Assembly: GCA_965218095.1 (NCBI GenBank)
Contig: OZ244587.1
Span: 128,001-192,000, forward strand
Direction: 5' to 3'
DNA length: 64,000 bases
DNA from: Candidatus Poribacteria bacterium
GTDB taxonomy: Bacteria > Poribacteria > WGA-4E > PCPOR2b
Shown: positions 1 to 64,000 of the stretch, piece after piece
Layout of the letters: the number at the start of each line of letters is the position of its first letter
Numbering within the stretch: position 1 is the first letter of the stretch
Notes under the pieces: generated by a model
Told to the model about the DNA's origin: nothing
The model's database searches: none
Seen by the model: the letters and a program-made list of their open reading frames with translations, nothing else
Translations under genes and position numbers: made by a program

Positions 1-929
1 TAGAGGAATGACTCATCCGCGAGAAATCGTCGGAGGTTCTCTTTGAAAAGCTGCCGCCGGTCCTCCCACATCTCGGGTGTCAGCGCCGAAGCGTGAGGCG
101 ATAAGATGACGTTATCCATATCCCACAAGGGGCTATCGGTGGGAAGGGGCTCCTCTGCCATGACATCCAGACCGGCGCCAGCGATTCGTCCCGCGCGCAG
201 CCCATCGATCAACGCTTCTTCGTCCACAATACCTCCTCGAGAGATCGCGATAAGGTAGGCTCCCGGCTTGAGTAATCCTATCCGGCGACGATCAATCAGC
301 CCCCGAGTTTCTGGCGTCAACGGCGCGGTGATGACAAACCAGTCCGAAATCTGGAGCAAATCATCCAACCGTTCAAGCCCCCAGACCGCCTTCACCTCTG
401 CCGGCGGAGTCGGCATTGGACGAATGTCAACGGCATACACTTCCATGCCGAAGCTGAGCGCCCGTCGCGCAACAGCCATTCCAATGCCTCCTAGCGCCAG
501 AATGCCGATGGTTCGCCCATTGAGCTCCACAATTCGCTCGTCGTATTTCTTGGTATCCCAACGGTGCGCTTTTTGGTCTTCCCACTGCTCACGCAAGCAA
601 TGGGTAAAGGTCAATATCATGCCAAACACATGATCGGCCATCGGGTTGGCGTGGGGACCACGCGCATTGGTCAGGATTACGTCGCTGTTTCGAATTTCAG
701 ATATCGAGACGGTTCGATCGATACCGGTGCCCGGGCATTGAATCCAGCGCAGCTTTTGGGCAGCAAGAAAGACTTCACGGGACGGGTCACCATAAAACAC
801 ATCCGCGTCCCGGATGTGCTGTATCTGCTCCTCCTGGGCGGTCGCCAACTGAAACGTCACGTCAGGAAAACTGGCACGAAGTTCGTTCAAAAATTGGCCA
901 CTTGTTCGGCCAGCCATTACAATTTTCAT
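1..929 (-). CDS. D-2-hydroxyacid dehydrogenase family protein (3' end runs off the window)
   Basis: Manual translation from ATG at 929: MKIVMAGRT...; motifs TIGILALGGIG, ISRGGIVDEEAL, GAGLDV, EEPLP and NVILSPH. Absent from the ORF track because there is no stop in the window. Confidence 0.9.
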   Translation of the reverse strand, partial: MKIVMAGRTSGQFLNELRASFPDVTFQLATAQEEQIQHIRDADVFYGDPSREVFLAAQKLRWIQCPGTGIDRTVSISEIRNSDVILTNARGPHANPMADHVFGMILTFTHCLREQWEDQKAHRWDTKKYDERIVELNGRTIGILALGGIGMAVARRALSFGMEVYAVDIRPMPTPPAEVKAVWGLERLDDLLQISDWFVITAPLTPETRGLIDRRRIGLLKPGAYLIAISRGGIVDEEALIDGLRAGRIAGAGLDVMAEEPLPTDSPLWDMDNVILSPHASALTPEMWEDRRQLFKENLRRFLADESFL

Positions 930-1349
930 TTGTCGTTACCTCGATTCTGGAAGATGTCACTTCTTGCACTTTGCCCCATATTCTGACATAAAGTTCCGGT
1001 GATTCGACATCAAAAAATGGGCCTATCAGGAAAAATCACCCCGGCATCCCAATCGGATTGAACCGGAAACGGGGAAGTGTTGTCCAAAACTGTATTCATG
1101 TAAAGTCAAGGAGAAAAAACTAGGAAATTTATTTGACAGCGGACTCGCCGATTTGCAAGTTCACACCGTAACTCGTATTAACCATACGAGTTTTTCACTT
1201 ACAGTCCAATGGCGCCGGCCGAGTGGGAGTTTACGACGTATCGAGACCAAGCAGATCGCTGCTAGCTTGGTTTCGATACGCTTCGCTACTTAACCGGCGT
1301 TCGCTAACTGAAAAAGTTGTATTAACCAGGCCACCTCTCTACAGGCTGT

Positions 1350-2570
1350 TTACGTCCCCCAACTGGCAATAAAGTCCTCGACACCGAAATCGGCCGGCAT
1401 CTCGTTGAAGTAGTAGCGCATTGGTCCCGATTGAAAGCCAGGGAAAAAGTGCTCCTCGCCTGCCTGAAGCCTGGTATTGAGCATCTTAAACCGCTCCCAT
1501 AGAGTTTCCGCCTCTGTCTGCGAGAAGCGATTGGCGAATTCTGGCCCCCAGTTCAAGGTGGTCGGGTGCCCACTCATCCCACGTCTGCAAAGGTCGTCAG
1601 GGATTTCCTCAAGGCCGGGGCGTCTTCGGAGATTGATAAAGCAAGCCGCTTTGCACAGAAACACGGTCGTGAGCATCACCCCTTTTTCGCCCCGGCCCGG
1701 CTGGAGTTTTTCCAGCGCAGTGTGGTAGGCACGGCTATCTTTTTCAATTGCGGCACGAAGCACAGACTCGGTGACATCCTGCATCTGCTTGCTGCGCTGC
1801 GCCCAGCGCTCAAGTGTCGCTTGGGCTAGGGTGGATAGATGCTTCGTGTAACTTAGGTCTTCATATTTCGTGAAGTTGCAGAAACCGCCATGAATGGTGC
1901 GTCGCATTCTGGTGCTGTAGTTGCTGCCCCAGTGTAAGATAGGCATGATGTAGACCACGCCGTCGCCAGCATTGAGGTGCGTTTGGACGGCACCGGGCAA
2001 CGGCACACGCGGGTCAGCCAGCAACTGACGGTCTTCTTCTTCGGTGTTGATACGAAGGTGGCTGCCAGGCACGACCCAAAGCACGTCGTCGTCGTAGAGA
2101 GGAATGTTCCACTGCACATAGCGAGGTCCCGTCTCGATGATGTCATCGATGTAGCCCTGGAGTGGTGCGGTGTCAATGGGATGAAGATCGCGATGCCATG
2201 CGGCTGGGCCACAATCGTGCACCGGATTACACATCAGCATCATCTCTGTTACCGCCGCGTCTGGTTCCTCCATCAGTTCAGCACTGATGCCTTGCGTGTT
2301 TTCGTGGAGCCAGATTTCCACTGTGTTGGCGGTCTGCTCGTCGATGAGATTTACCAGAGGACGTCGATCCAGAAGCAACCGCGGTTGCACGTCGGTCTCC
2401 CATACGCCGCCGGGCGGGTCGTCCGGTTTGCGGTCGCGTGCCCAGATTTCTCGCTGTCGATCGACCATGATCTCATAACCGGCGCGCAAAGCTCCCAGCT
2501 CATCCGGCGGGATGACGTTACGCAGGACCAGATACCCGTCTTCCATGAATTGGTCTTGATTGACTTGCAT
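1350..2570 (-). CDS. Phytanoyl-CoA dioxygenase (PhyH)-family Fe(II)/2OG dioxygenase
   Basis: F-x-EDGYLVLRNVI, WHRD, VVPGSH, AGDGV..HWG. Start moved to MQVNQDQF, which follows a GGAGG RBS. Confidence 0.85.
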   Translation of the reverse strand: MQVNQDQFMEDGYLVLRNVIPPDELGALRAGYEIMVDRQREIWARDRKPDDPPGGVWETDVQPRLLLDRRPLVNLIDEQTANTVEIWLHENTQGISAELMEEPDAAVTEMMLMCNPVHDCGPAAWHRDLHPIDTAPLQGYIDDIIETGPRYVQWNIPLYDDDVLWVVPGSHLRINTEEEDRQLLADPRVPLPGAVQTHLNAGDGVVYIMPILHWGSNYSTRMRRTIHGGFCNFTKYEDLSYTKHLSTLAQATLERWAQRSKQMQDVTESVLRAAIEKDSRAYHTALEKLQPGRGEKGVMLTTVFLCKAACFINLRRRPGLEEIPDDLCRRGMSGHPTTLNWGPEFANRFSQTEAETLWERFKMLNTRLQAGEEHFFPGFQSGPMRYYFNEMPADFGVEDFIASWGT

Positions 2571-2632
2571 TGTTGTGCCTCCTTGTTGGTTACACTCAAC
2601 GAGAGTATACGCTTTGGGATGAGTCAAGCGGG

Positions 2633-3199
2633 TCAGGGAATTAGGGGGTAACAGATTTGCACATCGATTGAAGGCCTTGTCAGTACAGACGTAATCTTCT
2701 CAACAATACCATCCGCACGACTACGAATCTCCTCCTGCGTCAGACTCTGGATGGGATGTTCAACAGTCGTCGGGTGGAAGTCGCGGTAGCCGAGCGACTT
2801 GGCTTGGACTTCTCCGGCGGCGAAAAACACATCCGAGCAGATCGCCACGCTTGGGATGCCGCGTTCTTCTAAAGCCGTTCCATCGTGCACACTGCACGAT
2901 ATACACGACCCTCAGTCCGCCAGCCCTTCAACCACAAAGTCGCACTGATCAGCAAGCTGCATGATAGTTTCCATCGGGGCGGGACGCGCAAATGTCGGTT
3001 TTCTCGCGTGAATTATATCCGCGAGCTCGAATTGCTCGCGCATGAGTTCTTCGACACGTTCGAGGAAAATATCGCTGCCATTTTTGCCGATGTTCAGCAC
3101 CCCCATCACCTTGCCGTTAAGGTCGTCAAGACGCGGCGCGAGAAATTTGTCGGATGTGTTGCTTGGAGCCATTGGATCGAGTAAAATTGTGTTTGTCAT
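2633..3199 (-). CDS. UGSC-family selenoprotein (in-frame UGA at 2914-2912)
   Basis: ORFs 2912-3199 and 2633-2890 are in frame; the junction reads EGLAD-TGA-GSCISCSVHDG (UGSC motif), with a hairpin immediately downstream. Confidence 0.9.
2882..2900 (-). promoter_or_regulatory. Bacterial SECIS-like hairpin
   Basis: ATCGTGCA-GTG-TGCACGAT, a perfect 8-bp stem starting 12 nt after the UGA; loop begins with G. Confidence 0.8.
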
Positions 3200-3419
3200 G
3201 AGAAACCTCCTGCTTAAAAATCCCTGCTTTTTTTCCCACTTTCACCGTTCCCTGTTTTATTTTAGCCAACGGTTAGAATGGAATCCTTAGAAAGCCTTCA
3301 TGGCAAAACTCATAAAATCATGCAACAGAAACCTATCCAGCACCTCACTCAGCAAAATCAACTGTTACTTGAGGATAGGTCAAAGCTGTCATGGTGGAAG
3401 CAAATATTCAGTAAGTAAT

Positions 3420-3589
3420 CTATAACTTGGTTAACAGTTCCTTTTTCTTAGATTCAAACTCCTCCTCAGTCGGGATACCTTGATCCTTCAACTCAGCGAG
3501 CTTCCTAATTTGGTCGGGAACGTCTACTGTTGACTCAGACTGGGTGTTTTCCCGATCAGTTTTCTCTATCTTCGATTTTACATACTCTA
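3420..3589 (-). pseudogene. C-terminal fragment of a SHOCT-domain protein, truncated by an IS
   Basis: VDVPDQIRKLAELKDQGIPTEEEFESKKKELLTKL-stop; abuts the IS left end. Confidence 0.7.
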
Positions 3590-4639
3590 ACGACTTGTGC
3601 TAGTTAAAAGGCAAAGGAAGTGCTATCCTTTGAGAGAAGTTACTTATCTCGAATGAAAGAGAGGAAGCATTTCAATGGAGTTATGTCAAAAGCTGGGTGC
3701 CGCTTTCGCACAAGAAGGAATCACGTCGCTGAATCTCGAAGACTTGCTGAGTGTGAGTTTCATTGTTATTGATGATTTGTATGAACACCATTTCCCCGAT
3801 GGAATGCCCCATCGGGGTGTCCCCAATAGCAACCTAGCCGACAGTGAAGTAATAACCATCGCTTGGGGCGGTGAGATGGTTAGCATTGATAGTCAACGGG
3901 TTGGTATAACCTTGTCAAAAAGGAGTTCTGCCATCTATTTCCGCATTTACCTGAGTGAACTCGATTTAATCGTCGGCGTCGTAATCTGTCGGGAGTAAGT
4001 GGAAAACTTAAACAAGCACTCAACGATGAACTTCCGTTAAATGACATCTTCATTGTCGATAGCTTGGCTGTCCCCCTCTGTGACTTTAAGCGTGCGCATT
4101 CTTCCACATCGCCTCTCAAGTGTCAGGACCTACGGGTATTGTGAAACCAAAGGATTGGGTACATTCTTAGGATTTCGCGTTCATCTAATCATCAAGGCGT
4201 ACCCCTCGCTTTTTCCGTACCCAATGCCAATGTTGATGAGCGGGAGGTGCTTTCGACGATGTGTGAAACAGGCGATTATCCCCTGATAATTGGAGACAAA
4301 GGTTACATTTCAGACCCATTGAGTGAGATGCTCCTTGAGTTGGATGGGATTCGCTTATTCGCTATCAAGCGTGAGAATCAGAAGTCACAACATACGCCAC
4401 AACTCCGGCGGAATCTCAATTGGATTCGGAGACGAATTGAAACTACCATCAATCAACTCAATGACCAGTTTCATCTCTGTCGAATCAGAGCGCGTTATCA
4501 TTGGGGCATGTTGACCCGAATTATTGATAAGCTAGCGGGGTTCAGCTTAGCAGTTTTGCTCAACCGCAGTCTAGGACGACCGCTTATGGAAATCAAAGAC
4601 TTAGTTTTCGCATAGCCTATATCAACTAGCACAAGTCGT
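3590..4639 (+). mobile_element. IS982-family insertion sequence with a frameshifted transposase
   Basis: Perfect 16-bp TIRs ACGACTTGTGCTAGTT (3590-3605) and AACTAGCACAAGTCGT (4624-4639). Transposase fragments: LADSEVITI, YGYC..K...GFRVHL, IGDKGYIS, RRRIETTINQL. Confidence 0.85.
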
Positions 4640-4765
4640 ATTGTTATTATTATCGTCATTGTCATCGTCTCCACAGGCAACCATAAAGACAACTAGCATG
4701 ACTGACAATCAGAAAACGAATCCTTTCCAACCTTTCTGCGTTTCTAATGCCTTGCAGAATTGCAT
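4640..4765 (-). pseudogene. N-terminal fragment of a lipoprotein, truncated by the IS
   Basis: ...LVVFMVAC-GDDDNDDNNNN lipobox-like sequence with an internal TGA; ends at the IS right TIR. Confidence 0.45.
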
Positions 4766-4890
4766 CTTTTCTACCCTTGGTTCAGAAGTTCACTCGTTCA
4801 GGAGTTCAGTTGTTCAAGAGTTCAAACTTCATGGGGCCGTGAACATTTGAACAACTGAACCAATGTACCAATCAACCCATGAACTCACAA

Positions 4891-5769
4891 TCAACTAATC
4901 AGACCCGCATCTTTCAGCGTCTCGCGCAGTTTTTCCAGATTTGCGCTCGACAGCGGTGCGAGCGGAAGCCGCAGTTTGCCGTTGAGTTTTCCCATCAGCA
5001 TGAGGGCAGTTTTAGCGGGAATAGGATTGGTCTCAATAAAGAGATTCACCGCCAACGGCATGGTTTTGTAGTGGAACTTTCGAGCGAGTTCGATATTCCC
5101 CACTTTGAACGCATTGCACATCTCGGCGACATCAGCGGGGTCAACATTCGCCACGACGGAGATTACACCTTTTCCGCCGACAGAGAGGATTGGCAACGTG
5201 TTGATATCATCACCCGAAAGCACGACGAAATCGTCAGGACACATCAATACCAGTTCGCTGGAACGCTTCAAGTCACCTGTTGCCTCTTTGAGTCCCACGA
5301 TATTCGGGTGTTCGGCAAGTCGAGCGACTGTTTCAGAGAGAATGTCCGTACCACAGCGTCCAGGAACATTGTAGATGATAATCGGAATGTCAACGCTGTC
5401 AGCGATTTTCATGTAGTGTGCGTATAACCCCTGCTGATTCGGCTTGTTGTAGTATGGCGTCACGATGAGTGCAGCATCGGCGCCGGTGGCTTTGGCGTGC
5501 CTCGTTGCTCGCAAAGTTCGTGTTGTCGAATTCGAGCCTGTTCCCGCAATGACTGGCACGCGGCCGTTGACTGTCTCGACAGCAAGTCCTACCACACGGT
5601 CATGCTCTTCATCTGAAAGCGATGGGGATTCGCCGGTGGTACCGCAGGGAACAATCCCGTGTATACCCCCATCGATCTGAAATTCGAGCAACTCTTTGAG
5701 TTTGGCTTCATCAAGGGATTCATCGTCTTTGAATGGTGTCACAAGTGCGACAAAAGATCCTTCAAACAT
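4891..5769 (-). CDS. dapA: 4-hydroxy-tetrahydrodipicolinate synthase
   Basis: ALVTPF, GTTGES, TPYYNKP, YNVPGR, GLKEATG, ETNPIPAK. Start at MFEGSF after a GGAGG RBS. Confidence 0.95.
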   Translation of the reverse strand: MFEGSFVALVTPFKDDESLDEAKLKELLEFQIDGGIHGIVPCGTTGESPSLSDEEHDRVVGLAVETVNGRVPVIAGTGSNSTTRTLRATRHAKATGADAALIVTPYYNKPNQQGLYAHYMKIADSVDIPIIIYNVPGRCGTDILSETVARLAEHPNIVGLKEATGDLKRSSELVLMCPDDFVVLSGDDINTLPILSVGGKGVISVVANVDPADVAEMCNAFKVGNIELARKFHYKTMPLAVNLFIETNPIPAKTALMLMGKLNGKLRLPLAPLSSANLEKLRETLKDAGLIS

Positions 5770-5850
5770 TTTTGACCTCCTTGAAATCATCCATCGGAAA
5801 AACCGAGATGGTCATTGATATACCGGTTTTGAATGACACTGACTTCGGTA

Positions 5851-5914
5851 AGGCAGAATAGAAAGAATGGAAGAACTCTTTTCCTTCCTTCCATTCCGTT
5901 CTTCCATTCTTCCA
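5851..5914. repeat. Short-unit (GAATGGAA / TTCCATTC-like) inverted tandem repeat
   Basis: GAATAGAAAGAATGGAAGAA followed by TTCCTTCCTTCCATTCCGTTCTTCCATTCTTCC. Confidence 0.6.
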
Positions 5915-5918
5915 GCTT

Positions 5919-6473
5919 TTACTTCATCATACCCTCCTGCTTTTTGAAATCTTCATACTTCTCAACTTCCTCCTCTAGTTCTTGGTAGGTTTGAGAAGCA
6001 CGAAAGCGATTATACATGTTCTGCTGATTCCGGAAGCCCTCAACAAGGGCTGCATTTGCATCCCCAAGGGCCAGTTCCATCAACACATAAGCGCGGTAGC
6101 TTATCCCATCTTCCACCACCATTTGTTTTCTCGTCTGCAATCCGTTGAGAACTTTAGCAGTGACCGATTTGAAGACATCTGTTGTCTGGCTCAACAATTC
6201 GGCGTCCTCGCCTATGCCGACTTGTTCGCGAAATCGTTTGAATAGAGAATTGATTTTGACTCGGTCTGTCGTGTAATATCGTTGCTTGCCGCTTGTTTCG
6301 CACTAGTTACCGCCAACTGCAGATCTCTCTGAGTATCGGTTGCCGCGGCATAAAGGTAGTTTGGATCGTCAGGGAGGTTAGTATACCAACCACCAGTAAT
6401 CGACCGCAAGGCAGGGCGCAGCAAAAATTGCAATCAGCAACACAGATAGACAAATCCCGTTTGTCTTTTTCAT
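5919..6473 (-). pseudogene. LPP20-like exported protein, frameshifted
   Basis: Signal-like start MKKTNGICLSVLLIAIF at 6473; fragments WYTNLPDDPNYLYAAAT..DLQLAV and YRAYVLMEL lie in shifted frames relative to the start. Confidence 0.6.
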
Positions 6474-6515
6474 AATTCGCCTTCAAACAAATTTGTCTCT
6501 TAACGATTCAGGCTT

Positions 6516-6544
6516 ATTTTAACCCATCTCAGGCAGGGTGTCAA
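6516..6544 (-). promoter_or_regulatory. sigma70-type promoter for the LPP20/dapA region
   Basis: TTGACA-17 nt-TAAAAT on the minus strand. Confidence 0.6.
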
Positions 6545-6716
6545 TAGAGTATTTCTAAACCGGACAATTAAGTAATTTTCGGATTGGCGATTAGCTGGGA
6601 TGAACACCCGGCAAAACTCAAGGGAGGTGAGAAGGTCGTCACCTGTACCCCTCATTTTCTCATTATGGCCTATTCGTTTATTCACGGATTCATGTCAGCT
6701 TCTTGGAAGGTTTTGC

Positions 6717-6745
6717 TTGCATTTCCTATAGCAGTGTGCTACAAT
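6717..6745 (+). promoter_or_regulatory. sigma70-type promoter of the EF-G gene
   Basis: TTGCAT-17 nt-TACAAT with an extended -10 TG. Confidence 0.55.
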
Positions 6746-6794
6746 CACCCAATGTTTGTGGTTAGATTGACCCCGTAAGGAGATAGGACTATCT

Positions 6795-8864
6795 ATGAAG
6801 GAATACAGGACGGAACAGATTCGGAATATCGGTATTATCGCACATTCTGGTGCGGGGAAAACTTCACTGATTGAAGCGATACTCTATAACGGAGGCACAA
6901 TTGAGCGGATGGGGCAAGTAGATAATGGAAATTCAGTTTCAGACTACGCTCCCGATGAGATTGAACGCAAAACGACAATTAACTGTTCTGTGTGTGTCGC
7001 CGAATGGAAAGGGTATAAATTAAATGTACTTGATACGCCCGGTGCAGACGATTTTTATGGAGACCTTGATAGCGTGCTCCGTGTGGTAGACGCAGTGATC
7101 GTGGTGATTGATGCGACAACCGGCGTCGAGGGTGGTACGGAAAAGGTGTGGGAAGTCACCAATAAATATGAATTACCCCGGATCATTTTTATTAACAAAA
7201 TGGATAAAGAGAACGCCAGTTTTGATAACGCGCTTGCGAGTGTCGGTGAGATTCTTGAAGCCCGCACAACGGTGATGCACTTGCCAATTGGTAAAGAAGC
7301 CGATTTCAAAGGTGTCGTAGATCTCGTACAGATGAGGGCGTTCATCGAACCGGATGGGAATACGCCAACGCCAAAGTCGGAGATTCCTGCCGAACTCCAA
7401 GAACAGGCTGAGGAAATGCGAGAACAACTTGTTGAGGCTGCGGCAGAAAGCGATGATGAACTGATTGAAAAATTCTTTGAAGGTGAGCTAACTGATGAGG
7501 AAATCAGCGACGGACTGTGCACAGGGTTCTGCGTCAATCAGTTTGTTCCGGTGCTTTGTGGCTCCGCGCTCCAGAATATCGGCATCCAATCGCTGATGGA
7601 TACGATCATCAATTGCTGCCGATCTCCAGCGGATGCCAGGCCGATTATAGGGATCGATGGTGAAACAACTCATGAAGCGTCTCCGGACGCACCGTTATCT
7701 GCGTTGGTCTTCAAGACACTGGCGGATCCATTTGCAGGGCGTCTTAGTTTCTTTCGCGTGTATTCCGGCATTCTAAACGGCGATTCCCAGGTTTACAACG
7801 CGACCAAAGCACAAAATGAGCGGATCGGCAAGCTCTCATTCATGAATGGAAAAGACGCCATTAACACACCACAGGTTGTTGCAGGTGATCTTGGCGTTGT
7901 CGCGAAACTGACGCTTGCGCAAACGAGTGACACGTTCTGCGAAGTCGGGAGTTCATTCCAACTTCCCGAAATCGATTTCCCTAAACCTGTGATTTCATTT
8001 GCAATCAAGCCGGCGCGAGAAGGGGATGACGAGAAATTGAGTTCAACCCTCGCTCGGATGACGGAGGAAGATCCGGCCTTTAAGGTCGAACGGAACAGTA
8101 CAACGAAGCAGTTGCTGGTTTCTGGTCTTGGTGAGGTGCATCTCAACGTCATACGTAATCGAATGAAAGACAAATTCGGGCTTGAGACCGAAACTGAAGC
8201 ACCCAAAGTTCCCTATCAGGAAACGATTCGCGGGCGTGTGAATGGCATCCAGGGCAGGTACAAACGTCAGTCGGGTGGACGCGGGCAATTTGGCGAAGTT
8301 TGGATTAATCTCTCTCCCCTTGAACGCGGTCGTGGTTTTGAATTCATCAACAACATTGTGGGCGGTTCTATCCCACGCAACTATATCCCGGCGGTCGAAA
8401 AAGGCATCCGTGAAGCAATGGCTCAAGGGGTGATTGTGGGCTATCCCTTCGTGGACGCCGAGGTTGATCTTTACGACGGTAAGCACCACGCTGTTGATTC
8501 TTCCGATATGGCTTTCCAGATTGCGGGTTCTTTCGCGTTCAGAGATGCAGCGAGTCAATGCAATCCCGTACTGCTTGAGCCGATTATGAATGTCACGATC
8601 TCCGTCCCCGAGCAGTTCATGGGGGACGTTATCGGCGATCTCAATAGCAAACGCGGCCGAATCATGGGCGTTGAACAGGCAGGAAAACGTCAGGTGATTC
8701 AAGCCAACGTGCCGCTTGCAGAGATGTTCCGTTACTCTATCGACCTCAAATCGATTACGAGCGCCCGAGGCAGCTTCACAATGGAGTTCGGGCGCTACGA
8801 GGAAGTCCCCGATGAGATTGCCCAAAAGGTAATCGCTCAAGTGAAAGCAGAAGCAGATGAGTAG
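6795..8864 (+). CDS. fusA: Elongation factor G (EF-G2-type paralog)
   Basis: IRNIGIIAHSGAGKTS, DTPG, NKMD, KRQSGGRGQFG, HAVDSSDMAF, LLEPIM. Not in an rpsL-rpsG-tuf context. Confidence 0.92.
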   Translation: MKEYRTEQIRNIGIIAHSGAGKTSLIEAILYNGGTIERMGQVDNGNSVSDYAPDEIERKTTINCSVCVAEWKGYKLNVLDTPGADDFYGDLDSVLRVVDAVIVVIDATTGVEGGTEKVWEVTNKYELPRIIFINKMDKENASFDNALASVGEILEARTTVMHLPIGKEADFKGVVDLVQMRAFIEPDGNTPTPKSEIPAELQEQAEEMREQLVEAAAESDDELIEKFFEGELTDEEISDGLCTGFCVNQFVPVLCGSALQNIGIQSLMDTIINCCRSPADARPIIGIDGETTHEASPDAPLSALVFKTLADPFAGRLSFFRVYSGILNGDSQVYNATKAQNERIGKLSFMNGKDAINTPQVVAGDLGVVAKLTLAQTSDTFCEVGSSFQLPEIDFPKPVISFAIKPAREGDDEKLSSTLARMTEEDPAFKVERNSTTKQLLVSGLGEVHLNVIRNRMKDKFGLETETEAPKVPYQETIRGRVNGIQGRYKRQSGGRGQFGEVWINLSPLERGRGFEFINNIVGGSIPRNYIPAVEKGIREAMAQGVIVGYPFVDAEVDLYDGKHHAVDSSDMAFQIAGSFAFRDAASQCNPVLLEPIMNVTISVPEQFMGDVIGDLNSKRGRIMGVEQAGKRQVIQANVPLAEMFRYSIDLKSITSARGSFTMEFGRYEEVPDEIAQKVIAQVKAEADE

Positions 8865-8994
8865 ATAAATACGTTTTGCGTGAAAATTAAAACAAAACGT
8901 GGACGAAATCCCCTCGATACGTGGAGATTTCTGAAGTGTACATTAGCGCGCGAAATAGTGTGGGTGAATGAAACCCCTATGACTACTGAATCGC

Positions 8995-9030
8995 AGCCTC
9001 GCGTAACTTCGGTTATGTGAGGCTTTTTTA
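8995..9030 (+). terminator. Rho-independent terminator after fusA
   Basis: AGCCTCGCGTAAC-TTCG-GTTATGTGAGGCT followed by a T tract. Confidence 0.75.
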
Positions 9031-9095
9031 TTGCTTCCAGTTAAGTGTCCGTGCGAAAATAAGGATGTTTCTATCATCTTCTGAACTCATTCAGT

Positions 9096-9839
9096 GTGGT
9101 TGATGGGGTGATTTATGTCATTGGTGGGGTAAATTGGTGGCTGCCCACACCCATGCGCAGTACCGTTGAAGCGTATGACTCCGTAACCGATACGTGGTCA
9201 GAAAAGGCGGACATGTCAGCGCCGAAGGCGTGGCTGACTACCGCAGCGGTCAATGGAAGAATCTACGCCATCGGCGGTATGCAGAGGCTCCCCAATGGGG
9301 ATTGGACAATATTGGACGACGTCGAAGAATACGACCGTGTGAGAGATGTGTGGACGAAAAAGCAGGACATGCCGGCCCCAAGAGCTTTCTTAGGGGCTGC
9401 GGTCGTTGATGATAGAATTTATGTCACTGACGGCTTTGGTGTTGAATTTCTCTTGTCGAGGGTCGAAATCTACACTCCCGCTAAGGACAGGTGGAGCAAC
9501 GGGAGCCTGATGCCGATGCCACTAGAAACTGTCAAAGTCGGGGTAGATGGAAAAATCTATGTGATTGGCGGTGAGAACACATCGCCGCTTGTGGAAATTT
9601 ACGATACCACAACCCGAAAATGGTCGGTGGGAACTCAGATGCCAACGGGCAGAGACCGTTTATCGACCAGTGTGGTCAATGGAAAAATCTATGCCATTGG
9701 TGGCGCGAATGCAGACCTAGACGCGGCATACAAGACGGTAGAAGTCTACGACCCTCAAGGCGACCCCAATGAGCCATTCGCGGTTTCTCCACAAGGCAGG
9801 TTGGCAACGATGTGGGGAGAGATAAAAGAGCGCCATTAG
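9096..9839 (+). CDS. Kelch-repeat protein with a C-terminal AVxPxGxLATxWGxIK motif (possibly 5'-truncated)
   Basis: Repeated VNGKIYAIGG...VEVYDP...W units; no signal peptide at the GTG start. Confidence 0.85.
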   Translation: MVDGVIYVIGGVNWWLPTPMRSTVEAYDSVTDTWSEKADMSAPKAWLTTAAVNGRIYAIGGMQRLPNGDWTILDDVEEYDRVRDVWTKKQDMPAPRAFLGAAVVDDRIYVTDGFGVEFLLSRVEIYTPAKDRWSNGSLMPMPLETVKVGVDGKIYVIGGENTSPLVEIYDTTTRKWSVGTQMPTGRDRLSTSVVNGKIYAIGGANADLDAAYKTVEVYDPQGDPNEPFAVSPQGRLATMWGEIKERH

Positions 9840-9879
9840 CGTACGGGTGTGGCAATTCAAGCGGCTTGGCACTGGCGCC

Positions 9880-10060
9880 AATAGCTTTCTGGTCATTGAG
9901 CATCATCTCTCTGAAAGCCACGACGTTATCAGCTCCGTCTCGACTCCAATTCTGTCCTCGGAATTTCAAGCGATGGCAGACCAGTAAATCAATAGTCTTT
10001 TCCACAAAGACGCTGCTAATGAAATACCCATTTTTTCGGTAGATATGGTAATCAGGTAAA
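9880..10060 (-). pseudogene. Transposase C-terminal remnant (ISKra4/ISLre2-like)
   Basis: YHIYRKNGYFISSVFVEKTIDLLVCHRLKFRGQNWSRDGADNVVAFR. Confidence 0.6.
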
Positions 10061-10307
10061 TGTCACTAACGTGTGAAAGCCTTTTGGGGTCTCCCTCTCC
10101 GCTTAGGCAGTTGCCAAAGCGGTGCTGGCGCCACATAGCAGAACAGTTGTCTGACACGCCATTGATGATCTGTTATCCCGGCGACCGTCGCCGGCGTGTA
10201 TTCACCCATCTTTCTTTCCTCCTAAAAAAAGAATGTCAGAGAGTGTGTCCCGAAAATTCCCAGTGGGACACACTTTCTGAGTGATGAAATTTCTTCTGCC
10301 AAAAGTT

Positions 10308-11360
10308 TCAGAACGAACGTGACATCGTAAGGGAAACAGTTGTTCCGAGTTCAAAAGCGTCACCTTCATCTGATAATGTCCTTCGGTGCAATGGCAGCAT
10401 AACGGAAAAGCGTGTTGGTATGTCGTATCCAGCATTCACCGTTGTACCGAACAACACTGCATTGAGTACTAAACCTGAGTTAATATCCCGCTCACCGTCC
10501 CAGTGGGCGTAGGATTGGTAAAACCCCAGATAGGTCGTATGAAGCGCAAGCCAATCTAGCAGGTGATATTTCACTTCTGCTGTCGAAGTTACTTCCACAG
10601 ACCCACGATAGGTTTTGCTGTTTTCATAGAACGGAAATTGCCCTCTGACAGAAGCACTCAGCGAAAAATCACTAAAGAGTGGCGTTCCGTAATGTAGTTC
10701 AGCCAATGGATTGAACGTCCTTGTTCCAAACTGGATATGGAGATGTTCCAATCCAGCATCACCCAACTCGAATGGGTTTTCCTCTGTCTTGCCTATCGGA
10801 ATGCTCGTTCCCAGTGATGCAACCAGGTCGTCGCTTTCGCGCAAGACACCAAACCTTCTGTGAGAAAACAGAAGCCTGAAATCGGAGAATCCTCGATAGG
10901 TTTCATCGCGGTGGTGGATATTCTGGTTTGCAAGTATCGCCCCGCGCTCGCGGGGGGACGTGGATTCAATTTCCTCAACGCTTGCGTCCTGACTCTTGAT
11001 TCCATAAGGCACACTGAGTAAGACTTCCCAGCTATCAGCTATGCTATACCCAATGCCCAAATCCACACGAAGAAAATCAAGAGAGACAAGGTGTCTGTGC
11101 AGTGGTGACTTAATAACTTGCCGAGTCGGGGAAAGTCCCTTCGTCTCTAAATGTCCACCGTCAGAGTCAAAACCTCTTAGTACATTGAGAGAGACCCGAA
11201 ATTTACGTGTGTCTTCTGAAGCCGAACCGACTTCATCTATCCCGCTACGCGGAATTGCGGGATTGCTTCAAGCGCCGCACGATTCTTGACCGAATGCAAA
11301 CGGCAAGAGATGGAAGAAACCAAGTAGCAGCGTGGTTAAAAAGACTGTCGTTTTCATCAT
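10308..11360 (-). CDS. Putative outer-membrane beta-barrel selenoprotein with an N-terminal CxxU motif (UGA at 11270-11268)
   Basis: ATG 11360 MMKTTVFLTTLLLGFFHLLPFAFG-QESCGA-TGA-SNPAIP continues in frame into ORF 10308-11066. Signal peptide, amphipathic beta-strands, C-terminal Phe and a SECIS-like hairpin. Confidence 0.75.
11239..11255 (-). promoter_or_regulatory. Bacterial SECIS-like hairpin
   Basis: ATTCCGC-GTA-GCGGGAT (7 bp including one G-U); loop at +20..+22 from the UGA, the same spacing as the UGSC hairpin. Confidence 0.65.
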
Positions 11361-11456
11361 TCACCTCAAGTAATCAATGAATAGAAATAAATAGAGCGAT
11401 GCACTAAGGCTGTCAATTGAGAATCAAAGACTGACAAAGCCTCAGAAACTGTAAAA

Positions 11457-11903
11457 TTAGATATGAGAAAATTTGGGAGGTGAATGCGGTGGGGCGCGAG
11501 GGGAAGCCTGACAGATAGGAAAATATTCGTAGAAATTTAGGAATGGTCGAGGTCGGAGAGTGGTTTCATAAGAAGAAGAGAAAGCAGAAGGGGAAGGAAG
11601 TATGACGGTTAGCGAAAATGTTGTGTGAAATAGCTTGCTCAAATCCAAATCGTTAGATTCGTTTGGGATGGTGAGTTTCAATCCAACGAAGCAACAGTTT
11701 CCAATTTGAGGCTTTTCCTGTTGAGGCGTATTTTTAGTCCCTGTGTTGCAGTGATTTGAGCAGCTTGGGCATGATGGGATTTTTCCAATTGAGGTGGAGT
11801 CCAGGACAGAGAATCCACAATCCCCCTGCATGAGGGCTGGACAGAGATTGTAGAATGAAAAGCCGAAAAGGAAAAGGATAGATATAATTGGCTTTATCTT
11901 CAT
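11457..11903 (-). CDS. DUF2946/CruR/CutF-like protein (signal peptide, CxxC, C-terminal RAPP motif)
   Basis: MKIKPIISILFLFG..., SCPSCSNHC, NCC, and PRAPP ending 9 residues before the C-terminus. Confidence 0.7.
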   Translation of the reverse strand: MKIKPIISILFLFGFSFYNLCPALMQGDCGFSVLDSTSIGKIPSCPSCSNHCNTGTKNTPQQEKPQIGNCCFVGLKLTIPNESNDLDLSKLFHTTFSLTVILPSPSAFSSSYETTLRPRPFLNFYEYFPICQASPRAPPHSPPKFSHI

Positions 11904-12125
11904 CGTTGATTTAGCTCTACGAGGTGTTGTGAAGGGCAATGGACAAGATTATACAGGATAGTTTCCTTCGGATTCAAGGTGCGTTTACTATGATACTTGG
12001 ACGATTAGGGCGTCGGTGGGTTTACTGCTAGTGTTTAAATATTTACCCCTGCTTCCTCTGCACACATAAATGCGGTAGCTTCTTCAGCGCAGTTTTCTGT
12101 GAGCCGGAAAACGGGAAATCGGGAT

Positions 12126-13616
12126 TTATGAAGATGTCACCAACTTCGTAGAAATCTTGAGACGGCGCCGTACGAACTGTGATACGGAGTCAATGCACAT
12201 GTTGAGCACCGCCGTGACAAGAATAAGTAGAATCACCTTATCAAGCTGGTCATCGGAAATTGCACTGTCAATATAAAATCCCAGCGTGTAGATGCCAAGG
12301 AGGCCGAGGATGGCGGACTCCCGCATCATCACCTCCCAACGGTAAAACAGGAAGGCAAGGAACTGTCCGTATACCCGCGGAAGGATCTCAAAAAAATACC
12401 GGTCCATCCGTTTGCGGGGCGCATCCATCCGTAGGGAGATCAGGTCTGCGTTGTTGCTGCTCAGGAAGGCGAGGATGGCCCCATTGTGCAACAAAATTGC
12501 CCAGACAGCCGGGAGCATGGACGGCCCCCAGAGTTGTACAAAGATATACGCCAGAATGTACTCCGGGGTTGTGCGAATGACGATCAGGGCGTAGTGCGAA
12601 ATCCGATTAGCGATCTTCCCCGCGAAATGCCGGCAGGCTGAAGGAAAGCTCAACAGCGTAAACACGCCGGTCCCCATCAGCACGATCTGTGTTAGCACCA
12701 CCGTGTTCCACACCCCTTCCCATGCCTCTTGGACAAAAATCTCCTTCGCCCATCGCAGGACGGGGCCCCAGGCGAACGATACCGCGTGGGTACCATCCAT
12801 CAACCCCTCCCGGCGCATTGGCCACGGCAGAATCTCGTACGTGAAGAAGCGAAGGACGTTTTCCCAGGACAGTGCGATTTCCTGTGACAGCAGCACAAAC
12901 GCCGCCGCAACATAAAATGGCGCCAGACGGGGCTTGAGCCAGTACTTGAGTGAGGCAACCAGGAGGTAGAAAGCGTAGAGCAGCGCCGCAGCCTCTGAGT
13001 ACATGCCTTCGCGAAATGCGGTCTCAAGATGAAATCCGAGCGTCGGCAGCCCAATGAATCCGAGAATCGCGCTGGAGCGTAGGGCGCACTCGAAACGGTA
13101 GCCGGTATAGTGTTTGGCGTCGGCATAGATGATAGGAAGGATGCCATAGACAAAGCGGCTCAAACCTCCAGACGCTCTAGGAACGCCCTCTAGTGGACGC
13201 CGATCCGACTCCTGAATAATCTCTGCATACACCTTGGCAAAGATACCAGCATAGGGAATCGCGATGGCGAGCACACCGCAGATTGGGTTGAGTCCAACAA
13301 TAGGGAGGAAGATGAAAGCCCAGAAAATCTCGTGAATGGCGCGGATAAAAGCGCAGAACAACCTGACAGGGGTAAAACGGAAGACGAACGCCAGCCCGAT
13401 ACCAAGTACTACACCCAGAAAAATACCGCAGAGGGCAAAGACCACCGTGTTGAGCAGCGCAGATTTCAAACCCCAGAGGGCAGGAACATCCGGGGTGATT
13501 GCGCCCCAGGCCATTCGGCTCAGTTCTGTCCAGGGGTGCAATGTGGAGATTTCAAGGTCTGCCAACAGGAGAGCTATCAGGGCAATCGCGACAAAGAAAA
13601 GGCTGGTTCTCAACAT
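12126..13616 (-). CDS. PhnE/PtxC-like ABC permease (two fused permease domains)
   Basis: RAIHEIFWA, GIFAKVYAE, YRFECALRSSAILGFIG, YRWEVMMRESAILGLLG. Confidence 0.88.
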   Translation of the reverse strand: MLRTSLFFVAIALIALLLADLEISTLHPWTELSRMAWGAITPDVPALWGLKSALLNTVVFALCGIFLGVVLGIGLAFVFRFTPVRLFCAFIRAIHEIFWAFIFLPIVGLNPICGVLAIAIPYAGIFAKVYAEIIQESDRRPLEGVPRASGGLSRFVYGILPIIYADAKHYTGYRFECALRSSAILGFIGLPTLGFHLETAFREGMYSEAAALLYAFYLLVASLKYWLKPRLAPFYVAAAFVLLSQEIALSWENVLRFFTYEILPWPMRREGLMDGTHAVSFAWGPVLRWAKEIFVQEAWEGVWNTVVLTQIVLMGTGVFTLLSFPSACRHFAGKIANRISHYALIVIRTTPEYILAYIFVQLWGPSMLPAVWAILLHNGAILAFLSSNNADLISLRMDAPRKRMDRYFFEILPRVYGQFLAFLFYRWEVMMRESAILGLLGIYTLGFYIDSAISDDQLDKVILLILVTAVLNMCIDSVSQFVRRRLKISTKLVTSS

Positions 13617-13648
13617 AGCAATGGTATAACCTTTGAAAGGTTCTGAAT

Positions 13649-14335
13649 TTAAAGGGTTTTCTCATTCCGATACAGTTCCGTAAGCATTGTTTGCGTCACT
13701 TCCCCGGCTGGCAGATCGAATTGAATCTCCCCATCACGAAGCCCGACCATCCGTTGTGCGAACTTTAGGGCGAATTCCACCGCGTGCAGTGACACCACAA
13801 CGGTTTCCGTATTCTGGATAATGATTTCCATCACCGTGCCTGCCTGGTGGGGGTCTATTGAGGATACCGGTTCATCCGCCAACAGGATATCCTCTCCGCG
13901 GTAAATCGCACGCGCAACGGCTACCCGCTGCTGCTGTCCTCCAGACAGCGCACCAGCCTTTTCAAAGGTTTTCTCCTCCATCCCCAGTGCGCGTAGGATG
14001 GGAGCGATTTCCCGCAACACCTTCTTCTGCGGCTTAATTAGGTTCAGGAGATTGTAGGCTGTGGAATGCCGATCAAGCCGCCCAATATAGATATTGTGGA
14101 AGGCAGAGAGCTGCGGCGCCAGGGCATAGTGCTGATGCACAAATGCAGACTGGTCCGCAACGCTTTCGTAGAGTGTGCGCAGCAAGGTGGTTTTGCCGGC
14201 GCCGCTCGGACCCACCAGCGCGACCTTTTCTCCCCTGTCGATTTGCAGAGTGATATTTTTCAAGGCAACGTTGTGTTGGTAGGCTACACTTTCTGCAACC
14301 AGACTAAACAGCGCGGTATCGGCAGGTGACTTCAT
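13649..14335 (-). CDS. PhnC-like ABC transporter ATP-binding protein
   Basis: GPSGAGKT, LSGGQQQRVAVARA, LADEPVSSIDP. Confidence 0.9.
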   Translation of the reverse strand: MKSPADTALFSLVAESVAYQHNVALKNITLQIDRGEKVALVGPSGAGKTTLLRTLYESVADQSAFVHQHYALAPQLSAFHNIYIGRLDRHSTAYNLLNLIKPQKKVLREIAPILRALGMEEKTFEKAGALSGGQQQRVAVARAIYRGEDILLADEPVSSIDPHQAGTVMEIIIQNTETVVVSLHAVEFALKFAQRMVGLRDGEIQFDLPAGEVTQTMLTELYRNEKTL

Positions 14336-14818
14336 ATCCCAGTAATTGAAGATGAAAGATGAAAACTGAAGAACTAGCCCTCATCAAAACAGTTCTATCG
14401 TACAAACATCAGCGTTTGAAAATGTTGTACTGTTCGACAAATTCATCATAGGTTGTGAGTGCTTCTTTCGTGTCTTTATCAAGAATTTTGATTTGACAAG
14501 GTAACCATCCCAACTTGCCGAGGCGGTCTCCTGTAACTTGAGGGCGTCGAGCACCGCTTCATCCGCAATGGCGTCAAATTCAGCGTCCGTGATTCGCCCT
14601 TTCTGTTTGTTTCACAATGCTCTCGAAACCGCCCGTGAGCGAGGTAGGCTCCCGACGACAGTCACGGGAAATTGGGGTATATTTTTCATCGATTAAACAT
14701 CCGGCACTATTATTTATTGGACTTACGCAGTTGAACAGACGGATTAAATTTCCAACCTTCTTGTGTCCAACGGGGGTTCGGATGGCTTGGTTTGGCTGTC
14801 GCCGCCTTGTTGAGATGA

Positions 14819-15949
14819 TTATTTTTCGATAAGGAATAGGAATTCTCTATTTGGCAGTTCCGCATCGCTTAGCCATTCATTGGTCCAGCACATTCTAGCC
14901 ATCACGTTCTTTTTGTAATCGATTTCTATCACATCCAAGAGCGTACCGTTCGCCCTGATGACCTCGTTGAGCTCATCCGCTGTTGCGCGACCGCCAGAGC
15001 TGTATGACAAGATGACGAACTTGGCTTGCACCCTTCTGATGAGACGCTCAATTGCCTCAACCGCGACAAATTGACCGCTACCATCACGGCGGAATTCTTC
15101 AAAAACGGATGATGCAACCTTGTCGGATGTGTCTGTTCTTCGTTTCGCTTTTCCAAAGAGTTCCGCCCGATCGTAAAGGCAGATGCTTGTCCAAATGTGA
15201 TAGTAAGCGGCGTATCGCACCCGTGAAGGCGGCATCTTCTCGCTATTAGAACCGTAAGGCGGATCGAGATATGCCAAATCTACATCGACATCATTGATTA
15301 TCTCAAAGACATCAGCACGAGACACCTGATGCTCATGCTCGGTCGAAAAGAGCATCGGCACCCTTAACTGAAGATGATTGTAAGATCGAGGAGACCAGTC
15401 TTTGAGGTATGAGGCGAAATGCCCAAGGGTGCTATCAACTTTATCAAGTGCAAGAATCAGACTCGTTATGGCGACCGCTTTATCAACAGTCTCGAGATGG
15501 AGAGATTCTATTTCATCACGGATGCCATCCAGCTTTCTTGTGTTGTGTATTTGCCAAGGCTTCTTCATGCCATCCGACTGAATCGCCGATCCGCCATTCG
15601 GCAGCCCACCGTAGTGTTCGGTGAACCAACCATCAACCGGCTTTGTGTGATTGAGGTGAGCTATCAGCTCCTTATATGCATCCGGTCTCTTTTGGGTTCG
15701 CAAGTAGCAGTCGCCCAAAACCTCAGACCACACGGCGATGTCGTTGCAATAAACGCTGTATCCCGATTTGGCAAAGGCTTGAGAGACACGGGTGGTGCCT
15801 GAAAAGGCGTCAAATACCGTCTCTGCTTTAACTCGTTTAGCGAGTTGGAGAATATATGGGAGCAACTTGAGTTTTGAGCCGGCATATTTGATGCCTTCTG
15901 TGGGTGGCGCGTCAACGACAAGCTCATCAAATAGTGATCGTGCCTGCAT
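14819..15949 (-). CDS. DNA adenine methyltransferase (D12 class, alpha type)
   Basis: IKYAGSKLKL, DAFSGT, YLDPPY. Start at MQARSLF overlaps the upstream stop (TAATG). Confidence 0.88.
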   Translation of the reverse strand: MQARSLFDELVVDAPPTEGIKYAGSKLKLLPYILQLAKRVKAETVFDAFSGTTRVSQAFAKSGYSVYCNDIAVWSEVLGDCYLRTQKRPDAYKELIAHLNHTKPVDGWFTEHYGGLPNGGSAIQSDGMKKPWQIHNTRKLDGIRDEIESLHLETVDKAVAITSLILALDKVDSTLGHFASYLKDWSPRSYNHLQLRVPMLFSTEHEHQVSRADVFEIINDVDVDLAYLDPPYGSNSEKMPPSRVRYAAYYHIWTSICLYDRAELFGKAKRRTDTSDKVASSVFEEFRRDGSGQFVAVEAIERLIRRVQAKFVILSYSSGGRATADELNEVIRANGTLLDVIEIDYKKNVMARMCWTNEWLSDAELPNREFLFLIEK

Positions 15950-16160
15950 TATTGACCCATCCCTGATATCTTCTTGAGTTGAAAAATATCTTCTTTGACT
16001 TTTTCGAGAGCCCCCTGATGGCCAGCTTCGGAAGATACCAGAGCGTGAGAGAATAGCTTTACGAGAACGAGGTTGTGTGAATAGTCGATCCAACCATTGG
16101 TAATGCTATCAAAGTATTTCAACCCCTTTTTGGTATGAGTCCAAAGGCCACGTTGTAAGG
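15949..16160 (-). pseudogene. 3' remnant of a gene translationally coupled to the MTase (possibly its endonuclease)
   Basis: Open frame GLWTHTKKGLKYFDSITNGWIDYSHNLVLVKLF...ISGMGQ-TAA with no start codon. Confidence 0.4.
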
Positions 16161-16397
16161 ATTAGTAGTCGTCATAGTGATAAATTTCTGCCCAACTCTT
16201 GATTAGACGGATTTTTTCGCATCACACAATACCAGAGGTGTTATACGGAATTTTGCTGATAAACGGCTGGTTAAGTGCTGTACGACTTGAATTTTAATGA
16301 TGCTCTCGCGTTTGTTTATTTGACCTCTTGGAGTTGGTCAGCCAACCATAAATTGGCCAATGTTTCGGGTAAAACTCCCTACACACGCGCTCGTGTT

Positions 16398-17579
16398 TCA
16401 ATCCGTAGCAATGCCAAGCTCGGATACGTCGATCTCGCCGGAGATGAATTTCGGGAGCAGCAGATCGCGGGTTTGGCGTAGGTTGGCGTTTTTAAGATCT
16501 AAAGCAACAATGTTATCAAAAATAGGTTCAATCATTTTGTTGAATCTGTCTAACAAACTTTGCGGAGGCGAAAGGGTTGGAATCCTATTCAGATTGTGTT
16601 GGTTAATCTTTGGCTGTGCGGTGCCTGTAATATAACTCGAAATGGCTACGTTGGACATGAACAAATAAAGAAAGTTTGTCGAAATCGGAGCTTTTCCTTG
16701 AACGACATGTGTATGATTATTTACCCAGAATTTACCAGTTACTAACTGTAGTACAGGCTTCCCATCTTCGGTAATAACACTGCCATCTTCCGCAATTAAT
16801 AAATACCTCCCATCAAATAGATAACCGTTGATATGATCTAAGATTTTAGCAGCACCATAATATGGATATTCACCTTGCATGGTGGATCTAGCCATCCCTG
16901 ACAGTGGTTTCCGCTGACGATCAAAGTTAAGGGAAACTTCGCCAAAGCTCTTTACCTCCCACCCCTGCGGTATCAACCCCAACTCCGACTCCACCATCTC
17001 CACCTGCTCATGTCTCGGAAAGCGGAACTCGACAAACCATTGTCGGTAGATTGTTTGCGCCATCTCCTCAAGGATCTTGATGCGGCGGGTGTTGTTTTCA
17101 ATCAAGTCGTCGTAGGGACTGAGGACTGCGGCGATTTTGCGTTGGATTTGGTAAGGTGGTAGGGATAATCTTATTGCTTTCAGATTTGCTTGCGATAGCT
17201 TAGGCTGTGCAGTTCCTGTAATATAGCCTGAGATATTAGCAGACTGGATATAGCTCATCAAAAAATAATCGTCAGCAACTCCGGGTATACCTTGAACAAT
17301 ATGAGCATGATTATTGACCCAGAATTTGCCGGATGCAAAGAAGGCGATAGGTGTCTTTCTTTCCACGAGGTTTGCGCCATCTTCAGAAATCAGCAAGTAT
17401 CCTCTATCGAAAATATAATCATCAATGTAATCAATAATTCCCGATGCCCCGTAATACGGATACTTTCCCTGCCTTTGACTTCTCTGCTTGGTACTCAAAG
17501 GTATGCGTTTGTGATCGTAGAGTTCAATCACTTCACCGAAAGTTGTCTCTGTCCACGAATCTGTCATACCGTCTCCCAT
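16398..17579 (-). CDS. hsdS: Type I restriction-modification specificity subunit (orphan)
   Basis: TRD-CR-TRD-CR layout; QRKIAAVLS..DDLIENN, LIPQGWEV, LRQTRDLLLPKFISGEIDV. Confidence 0.92.
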   Translation of the reverse strand: MGDGMTDSWTETTFGEVIELYDHKRIPLSTKQRSQRQGKYPYYGASGIIDYIDDYIFDRGYLLISEDGANLVERKTPIAFFASGKFWVNNHAHIVQGIPGVADDYFLMSYIQSANISGYITGTAQPKLSQANLKAIRLSLPPYQIQRKIAAVLSPYDDLIENNTRRIKILEEMAQTIYRQWFVEFRFPRHEQVEMVESELGLIPQGWEVKSFGEVSLNFDRQRKPLSGMARSTMQGEYPYYGAAKILDHINGYLFDGRYLLIAEDGSVITEDGKPVLQLVTGKFWVNNHTHVVQGKAPISTNFLYLFMSNVAISSYITGTAQPKINQHNLNRIPTLSPPQSLLDRFNKMIEPIFDNIVALDLKNANLRQTRDLLLPKFISGEIDVSELGIATD

Positions 17580-17699
17580 ACCGTCTCCTCCAAAATCATC
17601 ACGACATTCCTGATTTATTTGGGCTCGCAGTCTATAGATTTATCAATCAAGATCCCGTGAGGAAAAGTATTCCATTATGTCGGCATGAATCCGATAAAA

Positions 17700-17878
17700 A
17701 CCTGTGTGTTCAATCTTTTCATAGGATTCGGAGTGAGCATTATACGTTGTCTGCGCTTCACCCGCAACTCAAACTCAACTTCATAGGGCTTATCCCAATA
17801 GTCGGCCAAGCTATGCGTATCCCAAAAGTCGGCGATCTCCTCTAAGGTTGTGCGTTTGAGATGCTGGTGGCATGTACA
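17700..17878 (-). pseudogene. CopG/BrnA-like antitoxin remnant
   Basis: EEIADFWDTHSLADYWD, then a frameshift to EVEFELRVKRRQRI. Confidence 0.5.
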
Positions 17879-17950
17879 TCGCCATCACCTTCAGTCGCCG
17901 CAAGGACAGGTGTGGAGGCCTGTCCTACAGCGATACTATTATCGGCTATG

Positions 17951-18997
17951 TTAGCGTGGGAGCGAGATTTGATTCGGAACGACAATTTCACCGGCAATGA
18001 TTCTTGCTTTCAGCGATTCAACGGTTTCTAAAATTTCGTCCGAAAGCAAAGATTGGTTGTGTTCATCAACGGCATAGCCGACTCCGCCATCTGCGAGTCC
18101 GAGGTATCGGACCCCTGCCATAAAATTGCTGTCAACGGTTTCACTGATGATTCCATACACAGAATCCTCAATCTGTTTGACCATGCTCGTCAAGACTATC
18201 CCGGGTGCGAGATGATTGCCATTGGAGTCAACCCAAATGACATATTTTTCCTGCTCTTGGGCGGCTTCAAGGATGCCCAGACCGGACCCGCCAGCAACGG
18301 CGAAAATGACATCAATTCCGCTCTCATATTGCGTTAACGCCATCTCTTTCGCCGTATCCGGCTGACTGAAACCACCTACATCCTCGCTGATGTATTCTAT
18401 GGAAACTGCCGCGTCTGGACTGACAGCCTGAACTCCGGCGATGTATCCGGCTTCAAATTCTTGTAATAAGGGGGCGTCCGCCCCGCCAATATAGCCAATT
18501 TTATCGCTCTCTGTTTTTAACGCGGCAATCGCCCCGACCAGAAATGAGCCTTCGTTTGCCTTATAGTTGATGGCGGCGACATTGGGAAGTTCAAGGACAA
18601 CATCAACAATTGCAAATTTGACATCGGGAAAGTCGGGCGCCACGCGAGAGAGCGGCCCGCCCATTTGGAAACCCGCAGTTAAAACGAGGTCTGAATTTTG
18701 AGCGGCCTCTCTTAACAGCATTTCTGTCACTACCGGATCGCTCTCCATTCCAATAACCTCGTTGAGGGTAATCCCGAGTTCTGCCTCCGCACGTTTTACT
18801 CCAATATAGAGACTGTCGCAGTAAGATGAATCCCCAACGCAATCGTCTGGATACATCATGGTTACGCGAATCGGCGCGGTATCCGGTCCGCTTGGCTGTT
18901 CAGAAAGGATGGCTTCCCGAACTAAGTCACAACTACAGATTAAAAATAGCCCTAGCGCCCAAAAGGGGTATTTTCTCAAGATGCTAAGATTTTTCAT
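17951..18997 (-). CDS. BMP-family ABC substrate-binding lipoprotein
   Basis: Lipobox-like LICSC; GDSSY, EGSFLVG, KIGYIGG, DVIFAVAGGSG, LTSMVK. Confidence 0.9.
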   Translation of the reverse strand: MKNLSILRKYPFWALGLFLICSCDLVREAILSEQPSGPDTAPIRVTMMYPDDCVGDSSYCDSLYIGVKRAEAELGITLNEVIGMESDPVVTEMLLREAAQNSDLVLTAGFQMGGPLSRVAPDFPDVKFAIVDVVLELPNVAAINYKANEGSFLVGAIAALKTESDKIGYIGGADAPLLQEFEAGYIAGVQAVSPDAAVSIEYISEDVGGFSQPDTAKEMALTQYESGIDVIFAVAGGSGLGILEAAQEQEKYVIWVDSNGNHLAPGIVLTSMVKQIEDSVYGIISETVDSNFMAGVRYLGLADGGVGYAVDEHNQSLLSDEILETVESLKARIIAGEIVVPNQISLPR

Positions 18998-19229
18998 ATT
19001 TGCTCCTTATGGTTACGCGAATCGGCGCGGTATCCGGTTCGCTTGGTGGTTTAGAAAGGATGACTTTCTGTGAGGTGAAACCTAACGAAAACAATGTTTC
19101 GCCACTTCCTTGAAATGTTAGCACAAGCGCCAGATTATTGCAAGGGCTGCGGCAAACGCCATCTGCTGCGTGGATATCGCGGTTAGAGCACATCAGTAGA
19201 GGCAGAAGGTGGTTAGCTGGAACGTATTG

Positions 19230-20189
19230 TTATGTGATTGTTTCCAATGCCTGCTCTATTTCCGGCGTAAACACCTGTTTCAGTTTTAGCAGATTCTCAA
19301 TGTGCCATTCTCGAATTTCTTCTAACTCACTACCGGACGACTCAATGACACCATCACGATATACAGCAATCCTAGAAATTACATCTTTATCTTGGCGCTC
19401 CCATTCAAGTTCGCTACCAAAACTGGAGGTGATTTCTGCCTGCCGCTTTCTTAGAGCATCAAAGAGATTCTTGTTTTCTTTTTGGGATCCTTGACCGATG
19501 TATATGCCCGTCCGCACCTTCCCTCTCTGTGTAAACCTCACCTCATAATAAATAGACATCCCTTGAATGCCGGACGAAAAATAGTGGCGATTTCGTGGCT
19601 GGGCAGTACACGCTCCTGTGAAATTATGATTCTCGCTTAGTTCATCAATAAGTGCTTGGAAATATGCTTTATACTTCTCCCCTTTAGGCGATCTGTTCGT
19701 TGATTTACTCTGTCGCTGGGACTTTTGCCATTCATTGGGAAAGACGACCGGTTTGAAGTCAAAGGCTGGCTTTGAATCGTCGATTTTCAGGACTTCTACT
19801 ACGACAGCAAAAAAGTGTGTCTCTGTATCAGTTCTTTGATTTAACCATTCCAATGCTTGGCGGTGTTCATCCCTAATTACCTCGGAAATCCAAACGACAG
19901 TTGAAGCATCAAAGCCGGCAGCATAGGTAAGGAGCTTACCGAGATGGTCATGATCGGTTTGGGTCAACTGGTTTTCAATAATGACCGTTCTCGAGCTACC
20001 CAAGTCCTTGGCTAAAAGATCGAGAGAGAAATCACCGACTGACGCTTCTCTGTCTGTAATCTCCAGTTCAAGTCCAAGGACATTGCCCAACGCTTCGATA
20101 TTTGATGCCAGCCACGGTGTGAAGTCGTTCGGTTCATGTGACCATATTTCACGCAATGGGATTTTCTTCAATTCACCAAAGTTATTCAT
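19230..20189 (-). CDS. DUF4268-domain protein with an N-terminal PD-(D/E)xK-like endonuclease region
   Basis: LREIW.HE..DFTPWL, VGDFSLDLL, IIENQL..TDHDHLGKLLTYAAG, FGSELEWE...SRI. Confidence 0.8.
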   Translation of the reverse strand: MNNFGELKKIPLREIWSHEPNDFTPWLASNIEALGNVLGLELEITDREASVGDFSLDLLAKDLGSSRTVIIENQLTQTDHDHLGKLLTYAAGFDASTVVWISEVIRDEHRQALEWLNQRTDTETHFFAVVVEVLKIDDSKPAFDFKPVVFPNEWQKSQRQSKSTNRSPKGEKYKAYFQALIDELSENHNFTGACTAQPRNRHYFSSGIQGMSIYYEVRFTQRGKVRTGIYIGQGSQKENKNLFDALRKRQAEITSSFGSELEWERQDKDVISRIAVYRDGVIESSGSELEEIREWHIENLLKLKQVFTPEIEQALETIT

Positions 20190-20253
20190 TTCGTCAGCTT
20201 CCTTTCATTCATGTAACTCTTGATTATGCGGAGTTTTGCATATAAACGGATGG

Positions 20254-20577
20254 TTAGGATTTTACACGCACCACTTGCCCATTTTTGAGCGTTTTCAACA
20301 CCACATTAACTTGAGAAATCAGCGGTGCGAGCTCTTCAAAACGGTTACTCTCAGCTTCCAGCAATACAATCCCCATATTAATCTCGCCCAAGTTTTGCTG
20401 ATTGGGAATGCCCCCATCCATTGTGATGAAGGCATCAAACTCAGCCGCAGCGATTCTCAACAGTTCACCATTCCCCTTTCCCCGCCAACCCCGATAGCCA
20501 ACTGTGACCGCTTCGATGTTGTCTTCAAAAAGTCGCCTCAGTTTGTAGGGCAGATTCTCATCACGCAGCACGCGCAT
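20254..20577 (-). CDS. DUF5615 PIN-like toxin
   Basis: MRVLRDENLP, TVGYRGWRGKGNGELL, FITMD, QQNL. Confidence 0.8.
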   Translation of the reverse strand: MRVLRDENLPYKLRRLFEDNIEAVTVGYRGWRGKGNGELLRIAAAEFDAFITMDGGIPNQQNLGEINMGIVLLEAESNRFEELAPLISQVNVVLKTLKNGQVVRVKS

Positions 20578-20776
20578 CAGCGACCTCCAGCGTCAGTTTC
20601 AAGTACGCGACCACTTGCTCACGAGATACTGTTGGAAAGTCATCAAGGAACTGATTGAGTGAATCCCCTGCTGTTAGATGCTGAATCAAACTCTCAACCG
20701 GAACGCGGGTGCCAGCGAAAACCAGGGCACCATTTATCACCTTTGGGTTGCGCGAAACAATTTGTTCTTTCTTCAT
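20561..20776 (-). CDS. DUF433 antitoxin
   Basis: MKKEQIVSRNP..NGALVFAGTRVPV..FLDDFPTVSREQV; overlaps the PIN gene. Confidence 0.85.
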   Translation of the reverse strand: MKKEQIVSRNPKVINGALVFAGTRVPVESLIQHLTAGDSLNQFLDDFPTVSREQVVAYLKLTLEVADARAA

Positions 20777-20814
20777 TGGTGAAATCTCCTCGAATCCGAT
20801 ATAAGTCCTCCCCT

Positions 20815-23800
20815 TTAACTGGTCTGAAACTGACACAAATTGACATCCACCCACGTCACAGGGTATTGCTTCAAACTTTGCATCAACCCCTTGCGTTCGT
20901 ACATTTGCACGCGTTCCTGTTTTGCCGCACGATGCGCTTCTTTGGTAAACTCTCGATTCGTAATGACCACAGGTTGAAAGGTTGTATCGTATTTTTCTTC
21001 ATAAAATGGTTTTGCCGCGATAATCTCGTTCACAGCATCGTTTCCCGGTTTCGCACCCTCTTGACGCTGTTTGACCTGTATCAGAAGTCCAGAGTTTTCT
21101 CCCTGATGCGGGTGAGCGATGACATCCGCGCCTTTGTCGCCTGAATAGGGTGTTAAGCCAACGCGATATCCCTGCTTTTCAAAAAGAGCGGCAACAAAGA
21201 CCTCGAATGATTTAGGTTCCAGTCCGTCAATATCTTCTATCGTCAACGATGGACCACTTTCCTGTTCAGGTTGAGTTGGCTGCAAACGGGTTAGAATCTC
21301 TGCGGGTTTCACTTCGGCTCGTTCCGTTGGGAAGAGTGTGCCTTGTGAAAGTTCGCGTTTTCGTTCCAGAAGTTCGTGCAGGATGACATCAAATGTTTGA
21401 AACTCCGGATGGGTGGCCATTGGCAGGTAGATGTGCACGGGCCTCGTTTGTCCGATGCGGTAGACTCGGTCACTCGCCTGATCTTCTTTGGCGGGATTCC
21501 ACCAGCGGCTATAGTGAATGACATGGTTCGCTTCGGTGATGTTGAGACCAACGCCAGCGGCGAGTGGAGACATGATGATGGCGTTGAAACCCGGAATCGC
21601 TTGGAAACGATCAACAGCTTGTTGACGACTCATCTTCATCGAACTCTCCCTTTGTGTACTTCCTGGGGTATCGCCATTGACAATAGAAACGTTCTCCAAG
21701 CCGAACTGTTCTCGAATCACATGGGCTAAAAGATGTTGGGTCTTTCGACGTTCCGCGAACAGAATCACCTTTTCGTCTGCACGAGTGATCTTTTCAAGAA
21801 GTTTTACCGTCACTATAAGTTTTGCTGATTGTTCAATTAACGTAGGAATAGGAACTTGTTCCCACTGGGAATCGGCTAATAATGGATGGTCGGAGATGTC
21901 GCGTAGCTGGTGCAGCACTTGCAGGATACGGTTACGTGATGGCACCTCTGCTGATTCGCTCTCTTGTGTGGATTGAAGCGCAGCCTGATAGCGTCTCACC
22001 TGTTCAGATGGCATCTTTTCTTGGCACTCTTCGACATGGATATGTTTTTCGGGAAGTTCCTTGAGGATATCAGATTTTAACCGTCTTTTGAGATGAACGC
22101 CGATGCGCTCCCGAACCTGCTCACCGAGTGCGCGAATGTCAGTTTCAGGATTCTCAAGGGGAAGGCAAAAGTTACGGTTAAAACTTTTCGCACTGTCAAG
22201 ATAGCCCGGTGCAACAAAATCAGTAATACACCATAAATCCATCAATGAGTTTTCGACAGGTGTTCCCGTCAGTGCGAGCCGAAAATCGGTTTTGAGTGCT
22301 TTCAAGGCGTTTGTGACGAGCGTCCCCGGTGTTTTGATGCGTTGTGCTTCGTCAATGACAACGGTCGCCCACGGAATCAAGCCCAAATCCAACTGGAAGT
22401 CGCGGACGGTTTCATAGGTTGTTAGCACCAGATCGGCGGCTCGGAGGCGTTTGACATCAAGCGCACCGCGTCGTTTGCGTAATTCTTGGGGTGGTTCCGC
22501 ACCTTCAATTTCTGGAACATGGAGGTCAGGCGCGTCGGATAGCTCGCACTTGAAGGTTTGCAGTTCCTTTCCGTACAGTGTGATGAAATCCAGTACGCCT
22601 TTGTCAAAAAACTTCGGATATTCCGCCGCCCAATTTTCCAAAAGCGCGATTGGTGCAACGATCAGGTAGGGTTTTCGTTGTGATTCTTGCAAGCGAGATT
22701 TCGCATGATGCCATTCCAGAAAACAGAGCACTTGTAATGTTTTGCCAAGCCCCATGTCATCGGCGAGCAATCCACCGGGATATTTTTTCTCCCAAAGTTG
22801 CTGTGCCCACGCCAGCCCTTCCTCTTGATGCGGCAGAAGTTTACATTCCTGTTTCAGGTTTGGCGGGAGTTCGAGCAGATGCCGAAACGGTTCTTCGATC
22901 GGAGAACCAGATTTTTCAACGTAATCGGGATCCTCTATGTTTTCCTCAATAATTAAGACCGCAGTCTCCGATTTTTCATCCGGTGAGCGCGATGGCTTCT
23001 CCCGATGTTTGAGTTGCTTTTTGATAAAGGGGAGATGTTTCTCAACCTCGGAAACGGGAAGTTTTTTCCCTTCCCATGTTAGATGGGTTTGATCTGCCTG
23101 CTTTGCCGCCTCAATCGCCTGCTGAAGCTCCTCGAGCTCCGCATCGGTTTTAATCTGAATCTTCGTTTGTGTTTCAGACCCATCATCAACCAAGATACCG
23201 GGGATCCACTGACTTTTGTATGGTGAAACGAATGGATAAACCCTCGGTTGGTAGATGCCAATTTCACGGACGCGTTCACTGAAAGAGGGTGTTTCATCCG
23301 TCGGATCCAGTTCAACAACGTCAGGATCGAAATATGCTTGTGGCTCTTTCGCAATTTCTGCAAGTTGTTCGTGGGACACATAACGATAACGCTTAACGGT
23401 CTGCAAGGCTTCTCGCTGTTGCTCTTGGAAGAGAATGCGGGTTCGACCCCCATCAGGTTGAGGCAGATTATACGTGGTTTCAGGATTCGGAAATTTGTCA
23501 AAAACCTCTTCAAATTTTTCGCTGTCAACCCCAGCTACGTCAGGGATAATCCCAACGGTATCGCCTGACTCGCGTAGGCGCAAGCGAACGGTTTTCGGTG
23601 CGACAACCTCCTCTTGGTTCAGGTAAAGTTCTAGTTCAACCCCGGTTTGGTTCGCAAGCCCTTTGATTTTTGCAAATTCGAGCAGATTGGATTGAAAACT
23701 TTTGTCCACTGCTTCTCGTCTATTGAACGCGTCCAATTCCTCCAAAAGGACGAACTGTTCGTATGTGAGGAGATACGCCCACTTCTCTGTCAAGCGCAAT

Positions 23801-24204
23801 ATACAGCCGATCCGCTCTGGATGCAAGGACTTTCGATCCGGTTTCAGGAACTGATAATTGTACCGAAACTCCGGCTCGTTGAGCGTACCGAATGAGCGAA
23901 TCTCAAGATCGAACGGATACGGCTCTGGTAAACCGAGCAGCTCCTGTTCAACGGAATCGAGGCGACACACCTCATCAGATGGAAGGTGAATCCCCATGCC
24001 TGACGATTCTGCTTGGCCGTTATCGAACAACTCCTTGAGCAACAACCATTGTGCCTGCGCCTGATATGCCTCTGTTGGCAGATTGTCCGCGTATTCGGAC
24101 AGAGAAAGGTGGTCCGACGGAGCTATAAACTGAATGCCCGTCGGCCCCTCCTGCCAGTCAAATTGTAGCGATTCAGATTGACTTTTTCGGAATAGATTTA
24201 ACAT
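20815..24204 (-). CDS. zorD: Zorya ZorD: SNF2 helicase with a C-terminal Mrr-like nuclease
   Basis: GLLADDMGLGKT, DEAQRIK, TGTPVEN, WWNPAKEDQASDRVYRIGQ, GDKGADVI..IQVK. Last gene of the zorABC operon. Confidence 0.9.
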   Translation of the reverse strand: MLNLFRKSQSESLQFDWQEGPTGIQFIAPSDHLSLSEYADNLPTEAYQAQAQWLLLKELFDNGQAESSGMGIHLPSDEVCRLDSVEQELLGLPEPYPFDLEIRSFGTLNEPEFRYNYQFLKPDRKSLHPERIGCILRLTEKWAYLLTYEQFVLLEELDAFNRREAVDKSFQSNLLEFAKIKGLANQTGVELELYLNQEEVVAPKTVRLRLRESGDTVGIIPDVAGVDSEKFEEVFDKFPNPETTYNLPQPDGGRTRILFQEQQREALQTVKRYRYVSHEQLAEIAKEPQAYFDPDVVELDPTDETPSFSERVREIGIYQPRVYPFVSPYKSQWIPGILVDDGSETQTKIQIKTDAELEELQQAIEAAKQADQTHLTWEGKKLPVSEVEKHLPFIKKQLKHREKPSRSPDEKSETAVLIIEENIEDPDYVEKSGSPIEEPFRHLLELPPNLKQECKLLPHQEEGLAWAQQLWEKKYPGGLLADDMGLGKTLQVLCFLEWHHAKSRLQESQRKPYLIVAPIALLENWAAEYPKFFDKGVLDFITLYGKELQTFKCELSDAPDLHVPEIEGAEPPQELRKRRGALDVKRLRAADLVLTTYETVRDFQLDLGLIPWATVVIDEAQRIKTPGTLVTNALKALKTDFRLALTGTPVENSLMDLWCITDFVAPGYLDSAKSFNRNFCLPLENPETDIRALGEQVRERIGVHLKRRLKSDILKELPEKHIHVEECQEKMPSEQVRRYQAALQSTQESESAEVPSRNRILQVLHQLRDISDHPLLADSQWEQVPIPTLIEQSAKLIVTVKLLEKITRADEKVILFAERRKTQHLLAHVIREQFGLENVSIVNGDTPGSTQRESSMKMSRQQAVDRFQAIPGFNAIIMSPLAAGVGLNITEANHVIHYSRWWNPAKEDQASDRVYRIGQTRPVHIYLPMATHPEFQTFDVILHELLERKRELSQGTLFPTERAEVKPAEILTRLQPTQPEQESGPSLTIEDIDGLEPKSFEVFVAALFEKQGYRVGLTPYSGDKGADVIAHPHQGENSGLLIQVKQRQEGAKPGNDAVNEIIAAKPFYEEKYDTTFQPVVITNREFTKEAHRAAKQERVQMYERKGLMQSLKQYPVTWVDVNLCQFQTS

Positions 24205-24209
24205 CGGAA

Positions 24210-25637
24210 CTACCTTGTGTTGTAATCAAACGACGATAACTCTAATTCCTCTAACTGATAACTTCGCAACGGCTCAATCTCCAGCTCACTATTTATCCAC
24301 GATGCCAATCTTTCTTGCCAAGAATAGTTCTCTGAATAGGAGTGACTCACACGATGTTTCGCCAACCGCTGATTACGTAACGTATTACGGGGATAAGTAT
24401 CCATCGTATACTCCGAGGCGTCCAAACGAAATGGTAGTTTGGAATTTTCATAGACATAGCACGCTGCATTTGTACTAAATTCGACAAAGGTATGGTCGCC
24501 CATCTGAATGATGAAAGCATGCTGATCACTGCTACCACCGTTTAGAGGCGCAATACTCTGTTTTTGCTCTTGGTAATAGGGATCGTTTCTAAACAGATAT
24601 TCGGCGTTTTGACGCAACACCGGACGACAGAAGGTAATGTGTTCAAGATACGCTAGCCAAAACGCTTTTCGGTAGGCAAATTTGTTATCGTCGCAGGCTT
24701 TGGCGACGACATCGAAAAAAAAGCGGAGATCCTCTTTTGTAATCCATCTCGTAAAAATCTGTTTCGCTTTATCAGGGACATCGCGCCAACGCACGGCCCC
24801 GCCAGTAATTCGTGGGTCACCCCATTCTCGAAGAACGTAGGATTGAAGGGGTTGCCGCAAGTGTTCAGACGCATCATATCCAAGGCTCTTAATAAGTTTG
24901 GACAAAACAGCACGGCTCGTTTTATCGTTATTGTGTTTTTCAACAAATTTGACAACATCTACAACAGTCTCCCGATCGGCGCGGCGGTTGGGCGGAATAT
25001 ACGCCTCCGCAACAACACCAAAGTAGGAATAGCTGTGCGTATGGTCGGGTAATTCGAGGATTGACCAGACATCTGACAGCTTTACCCGTGAACGCAGCAG
25101 CTTCATTTCAGCAAGTTGAGTCGCGCTGTTCTCCTCGCAATACCACATCATATTTGCTTTCAGTTTCTGAACAAATTTCCGACGCCCCTTGTAACCGATC
25201 AGATGTCTTCTGACAAACGCGCGCAGCCTCCCTGCATTTGGGGTATCCCATGCTTGCAACAGGGCATCGAAAACGCCGAGCAGTGCGCTGATGCGAAAAT
25301 GGTTTTCTATGAGCTGAAGTGCATCGCTAAGTTGCGGTGTGTCCACAATGCGAGGTAATCTACCTTCGGAGTAGGTAAGCGCCCATGCAAGTTGTCGGGT
25401 CCGTCTCAGTGAGTCAAATTCAGTGTGGAGCCTTCTGATTCGGTTCGCTTGGATGAAGCGGTGGTAAATCTGGCGAATAGTTTCCGGATCGGGCGGTTTG
25501 GACTTACCATCATGGTCTTTGACAATTTTTTCCAAAATAGCAAGTGTCTCTGGGGGGATTGCCATTGGCTTCGGCGCACGACGCGCGAATGCGCCGGCAT
25601 CAAAATCGAATTGAAGCAGCTTTTTAGCGGAATTCAC
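24210..25637 (-). CDS. zorC: Zorya ZorC (EH-signature domain)
   Basis: WGDPR..W, YRKAFWLAYL, AFIIQMGDHTFVEFSTNAACYVY, SH...WQ. Located between zorB and zorD. Confidence 0.85.
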   Translation of the reverse strand: MNSAKKLLQFDFDAGAFARRAPKPMAIPPETLAILEKIVKDHDGKSKPPDPETIRQIYHRFIQANRIRRLHTEFDSLRRTRQLAWALTYSEGRLPRIVDTPQLSDALQLIENHFRISALLGVFDALLQAWDTPNAGRLRAFVRRHLIGYKGRRKFVQKLKANMMWYCEENSATQLAEMKLLRSRVKLSDVWSILELPDHTHSYSYFGVVAEAYIPPNRRADRETVVDVVKFVEKHNNDKTSRAVLSKLIKSLGYDASEHLRQPLQSYVLREWGDPRITGGAVRWRDVPDKAKQIFTRWITKEDLRFFFDVVAKACDDNKFAYRKAFWLAYLEHITFCRPVLRQNAEYLFRNDPYYQEQKQSIAPLNGGSSDQHAFIIQMGDHTFVEFSTNAACYVYENSKLPFRLDASEYTMDTYPRNTLRNQRLAKHRVSHSYSENYSWQERLASWINSELEIEPLRSYQLEELELSSFDYNTR

Positions 25638-26335
25638 AGTTTCCCTCCGATAATGTTGTAGAGCAGTTTTTCTGCGTTTATCCGTACTCGAAATTCTACT
25701 CGTCTTGATTCTTCTGGAATTTCTCTGTCATCCGGATCGCGAATCAACTTGCTTGAAGATAAGCCGTTGGCAGTCAAGTGTCGCTTTAGCCAGTCCTTAA
25801 TCTTTTGACTTTGTCCGATTGATGAAATTTGCAACACATATTCGAGAACACTTCTGGTACGCCCCTGCGAAAGTTCCATATTACGGATATAAGCCGCTTC
25901 CGAGCTCACGCCCTGCCATTCGCTTGAAGTGTGTCCTTCAATCCGAATTTCCGCAATGTCATTGATGTATTTGTCCTTTCTTAAAATTTGGATATAGCGA
26001 GGGAAAAAATCATCCAATATGTTCTCAAAGGCAGGTCGAATCTCTGTTTTCCCTGGTTCAAAAAGCACTTCAGGTTCTTTGAACCTAATAGAAAGGGTTT
26101 GCTTATTCAAGAAGGCATTCCATTTATCAAGGTCTTTTTCAAACTCTTCCTTCAGGTCGTCGTGCAGCTCGGACTGTAACTTCGTGTAAGTATCAACGAT
26201 TTCCGACAAGTTCAACATGACGAAAGAGAGCAAAAGCACGAAGATCAGCAGCAACCCTGCCATCAAGTCGCCCAACGAAAGACTGAACGGATTTTCGTCT
26301 GAAAGCGTTTTAGATTTGGGAGACATTCTTCGCAT
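25634..26335 (-). CDS. zorB: Zorya ZorB (MotB/OmpA-like)
   Basis: TM segment SLGDLMAGLLLIF; IRIEGHTS, NMELSQGR, SRRVEFR. Confidence 0.92.
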   Translation of the reverse strand: MRRMSPKSKTLSDENPFSLSLGDLMAGLLLIFVLLLSFVMLNLSEIVDTYTKLQSELHDDLKEEFEKDLDKWNAFLNKQTLSIRFKEPEVLFEPGKTEIRPAFENILDDFFPRYIQILRKDKYINDIAEIRIEGHTSSEWQGVSSEAAYIRNMELSQGRTRSVLEYVLQISSIGQSQKIKDWLKRHLTANGLSSSKLIRDPDDREIPEESRRVEFRVRINAEKLLYNIIGGKL

Positions 26336-26346
26336 TATCTACTGCC

Positions 26347-28755
26347 TCACCGACGTGGTAGTCTTTCAATCATATCGACCAAAGTCCCAATATTTTCATT
26401 GAGTGCTTCAACGCTGCCCGCCAGTGCTGTTGATGCTTGAGTTAACTGAACGGAGAAGTCCCTAAGATACGTATTGATAGATTCGCGAGTAGTTGTGGCA
26501 TACTCATCCAATCCCTCCTCAATCTGCTCAAAAATACTCCGCAACCCGTTGTCAATCGTTTGAAAGCGTCGCGTGAAATTGTCAAGCAACTGTTGTGATT
26601 CCTCAAGTGTGGCTTGAATTTGTCTCGTTGTTTCACGATTCGCTGTGAGGTATCTTTCGTTTTCTTGATTAAACGCATTGCTCGCCTGTGTTAGTTGTTG
26701 CCCAGCACTTTCAAGTTGCGTTGCACTTGTCGTCAATTGTCCTGATAACGCCCTAGTTGTCTCGATTAGTTGACGGACGCCTTCTACGCTTGTATTCATC
26801 TGTTCCAATATTTCTCTACTTCTTGTCAGCGTTGCCTGTGAGTTTGTTATCTGTGCGTTGAAGGCTTCGATCTGATCGCCCTGTTGCTGTAAGAGTATGT
26901 TGATACTCTCTTCGGCACCTTGAACGCTTTCATCGAGTCGGATGGCAGCCCGATTAACAAGTTGTTGCATGCGATCTGTTGCTTCAGCAGAGGCTTGCGC
27001 TGTTTGCGAAGTGATTGCGCTGATTGTTTGTTGCTGTTGATTGAGTGTCGAAGTGATTGATTGTCCTAATTCGGCAATCGCTGTTTGAAGTGTTTGAATA
27101 CTCTGATTAGAAACTGTTTCTATATCCGCCATCCGTTGTTCCAACTGCTCGTCTGTCCGATTTGCCACTGACTCTAGCAATTCACGCATCCGATTTGTCA
27201 TTGCCTCAGACTCTGTGGCAGTCTGTGAAGCAGTAGAAGTGATTGATTGTTGCAATTCGGCAATTGCTGTTTGAAGTGTTTGAATACTCTGATTAGAAAC
27301 TGTCTCGATATCCGCCATTCGCTGGGCCAACTGGTCGTCTGTCCGATTTGCCGCTGATTCTAATAGTTCACGCATCCGATTCGTCATTGCCTCGGATTCT
27401 GTGGCGTTCTGTGAAGCGGTAGAAGTGATTGACTGTTGCAATTCGGCAATTGTACTTTGGAGCATTTGAATACTCTGATTTGTTGTCTCAGACAGACCCA
27501 ACTGCTGTGTCTCAATAGTACGCTGAAATGCGTTGAGCACTCCGTCCATCATGCTTCTCATTTGCTCTGTCTGTGTTTCGGCGTTTTCTGCCAACAATTG
27601 ACGAGTCTGATCAATCTGCTCCTGTACACCTCCTATCATTTGTTCCATCTGACCGGGTAAGCTCATCAGACTTTGACTCGCATTGCCAACCGTTCTTGCA
27701 AGTTCTTCCATTTGTGCTGTTGCTGTCCCTGAAAGCGACCTTTGGAATTCCTCAACTAACTGTTCGATAGCCTCTATGGAAGATTGACCTTTGTGCTCAA
27801 GCAGTTTTTCAACGGCAGTGTTCAAACGAGTAAGACTCGGTTCCAATGCATTGCTGAAGTCTTTGGGGGCGTTGCGGAGTCCCTGAATAATCTCTTGTCT
27901 TTCCCCCATATTCTGTTTGTGCCACCCCGTTAGACTGTCATGCAAATTGTCCAATCGCTTGGACATAATGTCACCCATGTCTTTTTTTATCCGGTCCGCT
28001 AGGTCTGTCGAAAATGATTTAAGTGCCGCTGTCTGTTGCTCAAGTTCGTCTTTTTGTTTCTCTGCGATCTCTGCTTGCGTTTTCAGTGTAAACGGTAGAT
28101 CGAGCGCGCGTTGTAAGTCCGCAATTACCCGACTTACCCTGCCGATGCCCCACTTCTCCAATCCATTGAACAAGAGCGAAGCGAGCATTCCCCAAACGGA
28201 GGTCACAAATGCCGTTGATACCCCCGATAGGAGTTCTCTGATTGCACTCTGAATTTGCTCTGTCTGTGTAAAGTCAATGCCAGAAAAGGGAATCAACCCC
28301 CAAACCAACCCGACAAAGGTACCAAGGATCCCCAACCCGACTAACAAAGCAGACACACTATTCCAAAAGCGAAGGTTTAAATGTTGTTCCAACAAACGTT
28401 CTTCGCTGAAGAAAAGCGATGCTTCGTCCGTTTTGTACACCACTTTACGACGCTCGGGTGTAATGAGTGACTCCTTAAACTCCTGCCACGCCTTCTTAAA
28501 AAATTCATCGTTGCGCTCAAACGTCTCCTCTAAGTCGTTCAGAATATTCGGATCCGCAGGTCTGCCGTATTTGTCACCCAAATTATCCACTTCCTTGGTT
28601 AAATCACCAATTAAGCGAGTTCGGCGAATGGTTTTCCAGAGGAAAATCCCCAAAAGAATGATGAAGAATAGAAGGATGCCGTAAACAAAAAAGTCCGAAA
28701 TCTGGTCATTGGTAGCCTCCCGCCATGGGAGTAGTAGCTTAAGAAATTCGTTCAT
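26347..28755 (-). CDS. zorA: Zorya ZorA (MotA/TolQ-like TMs plus a long helical tail)
   Basis: LVGLGILGTFVGLVWG, LLSGVSTAFVTSVWG; about 570 aa of Gln/Thr-rich coiled tail. Confidence 0.92.
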   Translation of the reverse strand: MNEFLKLLLPWREATNDQISDFFVYGILLFFIILLGIFLWKTIRRTRLIGDLTKEVDNLGDKYGRPADPNILNDLEETFERNDEFFKKAWQEFKESLITPERRKVVYKTDEASLFFSEERLLEQHLNLRFWNSVSALLVGLGILGTFVGLVWGLIPFSGIDFTQTEQIQSAIRELLSGVSTAFVTSVWGMLASLLFNGLEKWGIGRVSRVIADLQRALDLPFTLKTQAEIAEKQKDELEQQTAALKSFSTDLADRIKKDMGDIMSKRLDNLHDSLTGWHKQNMGERQEIIQGLRNAPKDFSNALEPSLTRLNTAVEKLLEHKGQSSIEAIEQLVEEFQRSLSGTATAQMEELARTVGNASQSLMSLPGQMEQMIGGVQEQIDQTRQLLAENAETQTEQMRSMMDGVLNAFQRTIETQQLGLSETTNQSIQMLQSTIAELQQSITSTASQNATESEAMTNRMRELLESAANRTDDQLAQRMADIETVSNQSIQTLQTAIAELQQSITSTASQTATESEAMTNRMRELLESVANRTDEQLEQRMADIETVSNQSIQTLQTAIAELGQSITSTLNQQQQTISAITSQTAQASAEATDRMQQLVNRAAIRLDESVQGAEESINILLQQQGDQIEAFNAQITNSQATLTRSREILEQMNTSVEGVRQLIETTRALSGQLTTSATQLESAGQQLTQASNAFNQENERYLTANRETTRQIQATLEESQQLLDNFTRRFQTIDNGLRSIFEQIEEGLDEYATTTRESINTYLRDFSVQLTQASTALAGSVEALNENIGTLVDMIERLPRR
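27050..27480 (-). repeat. 186-bp (62-aa) tandem repeat, about 2.3 copies, in the ZorA tail
   Basis: GAAGTGATTGA recurs at 27050, 27236 and 27422. Protein unit: SNQSIQTLQTAIAELQQSITSTASQ.ATESEAMTNRMRELLES.ANRTD.QL.QRMADIETV. Confidence 0.9.
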
Positions 28756-28928
28756 ATAAGTTGCCTGATTGGAGGTTTTTGGGTATTTCCCGGTTATCTA
28801 AAATTTCAAGCCTGCACAGTGATTGTGTTTGCGTCAAAGTAGAGAGAAGGGCTCACGCCTCTTCCTTGAGTTACTTGGCAAACCCCAGCAGACAGGTTTA
28901 GGCCCCTCGCTTACGCTTGGAGAGTCCA

Positions 28929-29807
28929 TCAATTTCTTATGATTCCAACTTCGATAGCGGTGTCAAGGATAGGCTTGTACATAGAATTATCAGCAGGGAT
29001 GAAGCGAGTCCTAGGAAAAGCGGTAAGTACGGCTGAGTCCGTGATGCCGATAAGGGCTTGCTGAACCTTCTTGATGAACCCTTCACCGTAAGTTTCTTCC
29101 ACACTTCCACGAATTGTCCAGTTGTAGTCTGGGTATGGGGGCGTGCGCCAGATTACCTGCACCTTTTTTGGATCCACTCTGCCAGCCTCAACTTCCTTTT
29201 GCCAAACTTTGAAATTCATCGCCCCGACCTCATAGCTGCCGGTTTGAACCAGAGCTAGGGTCTTGGAATGGTCGCCACTGAAGCCGACACGTTTGAAAAC
29301 CTCACGAGGCGCCATCCCAAATGCCTGTCGGATAAAATACTCGGGCATTAGGCGTCCTGAAGTCGAGCCCTTGGAGCCGAAAGTGAATGTCCTGTCAACG
29401 ATGGCTTTCGGAAATTCTTCAGAAAACGACAATCCTGTACTCGTATTAGCGATGAAATAGGTGATGAAGTCGGGATCTTCCGCACCTTGCGCGATAGCGA
29501 CTGACTCCGGAACGGCGATCCGGGCTTGAACGCCTGACAACCCACCAAACCAGGCCAGTTGAACTTCGTTGTTCTTGAACGCCTGAACCGAGGCGCTGTA
29601 GGATTTCACAGGTATGTACTTCACCGTGATGCCCAATTTCTCCGAAAGGTAATCGGCTATCCTGCCGAAACGCTCCTGCAGTCGAGTGGTATCCTGGTCC
29701 GGAATGGCGGTGAAAGTCAAATCAGCGCTCCACGCCGTGAAAGCGCAGAGGGCAGTGATTAGCACCAGCGTCCCCAATTTTTGACATGTTTTGAAAACAG
29801 GTTTCAT
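28929..29807 (-). CDS. PhnD-like substrate-binding protein, putative selenate ABC type
   Basis: FTAIPDQD, VQLAWFGGLSGVQAR, FTFGSKGSTSGRLMP, GFSGDHSKT, TPPYPDYNW, recalled as typical of the putative selenate SBP family (TIGR04553). Confidence 0.8.
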   Translation of the reverse strand: MKPVFKTCQKLGTLVLITALCAFTAWSADLTFTAIPDQDTTRLQERFGRIADYLSEKLGITVKYIPVKSYSASVQAFKNNEVQLAWFGGLSGVQARIAVPESVAIAQGAEDPDFITYFIANTSTGLSFSEEFPKAIVDRTFTFGSKGSTSGRLMPEYFIRQAFGMAPREVFKRVGFSGDHSKTLALVQTGSYEVGAMNFKVWQKEVEAGRVDPKKVQVIWRTPPYPDYNWTIRGSVEETYGEGFIKKVQQALIGITDSAVLTAFPRTRFIPADNSMYKPILDTAIEVGIIRN

Positions 29808-29886
29808 CTAGCGATCCTTCCTGATATTAAGAATTTGGTGAAAGATCAGTCGTCCGCAAAACCGCTCATTTGCGGACGGCTGAAGA

Positions 29887-31131
29887 TTAGAACTTGTAAG
29901 CAGCATAAAACCTGACTCGGTCACTCTTACCGTCGTCGAAACCCTTGTATTCTGTTGTCCAATTGAGGTACTCCAGGTTGATTACCACAGGACCGAAGCT
30001 CGACTGTTGTACGATGAAAAAGACACGGTTCAGACTTCGACCGCCGTTGTTAAGATCGTCTTCGTCAGGGTCATCGATCGACGCACCCACGTATATGACA
30101 TTCTTGTAATTCTTCTTCTTAACGACGGTAAAGCTCAGTTGAGCGAAGCCGCCCTTTGCGTTAATTTCTGCGTTGGTTTTAGGATTGATGCCCTGAAAGA
30201 TACCTCCCCGAACATCACTCAGATTTTTGCCTCTCCAACCTTCGCCACTTAACACGAGGCGGTCTTGGTAAATCGGTAGTTTGATATCAACGCCAACGAC
30301 ATTGCTCTGGAATTCCTCTTTGCCGGTGCCGGTAAGTGGTGGGTCTACTTCCTCCCATGCTTGGTGGCCCCATGCGCCAACTTCAAGGGGATAGGACTTT
30401 CCCTCATCCGTATTCCAGACTGGTATTCGATAGCCGACACGTCCCTGTAACGTTGGACGCCCGGAAACTTCCCCGTCAGGCACACCGTTTCCATCAAGGT
30501 CTTTCCGATCGATGGCGCTAGTCAACCCAGCTGCTCCCTGTAGAAACAGCCGTGTTTTACCAATGGGCAGGGCATACTGTAAGCGGGCTTGAGGTCTTCG
30601 GTCTGCCAAATTACCGGCGCCCCATAATATCATGTCGTCATTAGCAATTGGGAAGAGCGGCGATATCAGGTCAATTGTCTGCCCGCCAAGCACAGAAAAA
30701 TTTCCCCACTGAAGCTTCAACCAGGCGTGGCGCATACGAAACATGTTACGCGAATCAGATGCTGGCCCATAGAAATCAACCTCCATGCGCCCGGTGAGTT
30801 TTGGCGAGCCCATCGCCTCGACCTTTCCACCTTGCAGGTTAAAACCGAAGCGAGTCATCCGGGTATAGAGGGTGAATTCGCTCTGGTTTTCCGGAGCCGC
30901 TTTCACGCCTTCGGCTGCAAGCGCCTTGGGGTCCTCAGAGAGGACGTAAGCGGGGATCTGCGTGTCACTCATCCGTGAGGTATCGTAGGCGGCATCCATA
31001 CGTAGAAATCCGTAAAATTGAATATCTGATCCTTTCTGCGTCTGATCAGCAAATACAACTGTGGAACCTATCAACCATGCGACAACTGTAATAAGACTCA
31101 GATTTCGCTGGAAGTTTGTTCTCATTATCAT
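29887..31131 (-). CDS. DcaP-like outer-membrane porin
   Basis: Signal peptide; IQFYGFLRMDAAYD, TRFGF, EVDFYG, RMRHAW, GQT, RRPQARL; C-terminal YKF. Confidence 0.8.
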   Translation of the reverse strand: MIMRTNFQRNLSLITVVAWLIGSTVVFADQTQKGSDIQFYGFLRMDAAYDTSRMSDTQIPAYVLSEDPKALAAEGVKAAPENQSEFTLYTRMTRFGFNLQGGKVEAMGSPKLTGRMEVDFYGPASDSRNMFRMRHAWLKLQWGNFSVLGGQTIDLISPLFPIANDDMILWGAGNLADRRPQARLQYALPIGKTRLFLQGAAGLTSAIDRKDLDGNGVPDGEVSGRPTLQGRVGYRIPVWNTDEGKSYPLEVGAWGHQAWEEVDPPLTGTGKEEFQSNVVGVDIKLPIYQDRLVLSGEGWRGKNLSDVRGGIFQGINPKTNAEINAKGGFAQLSFTVVKKKNYKNVIYVGASIDDPDEDDLNNGGRSLNRVFFIVQQSSFGPVVINLEYLNWTTEYKGFDDGKSDRVRFYAAYKF

Positions 31132-31165
31132 CCCCTTTCAGATGTTCAAAAGTGACGACTGATCT

Positions 31166-31351
31166 GCGGGATAAATTTCTGGACAGTTCAAGTAGAGCCC
31201 CGATAAATCGGGGCTCCGATCCATCAGAGCTCTGTCCAATTCTCGGACGAGCACTGTATATGCCTGCATCCTGCGAAGCGGGGCTCTACATCTCTGTTCT
31301 TCGTTTGATCCTAAAACTGTCCAAGAACTTCTGCCTTGAAGCACTACCCGC
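31166..31351. repeat. Nested inverted repeats with a GTAG-REP-like doublet, upstream of the porin
   Basis: TTCTGGACAGTT/AACTGTCCAAGAA, GTAGAGCCCCG/CGGGGCTCTAC and GAGCCCCGAT-AA-ATCGGGGCTC. Confidence 0.65.
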
Positions 31352-31591
31352 CACAAAAGTAGAAAATTGTGACGCCATAGAATAATTTTATCGTAACGAT
31401 AAGTTTATTTTATCAAAATTGCTTTACGAAGTCAACAACTAATGATGATATTCGGATTGATTGGGAGGGAGAAGGTGGGAAAGTCGTGTGGCGCTTTGGT
31501 CCAGGCTCGGGCGCTGCTGGAGAAAGGAGACAGGGGAGAGAGCAAGATTTCCCCTGTCTCGTCGGCATGACTTCTGCCAATAAAACCTTTG

Positions 31592-31960
31592 TCACTGGCA
31601 AGAACGTAACCGCTGTGGTAAACATAATAATTCAGAACGAGTTACAATTTCCAGCAGTTTGGCGCACAGAATCTTGATAAATGTCAGAGGTAAGGATTTT
31701 TCATTATTTTGCCTTTCTATAGTATATCGGAAAACCATGACCCAGCATTCTTCAGGATTGTGCCCCTGCCAGCCACCTTTCTGGATCGATGACTTAATCT
31801 CAATGCCCTCCAAATCCGGGAATCTTTTCCACAGTCCATGAATGAACAGTTTCTTGCTAAACTTGGATAGCTCGAATGCTTTCATCAGCCGTTGTTCTGG
31901 CGACATTTGCCGAAGCACTTGAATATATTTCTTATGATTTGGGTGTTCTTTGATGTCTAT
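31592..31960 (-). pseudogene. Small antitoxin-like hypothetical protein, degraded
   Basis: KYIQVLRQMSPEQRLMKAFELS...GLWKRFPDL; start codon unclear and 3' part divergent. Confidence 0.4.
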
Positions 31961-31978
31961 ATCCCTTCACCACCTTGA

Positions 31979-32929
31979 TTATCTCTGTGGAGTGCCTTCA
32001 TTAGACATCGCGGGGCTCGTAACATCCAGAAATAAATCCTCTAACCCGTATTCAGTTTTCTGGAAACGTAGAATCGTGACGCCCCCATGGATCAAATCCT
32101 TCAGCAGGTTCGCAATCTCTGCCTCCTCCATCTGTGATTCAATCTGGATCCGCCTCTCCGTTACTTCCAGCGAAATGAGATCCGACCTTTCTTCGAGGAT
32201 TGCTTGAGCCGCATCCATGCCCGACATAATCTCGATCTCCAGTCGGTGCTGATTTCCAAATCGGCGGGATATGTCGCCTACCTCCCCGAAAAACGCAAGT
32301 CTGCCTTCATTCAGAATTCCAACGCGGTTACATGTTGTGGCCTTCACGTCTGCCAGATGATTTGTTGCCAGAATGATCGTTTTCCCCATTGCGCCAAGCT
32401 CCTGGATTAACGCATCCATTTCGGTCTGCCCTCGCGCATCCAAGACCGAAATCGGCCCATCAAGCAACCAGATGAGCGGATCATGCAAAAAGGTTTTGGC
32501 AAGACATAAGCGCCGTTTCTGTCCCAGCGAGAGGTGTTGGATTTTCTGCTCGCGCAAAGTTGTCAGATCCATCAGATCCAGAACATCCTGGATTGCTGCC
32601 GAACGTTGCGTGCGTTCTAATTTGTATGCGGCGGCGAAAAACTCAAGATATTCCCAAACCGAGAGGTCGGGATAGCCATCGAAGGTTTCGGGGACGTAGC
32701 CGATGAGCGGACGGATGGCATGAAGGTTGGCGATGGCATCGTATCCTGCGATTTCAATAGAACCAGAAGTCGGTTTAATCAGCGTCGCGATGAGCTTAAG
32801 CAGGAGCGTCTTGCCTGAACCATTTGTACCCAACAGAGCGAGACGATCCCCTGCATCTAAATGAAAATTCAGATCTGTGAGAATCAGTTTCTGTTGAAAA
32901 GATTTGCATAATCTTTGGACACGAATCAC
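31979..32929 (-). CDS. ABC-2-type transporter ATP-binding protein
   Basis: GTNGSGKT, LSLGQKRRL; degenerate Walker B (LLDGP). Confidence 0.85.
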   Translation of the reverse strand: MIRVQRLCKSFQQKLILTDLNFHLDAGDRLALLGTNGSGKTLLLKLIATLIKPTSGSIEIAGYDAIANLHAIRPLIGYVPETFDGYPDLSVWEYLEFFAAAYKLERTQRSAAIQDVLDLMDLTTLREQKIQHLSLGQKRRLCLAKTFLHDPLIWLLDGPISVLDARGQTEMDALIQELGAMGKTIILATNHLADVKATTCNRVGILNEGRLAFFGEVGDISRRFGNQHRLEIEIMSGMDAAQAILEERSDLISLEVTERRIQIESQMEEAEIANLLKDLIHGGVTILRFQKTEYGLEDLFLDVTSPAMSNEGTPQR

Positions 32930-33208
32930 GGTTTGAAAATCCTCAGGGTTAGTAAAAGAAGGCTTAACCTTTCAAAGGTTCAGAACCTTCTGAAAGGTTT
33001 ATTCACATTATAACATGCCGACCTCGATTTGAAAACCGGAATTCTGTTGGGGTTCCGGGGCAAAGTAACTGGTTTAGCAGCAAGATTCTTACAGGTGTTG
33101 CCTGCGGCAAATGGATGTGTTATAATCAGTACGAACAGGTGATGCAATTTGTATGGTTCTAATCCCTCAAGCACCAGCCAGCCTAGTTAATCTGAGGAAC
33201 AAATTACA

Positions 33209-34540
33209 ATGTCTACACATGGTAGAATTAGTCAACTGAGAACAGTTCTTTTGGAAAAAATACAACCGACGAGCATGTACTTCTACATCAACTTCGTCAT
33301 TCGGCTGGCAGTTCAGGTCTGGCGTCAACTTATCCATCATAAATGTCTCCAGCAAGCATCTTCATTGGCATTTACCACACTCATTTGCCTCGTCCCGCTA
33401 TCAGCAGTTGCTCTGTTCCTGCTGCAAAAACTCGGTGTAATTGAGGACTTCGTTGTCTATATCTGCAATAACTTCCTGCCGGGGTATCAAGCGGATGAGA
33501 TTGCATCAGGGATTTCTGGATTTGCCAAAGAGGCGCAAGGGAGTTTAGGCGCAGGAGGATTGCTGTTACTGCTGCTCATCTCAACAGCGCTGTTCAGCTC
33601 GGTGGAAAAAATCTTTAACGATATCTGGGACACCCGTAGACGGCTTTCCTTCTTCCAAAAATACGCAGTCTTCTATACGATCACCACAGTGGGCACGCTC
33701 TTGATGTGGTTTTCCATTTCAGTCTCCACGAATTGGCTATTTAAATATCTCCTGCCCTGGCTGTTTATGTATGCTGCCTTGTTATTGATATATAATGCTT
33801 TACCGAACACAGTTGTCCAGTGGAAATCAGCGCTGGTTGGCGCGTTGATTGCAGGCACGTTTTTCCAAAACGCGCGGGTAATTTTCGGATATTACCTTGC
33901 CAACATCGTCGGAAAGAACTACAGCATGATATATGGGGGTGCCCTGGCAATACCGATTCTGGCAGTCTGGATCTACATTGTGTGGGTAATTATTCTTCTC
34001 GGCGCAGAGATTACCCATGCCGTTCAACATCTGAAACATAGCAGATTCAGGCAGATAGGCGAAGGGCTAATCACACCAAACGTCAACGATGATAAGATTG
34101 TTTTTATGAACTCGATCTTAGTAATCAGGTTGTTTCTGACAGTTGCGGAACATTTTTATAAAGGCGAGGGGGCTTACCCAAAATCACAAATTATATTAAA
34201 ATACGGTCTTTCTGGTGATCTAATGAATCGAATCTTTACGCAATTCAGAGAGGAAGGGCTCATTTACGAGGTGGAAGGAAATACCAATGGATACATCCCG
34301 GCGCGTGCTTTGAGCGACATTACTTTGGATCAGGTCATCAGTGCTTTTGAGGGCAATATAGATGGGCTCACCCAGAATAGCGATGCGTTCTCTGAAGCTA
34401 CCGAACAGTTTTTGGATCAGGTTCGCACTGCACCTCAAGAGATTGCGCGAAGTCGAAGTATTGAGGAACTTGTTGCATCCACCGAACTAACGAAGATTTA
34501 TCGTGCTGAGAAACGAGACGATAAGACGGTAGGGATGTAA
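33209..34540 (+). CDS. YihY/BrkB-family membrane protein with a C-terminal wHTH (Rrf2-like)
   Basis: ASSLAFTTLICLVP, VEKIFNDIW, YSMIYG, WIYIVWVIILLGAEI, GYIPARALSDITL. Confidence 0.88.
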   Translation: MSTHGRISQLRTVLLEKIQPTSMYFYINFVIRLAVQVWRQLIHHKCLQQASSLAFTTLICLVPLSAVALFLLQKLGVIEDFVVYICNNFLPGYQADEIASGISGFAKEAQGSLGAGGLLLLLLISTALFSSVEKIFNDIWDTRRRLSFFQKYAVFYTITTVGTLLMWFSISVSTNWLFKYLLPWLFMYAALLLIYNALPNTVVQWKSALVGALIAGTFFQNARVIFGYYLANIVGKNYSMIYGGALAIPILAVWIYIVWVIILLGAEITHAVQHLKHSRFRQIGEGLITPNVNDDKIVFMNSILVIRLFLTVAEHFYKGEGAYPKSQIILKYGLSGDLMNRIFTQFREEGLIYEVEGNTNGYIPARALSDITLDQVISAFEGNIDGLTQNSDAFSEATEQFLDQVRTAPQEIARSRSIEELVASTELTKIYRAEKRDDKTVGM

Positions 34541-34566
34541 GACAAGGAACCCATGAATTCACGCTC

Positions 34567-35154
34567 TTATTCGTCTGTTCGTTCACTTGCTTCAGGTTGT
34601 GGCATCGTACCGAACTTCACATTGGAAGCCTCCGCAGCATTCACAACCTCACGCACAATCTGCATTGTGAGATCCGCCAGGTTTTGTGCAAACACCTGGT
34701 TACTTTGCTTAGATTCTATCGAATCACGGTATCGTGTGCCGCGCCGTAGTTCAGCCAGCCGATGGTTGGCAATGCCAAGCGCGGTGGTAACGAGTTCGGC
34801 CGGCACATAAAGTGGCTCTGCCGAAGATATTTCTGTCACCGAACTAACAGGGTGGTCGGGTGTTGCTGTTTCGTCGAGGGAGTCGCCTGCCAAAAATGCC
34901 TCCTTGTGGGATTCTATTGATTCAAGGATCTGCTTGGCTGCTATATGTTCCGCCAACCGTTTAGATCCACGAATCGGATCTAGCGTCGTGTAGGTTGCCT
35001 CCCCATATTTAACAGTGACAACCCAACTCGGCTCGTTGGGCGTTCCCTCGTGAACCGTTTCGTACACTGGATTTCCTAGCGCACGTTTTTGGCAGTATTG
35101 TTGAAGTATGCCTTTATAGTTTTCAACCGTTGTGTTGATGACTGATTCTGACAT
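34567..35154 (-). CDS. Stand-alone double-stranded RNA-binding motif protein
   Basis: NYKGILQQYCQK..PVY..G.P..P.W.VTV...GSKRLAEHIAA; no RNase III catalytic domain. Confidence 0.75.
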   Translation of the reverse strand: MSESVINTTVENYKGILQQYCQKRALGNPVYETVHEGTPNEPSWVVTVKYGEATYTTLDPIRGSKRLAEHIAAKQILESIESHKEAFLAGDSLDETATPDHPVSSVTEISSAEPLYVPAELVTTALGIANHRLAELRRGTRYRDSIESKQSNQVFAQNLADLTMQIVREVVNAAEASNVKFGTMPQPEASERTDE

Positions 35155-35274
35155 TCAAACCTCCGGAGGAACAACTTTGATTCAAGTGCATTACTGAGTA
35201 GTGTATCAAAAATTGGGGGCAACGGCAAGGAATTTCCAGTTTGATTCGATTGGCGCGAAATTTAACAAGGAGGT

Positions 35275-36419
35275 GTGACTTTGGCAACACGAGAAGAACG
35301 TCGGGCATATCAGATGCGATTGAAGAAATTCAAGGAGGCAGCGGTGCGTAGCAATCTTGAGACCATGCGGGCAATTCTTGAGGAAGATTCCAAGGTTTTG
35401 GAGGAGGACACACCGATGCTGGATGCCTGTTTGTATGGTCAGCCGAAGGCAGTGAAATTCATGCTGGACCACGGCGCGCTTGCCGAGCCAGCGGGCGAGT
35501 ATGCGCCGCGGCGACCACTCATCCGGGCAATCGTCCGAACCAAATCGGTGTCGTGGACCCATGGCCACAGGCAGGTTGTCGAACTCTTGCTCAACCGCGA
35601 CGTGCACACGGGGCCAGAGCAGTCATGGAACGGGCAGACAGCCCTCAGCGCCGCGGCGTCGGTGGGCAACCGGGAAGCAATCGATATGCTGCTTGCCCGT
35701 AACCCAATAGTCGACATCTTCGATGCCGCCGCCCTCGCTGACAGCGACCGGGCCGATCAATTTCTCAGGGGAGATCCAGGACTAGCGAAAGCAAATTCAG
35801 CCGGTTATGCCACCGCCCTGCACTACTGTGCCTATTCGGCGCTCGGCGCTGATGATCCGGACGCGGCAAAACGACTCGCCAAGATCGCTGAAACGCTAAT
35901 TTCGCTTGGCTCGCCAATTGAGCCGGTCAAGGTGGAAGGCAACGTGACCTATTCCGCCCTGACGCTCGCGTGTCTTGTTGGCAATGAAGCCGTGGCTGGA
36001 GTTCTGCTGCAAAATGGAGCGGATGCCAACGAAGCGCTTGAACCGGCGCTCGGCCGACAGCATCTGAACATCCTTGATATGATGGTTAAGTACGCGGGCG
36101 AGCTCAACCTTAATCGCAGGACAGGCAATAAGCTGCGAAATCCACTTCTCAACGAACTGATTCGATGGGGCTCGCTCAAACCGCAGGTTGGTTGCTTGCT
36201 CAAGGTGTGAAGCCAACGGAGACTGATACGAATGGCTGGACGGCCTTGCACTACGCGTCCCGTCGTGGTGTAAACACAGACCTCCTTCAGGAACTGCTCA
36301 ATCACGGGACGGAAATCAACGCAAGAACCAAAGAGGACAAGACATCGCTTGGGATAGCGCGTGAACGCAAGAAACAGAAGATTGTCGCTTTCCTTGAAGA
36401 ATATGGCGCGACGGAATGA
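35275..36419 (+). pseudogene. Ankyrin-repeat protein with a frameshift near 36180
   Basis: GQTALSAAA, ATALHYCA, GWTALHYAS; ORFs 35275-36210 and 36165-36419 overlap in different frames. Confidence 0.8.
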
Positions 36420-36702
36420 TTCTGGTATAAAAATCTTGCGAAGGAAAATCTTGCGAAGGTTTGAAACCTTCGCAGGGGTAATCTTCTTTAACTAGAAACT
36501 CCCCACGCATCGGCTCCAATCGAGTTTACCGAGGGGTTTACCAACTTTTCAGGCGCCGGCTGTGACATTCCAGTCAAAGTATATAATATTTATACGATGA
36601 GATCTATCCGCTGAAGACCTTACCTAAAGGGCAGGACAAACCCTATTCTGCTGTGAGGCGACGACAAGAAGCTTATTCCCAGGGGACGCCGCGAAAAATC
36701 GC

Positions 36703-36731
36703 TTGCCTCTGACACAACTTTCTGATACACT
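36703..36731 (+). promoter_or_regulatory. Possible sigma70 promoter
   Basis: TTGCCT-17 nt-TACACT. Confidence 0.4.
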
Positions 36732-36950
36732 TTGATAATATGTTATACTTATACCGCAACAGGTTATGACTTACATCATCGGCGTCCTGTCCTGCATCTT
36801 GAATCTGGTACCCATCTAAGATGCAAGATTCAGGATTCAAGATACAAAAGCGTCATTATGCCCTTTTGCAGTATATCACGACGTGCAAAATTAGACAAAT
36901 GAACACTGCCACGGGTTTAATCAAATTCCACTAACGCGAACAAAATTTAC

Positions 36951-37799
36951 ATGACGCTGAAGGAGATCCGCAATTATCTTGCTGGACGATTGCCCATCGA
37001 AAAAATCCCGTTAACCTGGGATGCAACCGGCTATACCTCCGAAGCCTTTAACCAATGGGTGAGTGATCCGACCTTTTCAGGATGGCCAGGCGAGCACCCC
37101 ACAGGAAAGGAAGTTCAAGTCATTGTCGAGCTCCTGAAGACTCGCCCCGGGGATTTTCTCCTGGATGTGGCTTGCGGCTACGGGCGGCATACCCTTCTGT
37201 TAGCAGATGAGTATCAACTGAAGGTCGCAGGAATTGATATGTCGCCGGGCCTCATCACCGCAGCGACACGATTTGCTAACGAGCAACAGTTGGACATTGT
37301 TTATGAAGTCAGGCATGGGGCAGACCTCCCCTGGCAGAATGAATTTGATAGCGCCATGATCGTGGATAGTTCATTCTCTCTTTTCTCACCGGAGGTCGCT
37401 CCGGTTGTTTTACGCGGTATCCATCGGGCCCTTTGCCCGACAGGTCGCCTTTTTCTAGATCTAGACAACAAGCCCTTCAACTGCCGGCATGGTGTCTCAG
37501 ACACGAATTGGCATACATGGCCTGGCGGTTTGACTTTGCGGGACATCTACTTTTATGAGGATAGTTCCGTGGAAGTCTGTCGCGATCTGATTTTGAAGCC
37601 GGATGTGAAAGAGGTAGACGAATTCATCATTTTCAAGCGCATCTATTCTCAGGCGGAAATTTTGAACCTGCTCTCATCCTGTGGCTTTCGAGTGGAGGGA
37701 GTCTATGGAGGCTGGGATCTATCGCCTTTGGAGCAGGGCAGTCCCAAGATGCTTTTAGTCGGTGAGAAAAGGATCCGTCCTCTTGTTCCCAAACTCTAG
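36951..37799 (+). CDS. Class I SAM-dependent methyltransferase
   Basis: LLDVACGYGRH, GIDMS, LCPTGRLFLD. Confidence 0.85.
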   Translation: MTLKEIRNYLAGRLPIEKIPLTWDATGYTSEAFNQWVSDPTFSGWPGEHPTGKEVQVIVELLKTRPGDFLLDVACGYGRHTLLLADEYQLKVAGIDMSPGLITAATRFANEQQLDIVYEVRHGADLPWQNEFDSAMIVDSSFSLFSPEVAPVVLRGIHRALCPTGRLFLDLDNKPFNCRHGVSDTNWHTWPGGLTLRDIYFYEDSSVEVCRDLILKPDVKEVDEFIIFKRIYSQAEILNLLSSCGFRVEGVYGGWDLSPLEQGSPKMLLVGEKRIRPLVPKL

Positions 37800-37911
37800 T
37801 CCCGATAGGATTGGCATCCAAAGCAACTTGGGAATGAGCCGATACCATGAATTCATTTACGTTTTATGCATTACGTTTTACGTTTCGTTTCACGAAAGGA
37901 GGTGAGATGAA

Positions 37912-38709
37912 ATGCCTGAAGGACAGCAAGAACAGCGAATTCTTGCCGTGTTTATTGATTTTGAGAACCTCGCTATCGGATTTGAAGAGAAACAAAAGGA
38001 ACGAAAGGGGCGCAACGGACAGTCGGATTTTGACGTTCAGAAGATTTTGGGGCGTCTGGTTGAAAAAGGGAATGTTGTTGTCAAAACAGCTTATGCTGAT
38101 TGGCACCGTTTCTTTAAGCACCGACAGCCACTCCACGAAGCAGGCATTGAGTTAATCGAGATTCCGAGGCGTTCAAGAGCCGGCAAGAATTCAGCGGATA
38201 TTCGGTTGTGCGTCGATGCCATCGATTTGTGCTATTCAAAGGAACATATCGATACTTTCGTCGTTATTTCGGGAGATAGTGACTTTGCACCACTCGTTTC
38301 CAAGCTCAAGGAAAACGGAAAGTATGTCATTGGGCTTGGCTTGAAAGAATCCACTTCAAATCTCTTGAGCGATAACTGCGACGAGTTTATCTACTACGAG
38401 GAACTTGAGAAAGACGAAACCACAGATCCGCGCGCGGAAAGGAATATCCCGAGGGAGTTACGGGATGTCTTTGATCTGCTATTCAGCACCATACGCGCAC
38501 TGATCCGTGAGAACCATGAAGTCTTGTGGTCTTCAATGATTAAAGATACGATGAAGCGGAAACGCCCTTCATTTAGCGAATCGTTATACGGATACAAATC
38601 CTTCAGCGAGCTCCTCGAAGATGCCCAACACAGGGGGTTTATTGTGTTGGAAAAGAACCTACGCAGCGGCACGTATGTAGTCGTCGGTTTTACGGAGAAG
38701 ATGAAGTAG
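37912..38709 (+). CDS. NYN (LabA/DUF88) domain protein with a C-terminal OST-HTH
   Basis: AVFIDFEN, GKNSADIRL, SGDSDF, PSFSESLYGYKSFSELL. Confidence 0.9.
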   Translation: MPEGQQEQRILAVFIDFENLAIGFEEKQKERKGRNGQSDFDVQKILGRLVEKGNVVVKTAYADWHRFFKHRQPLHEAGIELIEIPRRSRAGKNSADIRLCVDAIDLCYSKEHIDTFVVISGDSDFAPLVSKLKENGKYVIGLGLKESTSNLLSDNCDEFIYYEELEKDETTDPRAERNIPRELRDVFDLLFSTIRALIRENHEVLWSSMIKDTMKRKRPSFSESLYGYKSFSELLEDAQHRGFIVLEKNLRSGTYVVVGFTEKMK

Positions 38710-38742
38710 CTGAACCTTAAAATGATTGAGGCAACCGCATAG

Positions 38743-40029
38743 TTGCTGTTTAATTCGACCATGAACTGTCCGCCAATACTTTCCAGAATATCACCTCGAA
38801 TCCGTTCCCTTTTGCGAGAGATTGGAGAGGTCAGGGCAGAAACTTTCCGGTCTGTCTGTATCATCGGGGGCTTTGTCCGCGATCGCCTCATCGGGCGTGA
38901 GGATTTAGACCTTGACATTGTATTGGAAGGGGATGCCATTGGATTTGCGCGTCAGCTTGCCGAGGCGTGGGGTGGTGAGGTACAGGCACATTGCAAATTC
39001 AGGACAGCAACAGTGACACGTCCTGACGGATTGAAGGTCGATTTTGTCAGTGCACGTACCGAAACTTATCCGTGTCCCGGTGCGTTACCATCGGTAAGAT
39101 ATGGTACAATCGAAGATGACCTCCGGCGGCGCGATTTCTCGATTAACGCCCTCGCCATCCAACTGAATCCCGACTTCTTTGGCGAGCTCGTTGATTGCAC
39201 GGACGGCCTACAGGACTTACGCGCCGGGCGCATTCGCGCGCTGCATGATCGGAGTTTCATTGACGATCCAACCCGGATCTTCCGGGCGATACGGTACGAG
39301 GGGCGTTACGGCTTTCAGATCGTCAAAGCCGATCAAGAGCGCATTCGTGATGCGATAGGCCAGAGCATCTTGGACCAAATCAGTGGACAGCGCATCCGAA
39401 ACGAAATCGACCGCATCCTGACGGAAGAAGCTGCACGGCAAATAATCCAGCGCATGCTCGAATTTGATCTCTTTCGCGTCATTCACCCGGTTTGGGAAAT
39501 CCCCCGGAATTTTGACGCGCTTTGGAACGCCGCTGGTCAAGCGATTGATTGGGTGGAAAGGCATCTCCCAAATGATCAGATCGATACGGAAGCAATACTC
39601 TGGATGACGTTGATGGGCGCGGCACACCATGTTCCTATATCTGCGATTGAAGCGATTAGCGATAGATTGGCATTGGAAAATCAGTTGCGGGCAAAGCTAA
39701 TCGCAACAGGACAATTGTGGTGTGCTTTAGACACGCTCTCAGCATCTTCCAAGTCGAGTGAAGTATATCAGTTATTAAACCTTTATCCACCGGAACCGCT
39801 CGCTTTTGCACTGATGCAGCCGAATCAACCCGATTGGCGCATGGAAGAGATCAGGAATTATCTGACACACTTGAGGGGCATTCAACCTTTAATCACCGGA
39901 GATGATCTGATCCAACTGGGCTTGAAGCCAGGCCGGGCATTTGCGGATGTGCTATGGAAGGCATTCGCTGCACAGTTAGATGGAAAGGTATCGACCAAAC
40001 AGGAAGCCTGCCAACATTTGGGGTATTAA
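38743..40029 (+). CDS. tRNA nucleotidyltransferase (CCA- or A-adding)
   Basis: GGFVRD, DLDIVLEGD, ARTETY..PGALP, DLRRRDFSINA, SFIDDPTRIFRA. Confidence 0.88.
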   Translation: MLFNSTMNCPPILSRISPRIRSLLREIGEVRAETFRSVCIIGGFVRDRLIGREDLDLDIVLEGDAIGFARQLAEAWGGEVQAHCKFRTATVTRPDGLKVDFVSARTETYPCPGALPSVRYGTIEDDLRRRDFSINALAIQLNPDFFGELVDCTDGLQDLRAGRIRALHDRSFIDDPTRIFRAIRYEGRYGFQIVKADQERIRDAIGQSILDQISGQRIRNEIDRILTEEAARQIIQRMLEFDLFRVIHPVWEIPRNFDALWNAAGQAIDWVERHLPNDQIDTEAILWMTLMGAAHHVPISAIEAISDRLALENQLRAKLIATGQLWCALDTLSASSKSSEVYQLLNLYPPEPLAFALMQPNQPDWRMEEIRNYLTHLRGIQPLITGDDLIQLGLKPGRAFADVLWKAFAAQLDGKVSTKQEACQHLGY

Positions 40030-40035
40030 AGTCTA

Positions 40036-40719
40036 ATGCACTTGGACCCATTTTTTGCAATCGTCACCGTTTCTCAATTTATCGTTTTACTCACTTTTCA
40101 TGAATGGGGGCATGCCAAATCTGCCAACATACTGGGCGATCCGACCGCCAAAGATGAAGGACGAATGTCGTTTAATCCCGCAGCACATATTGACCTAATC
40201 GGAACGATCATCCTGCCCTTGATTGGCACGCTATTTGGTGGAGGCTTTTTCGGTTGGGCAAAGCCTGTACCTGTGGATCCGCGCTATCTGAAAAATCCTA
40301 AACGGGATCTAATGATTATTGCCGCGGCGGGGCCGATCATGAATATTATCTGTACCATCGTCATCTTGGGGATCGTCAAGATCTTAGAGGTAACGATTGG
40401 ATTCCCTCAAAGCGGATCGGTCACACAATATCAAATCCGTCAAATCCTATTTATGCGGACCGCGATTATTAGTGTTTGGCTTGCAGTATTCAACATGCTT
40501 CCGTTGTTTCCACTCGATGGATTCAGCGTTGTACGTGGGCTTCTTCCTTGGAGACAGGCTCATGAATTTGAGAAACTACGTCCTTATGGTATGATGATTT
40601 TAATGGGAATCCTTTTTATACCGGGTCTGCTAAGAATTCCAAACCTTGTCTTTTTGGCGATGGGAAAGGTTGTGACCGTTATTTTCGCTACGATTGCAAT
40701 GCTGGTAGGTTTAAGATGA
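40036..40719 (+). CDS. Site-2 protease (M50) family protein
   Basis: HEWGH, GWAKPVP, AAGP, FNMLPLFPLDG. Confidence 0.92.
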   Translation: MHLDPFFAIVTVSQFIVLLTFHEWGHAKSANILGDPTAKDEGRMSFNPAAHIDLIGTIILPLIGTLFGGGFFGWAKPVPVDPRYLKNPKRDLMIIAAAGPIMNIICTIVILGIVKILEVTIGFPQSGSVTQYQIRQILFMRTAIISVWLAVFNMLPLFPLDGFSVVRGLLPWRQAHEFEKLRPYGMMILMGILFIPGLLRIPNLVFLAMGKVVTVIFATIAMLVGLR

Positions 40720-40775
40720 ATTTGGAGGGAATGTGGATTTAATAACAGATCGGAGTTAGAAGGGAAATCACAGAA

Positions 40776-41756
40776 ATGCAAAAAACACGCTTAGTGAGTG
40801 GGATTCGCCCAACGGGGCTGCTGCATATTGGGCATCTCGAAGGGATGTTGAAGAACACAGCAAGTCTGCAAAACAAATACGAGTGTTATCCGTTTATCGC
40901 GGATTGGCATTCGCTCACCGATGTGACTGACACATCGAACCTTTCCCAATACATATTGCAAGCAGCGATCGATTGGTTGAGCGCGGGGATCAATCCGGAC
41001 AAGAGCACCCTCTTCGTTCAATCGCACGTTCCCGAACATGCGGAGCTCTCCACCTTACTCACAATGGTTACGCCGGTGTCTTGGCTTGAACGGTGTCCAA
41101 CGTACAAAGACAAAATTCAAAACCTCAATCAACGCGAGGGACCTTCAACCGGCTTACTAGAATATCCGGTGTTGATGACGGCAGATGTGATTGTCTACAA
41201 GGCAGAGGTGGTAGCTGTTGGAGCGGATCAGGTTGCACACCTTGAAATCTCGCGGGAGATTGTTCGCCGATTCAACCATTTATTCGGGAAAGTTTTCCCA
41301 GAGCCGCAGCCGATGTTGACGGAAACCTCTGAGTTGCCAGGGCTTGATGGTCGCAAGATGAGTAAGAGCTATAGTAATGCTATTCAGTTGTCAGATCCAC
41401 CTCAGGCCACACAGACAAACATTATGAAGATGGTAACAGATCCGGGGCGTGTCCGTCGCACTGACCCCGGCGATCCCGATGTCTGCCCTGTTTTTGCATA
41501 CCATAAGGTCTACAATCTCGACGAGGCACCGCAGATTGATCAGGATTGTCGCTCCGCCGCGATCGGGTGTGTCAATTGTAAGCGGAATCTCAGCAATAAG
41601 CTGATCGCTGCCCTCGAACCGTTTTATGAAAAACGGGCTCAATGGGCATCAAAGCCGAAAGCGGTTCGTGAAGTCCTCGCGGAGGGAGCGAGCCGGGCCA
41701 AGGGAGTCGCTCAGGAAACAATGGCGGAAGTTCGATCCGCGATGAAGTTGGCGTAA
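40776..41756 (+). CDS. trpS: Tryptophan-tRNA ligase
   Basis: SGIRPTG.LHIGH, YPVLMTAD, KMSKS. Confidence 0.97.
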   Translation: MQKTRLVSGIRPTGLLHIGHLEGMLKNTASLQNKYECYPFIADWHSLTDVTDTSNLSQYILQAAIDWLSAGINPDKSTLFVQSHVPEHAELSTLLTMVTPVSWLERCPTYKDKIQNLNQREGPSTGLLEYPVLMTADVIVYKAEVVAVGADQVAHLEISREIVRRFNHLFGKVFPEPQPMLTETSELPGLDGRKMSKSYSNAIQLSDPPQATQTNIMKMVTDPGRVRRTDPGDPDVCPVFAYHKVYNLDEAPQIDQDCRSAAIGCVNCKRNLSNKLIAALEPFYEKRAQWASKPKAVREVLAEGASRAKGVAQETMAEVRSAMKLA

Positions 41757-41824
41757 AACTTGACGCTAAAATAAAGGTACTGGCTGAAATATTCGCGCCA
41801 TAGAAAGGGAATAAGGTAGTCCGT

Positions 41825-42589
41825 ATGGGTCCTACAACCGCAACTGTGAATCCTCATCCCCCAAAAGCCATCTATGCAATCAAACTTGATGTCTTTGAAG
41901 GTCCCTTAGACCTGTTGCTCCATCTGATCCAAAAGAATGAGATGGAGATCACGGACATTCCAATCGCAGAGATTACCGAGCAGTATCTGGAATATCTCAA
42001 CTTCATGGAGATGCTAGATCTCGATGTTGCATCGGAATTCCTGGTCATGGCGGTAACATTGCTTCACCTCAAGTCCCAGAGTATTCTCCCTGCGGTGACC
42101 TCGGATGAATCCCAAACTTTCAAAGACCGGGAAGAACTGGTCAGACAGCTTTTGGAGTACAAGCAGTTTAAGGAAGCTGCCCAGGCGCTAGATTGCTACG
42201 CAACGAGCCGTGAGAAACTCTATGGCCGCAACGTCGACCCATACGCAGATGTAGAAGTAGAAGAATTGCGGGATGTGCAGATTAAAGCAACACTCTTCGA
42301 CCTCCTCTCCGCCTTCAAGCATGTAACCGAGCAACAATTTATAGTTGATGACTATTATGAGGAGATTCAGGAAGAACCGATCACCGTTGAGGAAAAGATG
42401 GAATTTTTGGAACGCAGACTTAGCGACGGCGAGCAGATTCGGTTCAACGACCTGTTTTCGGAGTTTGCAAACAAGCTGGAGCAAATCGTCACATTTTTAG
42501 CAGTCTTGGAGTTGATGCGCCTTCAGCAGGTCGTCACGGTGCAATCGGGCCACTTTGAGAACATTTATATCGTGAAGCGTGATGCGTAA
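41825..42589 (+). CDS. scpA: Segregation and condensation protein A
   Basis: FEGPLDLLLHLI, EFLVMA, LVRQLLEYK, VTFLAVLEL. Confidence 0.95.
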   Translation: MGPTTATVNPHPPKAIYAIKLDVFEGPLDLLLHLIQKNEMEITDIPIAEITEQYLEYLNFMEMLDLDVASEFLVMAVTLLHLKSQSILPAVTSDESQTFKDREELVRQLLEYKQFKEAAQALDCYATSREKLYGRNVDPYADVEVEELRDVQIKATLFDLLSAFKHVTEQQFIVDDYYEEIQEEPITVEEKMEFLERRLSDGEQIRFNDLFSEFANKLEQIVTFLAVLELMRLQQVVTVQSGHFENIYIVKRDA

Positions 42590-42624
42590 AACGTGATATT
42601 TATCGCGTAAAGGCCGATCGTTCG

Positions 42625-43494
42625 ATGACAGCAATAAAAACAGACCTTTATCTTGGGGATTGCTTAGAGGTACTCGCCAATTTTGACACCGATTCATTCG
42701 ACCTGATTATGACCTCCCCCCCGTATGCGGACCGCCGATCCAAAACGTATGGCGGAATCAACCCCGATGAATATGTCAATTGGTTTCTGCCTCGAGCTGA
42801 AGCATTTTTAAGGGTCCTCAAGCCATCTGGCACATTCATCCTGAACATCAAAGAGAAAGCCGTTGACGGAGAACGGCATACTTATGTTATCGAGTTGATA
42901 CTTGAGATGAGGAAGCAGGGATGGTTGTGGACAGAGGAGTTTGTTTGGCACAAGAAAAATTGCTATCCGGGAAAATGGCCGAACCGGTTCAGAGATGCTT
43001 GGGAAAGATGTTTACAGTTTAATAAAACCAAGAAATTCAATATGTATCAAGAAGCGGTCATGGTGCCGATGGGAGATTGGGCGGAAAAAAGGTTGAAGCA
43101 TCTCAGCGAGACAGATCAGAGTCGGGATACGTCGAGAGCGGGGAGTGGTTTTGGCAAGAATGTTTCAAATTGGTTAGACCGGAAAATGGCTTATCCGACG
43201 AATGTTTTGCACTTGGCAACAGAAACGGGGAATCGAAAACATAGTGCCGTTTTTCCCAAGACGTTGCCCAAATGGTTTATCAAGCTGTTTACGAAAGAAA
43301 ATGATTGGGTGCTTGATCCGTTTGCAGGCGCCAGTACGACGTGTCAGGTCGCTCAAGTGCTGTCGAGGAATTCCGTCGGTATTGAAATTTTGCCCCAGTA
43401 TTATCAATTGGCAAAGGAGAATATCAAACCGGCGCAATATCTGTTCTTTGAAGCGGCTCAATATGAAACCCATTACACAACAGGAGATAACTGA
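42625..43494 (+). CDS. Site-specific DNA methyltransferase (N4-C/N6-A, beta class)
   Basis: TSPPY, HSAVFP, VLDPFAG. Confidence 0.92.
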   Translation: MTAIKTDLYLGDCLEVLANFDTDSFDLIMTSPPYADRRSKTYGGINPDEYVNWFLPRAEAFLRVLKPSGTFILNIKEKAVDGERHTYVIELILEMRKQGWLWTEEFVWHKKNCYPGKWPNRFRDAWERCLQFNKTKKFNMYQEAVMVPMGDWAEKRLKHLSETDQSRDTSRAGSGFGKNVSNWLDRKMAYPTNVLHLATETGNRKHSAVFPKTLPKWFIKLFTKENDWVLDPFAGASTTCQVAQVLSRNSVGIEILPQYYQLAKENIKPAQYLFFEAAQYETHYTTGDN

Positions 43495-44203
43495 TTATGT
43501 TGAGGCGAACATTCAAGTCTTTCACCAGAGAAGGTTAGATAATCTTCAAAAGTTGAAACTGATGAATGTCGTCAAACGAAAAAATCCCTATCTATTCAAG
43601 GCGAAAAACATTAACACGGCATCAGAATTCGTAAGGACCATCCTAGACGCTTTTCTATCTTCACAAGAAGAAGGGATTTTTGGTGGGTTTCTGGAGGAGC
43701 TTGCGATTTTTATTTGTGCACAGGTATATGGTGGCCAGAAATCCTCAGCAGAGGGGATTGATCTAGAATTTGATTGATACAATATAAGGTACATTGTATC
43801 AATCAAATCTGGACCAAATTGGGGAAATAGTAGCCAAATCACAAAACTGCGGGACAACTTCAGGAAGACTAAACGAATTCTCAGCACAAATACATCATCA
43901 GCGAATGTCGTTGCTGTCAATGGTTGCTGCTATGGAAAAGATCGAGTGCCAGATAAGGGTGACTATTTGAAGTTGTGCGGGCAACAATTTTGGGCATTTA
44001 TTTCAGGTGATGACAACCTGTACACTGACATCATTGAGCCTCTTGGCCATCAAGCAAAAGAAAAAAATGAGCAGTTTATGCAGGAATATGCCAAAGTACT
44101 CAATAAATTTACTTTCGAGTTCATCACGACATTTTGCAATGCTGACGGCAATATACTTTGGGAGAAAATCGTCAAGTTTAATTCAGCGGAGGCAATGCCT
44201 TGA
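43463..44203 (+). pseudogene. Type II restriction endonuclease (PmeII-like) with an in-frame TGA at 43775-43777
   Basis: KRKNPYLF, SSQEEGIFG.FLEEL, GIDLEFD*YNIRYIVSIKSGPNWGNSSQ, CGQQFW; the frame is continuous across the stop. Confidence 0.85.
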
Positions 44204-44270
44204 AAATCTTCCCACGTCATGATTTCCTGGATTCAATAGATTCGCGCCTGCTACTGAATATCTAACCATT

Positions 44271-44483
44271 ATGAACGAAGCCAACACGCTAGATCCCACT
44301 CCTGACAAAGTCAAATCAATCCTCGAAGCCATTCTGTTCGCTGCCAGCGAACAGATTTCGTTGGAGCAGTTCAGCCAATTGTTCGACGACGTATCTACTC
44401 GGCAAATCCGCCAACAACTCATGCTGTTGCGGGACGATGGAAATCACCTCAGATGCCAGCGCATTACGCACGCGCGGAGTTAG
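44271..44483 (+). pseudogene. scpB: Truncated segregation and condensation protein B
   Basis: KSILEAILFAASEQISL... similarity ends after about 56 codons. Confidence 0.75.
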
Positions 44484-44610
44484 CAGAGCAAGGCGCGATT
44501 GCACGGTTCAAATACGGAAAATGACAACTTCAAAGTTGCAATTACACTATGATGTGATATACTGTAATGCAAGTTGTTACCCATCTTTCCCTTCAGGGTA
44601 AGCGACTATT

Positions 44611-44638
44611 GTAGGGAACAACGATCGTTGTTCCCTAC
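44611..44638. repeat. GTAG-type REP-like palindrome
   Basis: GTAGGGAACAACGATCGTTGTTCCCTAC is a perfect palindrome between convergent genes. Confidence 0.7.
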
Positions 44639-44667
44639 AGTGAAGAATCTGGTGTAGCACTTGGGGT

Positions 44668-46434
44668 TCAGGAACACTCTGCCTTATAGATGATTGCCTT
44701 GTTTACCAGATACATCAACTCGACAACTTGCTCACTATCGATTTCGGGGAAGGCATCTTTAACGACTTGATGTACCAGATCTAAGTTGCCATCCTTTGCC
44801 CAATAACTTTCTCGAAGGATTTCAGCAAATTCCGCCACAGCAGCGGCTAACCGAAACGTTGCAGAAGCCGCATCAAATGATTCGTGCAGTTGCGACACGA
44901 AGATGTCTTCGCTCACTTCGCTGACCCTATAATTATCTGCATCCGCATGCCGAATCGAAACGGTTGCCAGCTTTCCAGTTGTGGCCTGATGCAATTTAAC
45001 CTCATACAAGGCAGTTACCTGATGCCCCGATCCGACTTCTCCAGCATCAACAGTGTCATCGCGAAACTGATCATGAGAAAGGCGACGGTTTTCATAACCG
45101 AGCAACCGAAAGCGGCTGACAACTTCGGGATTAAAATCAATCTGAACCTTCGCGTCTTTCGCAATCAATTGTAGCGTCCCCGTCAAATTTTCAACGAATA
45201 TTCGCTTGGCTTCGGTGAGTGCATCAACATACGCATAGCTGCCGTCTCCTGTGTCGGCGAGCCGTTCCATGAGCACATCATTGTAGTTTCCCATGCCGAA
45301 GCCGACCATCGAGAGCGTAATTCCTCGTTGAACGTAAGTGTGTATTTCTTTAAGAATTTCATCGGGGCCCGTTTTGCCGACATTGGCAACCCCATCTGAG
45401 CAGAGAATCACCCGGTTGATGTGATTGACGCTCGCATTTCGCCAAGCCAGATCGTATCCGATTCGCAGACCTTCCTCGGCGTTGGTTGATCCGTTTGGCG
45501 CAAGGGAATTGATGGCTGCCAAGATTTTGCTACGTTGCTCGATTCCTGTATGCGGAAGCACGAGCCTGCCACGAGAGCCATAAACTACAATGCCCACTTT
45601 GTCGGTAGGACGGCAAGAGTCAACGAGCACAGTTAATGCTTTCTTTACCAATCCCAGACGGTTTTCCTGTGCCATTGAGCCCGACACATCAATGACAAAC
45701 GTGAGGTTGGCGTCTTTTCGATGCTCGTCTGGAATCACACGCCCTTGAAGTCCGATGCGCAACAGTTGAAGCCGTTTCCCTTCACCAAATTTTGACGGGG
45801 CGCCTTCGATGTGGATAGCAAACGCGCTATCCGTCAGCGGGTCGTAGTTGTAATCAAATGTGTTGACAAATTCTTCGACGCGCACGTCCTCCGGTGGGGG
45901 CAAGTGCCCATCCATCAGGTATCGGCGCGTTATTGAATAAGAACCCGTATCAACGTCCATTGCAAACGTCGAAAGGTGTTCGTCTTCGGTATCAAGAAAC
46001 GGATTGGTGCCAGCTCCCTTAAAAAACATATCATGATACACTTCACCATTTGGGGGATTCCATTGGGGTGATGTTGTAATGACCATCTTTCCACCATCTG
46101 ACTGCCCAACAACCTCGTTGGAAAACTCAACCACTGTTTGCGCTTGAACGGAAGATACGGAACGAGCAACAACCGCGGTCGTAACTCTCGGTTGAACCTG
46201 ACCCTGTTCCACAAGAAAAGACCTGTTTGTTGGAATGGTTGGCTTAATCACGGGTTTGATAACAGGTTTGCGAACTTGTGGTTTGGGGGGTTCCTTCGCT
46301 TGAAGGATTTCTGCAATCACTAAATCTTTGAACGGCTCAATCCGGGTTATGTAGAAGATACCAGCGATCAGCACGATGACGCCGTGAATCGCTAACGATA
46401 TCATCAACGCTCCTGAAATTCTCTTGGCGCTCAT
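44668..46434 (-). CDS. YfbK-like vWA domain protein (vWF_A / VWA / DUF3520) with a TonB-like N-terminal anchor
   Basis: STFAMDVDTGSY, VRVEEFVN, FVIDVSGSM, ILCSDG, RLLGYENR, DAGEVGSGH. Confidence 0.9.
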   Translation of the reverse strand: MSAKRISGALMISLAIHGVIVLIAGIFYITRIEPFKDLVIAEILQAKEPPKPQVRKPVIKPVIKPTIPTNRSFLVEQGQVQPRVTTAVVARSVSSVQAQTVVEFSNEVVGQSDGGKMVITTSPQWNPPNGEVYHDMFFKGAGTNPFLDTEDEHLSTFAMDVDTGSYSITRRYLMDGHLPPPEDVRVEEFVNTFDYNYDPLTDSAFAIHIEGAPSKFGEGKRLQLLRIGLQGRVIPDEHRKDANLTFVIDVSGSMAQENRLGLVKKALTVLVDSCRPTDKVGIVVYGSRGRLVLPHTGIEQRSKILAAINSLAPNGSTNAEEGLRIGYDLAWRNASVNHINRVILCSDGVANVGKTGPDEILKEIHTYVQRGITLSMVGFGMGNYNDVLMERLADTGDGSYAYVDALTEAKRIFVENLTGTLQLIAKDAKVQIDFNPEVVSRFRLLGYENRRLSHDQFRDDTVDAGEVGSGHQVTALYEVKLHQATTGKLATVSIRHADADNYRVSEVSEDIFVSQLHESFDAASATFRLAAAVAEFAEILRESYWAKDGNLDLVHQVVKDAFPEIDSEQVVELMYLVNKAIIYKAECS

Positions 46435-46664
46435 TTTATTCCTCCAAAATTTGGTATTTATGATACCGGGACGAGTTGCCTATTGGACAAGCCCGCCGCA
46501 GTCTTGAGTTGATTCACGCCAGAGTGGCAAATGATGTGCCAACGCTGGTATAGCCTCTGAACGCGCCGTTTTCCGTAACCCTAGAATCTTTCCAATGCCC
46601 AGAACAGTTTAGACAACCCAAGCCCGTATGTACGAACTGGTGCAAAACCTCGGAGCGAAAATCA

Positions 46665-47873
46665 ATGCACCCAAACTACCTACAAAAGATTTTAGACCAT
46701 CACATCGGCATCCCCCTTTGCCTCCTGCTCGGTGGATTCCAATCTCGCGCCCCTGTCCGGCATCGCTCTCCCCGTCGGATTTTACTTATCCAACTTTCCG
46801 CCATTGGCGACACCATCCTGACAATCCCAACAATCCGGGCGATTCGCCAACGCTTCCCCGATACCCACCTAGCGATAATCTCTTCGTCAATCAACCTGCA
46901 ATATCTGGAAGGCTGCCCCTATATCGATCGACACATTTCCTGCCGCTTAGAAGAACTGATGAAATCGCCGTGGAACCTGATCGTGTTTATCGTGGCGCTG
47001 CGCTGTCAAAAGTTCGATTGGGCAATCGATTTTGAACATTGGCCCCGGCTCAGTGCGTTAATCGCTTACGGGAGTGGTGCATCGAGGCGAGTTGGGTTTC
47101 GGGCTGCCGGTCAGCATCGACACTACCCTTTTACGGATATCGTCGAGCATGTGCCGGGACAACACGAGGTGGTTAATTTTCTAAAGATAGCGAGGCTGTT
47201 GGGATGTCCGATTCAGAGAACACATTTGGATGTATGGGTGGGAAAAGAAGATTGGGATTGGGCGGAGACTTTCCTCAATGCGGTGGGTATCGATCGGAAC
47301 AGACCGGTTGTTGCAATTCATCCAGAAGCCGGCAGACGTGGTGAGCCGCGAAGGCGGTGGTCACACGATAGATTTGTTCAGCTTGCCGATGCGCTTGTCG
47401 AACGCTATCACGCGCAAATTATCTTGACAGGTGCTCCCTCAGAGGTTGAACTTTCACAGCGAATTGCTTCACAAACCCGGTCATCTTGTGCTGTCGCAGC
47501 CGGTCAAACCCAGATTAATCAACTAGCTGCGTTGTTTGCAAATATGGATCTTGTCATCTGTGGAAACTGTGGCCCCATGCACCTCGCTGCCGCCGCTGGA
47601 ACGCCGGTCCTTGCCCTGCATGGTCCCACGAATCCCTTGCAATGGGGCCCCTGGGGAAAAAATCACACCGTAATCAATGTCAATCTGCCGTGCAGCCCAT
47701 GTCTCAATCTCGGCTTCGAGTACGGCTGCTCCGCACTTTCTGACGGAACTTCGCCTTGCATGTATACGATACAGGTCCGCGAAGTCCTCAAAGCGTGCGA
47801 AAAGTATCTGGCGAAGGGACAAGAAGCAATCAAGCAAGGAGAGCATCCCCAACACGGAAAACGTAAAATGTAA
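46665..47873 (+). CDS. Glycosyltransferase family 9 (heptosyltransferase-like)
   Basis: ILLIQLSAIGD, IHP..RRW, GPMHLAAA.GTP..LHGPT. Confidence 0.9.
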   Translation: MHPNYLQKILDHHIGIPLCLLLGGFQSRAPVRHRSPRRILLIQLSAIGDTILTIPTIRAIRQRFPDTHLAIISSSINLQYLEGCPYIDRHISCRLEELMKSPWNLIVFIVALRCQKFDWAIDFEHWPRLSALIAYGSGASRRVGFRAAGQHRHYPFTDIVEHVPGQHEVVNFLKIARLLGCPIQRTHLDVWVGKEDWDWAETFLNAVGIDRNRPVVAIHPEAGRRGEPRRRWSHDRFVQLADALVERYHAQIILTGAPSEVELSQRIASQTRSSCAVAAGQTQINQLAALFANMDLVICGNCGPMHLAAAAGTPVLALHGPTNPLQWGPWGKNHTVINVNLPCSPCLNLGFEYGCSALSDGTSPCMYTIQVREVLKACEKYLAKGQEAIKQGEHPQHGKRKM

Positions 47874-47923
47874 TGCGTAAAACGTAAAGATCTCTTTTCA
47901 CGTTTTACGTTTCACGCTTCACG
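47858..47923. repeat. Heptamer (AAAACGT / ACGTTTT) inverted tandem repeat between convergent genes
   Basis: AAAACGTAAAATGTAATGCGTAAAACGTAAA...TTTCACGTTTTACGTTTCACG; similar units near 37855 and 42577. Confidence 0.65.
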
Positions 47924-49636
47924 CTACCGGCACGTCATCCGAATCACGCCCTCATAAGGAGTTGTGGGGGTAATCAGCAACCGTGCTGTTTCAAGGTTCA
48001 TCGTCCAGTCGTCATCAAAGCTATAGATCTGGTGCGCAGTAATACCGCCGTTGATTTCGATCTCATCCTCACCGTTGACAATCCGCGCCGGTTCTTTATC
48101 GAGAAACACAATCTCGGTTTGGCGGAGATCATATTCCATATCACCGATATATAAGTTCCCCTGTTTCCTCAATCCGAATTCAAGCTGGAGCGGAATTCGC
48201 GCTTCTCCTTCTGTCGTGATACGAAGCTCAAAGCCGTCTGAAATCCGTTCAATCTCCACGAAAATCTGTAGATTCAACGGAATGACCTCCCGTCTGCTCG
48301 GTGTGGGTTTGTATACATATTGGATGATTTCATTTTGGGTGAGGTATACGCCTTGATCGACCGCCAACCCCGCCGGTTCGTAATCGCGAAAGCCGTGGTA
48401 GATGTACTTAATCCGGAGGCCATCAATAATCGCTTCCCCGTTTTGGAGCGCAAACAAGATCTGCTTATCACCAATAATCGTCGCACTCATCTTGTCCGAT
48501 CGAATCCGCGCTATGTTCGACTGCTGATAGACATTTTCATACGGCTGCGGAAGTGGTAGCCGGGTAATCCAGTCGTTGTTTCGCTCAGATTCAATCGCAA
48601 GCAATTCCCCAATGTCAGCGGTCATAAAGAAACGCGAGCTGCCCGCTTTTTTGAAACGCCGATCAGGATGGTTAAGGTTGGGACGAATAAGGCCGTTATC
48701 GAGTCGACGAAGGTAAGCTGTCAATGTCAAATCGCCGGCGGTTGCATAATAGCCGTTGTGATCGATGATCGACATATTCTTCCAGACGTTATAGCCGGCC
48801 GGCATGCCGTTCTCTACTCCCTTTTGGTGGGAAAATTCAGTCGCCACTTCACCATTGGGGTGGAAAGTGTGAAGTAGAAAATTGAGGCTGCGGCGGACAT
48901 ACTCTAAGAGAGGCGGACGATTCAGCCTCTCGGCGAGAACTAGCAACATCGCATTTGATAGCATGCTATAAACGGGACTCCGATCGCCATAAACGCCGTC
49001 ACGGTTAATGTCGATACCATCTTGTAAATAACTCTCAGCTCTCGCTACGGCGGCGCTGTCTCCAAACTGCTTGTCAAATTCGACGAGCGCAGTAGCTGCG
49101 ACCCAGCAATCGTGCGAAGTAAATACAGGCTTGTTTATGATTGCTTCCACCCCTTTACGGAGAAACGCTTCAATCCGCTGAAGCAATTCTTCGTGTTGAG
49201 TCTCACGGGAAAGCCATCGGTATGCCTGCAAGAGTGCATGTGAGGCGAACGCGACAATGGGAGCCGCCCGTATATCACCGCAGAAATATCTGTCAATTGT
49301 GCCATCTGCATGCTGTGAACGGGTGATAAACTGCATCGCAAAATGCATACGCTCAAGCAACTCCGAGTTGTGATAGTATTGAGAATCCGGTGTCATGTAC
49401 AGGGTTGTTAGCGATGCAAACGTATTTGCTGCTGCTAAAGGCTCGCAGACCCAGTGTTCTGGGCAGCAAAATCCCCCGTAATCGCGCCCTGATGGATCCA
49501 AGACCTGCAACCGTAGCGCTTGTGCGGCAAACGCTTCCGCTGCCGCTAATACAGTTTCATAATGAATTCTTGTCGTCATCAATTTACCCTCTTCATCTGG
49601 TCTATTGTTATCGTTCTGAGCATTATGGGTATTCAC
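47924..49636 (-). CDS. Hypothetical protein (alpha/alpha-toroid, polysaccharide lyase/heparinase-like)
   Basis: 570-aa ORF; QH.DGTID, DG.Y.DRS..Y, HPNGEV. Function not assignable. Confidence 0.6.
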   Translation of the reverse strand: MNTHNAQNDNNRPDEEGKLMTTRIHYETVLAAAEAFAAQALRLQVLDPSGRDYGGFCCPEHWVCEPLAAANTFASLTTLYMTPDSQYYHNSELLERMHFAMQFITRSQHADGTIDRYFCGDIRAAPIVAFASHALLQAYRWLSRETQHEELLQRIEAFLRKGVEAIINKPVFTSHDCWVAATALVEFDKQFGDSAAVARAESYLQDGIDINRDGVYGDRSPVYSMLSNAMLLVLAERLNRPPLLEYVRRSLNFLLHTFHPNGEVATEFSHQKGVENGMPAGYNVWKNMSIIDHNGYYATAGDLTLTAYLRRLDNGLIRPNLNHPDRRFKKAGSSRFFMTADIGELLAIESERNNDWITRLPLPQPYENVYQQSNIARIRSDKMSATIIGDKQILFALQNGEAIIDGLRIKYIYHGFRDYEPAGLAVDQGVYLTQNEIIQYVYKPTPSRREVIPLNLQIFVEIERISDGFELRITTEGEARIPLQLEFGLRKQGNLYIGDMEYDLRQTEIVFLDKEPARIVNGEDEIEINGGITAHQIYSFDDDWTMNLETARLLITPTTPYEGVIRMTCR

Positions 49637-49858
49637 CTTTCTTCAAGGTACAATATGAAAACATCAATGTATTTCTGAGAAGTAACACTGACATGGAATT
49701 TCCAAATGCGTGATGAGTGATGAGTGATAAGTGAAGATATGCGTGCGAAATAGTGTGGGTGAATAGACATTTACCATGTAATCATCTCTTTGGAAAGATG
49801 GAAGATTCGGTGCAAATAACGCAATTGCGTTCCTTGTGCTGTTCTTCGGATTTTACTA

Positions 49859-50690
49859 GGTTCTGTTGACATTTGAGTATAAGGTTGTGGCATAATAGAA
49901 GAATGACGCCAATAACCTTACCTGATGAACAATGGAATAAGATATACCGGTTTCTTCTAAGCTGTCCCACCATCTATGTTGGCGACGAAGCTGCTACACG
50001 CCGCTTCGTCGAAGCCGTCCTGTGGGTGACTCGTAGCGGGGCTGAATGGCGGATTCTACCAGACACCTATGGCAAATGGAACACCCGCTACAAGCGGTTT
50101 GCTCGATGGTGCGACAAAGGTATCTTCACACAGATGCACCCCCACTTCGCCTCTGACCCCGATATCGAGTCGCTTATTGTGGACAGTACTATCTGCCGCG
50201 CTCACCCGTCTGCGGCGGGCGCCTTAAAAAAAACGTTGGCACTGAAAACCAAGCATTAGGTCGGTCTCGGGGTGGTTTCAGTACAAAAAATCACATCACA
50301 GTTAACGGACTAGGCAATCCGCTAAGAATTCATCTGACCCCCGGTCAGAGACATGACATAGCTGAGGCGGAAGGGTTGATAATCGGATATAACAGTGAAT
50401 ATGTGATTGGAGACAAGGGGTACGATTCGGACGCTTTTATCGCGGTTATTGAGGCGAATGGAGCGATTGCGGTGATACCGCCAAAAAGTCATCGTGTTGA
50501 CCAAAGAACGTATGACAAACACTTATACAAAGAGAGACATCGGGTTGAATGTTTCATCAACAAGATAAAATGGTATCGTCGTATCTTCTCTCGGTTTGTC
50601 TCTCGGTTTGAGAAGCTAGCTGTCCGTTATTTTGGATTTCTCAGCTTTGTCTCCGCTCTTATATGGCTCCCTTGAAATGTCAACAGAACC
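49859..50690 (+). mobile_element. IS5-family (IS427-group) element with a two-ORF transposase and a -1 frameshift
   Basis: TIRs GGTTCTGTTGACATTT / AAATGTCAACAGAACC flanked by a TA duplication. orfA (WRILP..YGKW, IVDST), an A8 run at 50226-50233, then orfB (GRSRGGFSTK, GDKGYDSD, YKERHRVECF). Confidence 0.92.
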
Positions 50691-50891
50691 TAATTGCTGC
50701 ATTATAGTGGGCAAAGCGGTCTGGGTCATCATTGGGCGGTAGGCTAAAAAATGCCCCAATCAGCGTCGATAGACGCCGTGGGAGATTGCCGCAACCCGTT
50801 CATCGGATTCGGCGTAGATTGCTTGAAGATGAGTAATGAAGTTTCCAGCGTTAGTGAAGACGGTTATTGTCCCAAAAATTCTGCACGCCGC

Positions 50892-51647
50892 TTATTTAGA
50901 TATATGGAGTTGATTGATCAATGACGCACTGTATCCGCCTCCGAATCCATTGTCAATATTGACAACGGTTACGCCTGAAGCGCAACTATTCAGCATGCTC
51001 AACAATGCTGCGACGCCACCAAAACTGGCGCCATAACCCACGCTCGTGGGCACGGCGATGACAGGCTTATCGATCAACCCACCGACAACGCTCGCAAGTG
51101 CACCTTCCATTCCTGCCACGACGACGAGCACACGGGCTTGGATCAGCTTCTCGTGATTGTTGAGCAGGCGATGCAACCCAGCAACGCCGACATCGTACAA
51201 TCGCTCCACACGGTTGCCCATAATCTGTGCGGTTTCCACTGCTTCTTCAGCGACAGGAATATCAGAGGTGCCAGCGGATACGACCAGGATGCCATCGTGC
51301 AGATCGCCGGCAGATCGCCCGATCGTGATTGTGCGTCCGAGTTGATTGAAATGGGCCGATGGATCGAGGGCAACTAACGCTTCGTAAATTTCCGGGGTCG
51401 CACGAGTGGCGAGCAGGAGATGATTGGCAGTGAGAATCCGTTCGCTTATTTCTTTCACCTGATTAACGGTTTTTCCTTCGCAAAAAATGACCTCCGGGAA
51501 ACCTTGTCGTAGTTGCCGATGGTGGTCCACTTTGGAAAACCCAAGATCTTCAAACGGTAAGTGACGTAAAGATTGAATTGCCTTTTCAACTTCAACTTCG
51601 CCGTGCTTAACCTGTTCAAAGAGCACACGTAATCTGTCGAGATTCAT
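50892..51647 (-). CDS. larB: Nickel-pincer cofactor biosynthesis protein LarB (PurE-like)
   Basis: [64 protein letters not shown]. Confidence 0.92.
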
Positions 51648-51669
51648 TTAATTTTTGGCTCCAGATAAA

Positions 51670-51706
51670 GAAACCACAGGCATCCGATGCTTCCACCTGT
51701 GGTTTC
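51670..51706 (-). terminator. Hairpin after the YtxH gene
   Basis: GAAACCACAGG...CCTGTGGTTTC, an 11-bp stem with a short U tract. Confidence 0.45.
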
Positions 51707-51736
51707 GGTTTCTAAAGAATATGCAATGTGTGAATC

Positions 51737-52117
51737 TTAACTAACCGATTCCCCTTCGTCGGCTTCGACCTCTGCCTCTTCGCTATCATTCGAGATGATA
51801 GTGGCAAGGTCTGCCTTCTTCTCGACGAAAGCAGCTTTTCCAGCCTCAACTGCCGCTTTCATACCCTCCGCTGCTTCGTCAATGCGCGTTCTCCCCTGAT
51901 CGACCAGGGCAGTTACCCTTTCCTTTGTCACTTCTCTTGCTCTATGGGCAGTTCCAACGGTTCGTGCTTTCGCATCCATGGAAGCATCGCGGATTTTTTC
52001 TCGTGTCTCTCTGCCGGGCATTGGCGCGAAGAGTAAACTGAGAATTGCACCGACTATCCCGCCCAGAAAGAAAGCAAACACAACGGCAAGCCCATTGCCT
52101 TGTTTTTCGTTATCCAT
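51737..52117 (-). CDS. YtxH-domain protein
   Basis: FFLGGIVGAILSLLFAPMPGRETREKI. Confidence 0.85.
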   Translation of the reverse strand: MDNEKQGNGLAVVFAFFLGGIVGAILSLLFAPMPGRETREKIRDASMDAKARTVGTAHRAREVTKERVTALVDQGRTRIDEAAEGMKAAVEAGKAAFVEKKADLATIISNDSEEAEVEADEGESVS

Positions 52118-52147
52118 TTGAATGACCTCCTTCGCTGTTATGATTGA

Positions 52148-52395
52148 TTATTTTTCCAAAATTTCGCTAATCCGCTCTATCCCCTGATTAACGAAATCAC
52201 CGACCGCTTCTTTCGCTTTGTGAGTCGCTTCAACCGTTCGTTCTTTGGCATCAATAGAGGCTCTGCGAATCTGCTGTCTCGTTTTCCTGCCTAGCTGTGG
52301 CGCCAGCAGTAAACTGAGGGTCGCACCGACCAGGGGCTGCCTATGGACAAACCAACCACAAACCAGAGCGCGCTATTTCCTCTTTCGTTATCCAT
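52148..52395 (-). pseudogene. Second YtxH-like gene, frameshifted
   Basis: MDNERGNSALWFVVG, then a shifted frame LSLLLAPQLGRKTRQQIRRASIDAK. Confidence 0.7.
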
Positions 52396-52464
52396 TTCGA
52401 TTACTCCTTTCGCCAACAGGGTATAGTTTGCTTGCACTCGTTCTTAACATGAGCCAATAGCGAT

Positions 52465-53034
52465 TTACTCGCTTTGTTCCTGTTGGGTTGTATCTTCCGA
52501 ATCTGATGTGCGTGACTTCCGAAACTGATGGAATACCTCCCAGCCCGCTTTAATCCCGCTCCATCCACTGATAATGTCTGTGACAGGGACGGAAAGTTGA
52601 TCGCGATAGTATTTCGCACGCTTAACTGTTGTTTGCGAAAAATCCGTTAAGACGTTGATCAATTCGTCAATTTTCGCAACGTTTCGGTTTATCGTTTCCG
52701 TCATTTCCTGGATGCTATGCGTCGTCGGTTGGATCTCGGATTCGCTAATCTGCTGGATGGAAGCCGTGATACCATTAACATTCTCAAGCAACTGTGGAAG
52801 TTCGCGGTTCAATTCCGTAACCGTTTGATCCAAAGATTCGAGTAAGGTGCTGACCTCTTTATGTACACCTACCAGGTTTTCGGTAGATTTGAGTAAGTTG
52901 CTGACCTCTTTGTCTACCAGATTCTCTATGGACTTCAAAGCTCTTCCAATACTATACGCCAGCGACACAAACAACCAAGCTAGTGCTAATAGCGCCAAAG
53001 CTAAAGGAATTTGCCATAAAAGCGAAGTGTTCAT
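52465..53034 (-). CDS. DUF948 (YtxG-like) membrane-anchored coiled-coil protein
   Basis: N-terminal TM, coiled-coil body, upstream of the YtxH genes. Confidence 0.65.
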   Translation of the reverse strand: MNTSLLWQIPLALALLALAWLFVSLAYSIGRALKSIENLVDKEVSNLLKSTENLVGVHKEVSTLLESLDQTVTELNRELPQLLENVNGITASIQQISESEIQPTTHSIQEMTETINRNVAKIDELINVLTDFSQTTVKRAKYYRDQLSVPVTDIISGWSGIKAGWEVFHQFRKSRTSDSEDTTQQEQSE

Positions 53035-53093
53035 ATTTTATTCCTTACAATGCTATATCCGACCCCGATCTTCATCGCGGTTTCAGCCGATAT

Positions 53094-55748
53094 TTAATTC
53101 TGACTCGCCACAATTTTCACGATCGCATCAATTGCACTTTTCATCTTGCTGGGATTTTTGCCCCCGCCCTGAGCAAGTTCAGGATGGCCGCCACCACGAC
53201 CATCAGCAAGACGAGTGACTTTCTGGATAATCTTCCCGGCTTGCAAGCCGCGATCTTTCACAAGATCTGGCGTGACACCGGCGACAAACACGACGTCGTT
53301 ACCGGTGGCCGAAGCAAGCACGACAACACCGGATCCAATGCGGCTCTTCAGATCATCAACGAGCTGACGAAGCCCGTTCCGATCCGTGTTTTCAAGGGTG
53401 GCAGCAATCACACGAAAACCATCGACGGTGGCAGCGTTATTCACCAAACCGGCGACCTGCGATTGGGCAATCTTCGATTGAAGCTCCTGGATCTGCCGTT
53501 CAAGTTCTCGATTCGTTTGCAGGAGTGCTTCAACACGTTCAGGTATGAGCTGCTTTTGGGTTTTGAGCATATTTGCGACAGCGGCAAGTGTGTCATCTTC
53601 GGAGCAGATGTGTTGATAAGCCAGCGTCCCTGTCAGCGCCTCAACGCGACGAATGCCAGCAGCGATGCTGCTTTCACTGATGATTTTCACAAGCCCGATC
53701 TCGCCAGTCGCGTGGATGTGCGTTCCGCCGCACAGTTCCTTGCTGTAGTCACCAATTTGAACAAAGCGCACGATCTCGCCATACTTATCGCCAAAGAAGG
53801 CAAGCGCCCCGCGGTCTTTGGCTTCCTGCAGCGGAAGGTAGTCGGTTGAAACAACATCATTCCAGCGAACCTTGTCGTTGAGGTCGCTTTCGATCTCGTG
53901 CAGTTGTTCCGGCGTGACGGCCTCGTAGTGCGTGAAGTCGAAGCGCAATCGTCCTGACTCAACGAGCGAACCCGCCTGACCAACGTGCGTTCCGAGAACA
54001 GTCCGCAATGCGTCGTGGAGGATATGCGTTGCAGTGTGGCTGACAGCGATGTGCTGCCGTCGTGTCGCATCTATCTTAGCCTCCACAGTCGTCTGTGGAG
54101 TGATTTCCCCTTCGACCACCTTGCATTTGTGAACGCACAGATCGGGAGCCGGCTTCATGGTGTCGATGACTTCAAGTTTCGCGTTTTCGCTCTTGATGGC
54201 GCCAATATCGCCCACTTGACCGCCCGATTCTCCGTAGAAAGGTGTCCGATTAAGGATGACGGAAACGTCCTCGTCCCCATGTACGCCCGACACCAATTCA
54301 TCTCCTCGGATCAACGCGACGACTTTCGCCTCCGCCTGGATGTGGTCATAGCCCAAAAACTCGGTTTCGCCGGATTCCTTGAGGATGTCCACATAGATTG
54401 CCTCACCTTTGTCTTCGCCCCCCGCAGTTTTCCAATCCGCACGGCTGCGCTCTCGCTGCCGTGACATGCTTTCGGCAAACCCTTCTTCATCAACGGAAAA
54501 ATCCCGTTCTCGCGCAAGGATCTGCGTGAGGTCTAGCGGAAATCCAAATGTGTCGTATAGCTCAAAGGCTCGCTTACCCGGAAGCACAAATTGGTTCTGC
54601 GCTTGGAGTTCATCGAGCGAACTTGTGAGAATTTCGAGACCACGATCGAGGGTTTGATGGAAGCGTCCTTCTTCGCCCTGAATAATTCGCTTGACAAAGT
54701 CGTGGCGCGGTAGGACATCGGAGAAAACAGGACCCAGCAAATCAATGACCTTATCCACAAGGTTATAAATGAAAGGCTCATCCATGCCCAACCGTTTGCC
54801 ATAAAGGACAGCACGACGGAGAATTCGGCGAATTACATAGCCACGCCCTTCGTTGGAAGGCATCACCCCATCGCTGATGGCGAAGGTGAGACACCGAATG
54901 TGATCTGCGATGACGCGGTGTGGAACGCCGCGCATATCGTCAAAATATTCTTTGTCCGTGATATTGGAAATATCTTCAAGGATTGGAATAAACAGATCCG
55001 TTTTATAATTAGAATCGACGTCTTGCAGGATGGCGACCATCCGCTCGAAACCCATACCGGTATCGACATGCTTATCGGGGAGCGGTTCGAGTGTTCTGTC
55101 TGCCAGTCGATTGTATTGCATAAAGACCAGATTCCAGATTTCGCAGTATCGCTTGCAAACACCCGGCACACATTCCCCTTTGCATTGCTCAGGAGTCGGA
55201 CATCCCTCTGGCCCAAGATCGAATAGTAATTCGGAATTCGGACCACAGGGGCCGGTATCCGCCATTTCCCAGAAATTGTCCTTCTCACCAAACCGCAGGA
55301 CACGTTCAATAGGCACATCCGTCAATTCAGCCCAGAGTTCCATCGACTCATCATCCTCACGAAAGACCGTCGCCCAGAGTTTTTGCTTGGGCAGTTTCCA
55401 GATCTCTGTGATGAGTTCCCACGCAAACGCAATCGCCTCACGTTTATAGTAATCTCCAAAGGACCAATTCCCTAACATCTCAAAGAAGGTTTGGTGTTGC
55501 CTGGAGTAGCCGACCTCTTCCAGATCATTGTGCTTGCCGCTGACGCGGATACATTTTTGGGTATCGACAGCCCTTTTGTATTCGCGGCTACCGATTCCTA
55601 AGAACATATCCTTAAACTGGACCATGCCGCAGTTTGTGAACATCAGGGTCGGATCCTCAGCCGGGATGACCGGTGCGCTAGGAACAATCGTGTGGCCCCG
55701 TTTTTGGAAATACTCTAAAAAACCTGATCGAATTTCGTCTGATGTCAT
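53094..55748 (-). CDS. alaS: Alanine-tRNA ligase
   Basis: DPTLMFTN.GMVQFK, TFFEMLGNWSFGDY, DTGMGFER, HTATH, ELCGGTH. Confidence 0.98.
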   Translation of the reverse strand: MTSDEIRSGFLEYFQKRGHTIVPSAPVIPAEDPTLMFTNCGMVQFKDMFLGIGSREYKRAVDTQKCIRVSGKHNDLEEVGYSRQHQTFFEMLGNWSFGDYYKREAIAFAWELITEIWKLPKQKLWATVFREDDESMELWAELTDVPIERVLRFGEKDNFWEMADTGPCGPNSELLFDLGPEGCPTPEQCKGECVPGVCKRYCEIWNLVFMQYNRLADRTLEPLPDKHVDTGMGFERMVAILQDVDSNYKTDLFIPILEDISNITDKEYFDDMRGVPHRVIADHIRCLTFAISDGVMPSNEGRGYVIRRILRRAVLYGKRLGMDEPFIYNLVDKVIDLLGPVFSDVLPRHDFVKRIIQGEEGRFHQTLDRGLEILTSSLDELQAQNQFVLPGKRAFELYDTFGFPLDLTQILARERDFSVDEEGFAESMSRQRERSRADWKTAGGEDKGEAIYVDILKESGETEFLGYDHIQAEAKVVALIRGDELVSGVHGDEDVSVILNRTPFYGESGGQVGDIGAIKSENAKLEVIDTMKPAPDLCVHKCKVVEGEITPQTTVEAKIDATRRQHIAVSHTATHILHDALRTVLGTHVGQAGSLVESGRLRFDFTHYEAVTPEQLHEIESDLNDKVRWNDVVSTDYLPLQEAKDRGALAFFGDKYGEIVRFVQIGDYSKELCGGTHIHATGEIGLVKIISESSIAAGIRRVEALTGTLAYQHICSEDDTLAAVANMLKTQKQLIPERVEALLQTNRELERQIQELQSKIAQSQVAGLVNNAATVDGFRVIAATLENTDRNGLRQLVDDLKSRIGSGVVVLASATGNDVVFVAGVTPDLVKDRGLQAGKIIQKVTRLADGRGGGHPELAQGGGKNPSKMKSAIDAIVKIVASQN

Positions 55749-55755
55749 GATTCAT

Positions 55756-56385
55756 CTACCCTTTTAACACTTGGTCGATTGCTCTTTGAATCGTTTCATA
55801 GTCAAACCCACGTCTCAATAGAAAACCGTGCAGCCGCCGTTTGGCAACATGCTGCGGAAGGGATTTGTAATGCTTCACCTGTTTTTGCGCCAATTGAAGC
55901 GTCAGGTTCGCTTCCTCCTCATTGTCAATGTCCTCAAGAACACGGTCTACGGTGGTTTTGTCGATTCCCTTATTGGTCAACTCACGCTGCAACATCTTTT
56001 TGCTTCGTGGCTTTGAACGCTGACGGCGGCTCACCCAATTCTTAGCGAATTTTTCATCCTTGATATAGCCGAGATGCTCCAGGTCTTCCAACGTTGTGTC
56101 GATTGCCCTCTGGCCAAAGCCTTTCTGCCCAAGTTGCTCAATCATCTGCTCCTTGCCGTAGCTCTGGCTGAGTAGAAGATCAAAAGCGTAGTTCTTTGCT
56201 CGCATCCCTTCGTCCGCTTCGATCAGCTTTTGAAGCACCTCATCCTCAATCTCCAGCCCGATTCGCAGGCCGAACCTGGTGATCAGACTTGGATCGACGC
56301 TGCAAAACGGTTCATCCTCGAGAAAGAGGGTTCGGCGAGCGGAGTGCTTCCCTTCAATCTGAATGTCGGTGATTTTCTTTTTCAT
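55756..56385 (-). CDS. recX: Regulatory protein RecX
   Basis: LGYIKDEKFA, ELTNKGI, FLLRRGF; directly upstream of alaS. Confidence 0.85.
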   Translation of the reverse strand: MKKKITDIQIEGKHSARRTLFLEDEPFCSVDPSLITRFGLRIGLEIEDEVLQKLIEADEGMRAKNYAFDLLLSQSYGKEQMIEQLGQKGFGQRAIDTTLEDLEHLGYIKDEKFAKNWVSRRQRSKPRSKKMLQRELTNKGIDKTTVDRVLEDIDNEEEANLTLQLAQKQVKHYKSLPQHVAKRRLHGFLLRRGFDYETIQRAIDQVLKG

Positions 56386-56413
56386 TGTGTTTCCGTTGCA
56401 ATCGGTTCACGTT

Positions 56414-57043
56414 TCATTCCTCTGGCGTTCCCGCCCAGAGTGCACCCCGTTGCAAAAGTATCGGGAACTTCTCATGTCGGCAGGCTTTGGGGTCGTGTCC
56501 CAAGGCGAGATAGAACACGCGACCCTTCCCCCAACTTTTCGTCCATGCCACAGGCACCGCAGCTCCTTGCCACAGCGCAGAGGCAAGCACATGCACACGC
56601 GGATCGTAGTCGAGGATATACTGCTCATCAGTTACCATAAATTCGTCGAGCCCTTCCGTGATTGGATGTTCTGTATCCACGATGCTGACTTGATAATCCC
56701 GATAGCGCGGATGGGTGACGAAATATCCACCAACCATTGCTCGGTACTCTGGACACCCCCTGAACGAGTCGGTTGCGGAGTGAACTCCGACATAACCCTT
56801 GCCCGAAGCGATGTGGTTCAGCAGGCCATTCTTCTGTGCATCCGTGATTTCTCCAATAGTGTAGTAAAAAACAATCAGATCATAGGGGTCAAGATTGGGG
56901 GCAATCAACGCATCAAGGTCTTCTTCGACTTTGGTGATTTCAAACTGGTCTCGTTGCGAGAGTGCGTCAATAATCACTTCGCTGCACCCTTTCCAATCGT
57001 GCACCGCCCCGCCAGCAAATACCAGAGTATTGATTTTTCCCAT
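56414..57043 (-). CDS. ThuA-domain protein
   Basis: GGAVHDW, GYVGVHSATD, GGYFVTHP, DEQY, WGKGRVFYLALGHD. Confidence 0.9.
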   Translation of the reverse strand: MGKINTLVFAGGAVHDWKGCSEVIIDALSQRDQFEITKVEEDLDALIAPNLDPYDLIVFYYTIGEITDAQKNGLLNHIASGKGYVGVHSATDSFRGCPEYRAMVGGYFVTHPRYRDYQVSIVDTEHPITEGLDEFMVTDEQYILDYDPRVHVLASALWQGAAVPVAWTKSWGKGRVFYLALGHDPKACRHEKFPILLQRGALWAGTPEE

Positions 57044-57622
57044 TGCACTTCCTCCTTTATAATGTTAACAACGACTGACCTTTCGCATAATACGGAAGTA
57101 AGTTTTTTTAATTTCGGAATATGAACCCGCACATAGAGCGGATCCGATGATCGACCGTTTCGATTACAAAACCGGGGCGAGCCCGTGATGCATTAATCGA
57201 TCGAATCAGGATGCCGGGGCCCCTTGCTACAACTGGATCGAAAAATCAAAAAAACTTGCCGAAAATAATGCGAAAGGTCAGACCAAGTTCAGGTTGCAAA
57301 CCAAGCGATTCGTAAATCCGCCCATCACGGTCACTGAATTCGACTTCAAACGTTTCACCAAAGGATTCATCATCTTTATGTTTTACTCAATATGACTTCT
57401 GAGACATTTTTATTTAGAAACGGTATGATATTCCCCTTTTGGTAAGGTAAGAACGATGATGGGATTATAATATCATAAGTCTGCGGAAAACACAAGCCAA
57501 CATTCAAAGGAAATAGAAAGTTCCGATGAGAAACCCCGATCGAAGATCGGGGTTCGGCGACGAATTTGACCGCAAATTGACGCGGTGCAATCAACCTTCC
57601 GAAGGTTGTTTTGACCCATTTT

Positions 57623-58040
57623 CTATGCGAGGGAAATTTCTATCAAGGTCTTTGAATCGGTCAGGTTGCCATTGCTGACGCTCACGGTAATGGTACATTC
57701 ACCGGTTTGACCGGTATCCGGGGTGGAGGTGAACACTCCGGCACCCGCATTCAGAATTGAATTGGACGTTAATATCGAAAAAGGTGTCGTTGTCCATGCC
57801 GCTCGGCGGGCTAAGGATGTTTGCCGTATGGATAACGGCATCGACATTAGCGACCAGTTTTGAAGATAGTTCCTGATCACGGAGGTCGCCATCGACGAGC
57901 TTAACCTCAAAGCCGTTGAGTTTGAACTGTTTCGGATCATCGGGAATCACAAGGGCTTTGACAGCGTAGCCGCGGTCGAGCAACTGTTGGGTGAGATTGG
58001 CGCCGAGCCGCCCCGTTGCACCTGTGACGAGAATTTTCAT
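57623..58040 (-). pseudogene. Truncated NAD-dependent epimerase joined to an Ig-like (He_PIG-type) fragment
   Basis: MKILVTGATGRLG...VIHTA ends near 57765, then GVFTSTPDTGQTGECTITVSVSNG follows in another frame. Confidence 0.65.
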
Positions 58041-58140
58041 AGTGCCTACCTTGTTTCCGAAGTCTGATGTCCGACTTGGCGTTCAAAAGTTCCAAAGTTC
58101 AGGGGTACAAACGAACTAATGAACATCTGAACCCATTTCC

Positions 58141-59037
58141 TCATTCGTTTTTGAGGTTCACGAAAATTAGGGCGAAAATCGTCGCAACCACACCAATCAT
58201 CGACTTCCGGTCCAGCCGCTCGCCAAGCAGCAAAACCCCAATCACCATGGTAAACAACACGGTCCCTGAACCTGAAACCGGGAAAGCAATCAGGGCGTCA
58301 ATCCGGTCTAGCGCGTTCAGAAACGCCCAACTGCCGGCCATGTTGCAGACACCGAGGAGAGCGCCGTAGAAAGTCTCCCATCGCGTCGGTGCGATCTTAT
58401 GATAGAAGGAGGCGCCGGCGTAAGCGATTGCGGTTGCGCCGAAGAGAAAGAGCAGATACATCGGCTTCTGGTCAATTGGACACATTTCGTTGAACGCTTT
58501 CATTGTCAGCCGCGAGACGCTAGAGTTGATAAAGAGGAGCATCACAACGAATAAACCTAACCCTCCACCTGCTGTCCCGACTTCCCTCCTTCCTTTCTTC
58601 CATTCCTTTCTTTCATGCCTTCCAGTCTCCTTTTCCTGTTTCGTGCCAAGGAGTGGCAGCGCACAACACGCGAGTGTGATACCAACCGCCTGCCAAACGT
58701 TAGGGATTTCACCCCAGAACAAGATCGCGAACACAATGGGTACCACGAGCGACAAACGCACAACGGCAATTGTCACGATGATTCCGCTTAAACGCATACC
58801 GAGTATGACCAGCCCCAGTCCGGTAGAGTAAGCGATACCATTTGTCAAACCGAAGGCAAAAGTCAGTTCGGTGAATTCAAAGCTACCCACTTGAGCCGCT
58901 GACCATACGCTCATCAGAAACGCGATTAGATAGTTCACAAAGCCGATTGGCGTAAGGCGATGTCCACGATTTTGGGCGTGCTTCAGGATAAGCCCAAACC
59001 CGGAGATTAGTACAATATGCAGGATGAGGAACAGCAT
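58141..59037 (-). CDS. DMT/EamA-family transporter
   Basis: About 10 TM segments in two repeats; ILFWGE.P, LLLGERL. Confidence 0.88.
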   Translation of the reverse strand: MLFLILHIVLISGFGLILKHAQNRGHRLTPIGFVNYLIAFLMSVWSAAQVGSFEFTELTFAFGLTNGIAYSTGLGLVILGMRLSGIIVTIAVVRLSLVVPIVFAILFWGEIPNVWQAVGITLACCALPLLGTKQEKETGRHERKEWKKGRREVGTAGGGLGLFVVMLLFINSSVSRLTMKAFNEMCPIDQKPMYLLFLFGATAIAYAGASFYHKIAPTRWETFYGALLGVCNMAGSWAFLNALDRIDALIAFPVSGSGTVLFTMVIGVLLLGERLDRKSMIGVVATIFALIFVNLKNE

Positions 59038-60020
59038 TATCCCTCCTGCATCGGCAAGACGACCTTGATCTTCTTTTTTGCTGAGCGGTAAGTTGCTAGG
59101 ACAACCTCAACGGCATGGCGTCCGGCCCTGCCATCAACCAAGGGTGTTGTACCGTCACGGATACAATCGACGAAATGGGTCAATTCGCCGGCGACGCCAT
59201 GGGGCACGGTGCGATCGGGGGTGAGCGCCTTCCACTCCGATTCGCCGAATTTTTTGAGGTGCGCGACGTCGGCTCCCATATCGAGCCGAAGCGAGCCTTT
59301 CGATCCGTCAATGATGGTGTCGTTTGTGCCGCGTGCGCCCATGAATCCGCCCCAACGCAATATACCAACTGCGCCGGCATCGTACCGAATTAGTGAGATG
59401 GTGTAGTCTTCCCAATCGTCATGTCCAGAAAAACTGCCCACTTCTGCTGCAACCGTCACGGCCGTTCCACCAAACCAGTTGATGAGATCGGACTTGTGGA
59501 TGCCATTCTCAAGAAGACCACCGACGCTACCGTACCAGGTTGACGGACGTTTACGCGGCCCGCGATAGGTGCCGCTGTAATCCGTTTCGATATAGACCAC
59601 ATCCCCAATTTCGCCATCATCAACCAACTGCTTGCCGAGAACATGCACCGGATAGAAACGGAGGACTTGACCAACCATCAGATGTGTACGCGCCTTGTCC
59701 GCCGCCTCAATCATCGCGTCGGCATCAGCGAGGGTGAGAGAGAGTGGCTTTTCACAAAAAGTATGGACACCCGCCGCCGCCGCCGCAACGATCACCTCCC
59801 GATGTGCCACAGGCGGCGTTGCGACCACGACCCCATCCACAATTTCTAGCAGTTCGCGGTAATCCTGAAACGCACGGATCTGATGCTGTTTGGCGACAGC
59901 CTGCGCTGCCTCAAGTCGAATATCCGCGACACCGACAAATCCACAATTTTCAACCTTGGGCAGCGAATTGCAATGGGCGCTGCCCATGCCTCCTGTACCG
60001 ATAACGCCAATGCGTGTCAT
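59037..60020 (-). CDS. Gfo/Idh/MocA oxidoreductase
   Basis: RIGVIGTGGMG, FCEKPL, GGLLENGIH..D. Confidence 0.93.
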   Translation of the reverse strand: MTRIGVIGTGGMGSAHCNSLPKVENCGFVGVADIRLEAAQAVAKQHQIRAFQDYRELLEIVDGVVVATPPVAHREVIVAAAAAGVHTFCEKPLSLTLADADAMIEAADKARTHLMVGQVLRFYPVHVLGKQLVDDGEIGDVVYIETDYSGTYRGPRKRPSTWYGSVGGLLENGIHKSDLINWFGGTAVTVAAEVGSFSGHDDWEDYTISLIRYDAGAVGILRWGGFMGARGTNDTIIDGSKGSLRLDMGADVAHLKKFGESEWKALTPDRTVPHGVAGELTHFVDCIRDGTTPLVDGRAGRHAVEVVLATYRSAKKKIKVVLPMQEG

Positions 60021-60033
60021 GCTTTTCTCCTAA

Positions 60034-61344
60034 TCAGACGCTGGTACGCCCCTCTTTTTGCAGAATATCTCCTGCGATCGCGTATGTCATTCCGTGCATA
60101 GCAATAACTACCAGTCCAAGGCCCGCCGCCAGATAGCCACCCATATAGAGGTTCGGGATATTGACCACCTCGGCGTTATGCGGGTGCGTCGCTACCTGGT
60201 GCAATTGAAAGCGGTAATTATCATATTTTTCCACCAGTTTCAATGGCTCAAACCCTGCAAACAGGGAATAGTCCACAATACCGCCAATCTCCAGGATAAC
60301 ATGCTCGGCATCGATTATCTTTGTCCCTCCTTGGCCATCCACTGTTACCAAACCCCTAGACTGACCCTCCTCAATCTTGCAGACGTGGGTTCGATACAGC
60401 GTCTGAAAACGCGGGTCTCGACTCTCCATGATCTCCGCAAGGCGGGCGTAATAAGGCAGCCCGTAGCGGTTATCGCTGATTAACCGCCAATGTCCATCAA
60501 ACGGCTGACGCATCACATAGTAGACCTGTTTGCCCGCATCGTAAAGTTCCGTCGCCGCCCAATCCGCGGATCGGCCGCCACCGACAACGACTACCCGCTC
60601 GCCGAAGAAATCCTCCGGTCGATCGTAGCTTTTCACTACAAACGGGAGATCTTCTCCAGGGACGTCAAGCCGCCGGAGGATGCACCGCTGTCCCACAGCG
60701 TAAACCAGGTATGTGCAAGTATACTGATGGATTGTCTCCGTCCCGACATCCTTGCTCGTGACCAGGAAGCCGCGTTCATGCAGCTCAATCCGTATCACCT
60801 TCTCGTAGGTATCGATGCGGTCGGTTTGTGCAAATCGGGCGGGAATGGTGTGATAGTAATGCAGCAGGTCGCCCTTGATGATCAGATCATTGACATTTAA
60901 GTCAATTTCCTGTTCTTCGACATGTTGCGCCAGCGGATAGAATGCAAATTCCATCCACTGCCCCGGGGAAAGAGTCAAGAGATTCTGTGGCACATTGTTC
61001 CACAGCCCGCCGACCTCTTCTTGGGTAATGAGCAAGTAATCTATCGGCTCTGCCTGCCGAAATTCGACTGCAATCTGCGCAAGTTCCTCAAACAACTGTC
61101 GCGGATGATGGAGCAGTCGGAAGAGATCCACTGGTGGGATGCCGTTTCTGGACAACGCCTTAAAATCCAACCCTAGAAGGGGCCCTTTGATGCGCGTTAG
61201 CTCCTCGGCCAACTGTGGGTAGCGCAGGCTGAACATACGGCTCCTGCGATAGTAGGGATGCCAGCCCCCCAACACGACGGCAAGCGCAAGTCCGGCGGGT
61301 CCCCCGCCCACGATAATTACGGTATAATGTTCTATATGCTGCAA
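60034..61344 (-). CDS. FAD/NAD(P)-dependent oxidoreductase, OSGIN1/OKL38-like
   Basis: IIVGGGPAG, GGLW, TLSPGQWM, GDLLHYY, VVVGGGRSAD. Confidence 0.75.
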   Translation of the reverse strand: MQHIEHYTVIIVGGGPAGLALAVVLGGWHPYYRRSRMFSLRYPQLAEELTRIKGPLLGLDFKALSRNGIPPVDLFRLLHHPRQLFEELAQIAVEFRQAEPIDYLLITQEEVGGLWNNVPQNLLTLSPGQWMEFAFYPLAQHVEEQEIDLNVNDLIIKGDLLHYYHTIPARFAQTDRIDTYEKVIRIELHERGFLVTSKDVGTETIHQYTCTYLVYAVGQRCILRRLDVPGEDLPFVVKSYDRPEDFFGERVVVVGGGRSADWAATELYDAGKQVYYVMRQPFDGHWRLISDNRYGLPYYARLAEIMESRDPRFQTLYRTHVCKIEEGQSRGLVTVDGQGGTKIIDAEHVILEIGGIVDYSLFAGFEPLKLVEKYDNYRFQLHQVATHPHNAEVVNIPNLYMGGYLAAGLGLVVIAMHGMTYAIAGDILQKEGRTSV

Positions 61345-61454
61345 TCACTCACCTCTAAGAACATCTGAGCTCCCACTGGTGCTTCCGGGTCATCTTCGTT
61401 AAATATCGAATCATCGTATCAACCAACTTATCCGGGTGGCCATCGTCTCCTTTT

Positions 61455-62354
61455 TTATTTTCTCACGTCTGCACATAAGACCTGATTAGCCAGCCCCAAC
61501 TGACCCGCAAGATCATTGATGAATTGACAGGCGACACGCCCCGATCGCCCACTCGATGAGGCTTCCCACTCCAACGCTCTGCGATGTAGCTCCTCTATCG
61601 GGACGGACAAACCACGCTTTTTCGCATAATGAGAGACGATCTGTAGATAGGTTGCTTGAGAGATTCGGTAGAAGGCAAGGCGCAGTCCAAATCGATCACT
61701 GAGTGAAACCTTCTCTTCGGTTGTCTCACGCGGATACAACTCGTCCTCATCACTCTGAGGATACTGATTTTCGCCGATTTGGCGCGGCATCAAGTGACGG
61801 CGATTTGATGTGGCGTAGATGAGAGTGTTATCAGGACGCGCAGCAATTCCACCCTCAAGCATCGCTTTCAGTTCTCTGTATTCGGCTTCCCCCTCACTGA
61901 AGGAGAGGTCATCGCAAAAGAGGATATACCGTTCGGGGCGTTCCCAAAGCAGGCCCGCAATCTCTTGAAGGTGAAGAAGCCCCTCTTTGCTTACCTCGAT
62001 TAGCCGCAAACCCTCCGGCGCATATCGATGGAGTATACCTTTGATGAGCGATGATTTGCCCGTGCCGCGATCGCCCCACAATAAAATATGGTTCGCCGGC
62101 AAACCACGTAGAAACTGCCGCGTATTCCGATCTAATTCGTCAATTTGCCGGTCAACCCCGATCAGGTCCGCGATGTCTACAAGGTCAGGGTGTCTGACGG
62201 GAATTAAACGTTGATTCCGCCACCGAAAGGCAATATGTCCATTGAGTTGTTCGAGAGGGCTGTCGATAGCGGCGACTATTTGTGTCAATAGTGCTTCCGC
62301 TTTGTCGAGCAGTTGTTCTACGCGAGGAATAATCGCTTTCCAATCTTGTGTCAT
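61455..62354 (-). CDS. DUF815 AAA+ ATPase
   Basis: LLWGDRGTGKSS, LFCDDLSF, YATSNRRHL, EKVSLSDRFGL, GRSGRVA.QF. Confidence 0.92.
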   Translation of the reverse strand: MTQDWKAIIPRVEQLLDKAEALLTQIVAAIDSPLEQLNGHIAFRWRNQRLIPVRHPDLVDIADLIGVDRQIDELDRNTRQFLRGLPANHILLWGDRGTGKSSLIKGILHRYAPEGLRLIEVSKEGLLHLQEIAGLLWERPERYILFCDDLSFSEGEAEYRELKAMLEGGIAARPDNTLIYATSNRRHLMPRQIGENQYPQSDEDELYPRETTEEKVSLSDRFGLRLAFYRISQATYLQIVSHYAKKRGLSVPIEELHRRALEWEASSSGRSGRVACQFINDLAGQLGLANQVLCADVRK

Positions 62355-62412
62355 ATCGCTGATAATTCGAGTCTCTTTTCTGAGACGCCCCATACTTGCG
62401 ATCGTACAAAGT

Positions 62413-62870
62413 CTAGGGGTTTGCCGGATTGACAACGGTTAATCCTTCAGCGGCAGCTACGTTGCATAGATTGGTATCCGCACAAATGAAGGAATCAAGG
62501 ACTTGCTGTCCTCGAAGACCAGCGTCACGGCAAGCTGGATCGCATCCAGTGTTCGGAGGTTGCTTACCGTTGCGTGAGTCGAGAGTAGCAGTTCTGCTTC
62601 CTGAAAATGATACGTGAGAATGGGAATGACCTAGTATACACCACTTGCAACATCTGTAAGAACTTGACTGCAAACCAAATGGAAATCCGGGGTTGAAAGG
62701 TTCTCCATGCGAACTTTTTTGGCAAACACAGATCGAAGTTCAACGACACCCAACCGTGAGATGAAATGAATTGCATCCGGTTCAGCAAGGATTGCATCAA
62801 CTTGTGCCATACCAACTTCAACATAATAGTGCTTGGCAATAGTACTCGTATCTCAATAATGATAGGTCAT
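62413..62870 (-). pseudogene. VapC-type PIN toxin pseudogene
   Basis: MTYHY*DTSTIAKHY..., LRTLDAIQLA, FICADTNL..AAAEGL.V.NP; two stops and a frameshift. Confidence 0.75.
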
Positions 62871-63166
62871 CCTCACTCTCCACGTTCTGCAATAATTTCT
62901 GCACTTTGCAATAATTTCTGCACTTAATGAGCCGCCGGACTTCGCTAAGATCTTTTGCACTCTTTCGAGAGAAATGGAATCATCCGCCTGACTCCGGGCG
63001 TACTCAAGGAATTCCTTATCGACTAAATCGTCCGTTTTTTTTCAAATCGGGCAGTCACCTCTGCCTCAAGCATACGGAGTTTATCCTCATCGAGTTGGTC
63101 TAATGTCGCAAGTAGGGTGTCAAAAGAGATTTGAACATTTATTGGATCGGTTCGTTCCGTTTTCAT
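62870..63166 (-). pseudogene. Cognate antitoxin, frameshifted
   Basis: MKTERTDPINVQISFDTLL..., then SLERVQKILAKSGGSLSAEIIA in a shifted frame; 19-bp tandem duplication at 62888-62925. Confidence 0.55.
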
Positions 63167-63244
63167 CGAAGGTTTCCTTTCATTCAGTGTGAAGTTTGAA
63201 AAGATTTTATCAGAAACTGAAATTGAATGCAAGGTTATTGAGAC

Positions 63245-63277
63245 AAAACAAAAAAGCCCCGCTGATTGAGCAGGACT
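63245..63277 (-). terminator. Rho-independent terminator after the methyltransferase
   Basis: AGTCCTGCT-CAATC-AGCGGGGCT-TTTTT on the minus strand. Confidence 0.65.
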
Positions 63278-63320
63278 CGTATTATGCAGATCTTCACTCA
63301 GGAATGCCTAATTCACTCAG

Positions 63321-64000
63321 TCAAATGTCCAACTCGCCACACTTTTTCTCCTTGCGAAAGATCAAGATGAACTGATGCAACTGGTTGGAAACGTAGGCAT
63401 ACGGATAGCCGAAGGGATACAATTTCAGCGACTTATCGTACCAGATCTTGTAGCCGCGAAACCGCAGGTTTTCCACGTCAGCGAGCGCGTTGACAACATC
63501 AGCGTGAATCATATTGTGGTGGGTCTCCATCGGCTGGAGGTCTTTGCAGAAAATCACGACGTACCCTTTCGGTTTGAGGAAACCCATCACCGCTTGGACT
63601 ACCTCCCTCAACGATGCGTAAAATTGAGCGGGTGGCATGTTCCCCAAATCTTCTGTGTCTTCTGTGAAGGGAGTTGCACTGTCATCGCCTGTCTTCTTCT
63701 TTCGTTCGCCGGTACGTTTTCGAGAGAGCATGTCACCATAAGGCGGATCAGTCAGGATTAGATTAAACGGTTTTTCGTCCTTCAAAATCTTCGCTAAGTT
63801 CCGCGCATCGCCGCAAAAGACCGGTTGCGGTTCGAGGTTAAGTTCAGCCGATGCCTGATGATAAAGATCCAAGTACTCCTGCGAGAGGTCGATGCCGCCC
63901 CCCTGTCGTCCTGTCATTGCACACGCCAATAGCGTGCCGCCGACTCCGACAAACGGATCCAGGACTCGCTCGCTTTTCTTCGTAAAAAACTCAATCAGAC
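63321..64000 (-). CDS. DNA methyltransferase-like protein (5' end outside the window)
   Basis: FFTKKSERVLDPFVGVGGT, ILTDPPY; the frame is open to the window edge. Confidence 0.8.
   Translation of the reverse strand, partial: LIEFFTKKSERVLDPFVGVGGTLLACAMTGRQGGGIDLSQEYLDLYHQASAELNLEPQPVFCGDARNLAKILKDEKPFNLILTDPPYGDMLSRKRTGERKKKTGDDSATPFTEDTEDLGNMPPAQFYASLREVVQAVMGFLKPKGYVVIFCKDLQPMETHHNMIHADVVNALADVENLRFRGYKIWYDKSLKLYPFGYPYAYVSNQLHQFILIFRKEKKCGELDI

What the first reader, a model, noticed from the sequence alone, without database searches (positions are those of the whole stretch)
10308..11360. Candidate new selenoprotein: secreted beta-barrel with an N-terminal Cys-x-x-Sec motif
Seen: the called ORF (10308-11066) lacks a signal peptide. 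Reading through TGA 11270-11268 gives a 350-aa protein: signal peptide, then QES-C-G-A-U-SNP, His-rich segments (HRH, NIHH, EHLH), amphipathic strands and a terminal Phe. A hairpin ATTCCGC-GTA-GCGGGAT follows the UGA. Known: CxxU is the classic redox or metal-binding selenoprotein motif, and another Sec gene lies 8 kb away. Inference: an outer-membrane channel (resembling the MetA-pathway/PF13557 barrels) using Sec for metal binding or redox gating. I know of no characterised outer-membrane porin selenoprotein.
Basis: partly seen in the sequence, partly recalled or inferred. Interest (0 to 1): 0.92.

Follow-up and report, generated by a model that had tools for sequence, protein, structure and literature searches.

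The report
Selenocysteine outer-membrane barrel for soft metals
This gene most likely encodes a previously undescribed selenoprotein, a secreted 12-stranded membrane barrel whose flexible N-terminal tail carries a Cys/Sec-x-x-Sec motif, and whose cysteine relatives sit inside mercury-resistance operons.

Summary
On the minus strand, ATG 11357 to 10311 is one 349-codon frame, interrupted only by TGA 11270-11268.

The TGA is a conserved feature. It is followed by S-N-P in 35 of 35 Poribacteria loci read. Three codons upstream stands TGA in 29 loci and TGC/TGT in 6. Seven loci from Acidobacteriota, Gemmatimonadota and one uncultured bacterium read U-P-A-U-SNP. Seventeen Bacteroidota loci read C-P-A-C-SNP.

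The genome holds SelA, SelB, tRNA-Sec and a Sec-containing SelD. Two tandem hairpins follow the UGA. They show compensatory changes and recur in the other Sec-bearing phyla.

AlphaFold gives a confident barrel (pLDDT 86.5). Its closest solved folds are the COG4313 channel and FapF. The N-terminal tail stays disordered.

No Pfam or NCBIfam model matches. A 2026 inventory of 119 selenoprotein families does not list it.

Context points to soft metals. An HMA-thioredoxin gene lies directly upstream in 23 of 24 non-Poribacteria loci, often with MerTP and MerA. A Cus-like efflux cluster lies beside one Poribacteria paralogue.

Verdict: a new selenoprotein family, probably an outer-membrane mercury/copper-handling component. 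Sec insertion and metal binding are untested.

The parts
10308..11357 (-). Whole gene: 349 codons (11357-10311) plus terminal TGA (10310-10308); ATG 11360 is an alternative start
   Evidence: full-length matches with in-frame TGA in 141 of 176 genomes of the phylum
11289..11357 (-). Predicted signal peptide, residues 1-23 (MKTTVFLTTLLLGFFHLLPFAFG), cleavage inferred before Q24
   Evidence: By eye only (Lys, hydrophobic core, small residues before Q); the same layout stands upstream of the motif in all loci printed; no predictor was run
11277..11279 (-). Codon 27, TGC (Cys) here; TGA in 29 of 35 Poribacteria loci read
   Evidence: the tree needs at least 4 switches between C and U at this site
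11268..11270 (-). Codon 30, in-frame TGA, read as selenocysteine
   Evidence: TGA in 35 of 35 Poribacteria loci and in 9 of 9 other Sec-form loci; TGY (Cys) in 17 Bacteroidota loci
11239..11263 (-). Hairpin 1 (nt 8-32 from the U of UGA): AUCCCGC/GCGGGAU. The alternative 5' arm AUUCCGC (nt 16-22) puts a GUA loop at nt 23-25
   Evidence: 88-97% of cells paired per helix, with compensatory changes. The loop of the alternative fold sits at the same nt 23-25 as in the UGSC gene's SECIS; the selD loop is at nt 21-24, same genome
11217..11235 (-). Hairpin 2 (nt 36-54): 7-8 bp stem with a GUU-type apical loop
   Evidence: 95.5% of cells paired, 4 of 7 pairs changed on both sides (G-C 16, A-U 12 at one pair). 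Present in 9 of 9 Sec forms outside the 35, and not a conserved pattern in 17 Cys forms
10311..11210 (-). Barrel domain, residues about 50-349: 12 strands. Conserved His-rich loops HHR[DN]E and EHLHIQFGTGTF[ND]P; C-terminal Phe
   Evidence: AlphaFold pLDDT above 90 over this range; Foldseek hits 4RL8 and FapF; invariant H89, H148, H149, H205, H207, D159, W286 in 57 sequences
11457..11939 (-). Upstream small Cys-rich ORF (probable start MKIKP at 11903), possibly co-transcribed
   Evidence: Homologues upstream in L006, L008, L009. A weakly similar small Cys-rich ORF (pairwise E 7e-6) lies upstream of all 33 CPAU-type loci. No Pfam or NCBIfam hit. The promoter-like site 11977-11948 is a consensus match only

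Best explanation
The gene encodes a secreted selenoprotein of a previously undescribed family.

Proposed anatomy: after signal-peptide removal, the mature protein starts with Q-E-S-C-G-A-U-S-N-P. This is a Cys/Sec-x-x-Sec pair at the tip of a flexible tail of about 25 residues. A 12-stranded outer-membrane beta-barrel of the COG4313/FapF type follows. Its long inward-folding loops carry invariant histidines.

Proposed decoding: UGA-30 (and in most relatives also UGA-27) is read as selenocysteine by the genome's SelA/SelB/tRNA-Sec/SelD machinery. Two tandem mRNA hairpins directly downstream direct this.

Proposed function (inferred): the thiol/selenol or diselenol pair binds soft metal ions, Hg(II) foremost and Cu(I)/Ag(I) possibly. 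It passes them between the barrel lumen and periplasmic metal carriers. The protein would then be the outer-membrane member of a thiol-relay metal-handling pathway. In Bacteroidota, Acidobacteriota and Gemmatimonadota the likely partner is the HMA-thioredoxin protein encoded next door, with MerTP and MerA. In one Poribacteria paralogue the neighbour is a Cus-like efflux system.

Shown by computation: the conserved UGA, the Cys counterparts, the covarying hairpins, the Sec machinery, the barrel fold and the neighbourhoods.

Inferred: Sec insertion itself, which hairpin binds SelB, outer-membrane location, metal specificity and direction of transport.
For: (1) Reading frame and motif.

(2) Called homologues all begin just after the TGA and cover at most 90% of the query.

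(3) 141 of 176 genomes of the phylum have a match, and the listed full-length matches carry 1-3 in-frame TGA. TGA at codon 30 in 35 of 35 loci; TGA (29) or TGC/TGT (6) at codon 27.

(4) Sec/Cys counterparts across phyla: U-P-A-U-SNP in 7 loci (Acidobacteriota, Gemmatimonadota, one uncultured bacterium) and C-P-A-C-SNP in 17 Bacteroidota loci. Further CxxC forms appear among distant representatives. In the 57-sequence alignment both motif positions, N32 and P33 are invariant when C and U are counted alike.

(5) Codon 27 switches between C and U at least 4 times within the Poribacteria clade, including between near-identical sequences (quick IQ-TREE).

(6) Sec machinery in this genome: SelA 527 bits; SelB 353.7 bits, adjacent to a 94-nt tRNA-Sec; SelD with its own in-frame TGA. 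SelA is found in 171 of 176 genomes of the phylum.

(7) RNA. Two hairpins were predicted in all 13 Sec-form sequences folded and in the 9 further Sec forms. Hairpin 2 has 95.5% of cells paired and 4 of 7 pairs with changes on both sides, some of which alter the encoded residues (Gly-Ser to Ser-Leu). 0 of 500 shuffles reach the observed covariation score, and slid controls reach 22-60% pairing against 89-93% observed.

(8) Fold: pLDDT 86.5, pTM 0.83. Foldseek top hits are 4RL8, the COG4313 channel (E 3e-11, TM 0.70 on the target), and FapF.

(9) Context. An HMA+thioredoxin gene lies directly upstream on the same strand in 23 of 24 non-Poribacteria loci. Of the same 24 loci, MerTP occurs in 13, ArsR-type regulators in 10, CsoR-type regulators in 8 and CopA-type ATPases in 5. 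MerA was confirmed in 3 of 3 tested out of 5 motif-positive loci. One homologue is fused to an HMA domain. In Poribacteria CPAU-type loci, 33 of 33 have a small Cys-rich ORF upstream, 21 have a YHS protein, 20 an OEP and 20 a CusB-like adaptor with HMBD repeats downstream.
Against: - No experiment shows selenium in this protein.
- The window's own copy has none of the mer or cus neighbours. 0 of 53 Poribacteria loci have HMA-thioredoxin, MerTP, ArsR or CsoR homologues within 8 kb, so its function rests on homology.
- Neighbourhood links are to resistance loci in general and do not fix metal or direction.
- The N-terminal tail is not placed by AlphaFold (pLDDT below 50 in both models). No contact between the motif and the histidine cluster is shown, and I could not inspect coordinates.
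- Hairpin 2's loop lies about 44 nt from UGA-30 and 53 nt from UGA-27. This is farther than in the two reference genes and, as I recall it, outside the usual bSECISearch window.
- Hairpin 1's loop lacks a G in some sequences (for example L019 and L081).
- The shuffle control does not correct for relatedness, and coding constraints also conserve this stretch.
- Pfam PF13557 is not matched by this protein and only sub-threshold by relatives.
- The RNA-library contigs that cover parts of the gene prove neither transcription nor read-through.
Confidence: 0.68

Rival explanations
1. The TGA is a true stop. A short leader peptide is made, and the barrel is translated separately from an internal start (as gene callers annotate it), or the gene is a pseudogene.
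For: Gene callers start every Sec-form homologue after the TGA. One genome (G038) has a frame-shifted copy in three pieces.
Against: The frame, the motif and the signal peptide are conserved across the TGA in 35 of 35 plus 9 of 9 loci in at least three phyla. Bacteroidota encode the same N-terminus as one uninterrupted ORF with Cys. The internally started products lack any export signal although the fold is a membrane barrel. The called starts differ between homologues.
Confidence: 0.03
2. The UGA is read through, but not as selenocysteine. It could be read as Cys (by a tRNA-ReC-like route), or in this genome as Arg by the 75-nt tRNA with anticodon UCA, or as Trp or Gly under an altered code.
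For: ARAGORN finds a second UCA-anticodon tRNA with an ordinary 7/5 cloverleaf in this genome. A 2026 paper reports tRNA-ReC enriched in genomes with UxxU hydrogenases (PMC13582414, passages seen). Two database entries translate these TGAs as W.
Against: The UCA tRNA is a variant, seen so far only in this genome, of a conserved tRNA-Arg(UCG). All 5 orthologues inspected read UCG, although the tRNA itself is found in 165 of 176 genomes. It therefore cannot explain a TGA conserved across the phylum. TGA also terminates this very gene. Genome completeness is 93.87% under the standard code. Cys, not Trp, Arg or Gly, stands at the aligned site in Cys forms. Structured RNA follows the UGA only in the TGA forms. 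Partial Cys insertion at UGA cannot be excluded.
Confidence: 0.07
3. It is a genuine barrel selenoprotein, but the motif is a redox centre rather than a metal ligand. It could be a selenylsulfide/diselenide switch that gates a COG4313-like channel for hydrophobic or other solutes, or a periplasmic peroxide or disulfide reductase tethered to the outer membrane.
For: CxxU/UxxC motifs are mostly redox-active in known selenoproteins (review PMC13188914, section 7). The nearest solved fold is a channel for hydrophobic molecules by its entry title and my recollection. The conserved neighbour carries a thioredoxin domain. The window's own copy has no metal genes nearby.
Against: The thioredoxin neighbour is fused to an HMA metal-binding domain and sits with MerTP and MerA. 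One homologue is itself fused to HMA. The other Poribacteria paralogue adjoins YHS, CusB-HMBD and OEP genes. The invariant histidine cluster suggests a metal path. The two roles are not exclusive: the thioredoxin domain may simply keep the pair reduced.
Confidence: 0.2

Closest known systems
COG4313 / PF13557 (Phenol_MetA_deg) outer-membrane channels, solved as 4RL8 (Pseudomonas putida F1)
   Same: Best structural match (Foldseek E 3e-11, TM 0.70 normalised on the target). Similar size and 12 strands by DSSP. Some relatives carry precomputed or sub-threshold PF13557 hits. The ESM Atlas places a PF13557 cluster among the nearest clusters.
   Different: The Pfam model does not match this protein at E up to 1; sequence identity to 4RL8 is 11%. 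The N-terminal [C/U]xx[C/U]-SNP tail, the invariant His-rich loops, selenocysteine and the mer/cus neighbourhoods have no counterpart in what I know of that family (recalled).
HMA-type soft-metal selenoproteins and mer transport proteins (NF041115 UxxU metal-binding (seleno)protein; NF045683 MerT/CopZ fusion-like selenoprotein; MerP, MerT)
   Same: A paired Cys/Sec motif with two intervening residues, including UxxU. They are associated with mercury and copper handling, and they occur as neighbours of the Cys and Sec forms of this family.
   Different: An entirely different fold (a ferredoxin-like HMA domain or an inner-membrane helix bundle against an outer-membrane barrel). This protein matches none of those models.
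Previously predicted outer-membrane selenoproteins: GSU2204-family MtrB/PioB barrel (NF041027) and FCYXU-type TonB-dependent receptor (NF049945)
   Same: Outer-membrane beta-barrels predicted to contain Sec (review PMC13188914, Table 1). The TonB-dependent receptor also has a CxxU motif.
   Different: Much larger, unrelated barrels. No NCBIfam model hits this protein. Neither is listed with UxxU or an N-terminal tail motif.
PcoB/CopB-type outer-membrane copper-resistance barrels
   Same: A resistance-locus outer-membrane barrel preceded by a flexible metal-binding N-terminal region. This resemblance is recalled, not tested here.
   Different: As I recall, the ligands there are Met/His-rich rather than a Cys/Sec pair. 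No sequence or fold comparison was made here.

Membership tests
Bacterial selenoprotein gene (SelB/SECIS-dependent UGA recoding) | In-frame UGA conserved among orthologues, with coding conserved on both sides | tested here: met
   35 of 35 Poribacteria loci plus 9 of 9 other Sec-form loci; 141 of 176 genomes of the phylum have a match
Bacterial selenoprotein gene (SelB/SECIS-dependent UGA recoding) | Homologues with Cys at the position of the UGA | tested here: met
   C-P-A-C-SNP in 17 Bacteroidota loci; CxxC in distant representatives; C/U switching at codon 27
Bacterial selenoprotein gene (SelB/SECIS-dependent UGA recoding) | Stem-loop (bacterial SECIS) just downstream of the UGA, with G in the first or second loop position | tested here: inconclusive
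   Two covarying hairpins are present. Hairpin 1 is at the canonical distance, but its loop G is not universal. Hairpin 2 contains a GU-type motif in its loop in every Sec-form sequence read but lies about 44 nt away. SelB binding was not tested, and Rfam gathering thresholds gave no hit.
Bacterial selenoprotein gene (SelB/SECIS-dependent UGA recoding) | SelA, SelB, SelD and tRNA-Sec in the genome | tested here: met
Bacterial selenoprotein gene (SelB/SECIS-dependent UGA recoding) | Selenium shown in the protein | not testable with these tools
   Needs 75Se labelling or mass spectrometry
PF13557 / COG4313 outer-membrane channel | Match to the Pfam model above the gathering score | tested here: not met
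   0 families at E up to 1. Relatives score 18.3 and 19.3 bits against a cut-off of 22. A few homologues carry precomputed PF13557.
PF13557 / COG4313 outer-membrane channel | 12-stranded barrel fold like 4RL8 | tested here: met
NCBIfam selenoprotein models (NF041115, NF045683, NF041027, NF049945 and all others) | Match to any model | tested here: not met
   0 families at E up to 1 for P0001; 0 barrel-domain families for 10 Cys-form relatives
mer (mercury-resistance) operon component | Encoded beside MerT/MerP-type transporters and MerA under a metal regulator | tested here: not met
   Met for Bacteroidota relatives: MerTP 285 bits, MerA 503-514 bits, ArsR. Not met for the window's gene or for any of 53 Poribacteria loci.

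The most novel reading that the evidence does not exclude
This family is the missing dedicated outer-membrane step of mercury/copper thiol-relay systems. It would be a barrel that captures soft metals with a diselenol (UxxU) on a periplasmic tether and hands them to HMA carriers. Its two UGA codons, 9 nt apart, would be decoded through an unusual tandem-hairpin SECIS. Either each hairpin pre-loads its own SelB complex, or, in Poribacteria, the shared 3' arm re-pairs with a second 5' arm as the ribosome advances.
Probability: 0.3. Interest if true: 0.9.

Novelty: new variant of a known kind. Interest (0 to 1): 0.8.

Why it matters
- It would add a widespread, phylum-spanning family to the prokaryotic selenoproteome. 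Most members carry the rare double-Sec UxxU motif, and it is one of very few Sec proteins of the cell envelope.
- It would give mer and cus systems a candidate outer-membrane partner. A review figure legend I saw (PMC8261052) draws diffusion arrows and no outer-membrane Mer component, and I understand Hg(II) entry is usually assumed to be passive.
- Poribacteria are dominant sponge symbionts, so a selenium-dependent metal-handling protein bears on trace-element and mercury cycling in sponges.
- The two UGAs followed by two covarying hairpins offer a natural test case for how SelB serves closely spaced Sec codons. The 2026 hydrogenase paper raises this question explicitly (PMC13582414, passages).
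- Practically, gene callers truncate every Sec-form member, so the family is mis-annotated throughout public data.

Tried and rejected
- Rfam at gathering thresholds found nothing in the window. ARAGORN found no tRNA in the window.
- Pfam and NCBIfam gave no family for the protein or for the upstream small ORF.
- The PhnC/PhnE-like ABC genes upstream of the window's gene are not conserved neighbours in other loci, so I dropped the idea of an ABC-linked uptake operon.
- SelA co-occurrence could not discriminate, because SelA is near-universal in the phylum (171 of 176). Of the 141 genomes with the gene, 7 lack a strong SelA match (G031, G064, G071, G074, G111 weak; G076, G113 none). All 7 are fragmented assemblies.
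- A second AlphaFold run used 57 full-length mature sequences and was meant to see whether the N-terminal motif docks in the barrel. The tail stayed below pLDDT 50. Model coordinates are not exposed, so I could not map the histidines in three dimensions.
- Sponge metatranscriptome contigs (4 runs, one study, coded X1-X4) cover parts of 10203-11063. One 54-nt record reaches 11238-11282, but with fewer than 31 letters on either side of the TGA. This shows neither transcription nor read-through.
- The promoter/terminator scan gave no more sites than shuffles.
- The careful tree search did not finish in 300 s, so the quick IQ-TREE tree is what I cite. Several long branches (P0253, P0256, P0244, L107, P0258) make the deep order unsafe.
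- The 53 Poribacteria loci from genome contigs probably overlap the genomes reached by the genome search, so the counts are not independent.
- Literature searches for this family found nothing: Poribacteria + selenoprotein; UxxU + selenocysteine + bacteria; selenoprotein / outer membrane / beta-barrel; MerTP / Bacteroidetes / outer membrane; mer operon / Bacteroidetes / thioredoxin. Supplementary tables were closed and may list it as a hypothetical protein.
Full report
**The observation**

The minus strand of window 10308-11360 reads ATGATGAAA..., then a typical export signal (MKTTVFLTTLLLGFFHLLPFAFG). It continues QES-TGC-GGC-GCT-TGA-AGC-AAT-CCC and runs in the same frame into the ORF that a gene caller would start at GTG 11066. 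The TGA is at 11270-11268. Read through, the product has 349 residues and ends SRSF, followed by a terminal TGA. The 'other Sec gene' is real: window 2633-3199 (-) matches the UGSC selenoprotein family above its cut-off (156.4 against 125 bits), with TGA at 2914-2912.

**Is the TGA a mutation or a feature?**

A search of 5.8 billion proteins returned 564 relatives. None of the 120 listed covers more than 90% of the query, and the longest begin at the codon after 'U-S-N-P-A'. That is the pattern expected if every caller stopped at the same TGA.

A six-frame search of 176 genomes of the phylum found the gene in 141. The record titles of related loci name the phylum Candidatus Poribacteria. By family the counts were f1 10 of 28, f2 11 of 11, f3 7 of 7, f4 112 of 112, and 0 of 17 in the remaining families. 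All 150 listed matches carry 1-3 in-frame TGA except the three split pieces of G038.

I cut out 35 loci. All 35 have TGA followed by S-N-P at codon 30. Codon 27 is TGA in 29 and TGC/TGT in 6. The most distant members (39-47% identical) keep the motif.

A scan of species-representative genomes added:
- 7 loci from Acidobacteriota, Gemmatimonadota and one uncultured bacterium reading U-P-A-U-SNP;
- 17 Bacteroidota loci reading C-P-A-C-SNP as one uninterrupted ORF;
- one further locus made unreadable by masked bases.

More distant representatives read C-A-[AG]-C-x-N-P. In a 57-sequence alignment with U written as C, both motif positions, N32 and P33 are invariant.

On a quick maximum-likelihood tree the Poribacteria and the Bacteroidota each form one clade with full support. 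The CxxU state needs 5 changes, at least 4 of them forced by well-supported branches. These include the near-identical pair L013/L014 and two paralogues within one genome. Repeated Cys/Sec exchange at one site, with Cys at both sites in another phylum, is the classical signature of a selenoprotein family.

**Can this organism insert Sec?**

The genome has SelA (527 bits) and SelB (353.7 bits), which lies next to a 94-nt tRNA-Sec with the long variable arm. It also has a SelD that itself carries an in-frame TGA. SelA occurs in 171 of 176 genomes of the phylum, so co-occurrence cannot discriminate.

ARAGORN also reports a 75-nt UCA-anticodon tRNA with an ordinary cloverleaf. It is the local copy of a tRNA found in 165 of 176 genomes. 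In the five other loci I inspected, that tRNA is tRNA-Arg(UCG). The UCA version is so far specific to this genome and cannot explain a TGA conserved across phyla.

**The RNA downstream**

RNAfold predicts two tandem hairpins after UGA-30 in all 13 Poribacteria sequences folded and in the 9 further Sec forms from other phyla or unplaced bins.

Hairpin 1 spans nt 8-32, counting the U of UGA as 1. The second choice puts a GUA loop at nt 23-25.

In the same genome the UGSC gene has a 7-bp stem with a GUG loop at nt 23-25. selD has an AGUU loop at nt 21-24.

Hairpin 2 spans nt 36-54 and has a GUU-type loop in every sequence.

On the 35-sequence alignment:
- hairpin 2 is paired in 95.5% of cells;
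- 4 of its 7 pairs change on both sides (one pair is G-C in 16 and A-U in 12 sequences);
- the two versions of hairpin 1 are paired in 63-97% of cells per helix (63% for the two outermost pairs of the outer version, 83-97% for the other helices);
- no shuffle of 500 reaches the observed covariation score;
- sliding the partners drops pairing to 22-60%.

Some compensatory changes alter the protein (GGU-UCG, Gly-Ser, becomes AGU-UUG, Ser-Leu). This argues that the RNA constrains the codons and not the reverse.

The 17 Cys-form genes show no common two-hairpin pattern. Their mean folding energy is -15.7, against -20 to -26 kcal/mol for Sec forms, but base composition differs between the groups.

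Which hairpin binds SelB is open. Hairpin 1 is at the canonical distance but lacks a loop G in some sequences. Hairpin 2 always has a GU-type motif in its loop but is farther away than usual. The usual window is recalled from the bSECISearch description. The loop-G rule appears in a figure legend of PMC13582414.

**The protein**

AlphaFold with 55 relatives gives pLDDT 86.5 and pTM 0.83, with residues 50-349 mostly above 90. DSSP shows 12 long strands. There is a helix ending in the invariant H148-H149-R150. A long non-strand loop (187-216) carries the invariant E-H-L-H-I-Q-F-G-T-G-T-F.

Foldseek against the PDB puts the COG4313 outer-membrane channel 4RL8 first (E 3e-11). The FapF barrel comes next, then FadL/TodX-type channels. 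The Pfam model itself does not match; relatives reach 18-19 bits against a cut-off of 22.

A second model was built from 57 full-length mature sequences. It leaves the first 27 or so residues below pLDDT 50. The motif therefore sits on a flexible tail. If the barrel has the usual orientation, with both termini periplasmic (inferred), the tail lies in the periplasm or can enter the lumen.

**What it is for**

The window's own copy has no informative neighbours. The upstream PhnC/PhnE-like ABC genes are not conserved elsewhere, while a small Cys-rich ORF upstream is.

Relatives are informative. Counts for the 24 non-Poribacteria loci:

| Neighbour | Loci (of 24) |
|---|---|
| Exported HMA + thioredoxin fusion, directly upstream, same strand | 23 |
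| MerTP (285 bits, cut-off 180) | 13 |
| ArsR/SmtB regulator | 10 |
| CsoR-type repressor | 8 |
| CopA-type ATPase | 5 |
| HMA-bearing disulfide reductase | 5 |

The three disulfide reductases tested are MerA above cut-off (503-514 against 454 bits). A typical order is regulator, merTP, merA, HMA-Trx, barrel. One homologue is a barrel-HMA fusion.

Among 53 Poribacteria loci with 8-kb flanks, none has these genes. Of these, 33 are of the C-P-A-U paralogue. All 33 have a small Cys-rich ORF upstream. Downstream, 21 have a YHS-like protein, 20 an outer-membrane efflux protein and 20 a CusB-like adaptor with three HMBD repeats. The 20 U-G-A-U loci lack all of these.

Two independent kinds of soft-metal locus therefore adjoin this family. 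I conclude that the [C/U]xx[C/U] pair is most likely a soft-metal ligand. The barrel would be the outer-membrane member of a thiol/selenol relay. The thioredoxin domain would serve to keep the pair reduced. Direction (uptake for reduction by MerA, or export) and metal specificity are not determined. A purely redox role remains a live rival.

**Comparison with what is known**

The 2026 review of the prokaryotic selenoproteome (PMC13188914) lists 119 families. I read section 7, parts 1 and 2, including Table 1. Among the families are:
- an MtrB/PioB-type barrel and a TonB-dependent receptor;
- HMA-type UxxU proteins;
- MerT-type selenoproteins.

It lists no COG4313-like barrel with this motif. 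No NCBIfam model matches, and NCBIfam carries models for most listed families.

A paper on a flavobacterial MerA describes ArsR, MerT/P, MerA and a downstream 'hypothetical protein', with no outer-membrane component (PMC10587081, passages). The figure legend of a mer review says broken arrows depict diffusion and names no outer-membrane Mer component (PMC8261052, passages).

I therefore rate this a new selenoprotein family and a new architecture within known kinds: Sec/Cys metal-binding motifs and 12-stranded channels. Supplementary tables were closed and might list it.

**Limits**

- Everything is computational.
- Signal peptides were judged by eye.
- Relatedness inflates the covariation statistics.
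- The loci from two collections overlap.
- The tree is the quick version.
- RNA-library contigs covering parts of the gene are not evidence of expression.

Noticed in passing
window 2633-3199 (-): UGSC-family selenoprotein (NF041046, 156.4 bits) with in-frame TGA at 2914-2912. A 7-bp hairpin follows, with its GUG loop at nt 23-25. I used it as an internal SECIS reference.
   Followed up: yes
G000:C1:4577829-4577903 (-), outside the window (locus L054/L056): A 75-nt tRNA with an ordinary cloverleaf and anticodon UCA, in a tRNA cluster (Leu, Lys, Pro, His, Arg). Orthologues in five other Poribacteria loci are tRNA-Arg(UCG). The local copy differs in the third anticodon base and two neighbouring bases, leaving an A-C mismatch in the anticodon stem. 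It is either a possible opal suppressor or an assembly error.
   Followed up: partly
L079:about 1000-1700 (+), uncultured bacterium: The HMA-thioredoxin gene upstream of the UxxU barrel reads G-M-T-U-P-S-G-U, with two in-frame TGA inside the HMA metal-binding motif. It may be a second selenoprotein in the same operon.
   Followed up: no
window 11457-11939 (-) and the homologous position in L006, L008, L009 and 33 CPAU-type loci: A small exported or anchored Cys-rich protein of no known family is the most constant neighbour of the Poribacteria barrel genes. Similarity between the window's copy and the CPAU-type copy is weak (22% identity, pairwise E 7e-6).
   Followed up: partly
window 12126-14335 (-): A PhnE-like double permease (201 bits, below the 216.7 cut-off) and a PhnC-like ATPase (182 bits, below 266). 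No substrate-binding protein gene is seen beside them. They are not conserved next to the barrel gene elsewhere.
   Followed up: partly
G038:C56:9090-10115 (loci L035, L041, L042): The barrel gene of this genome is split into three pieces in different frames. This is either a pseudogene or an assembly error.
   Followed up: no
proteins P0177, P0180 and P0145: Two database entries show W at the TGA positions, so they were called with a TGA=Trp code. P0145 is a Cys-form barrel fused to a C-terminal HMA domain (Pfam E 5e-11).
   Followed up: partly
window 14819-17579 (-): A D12-class adenine methyltransferase and a type I restriction-modification specificity subunit lie upstream of the ABC genes. 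I saw no link to the finding.
   Followed up: no
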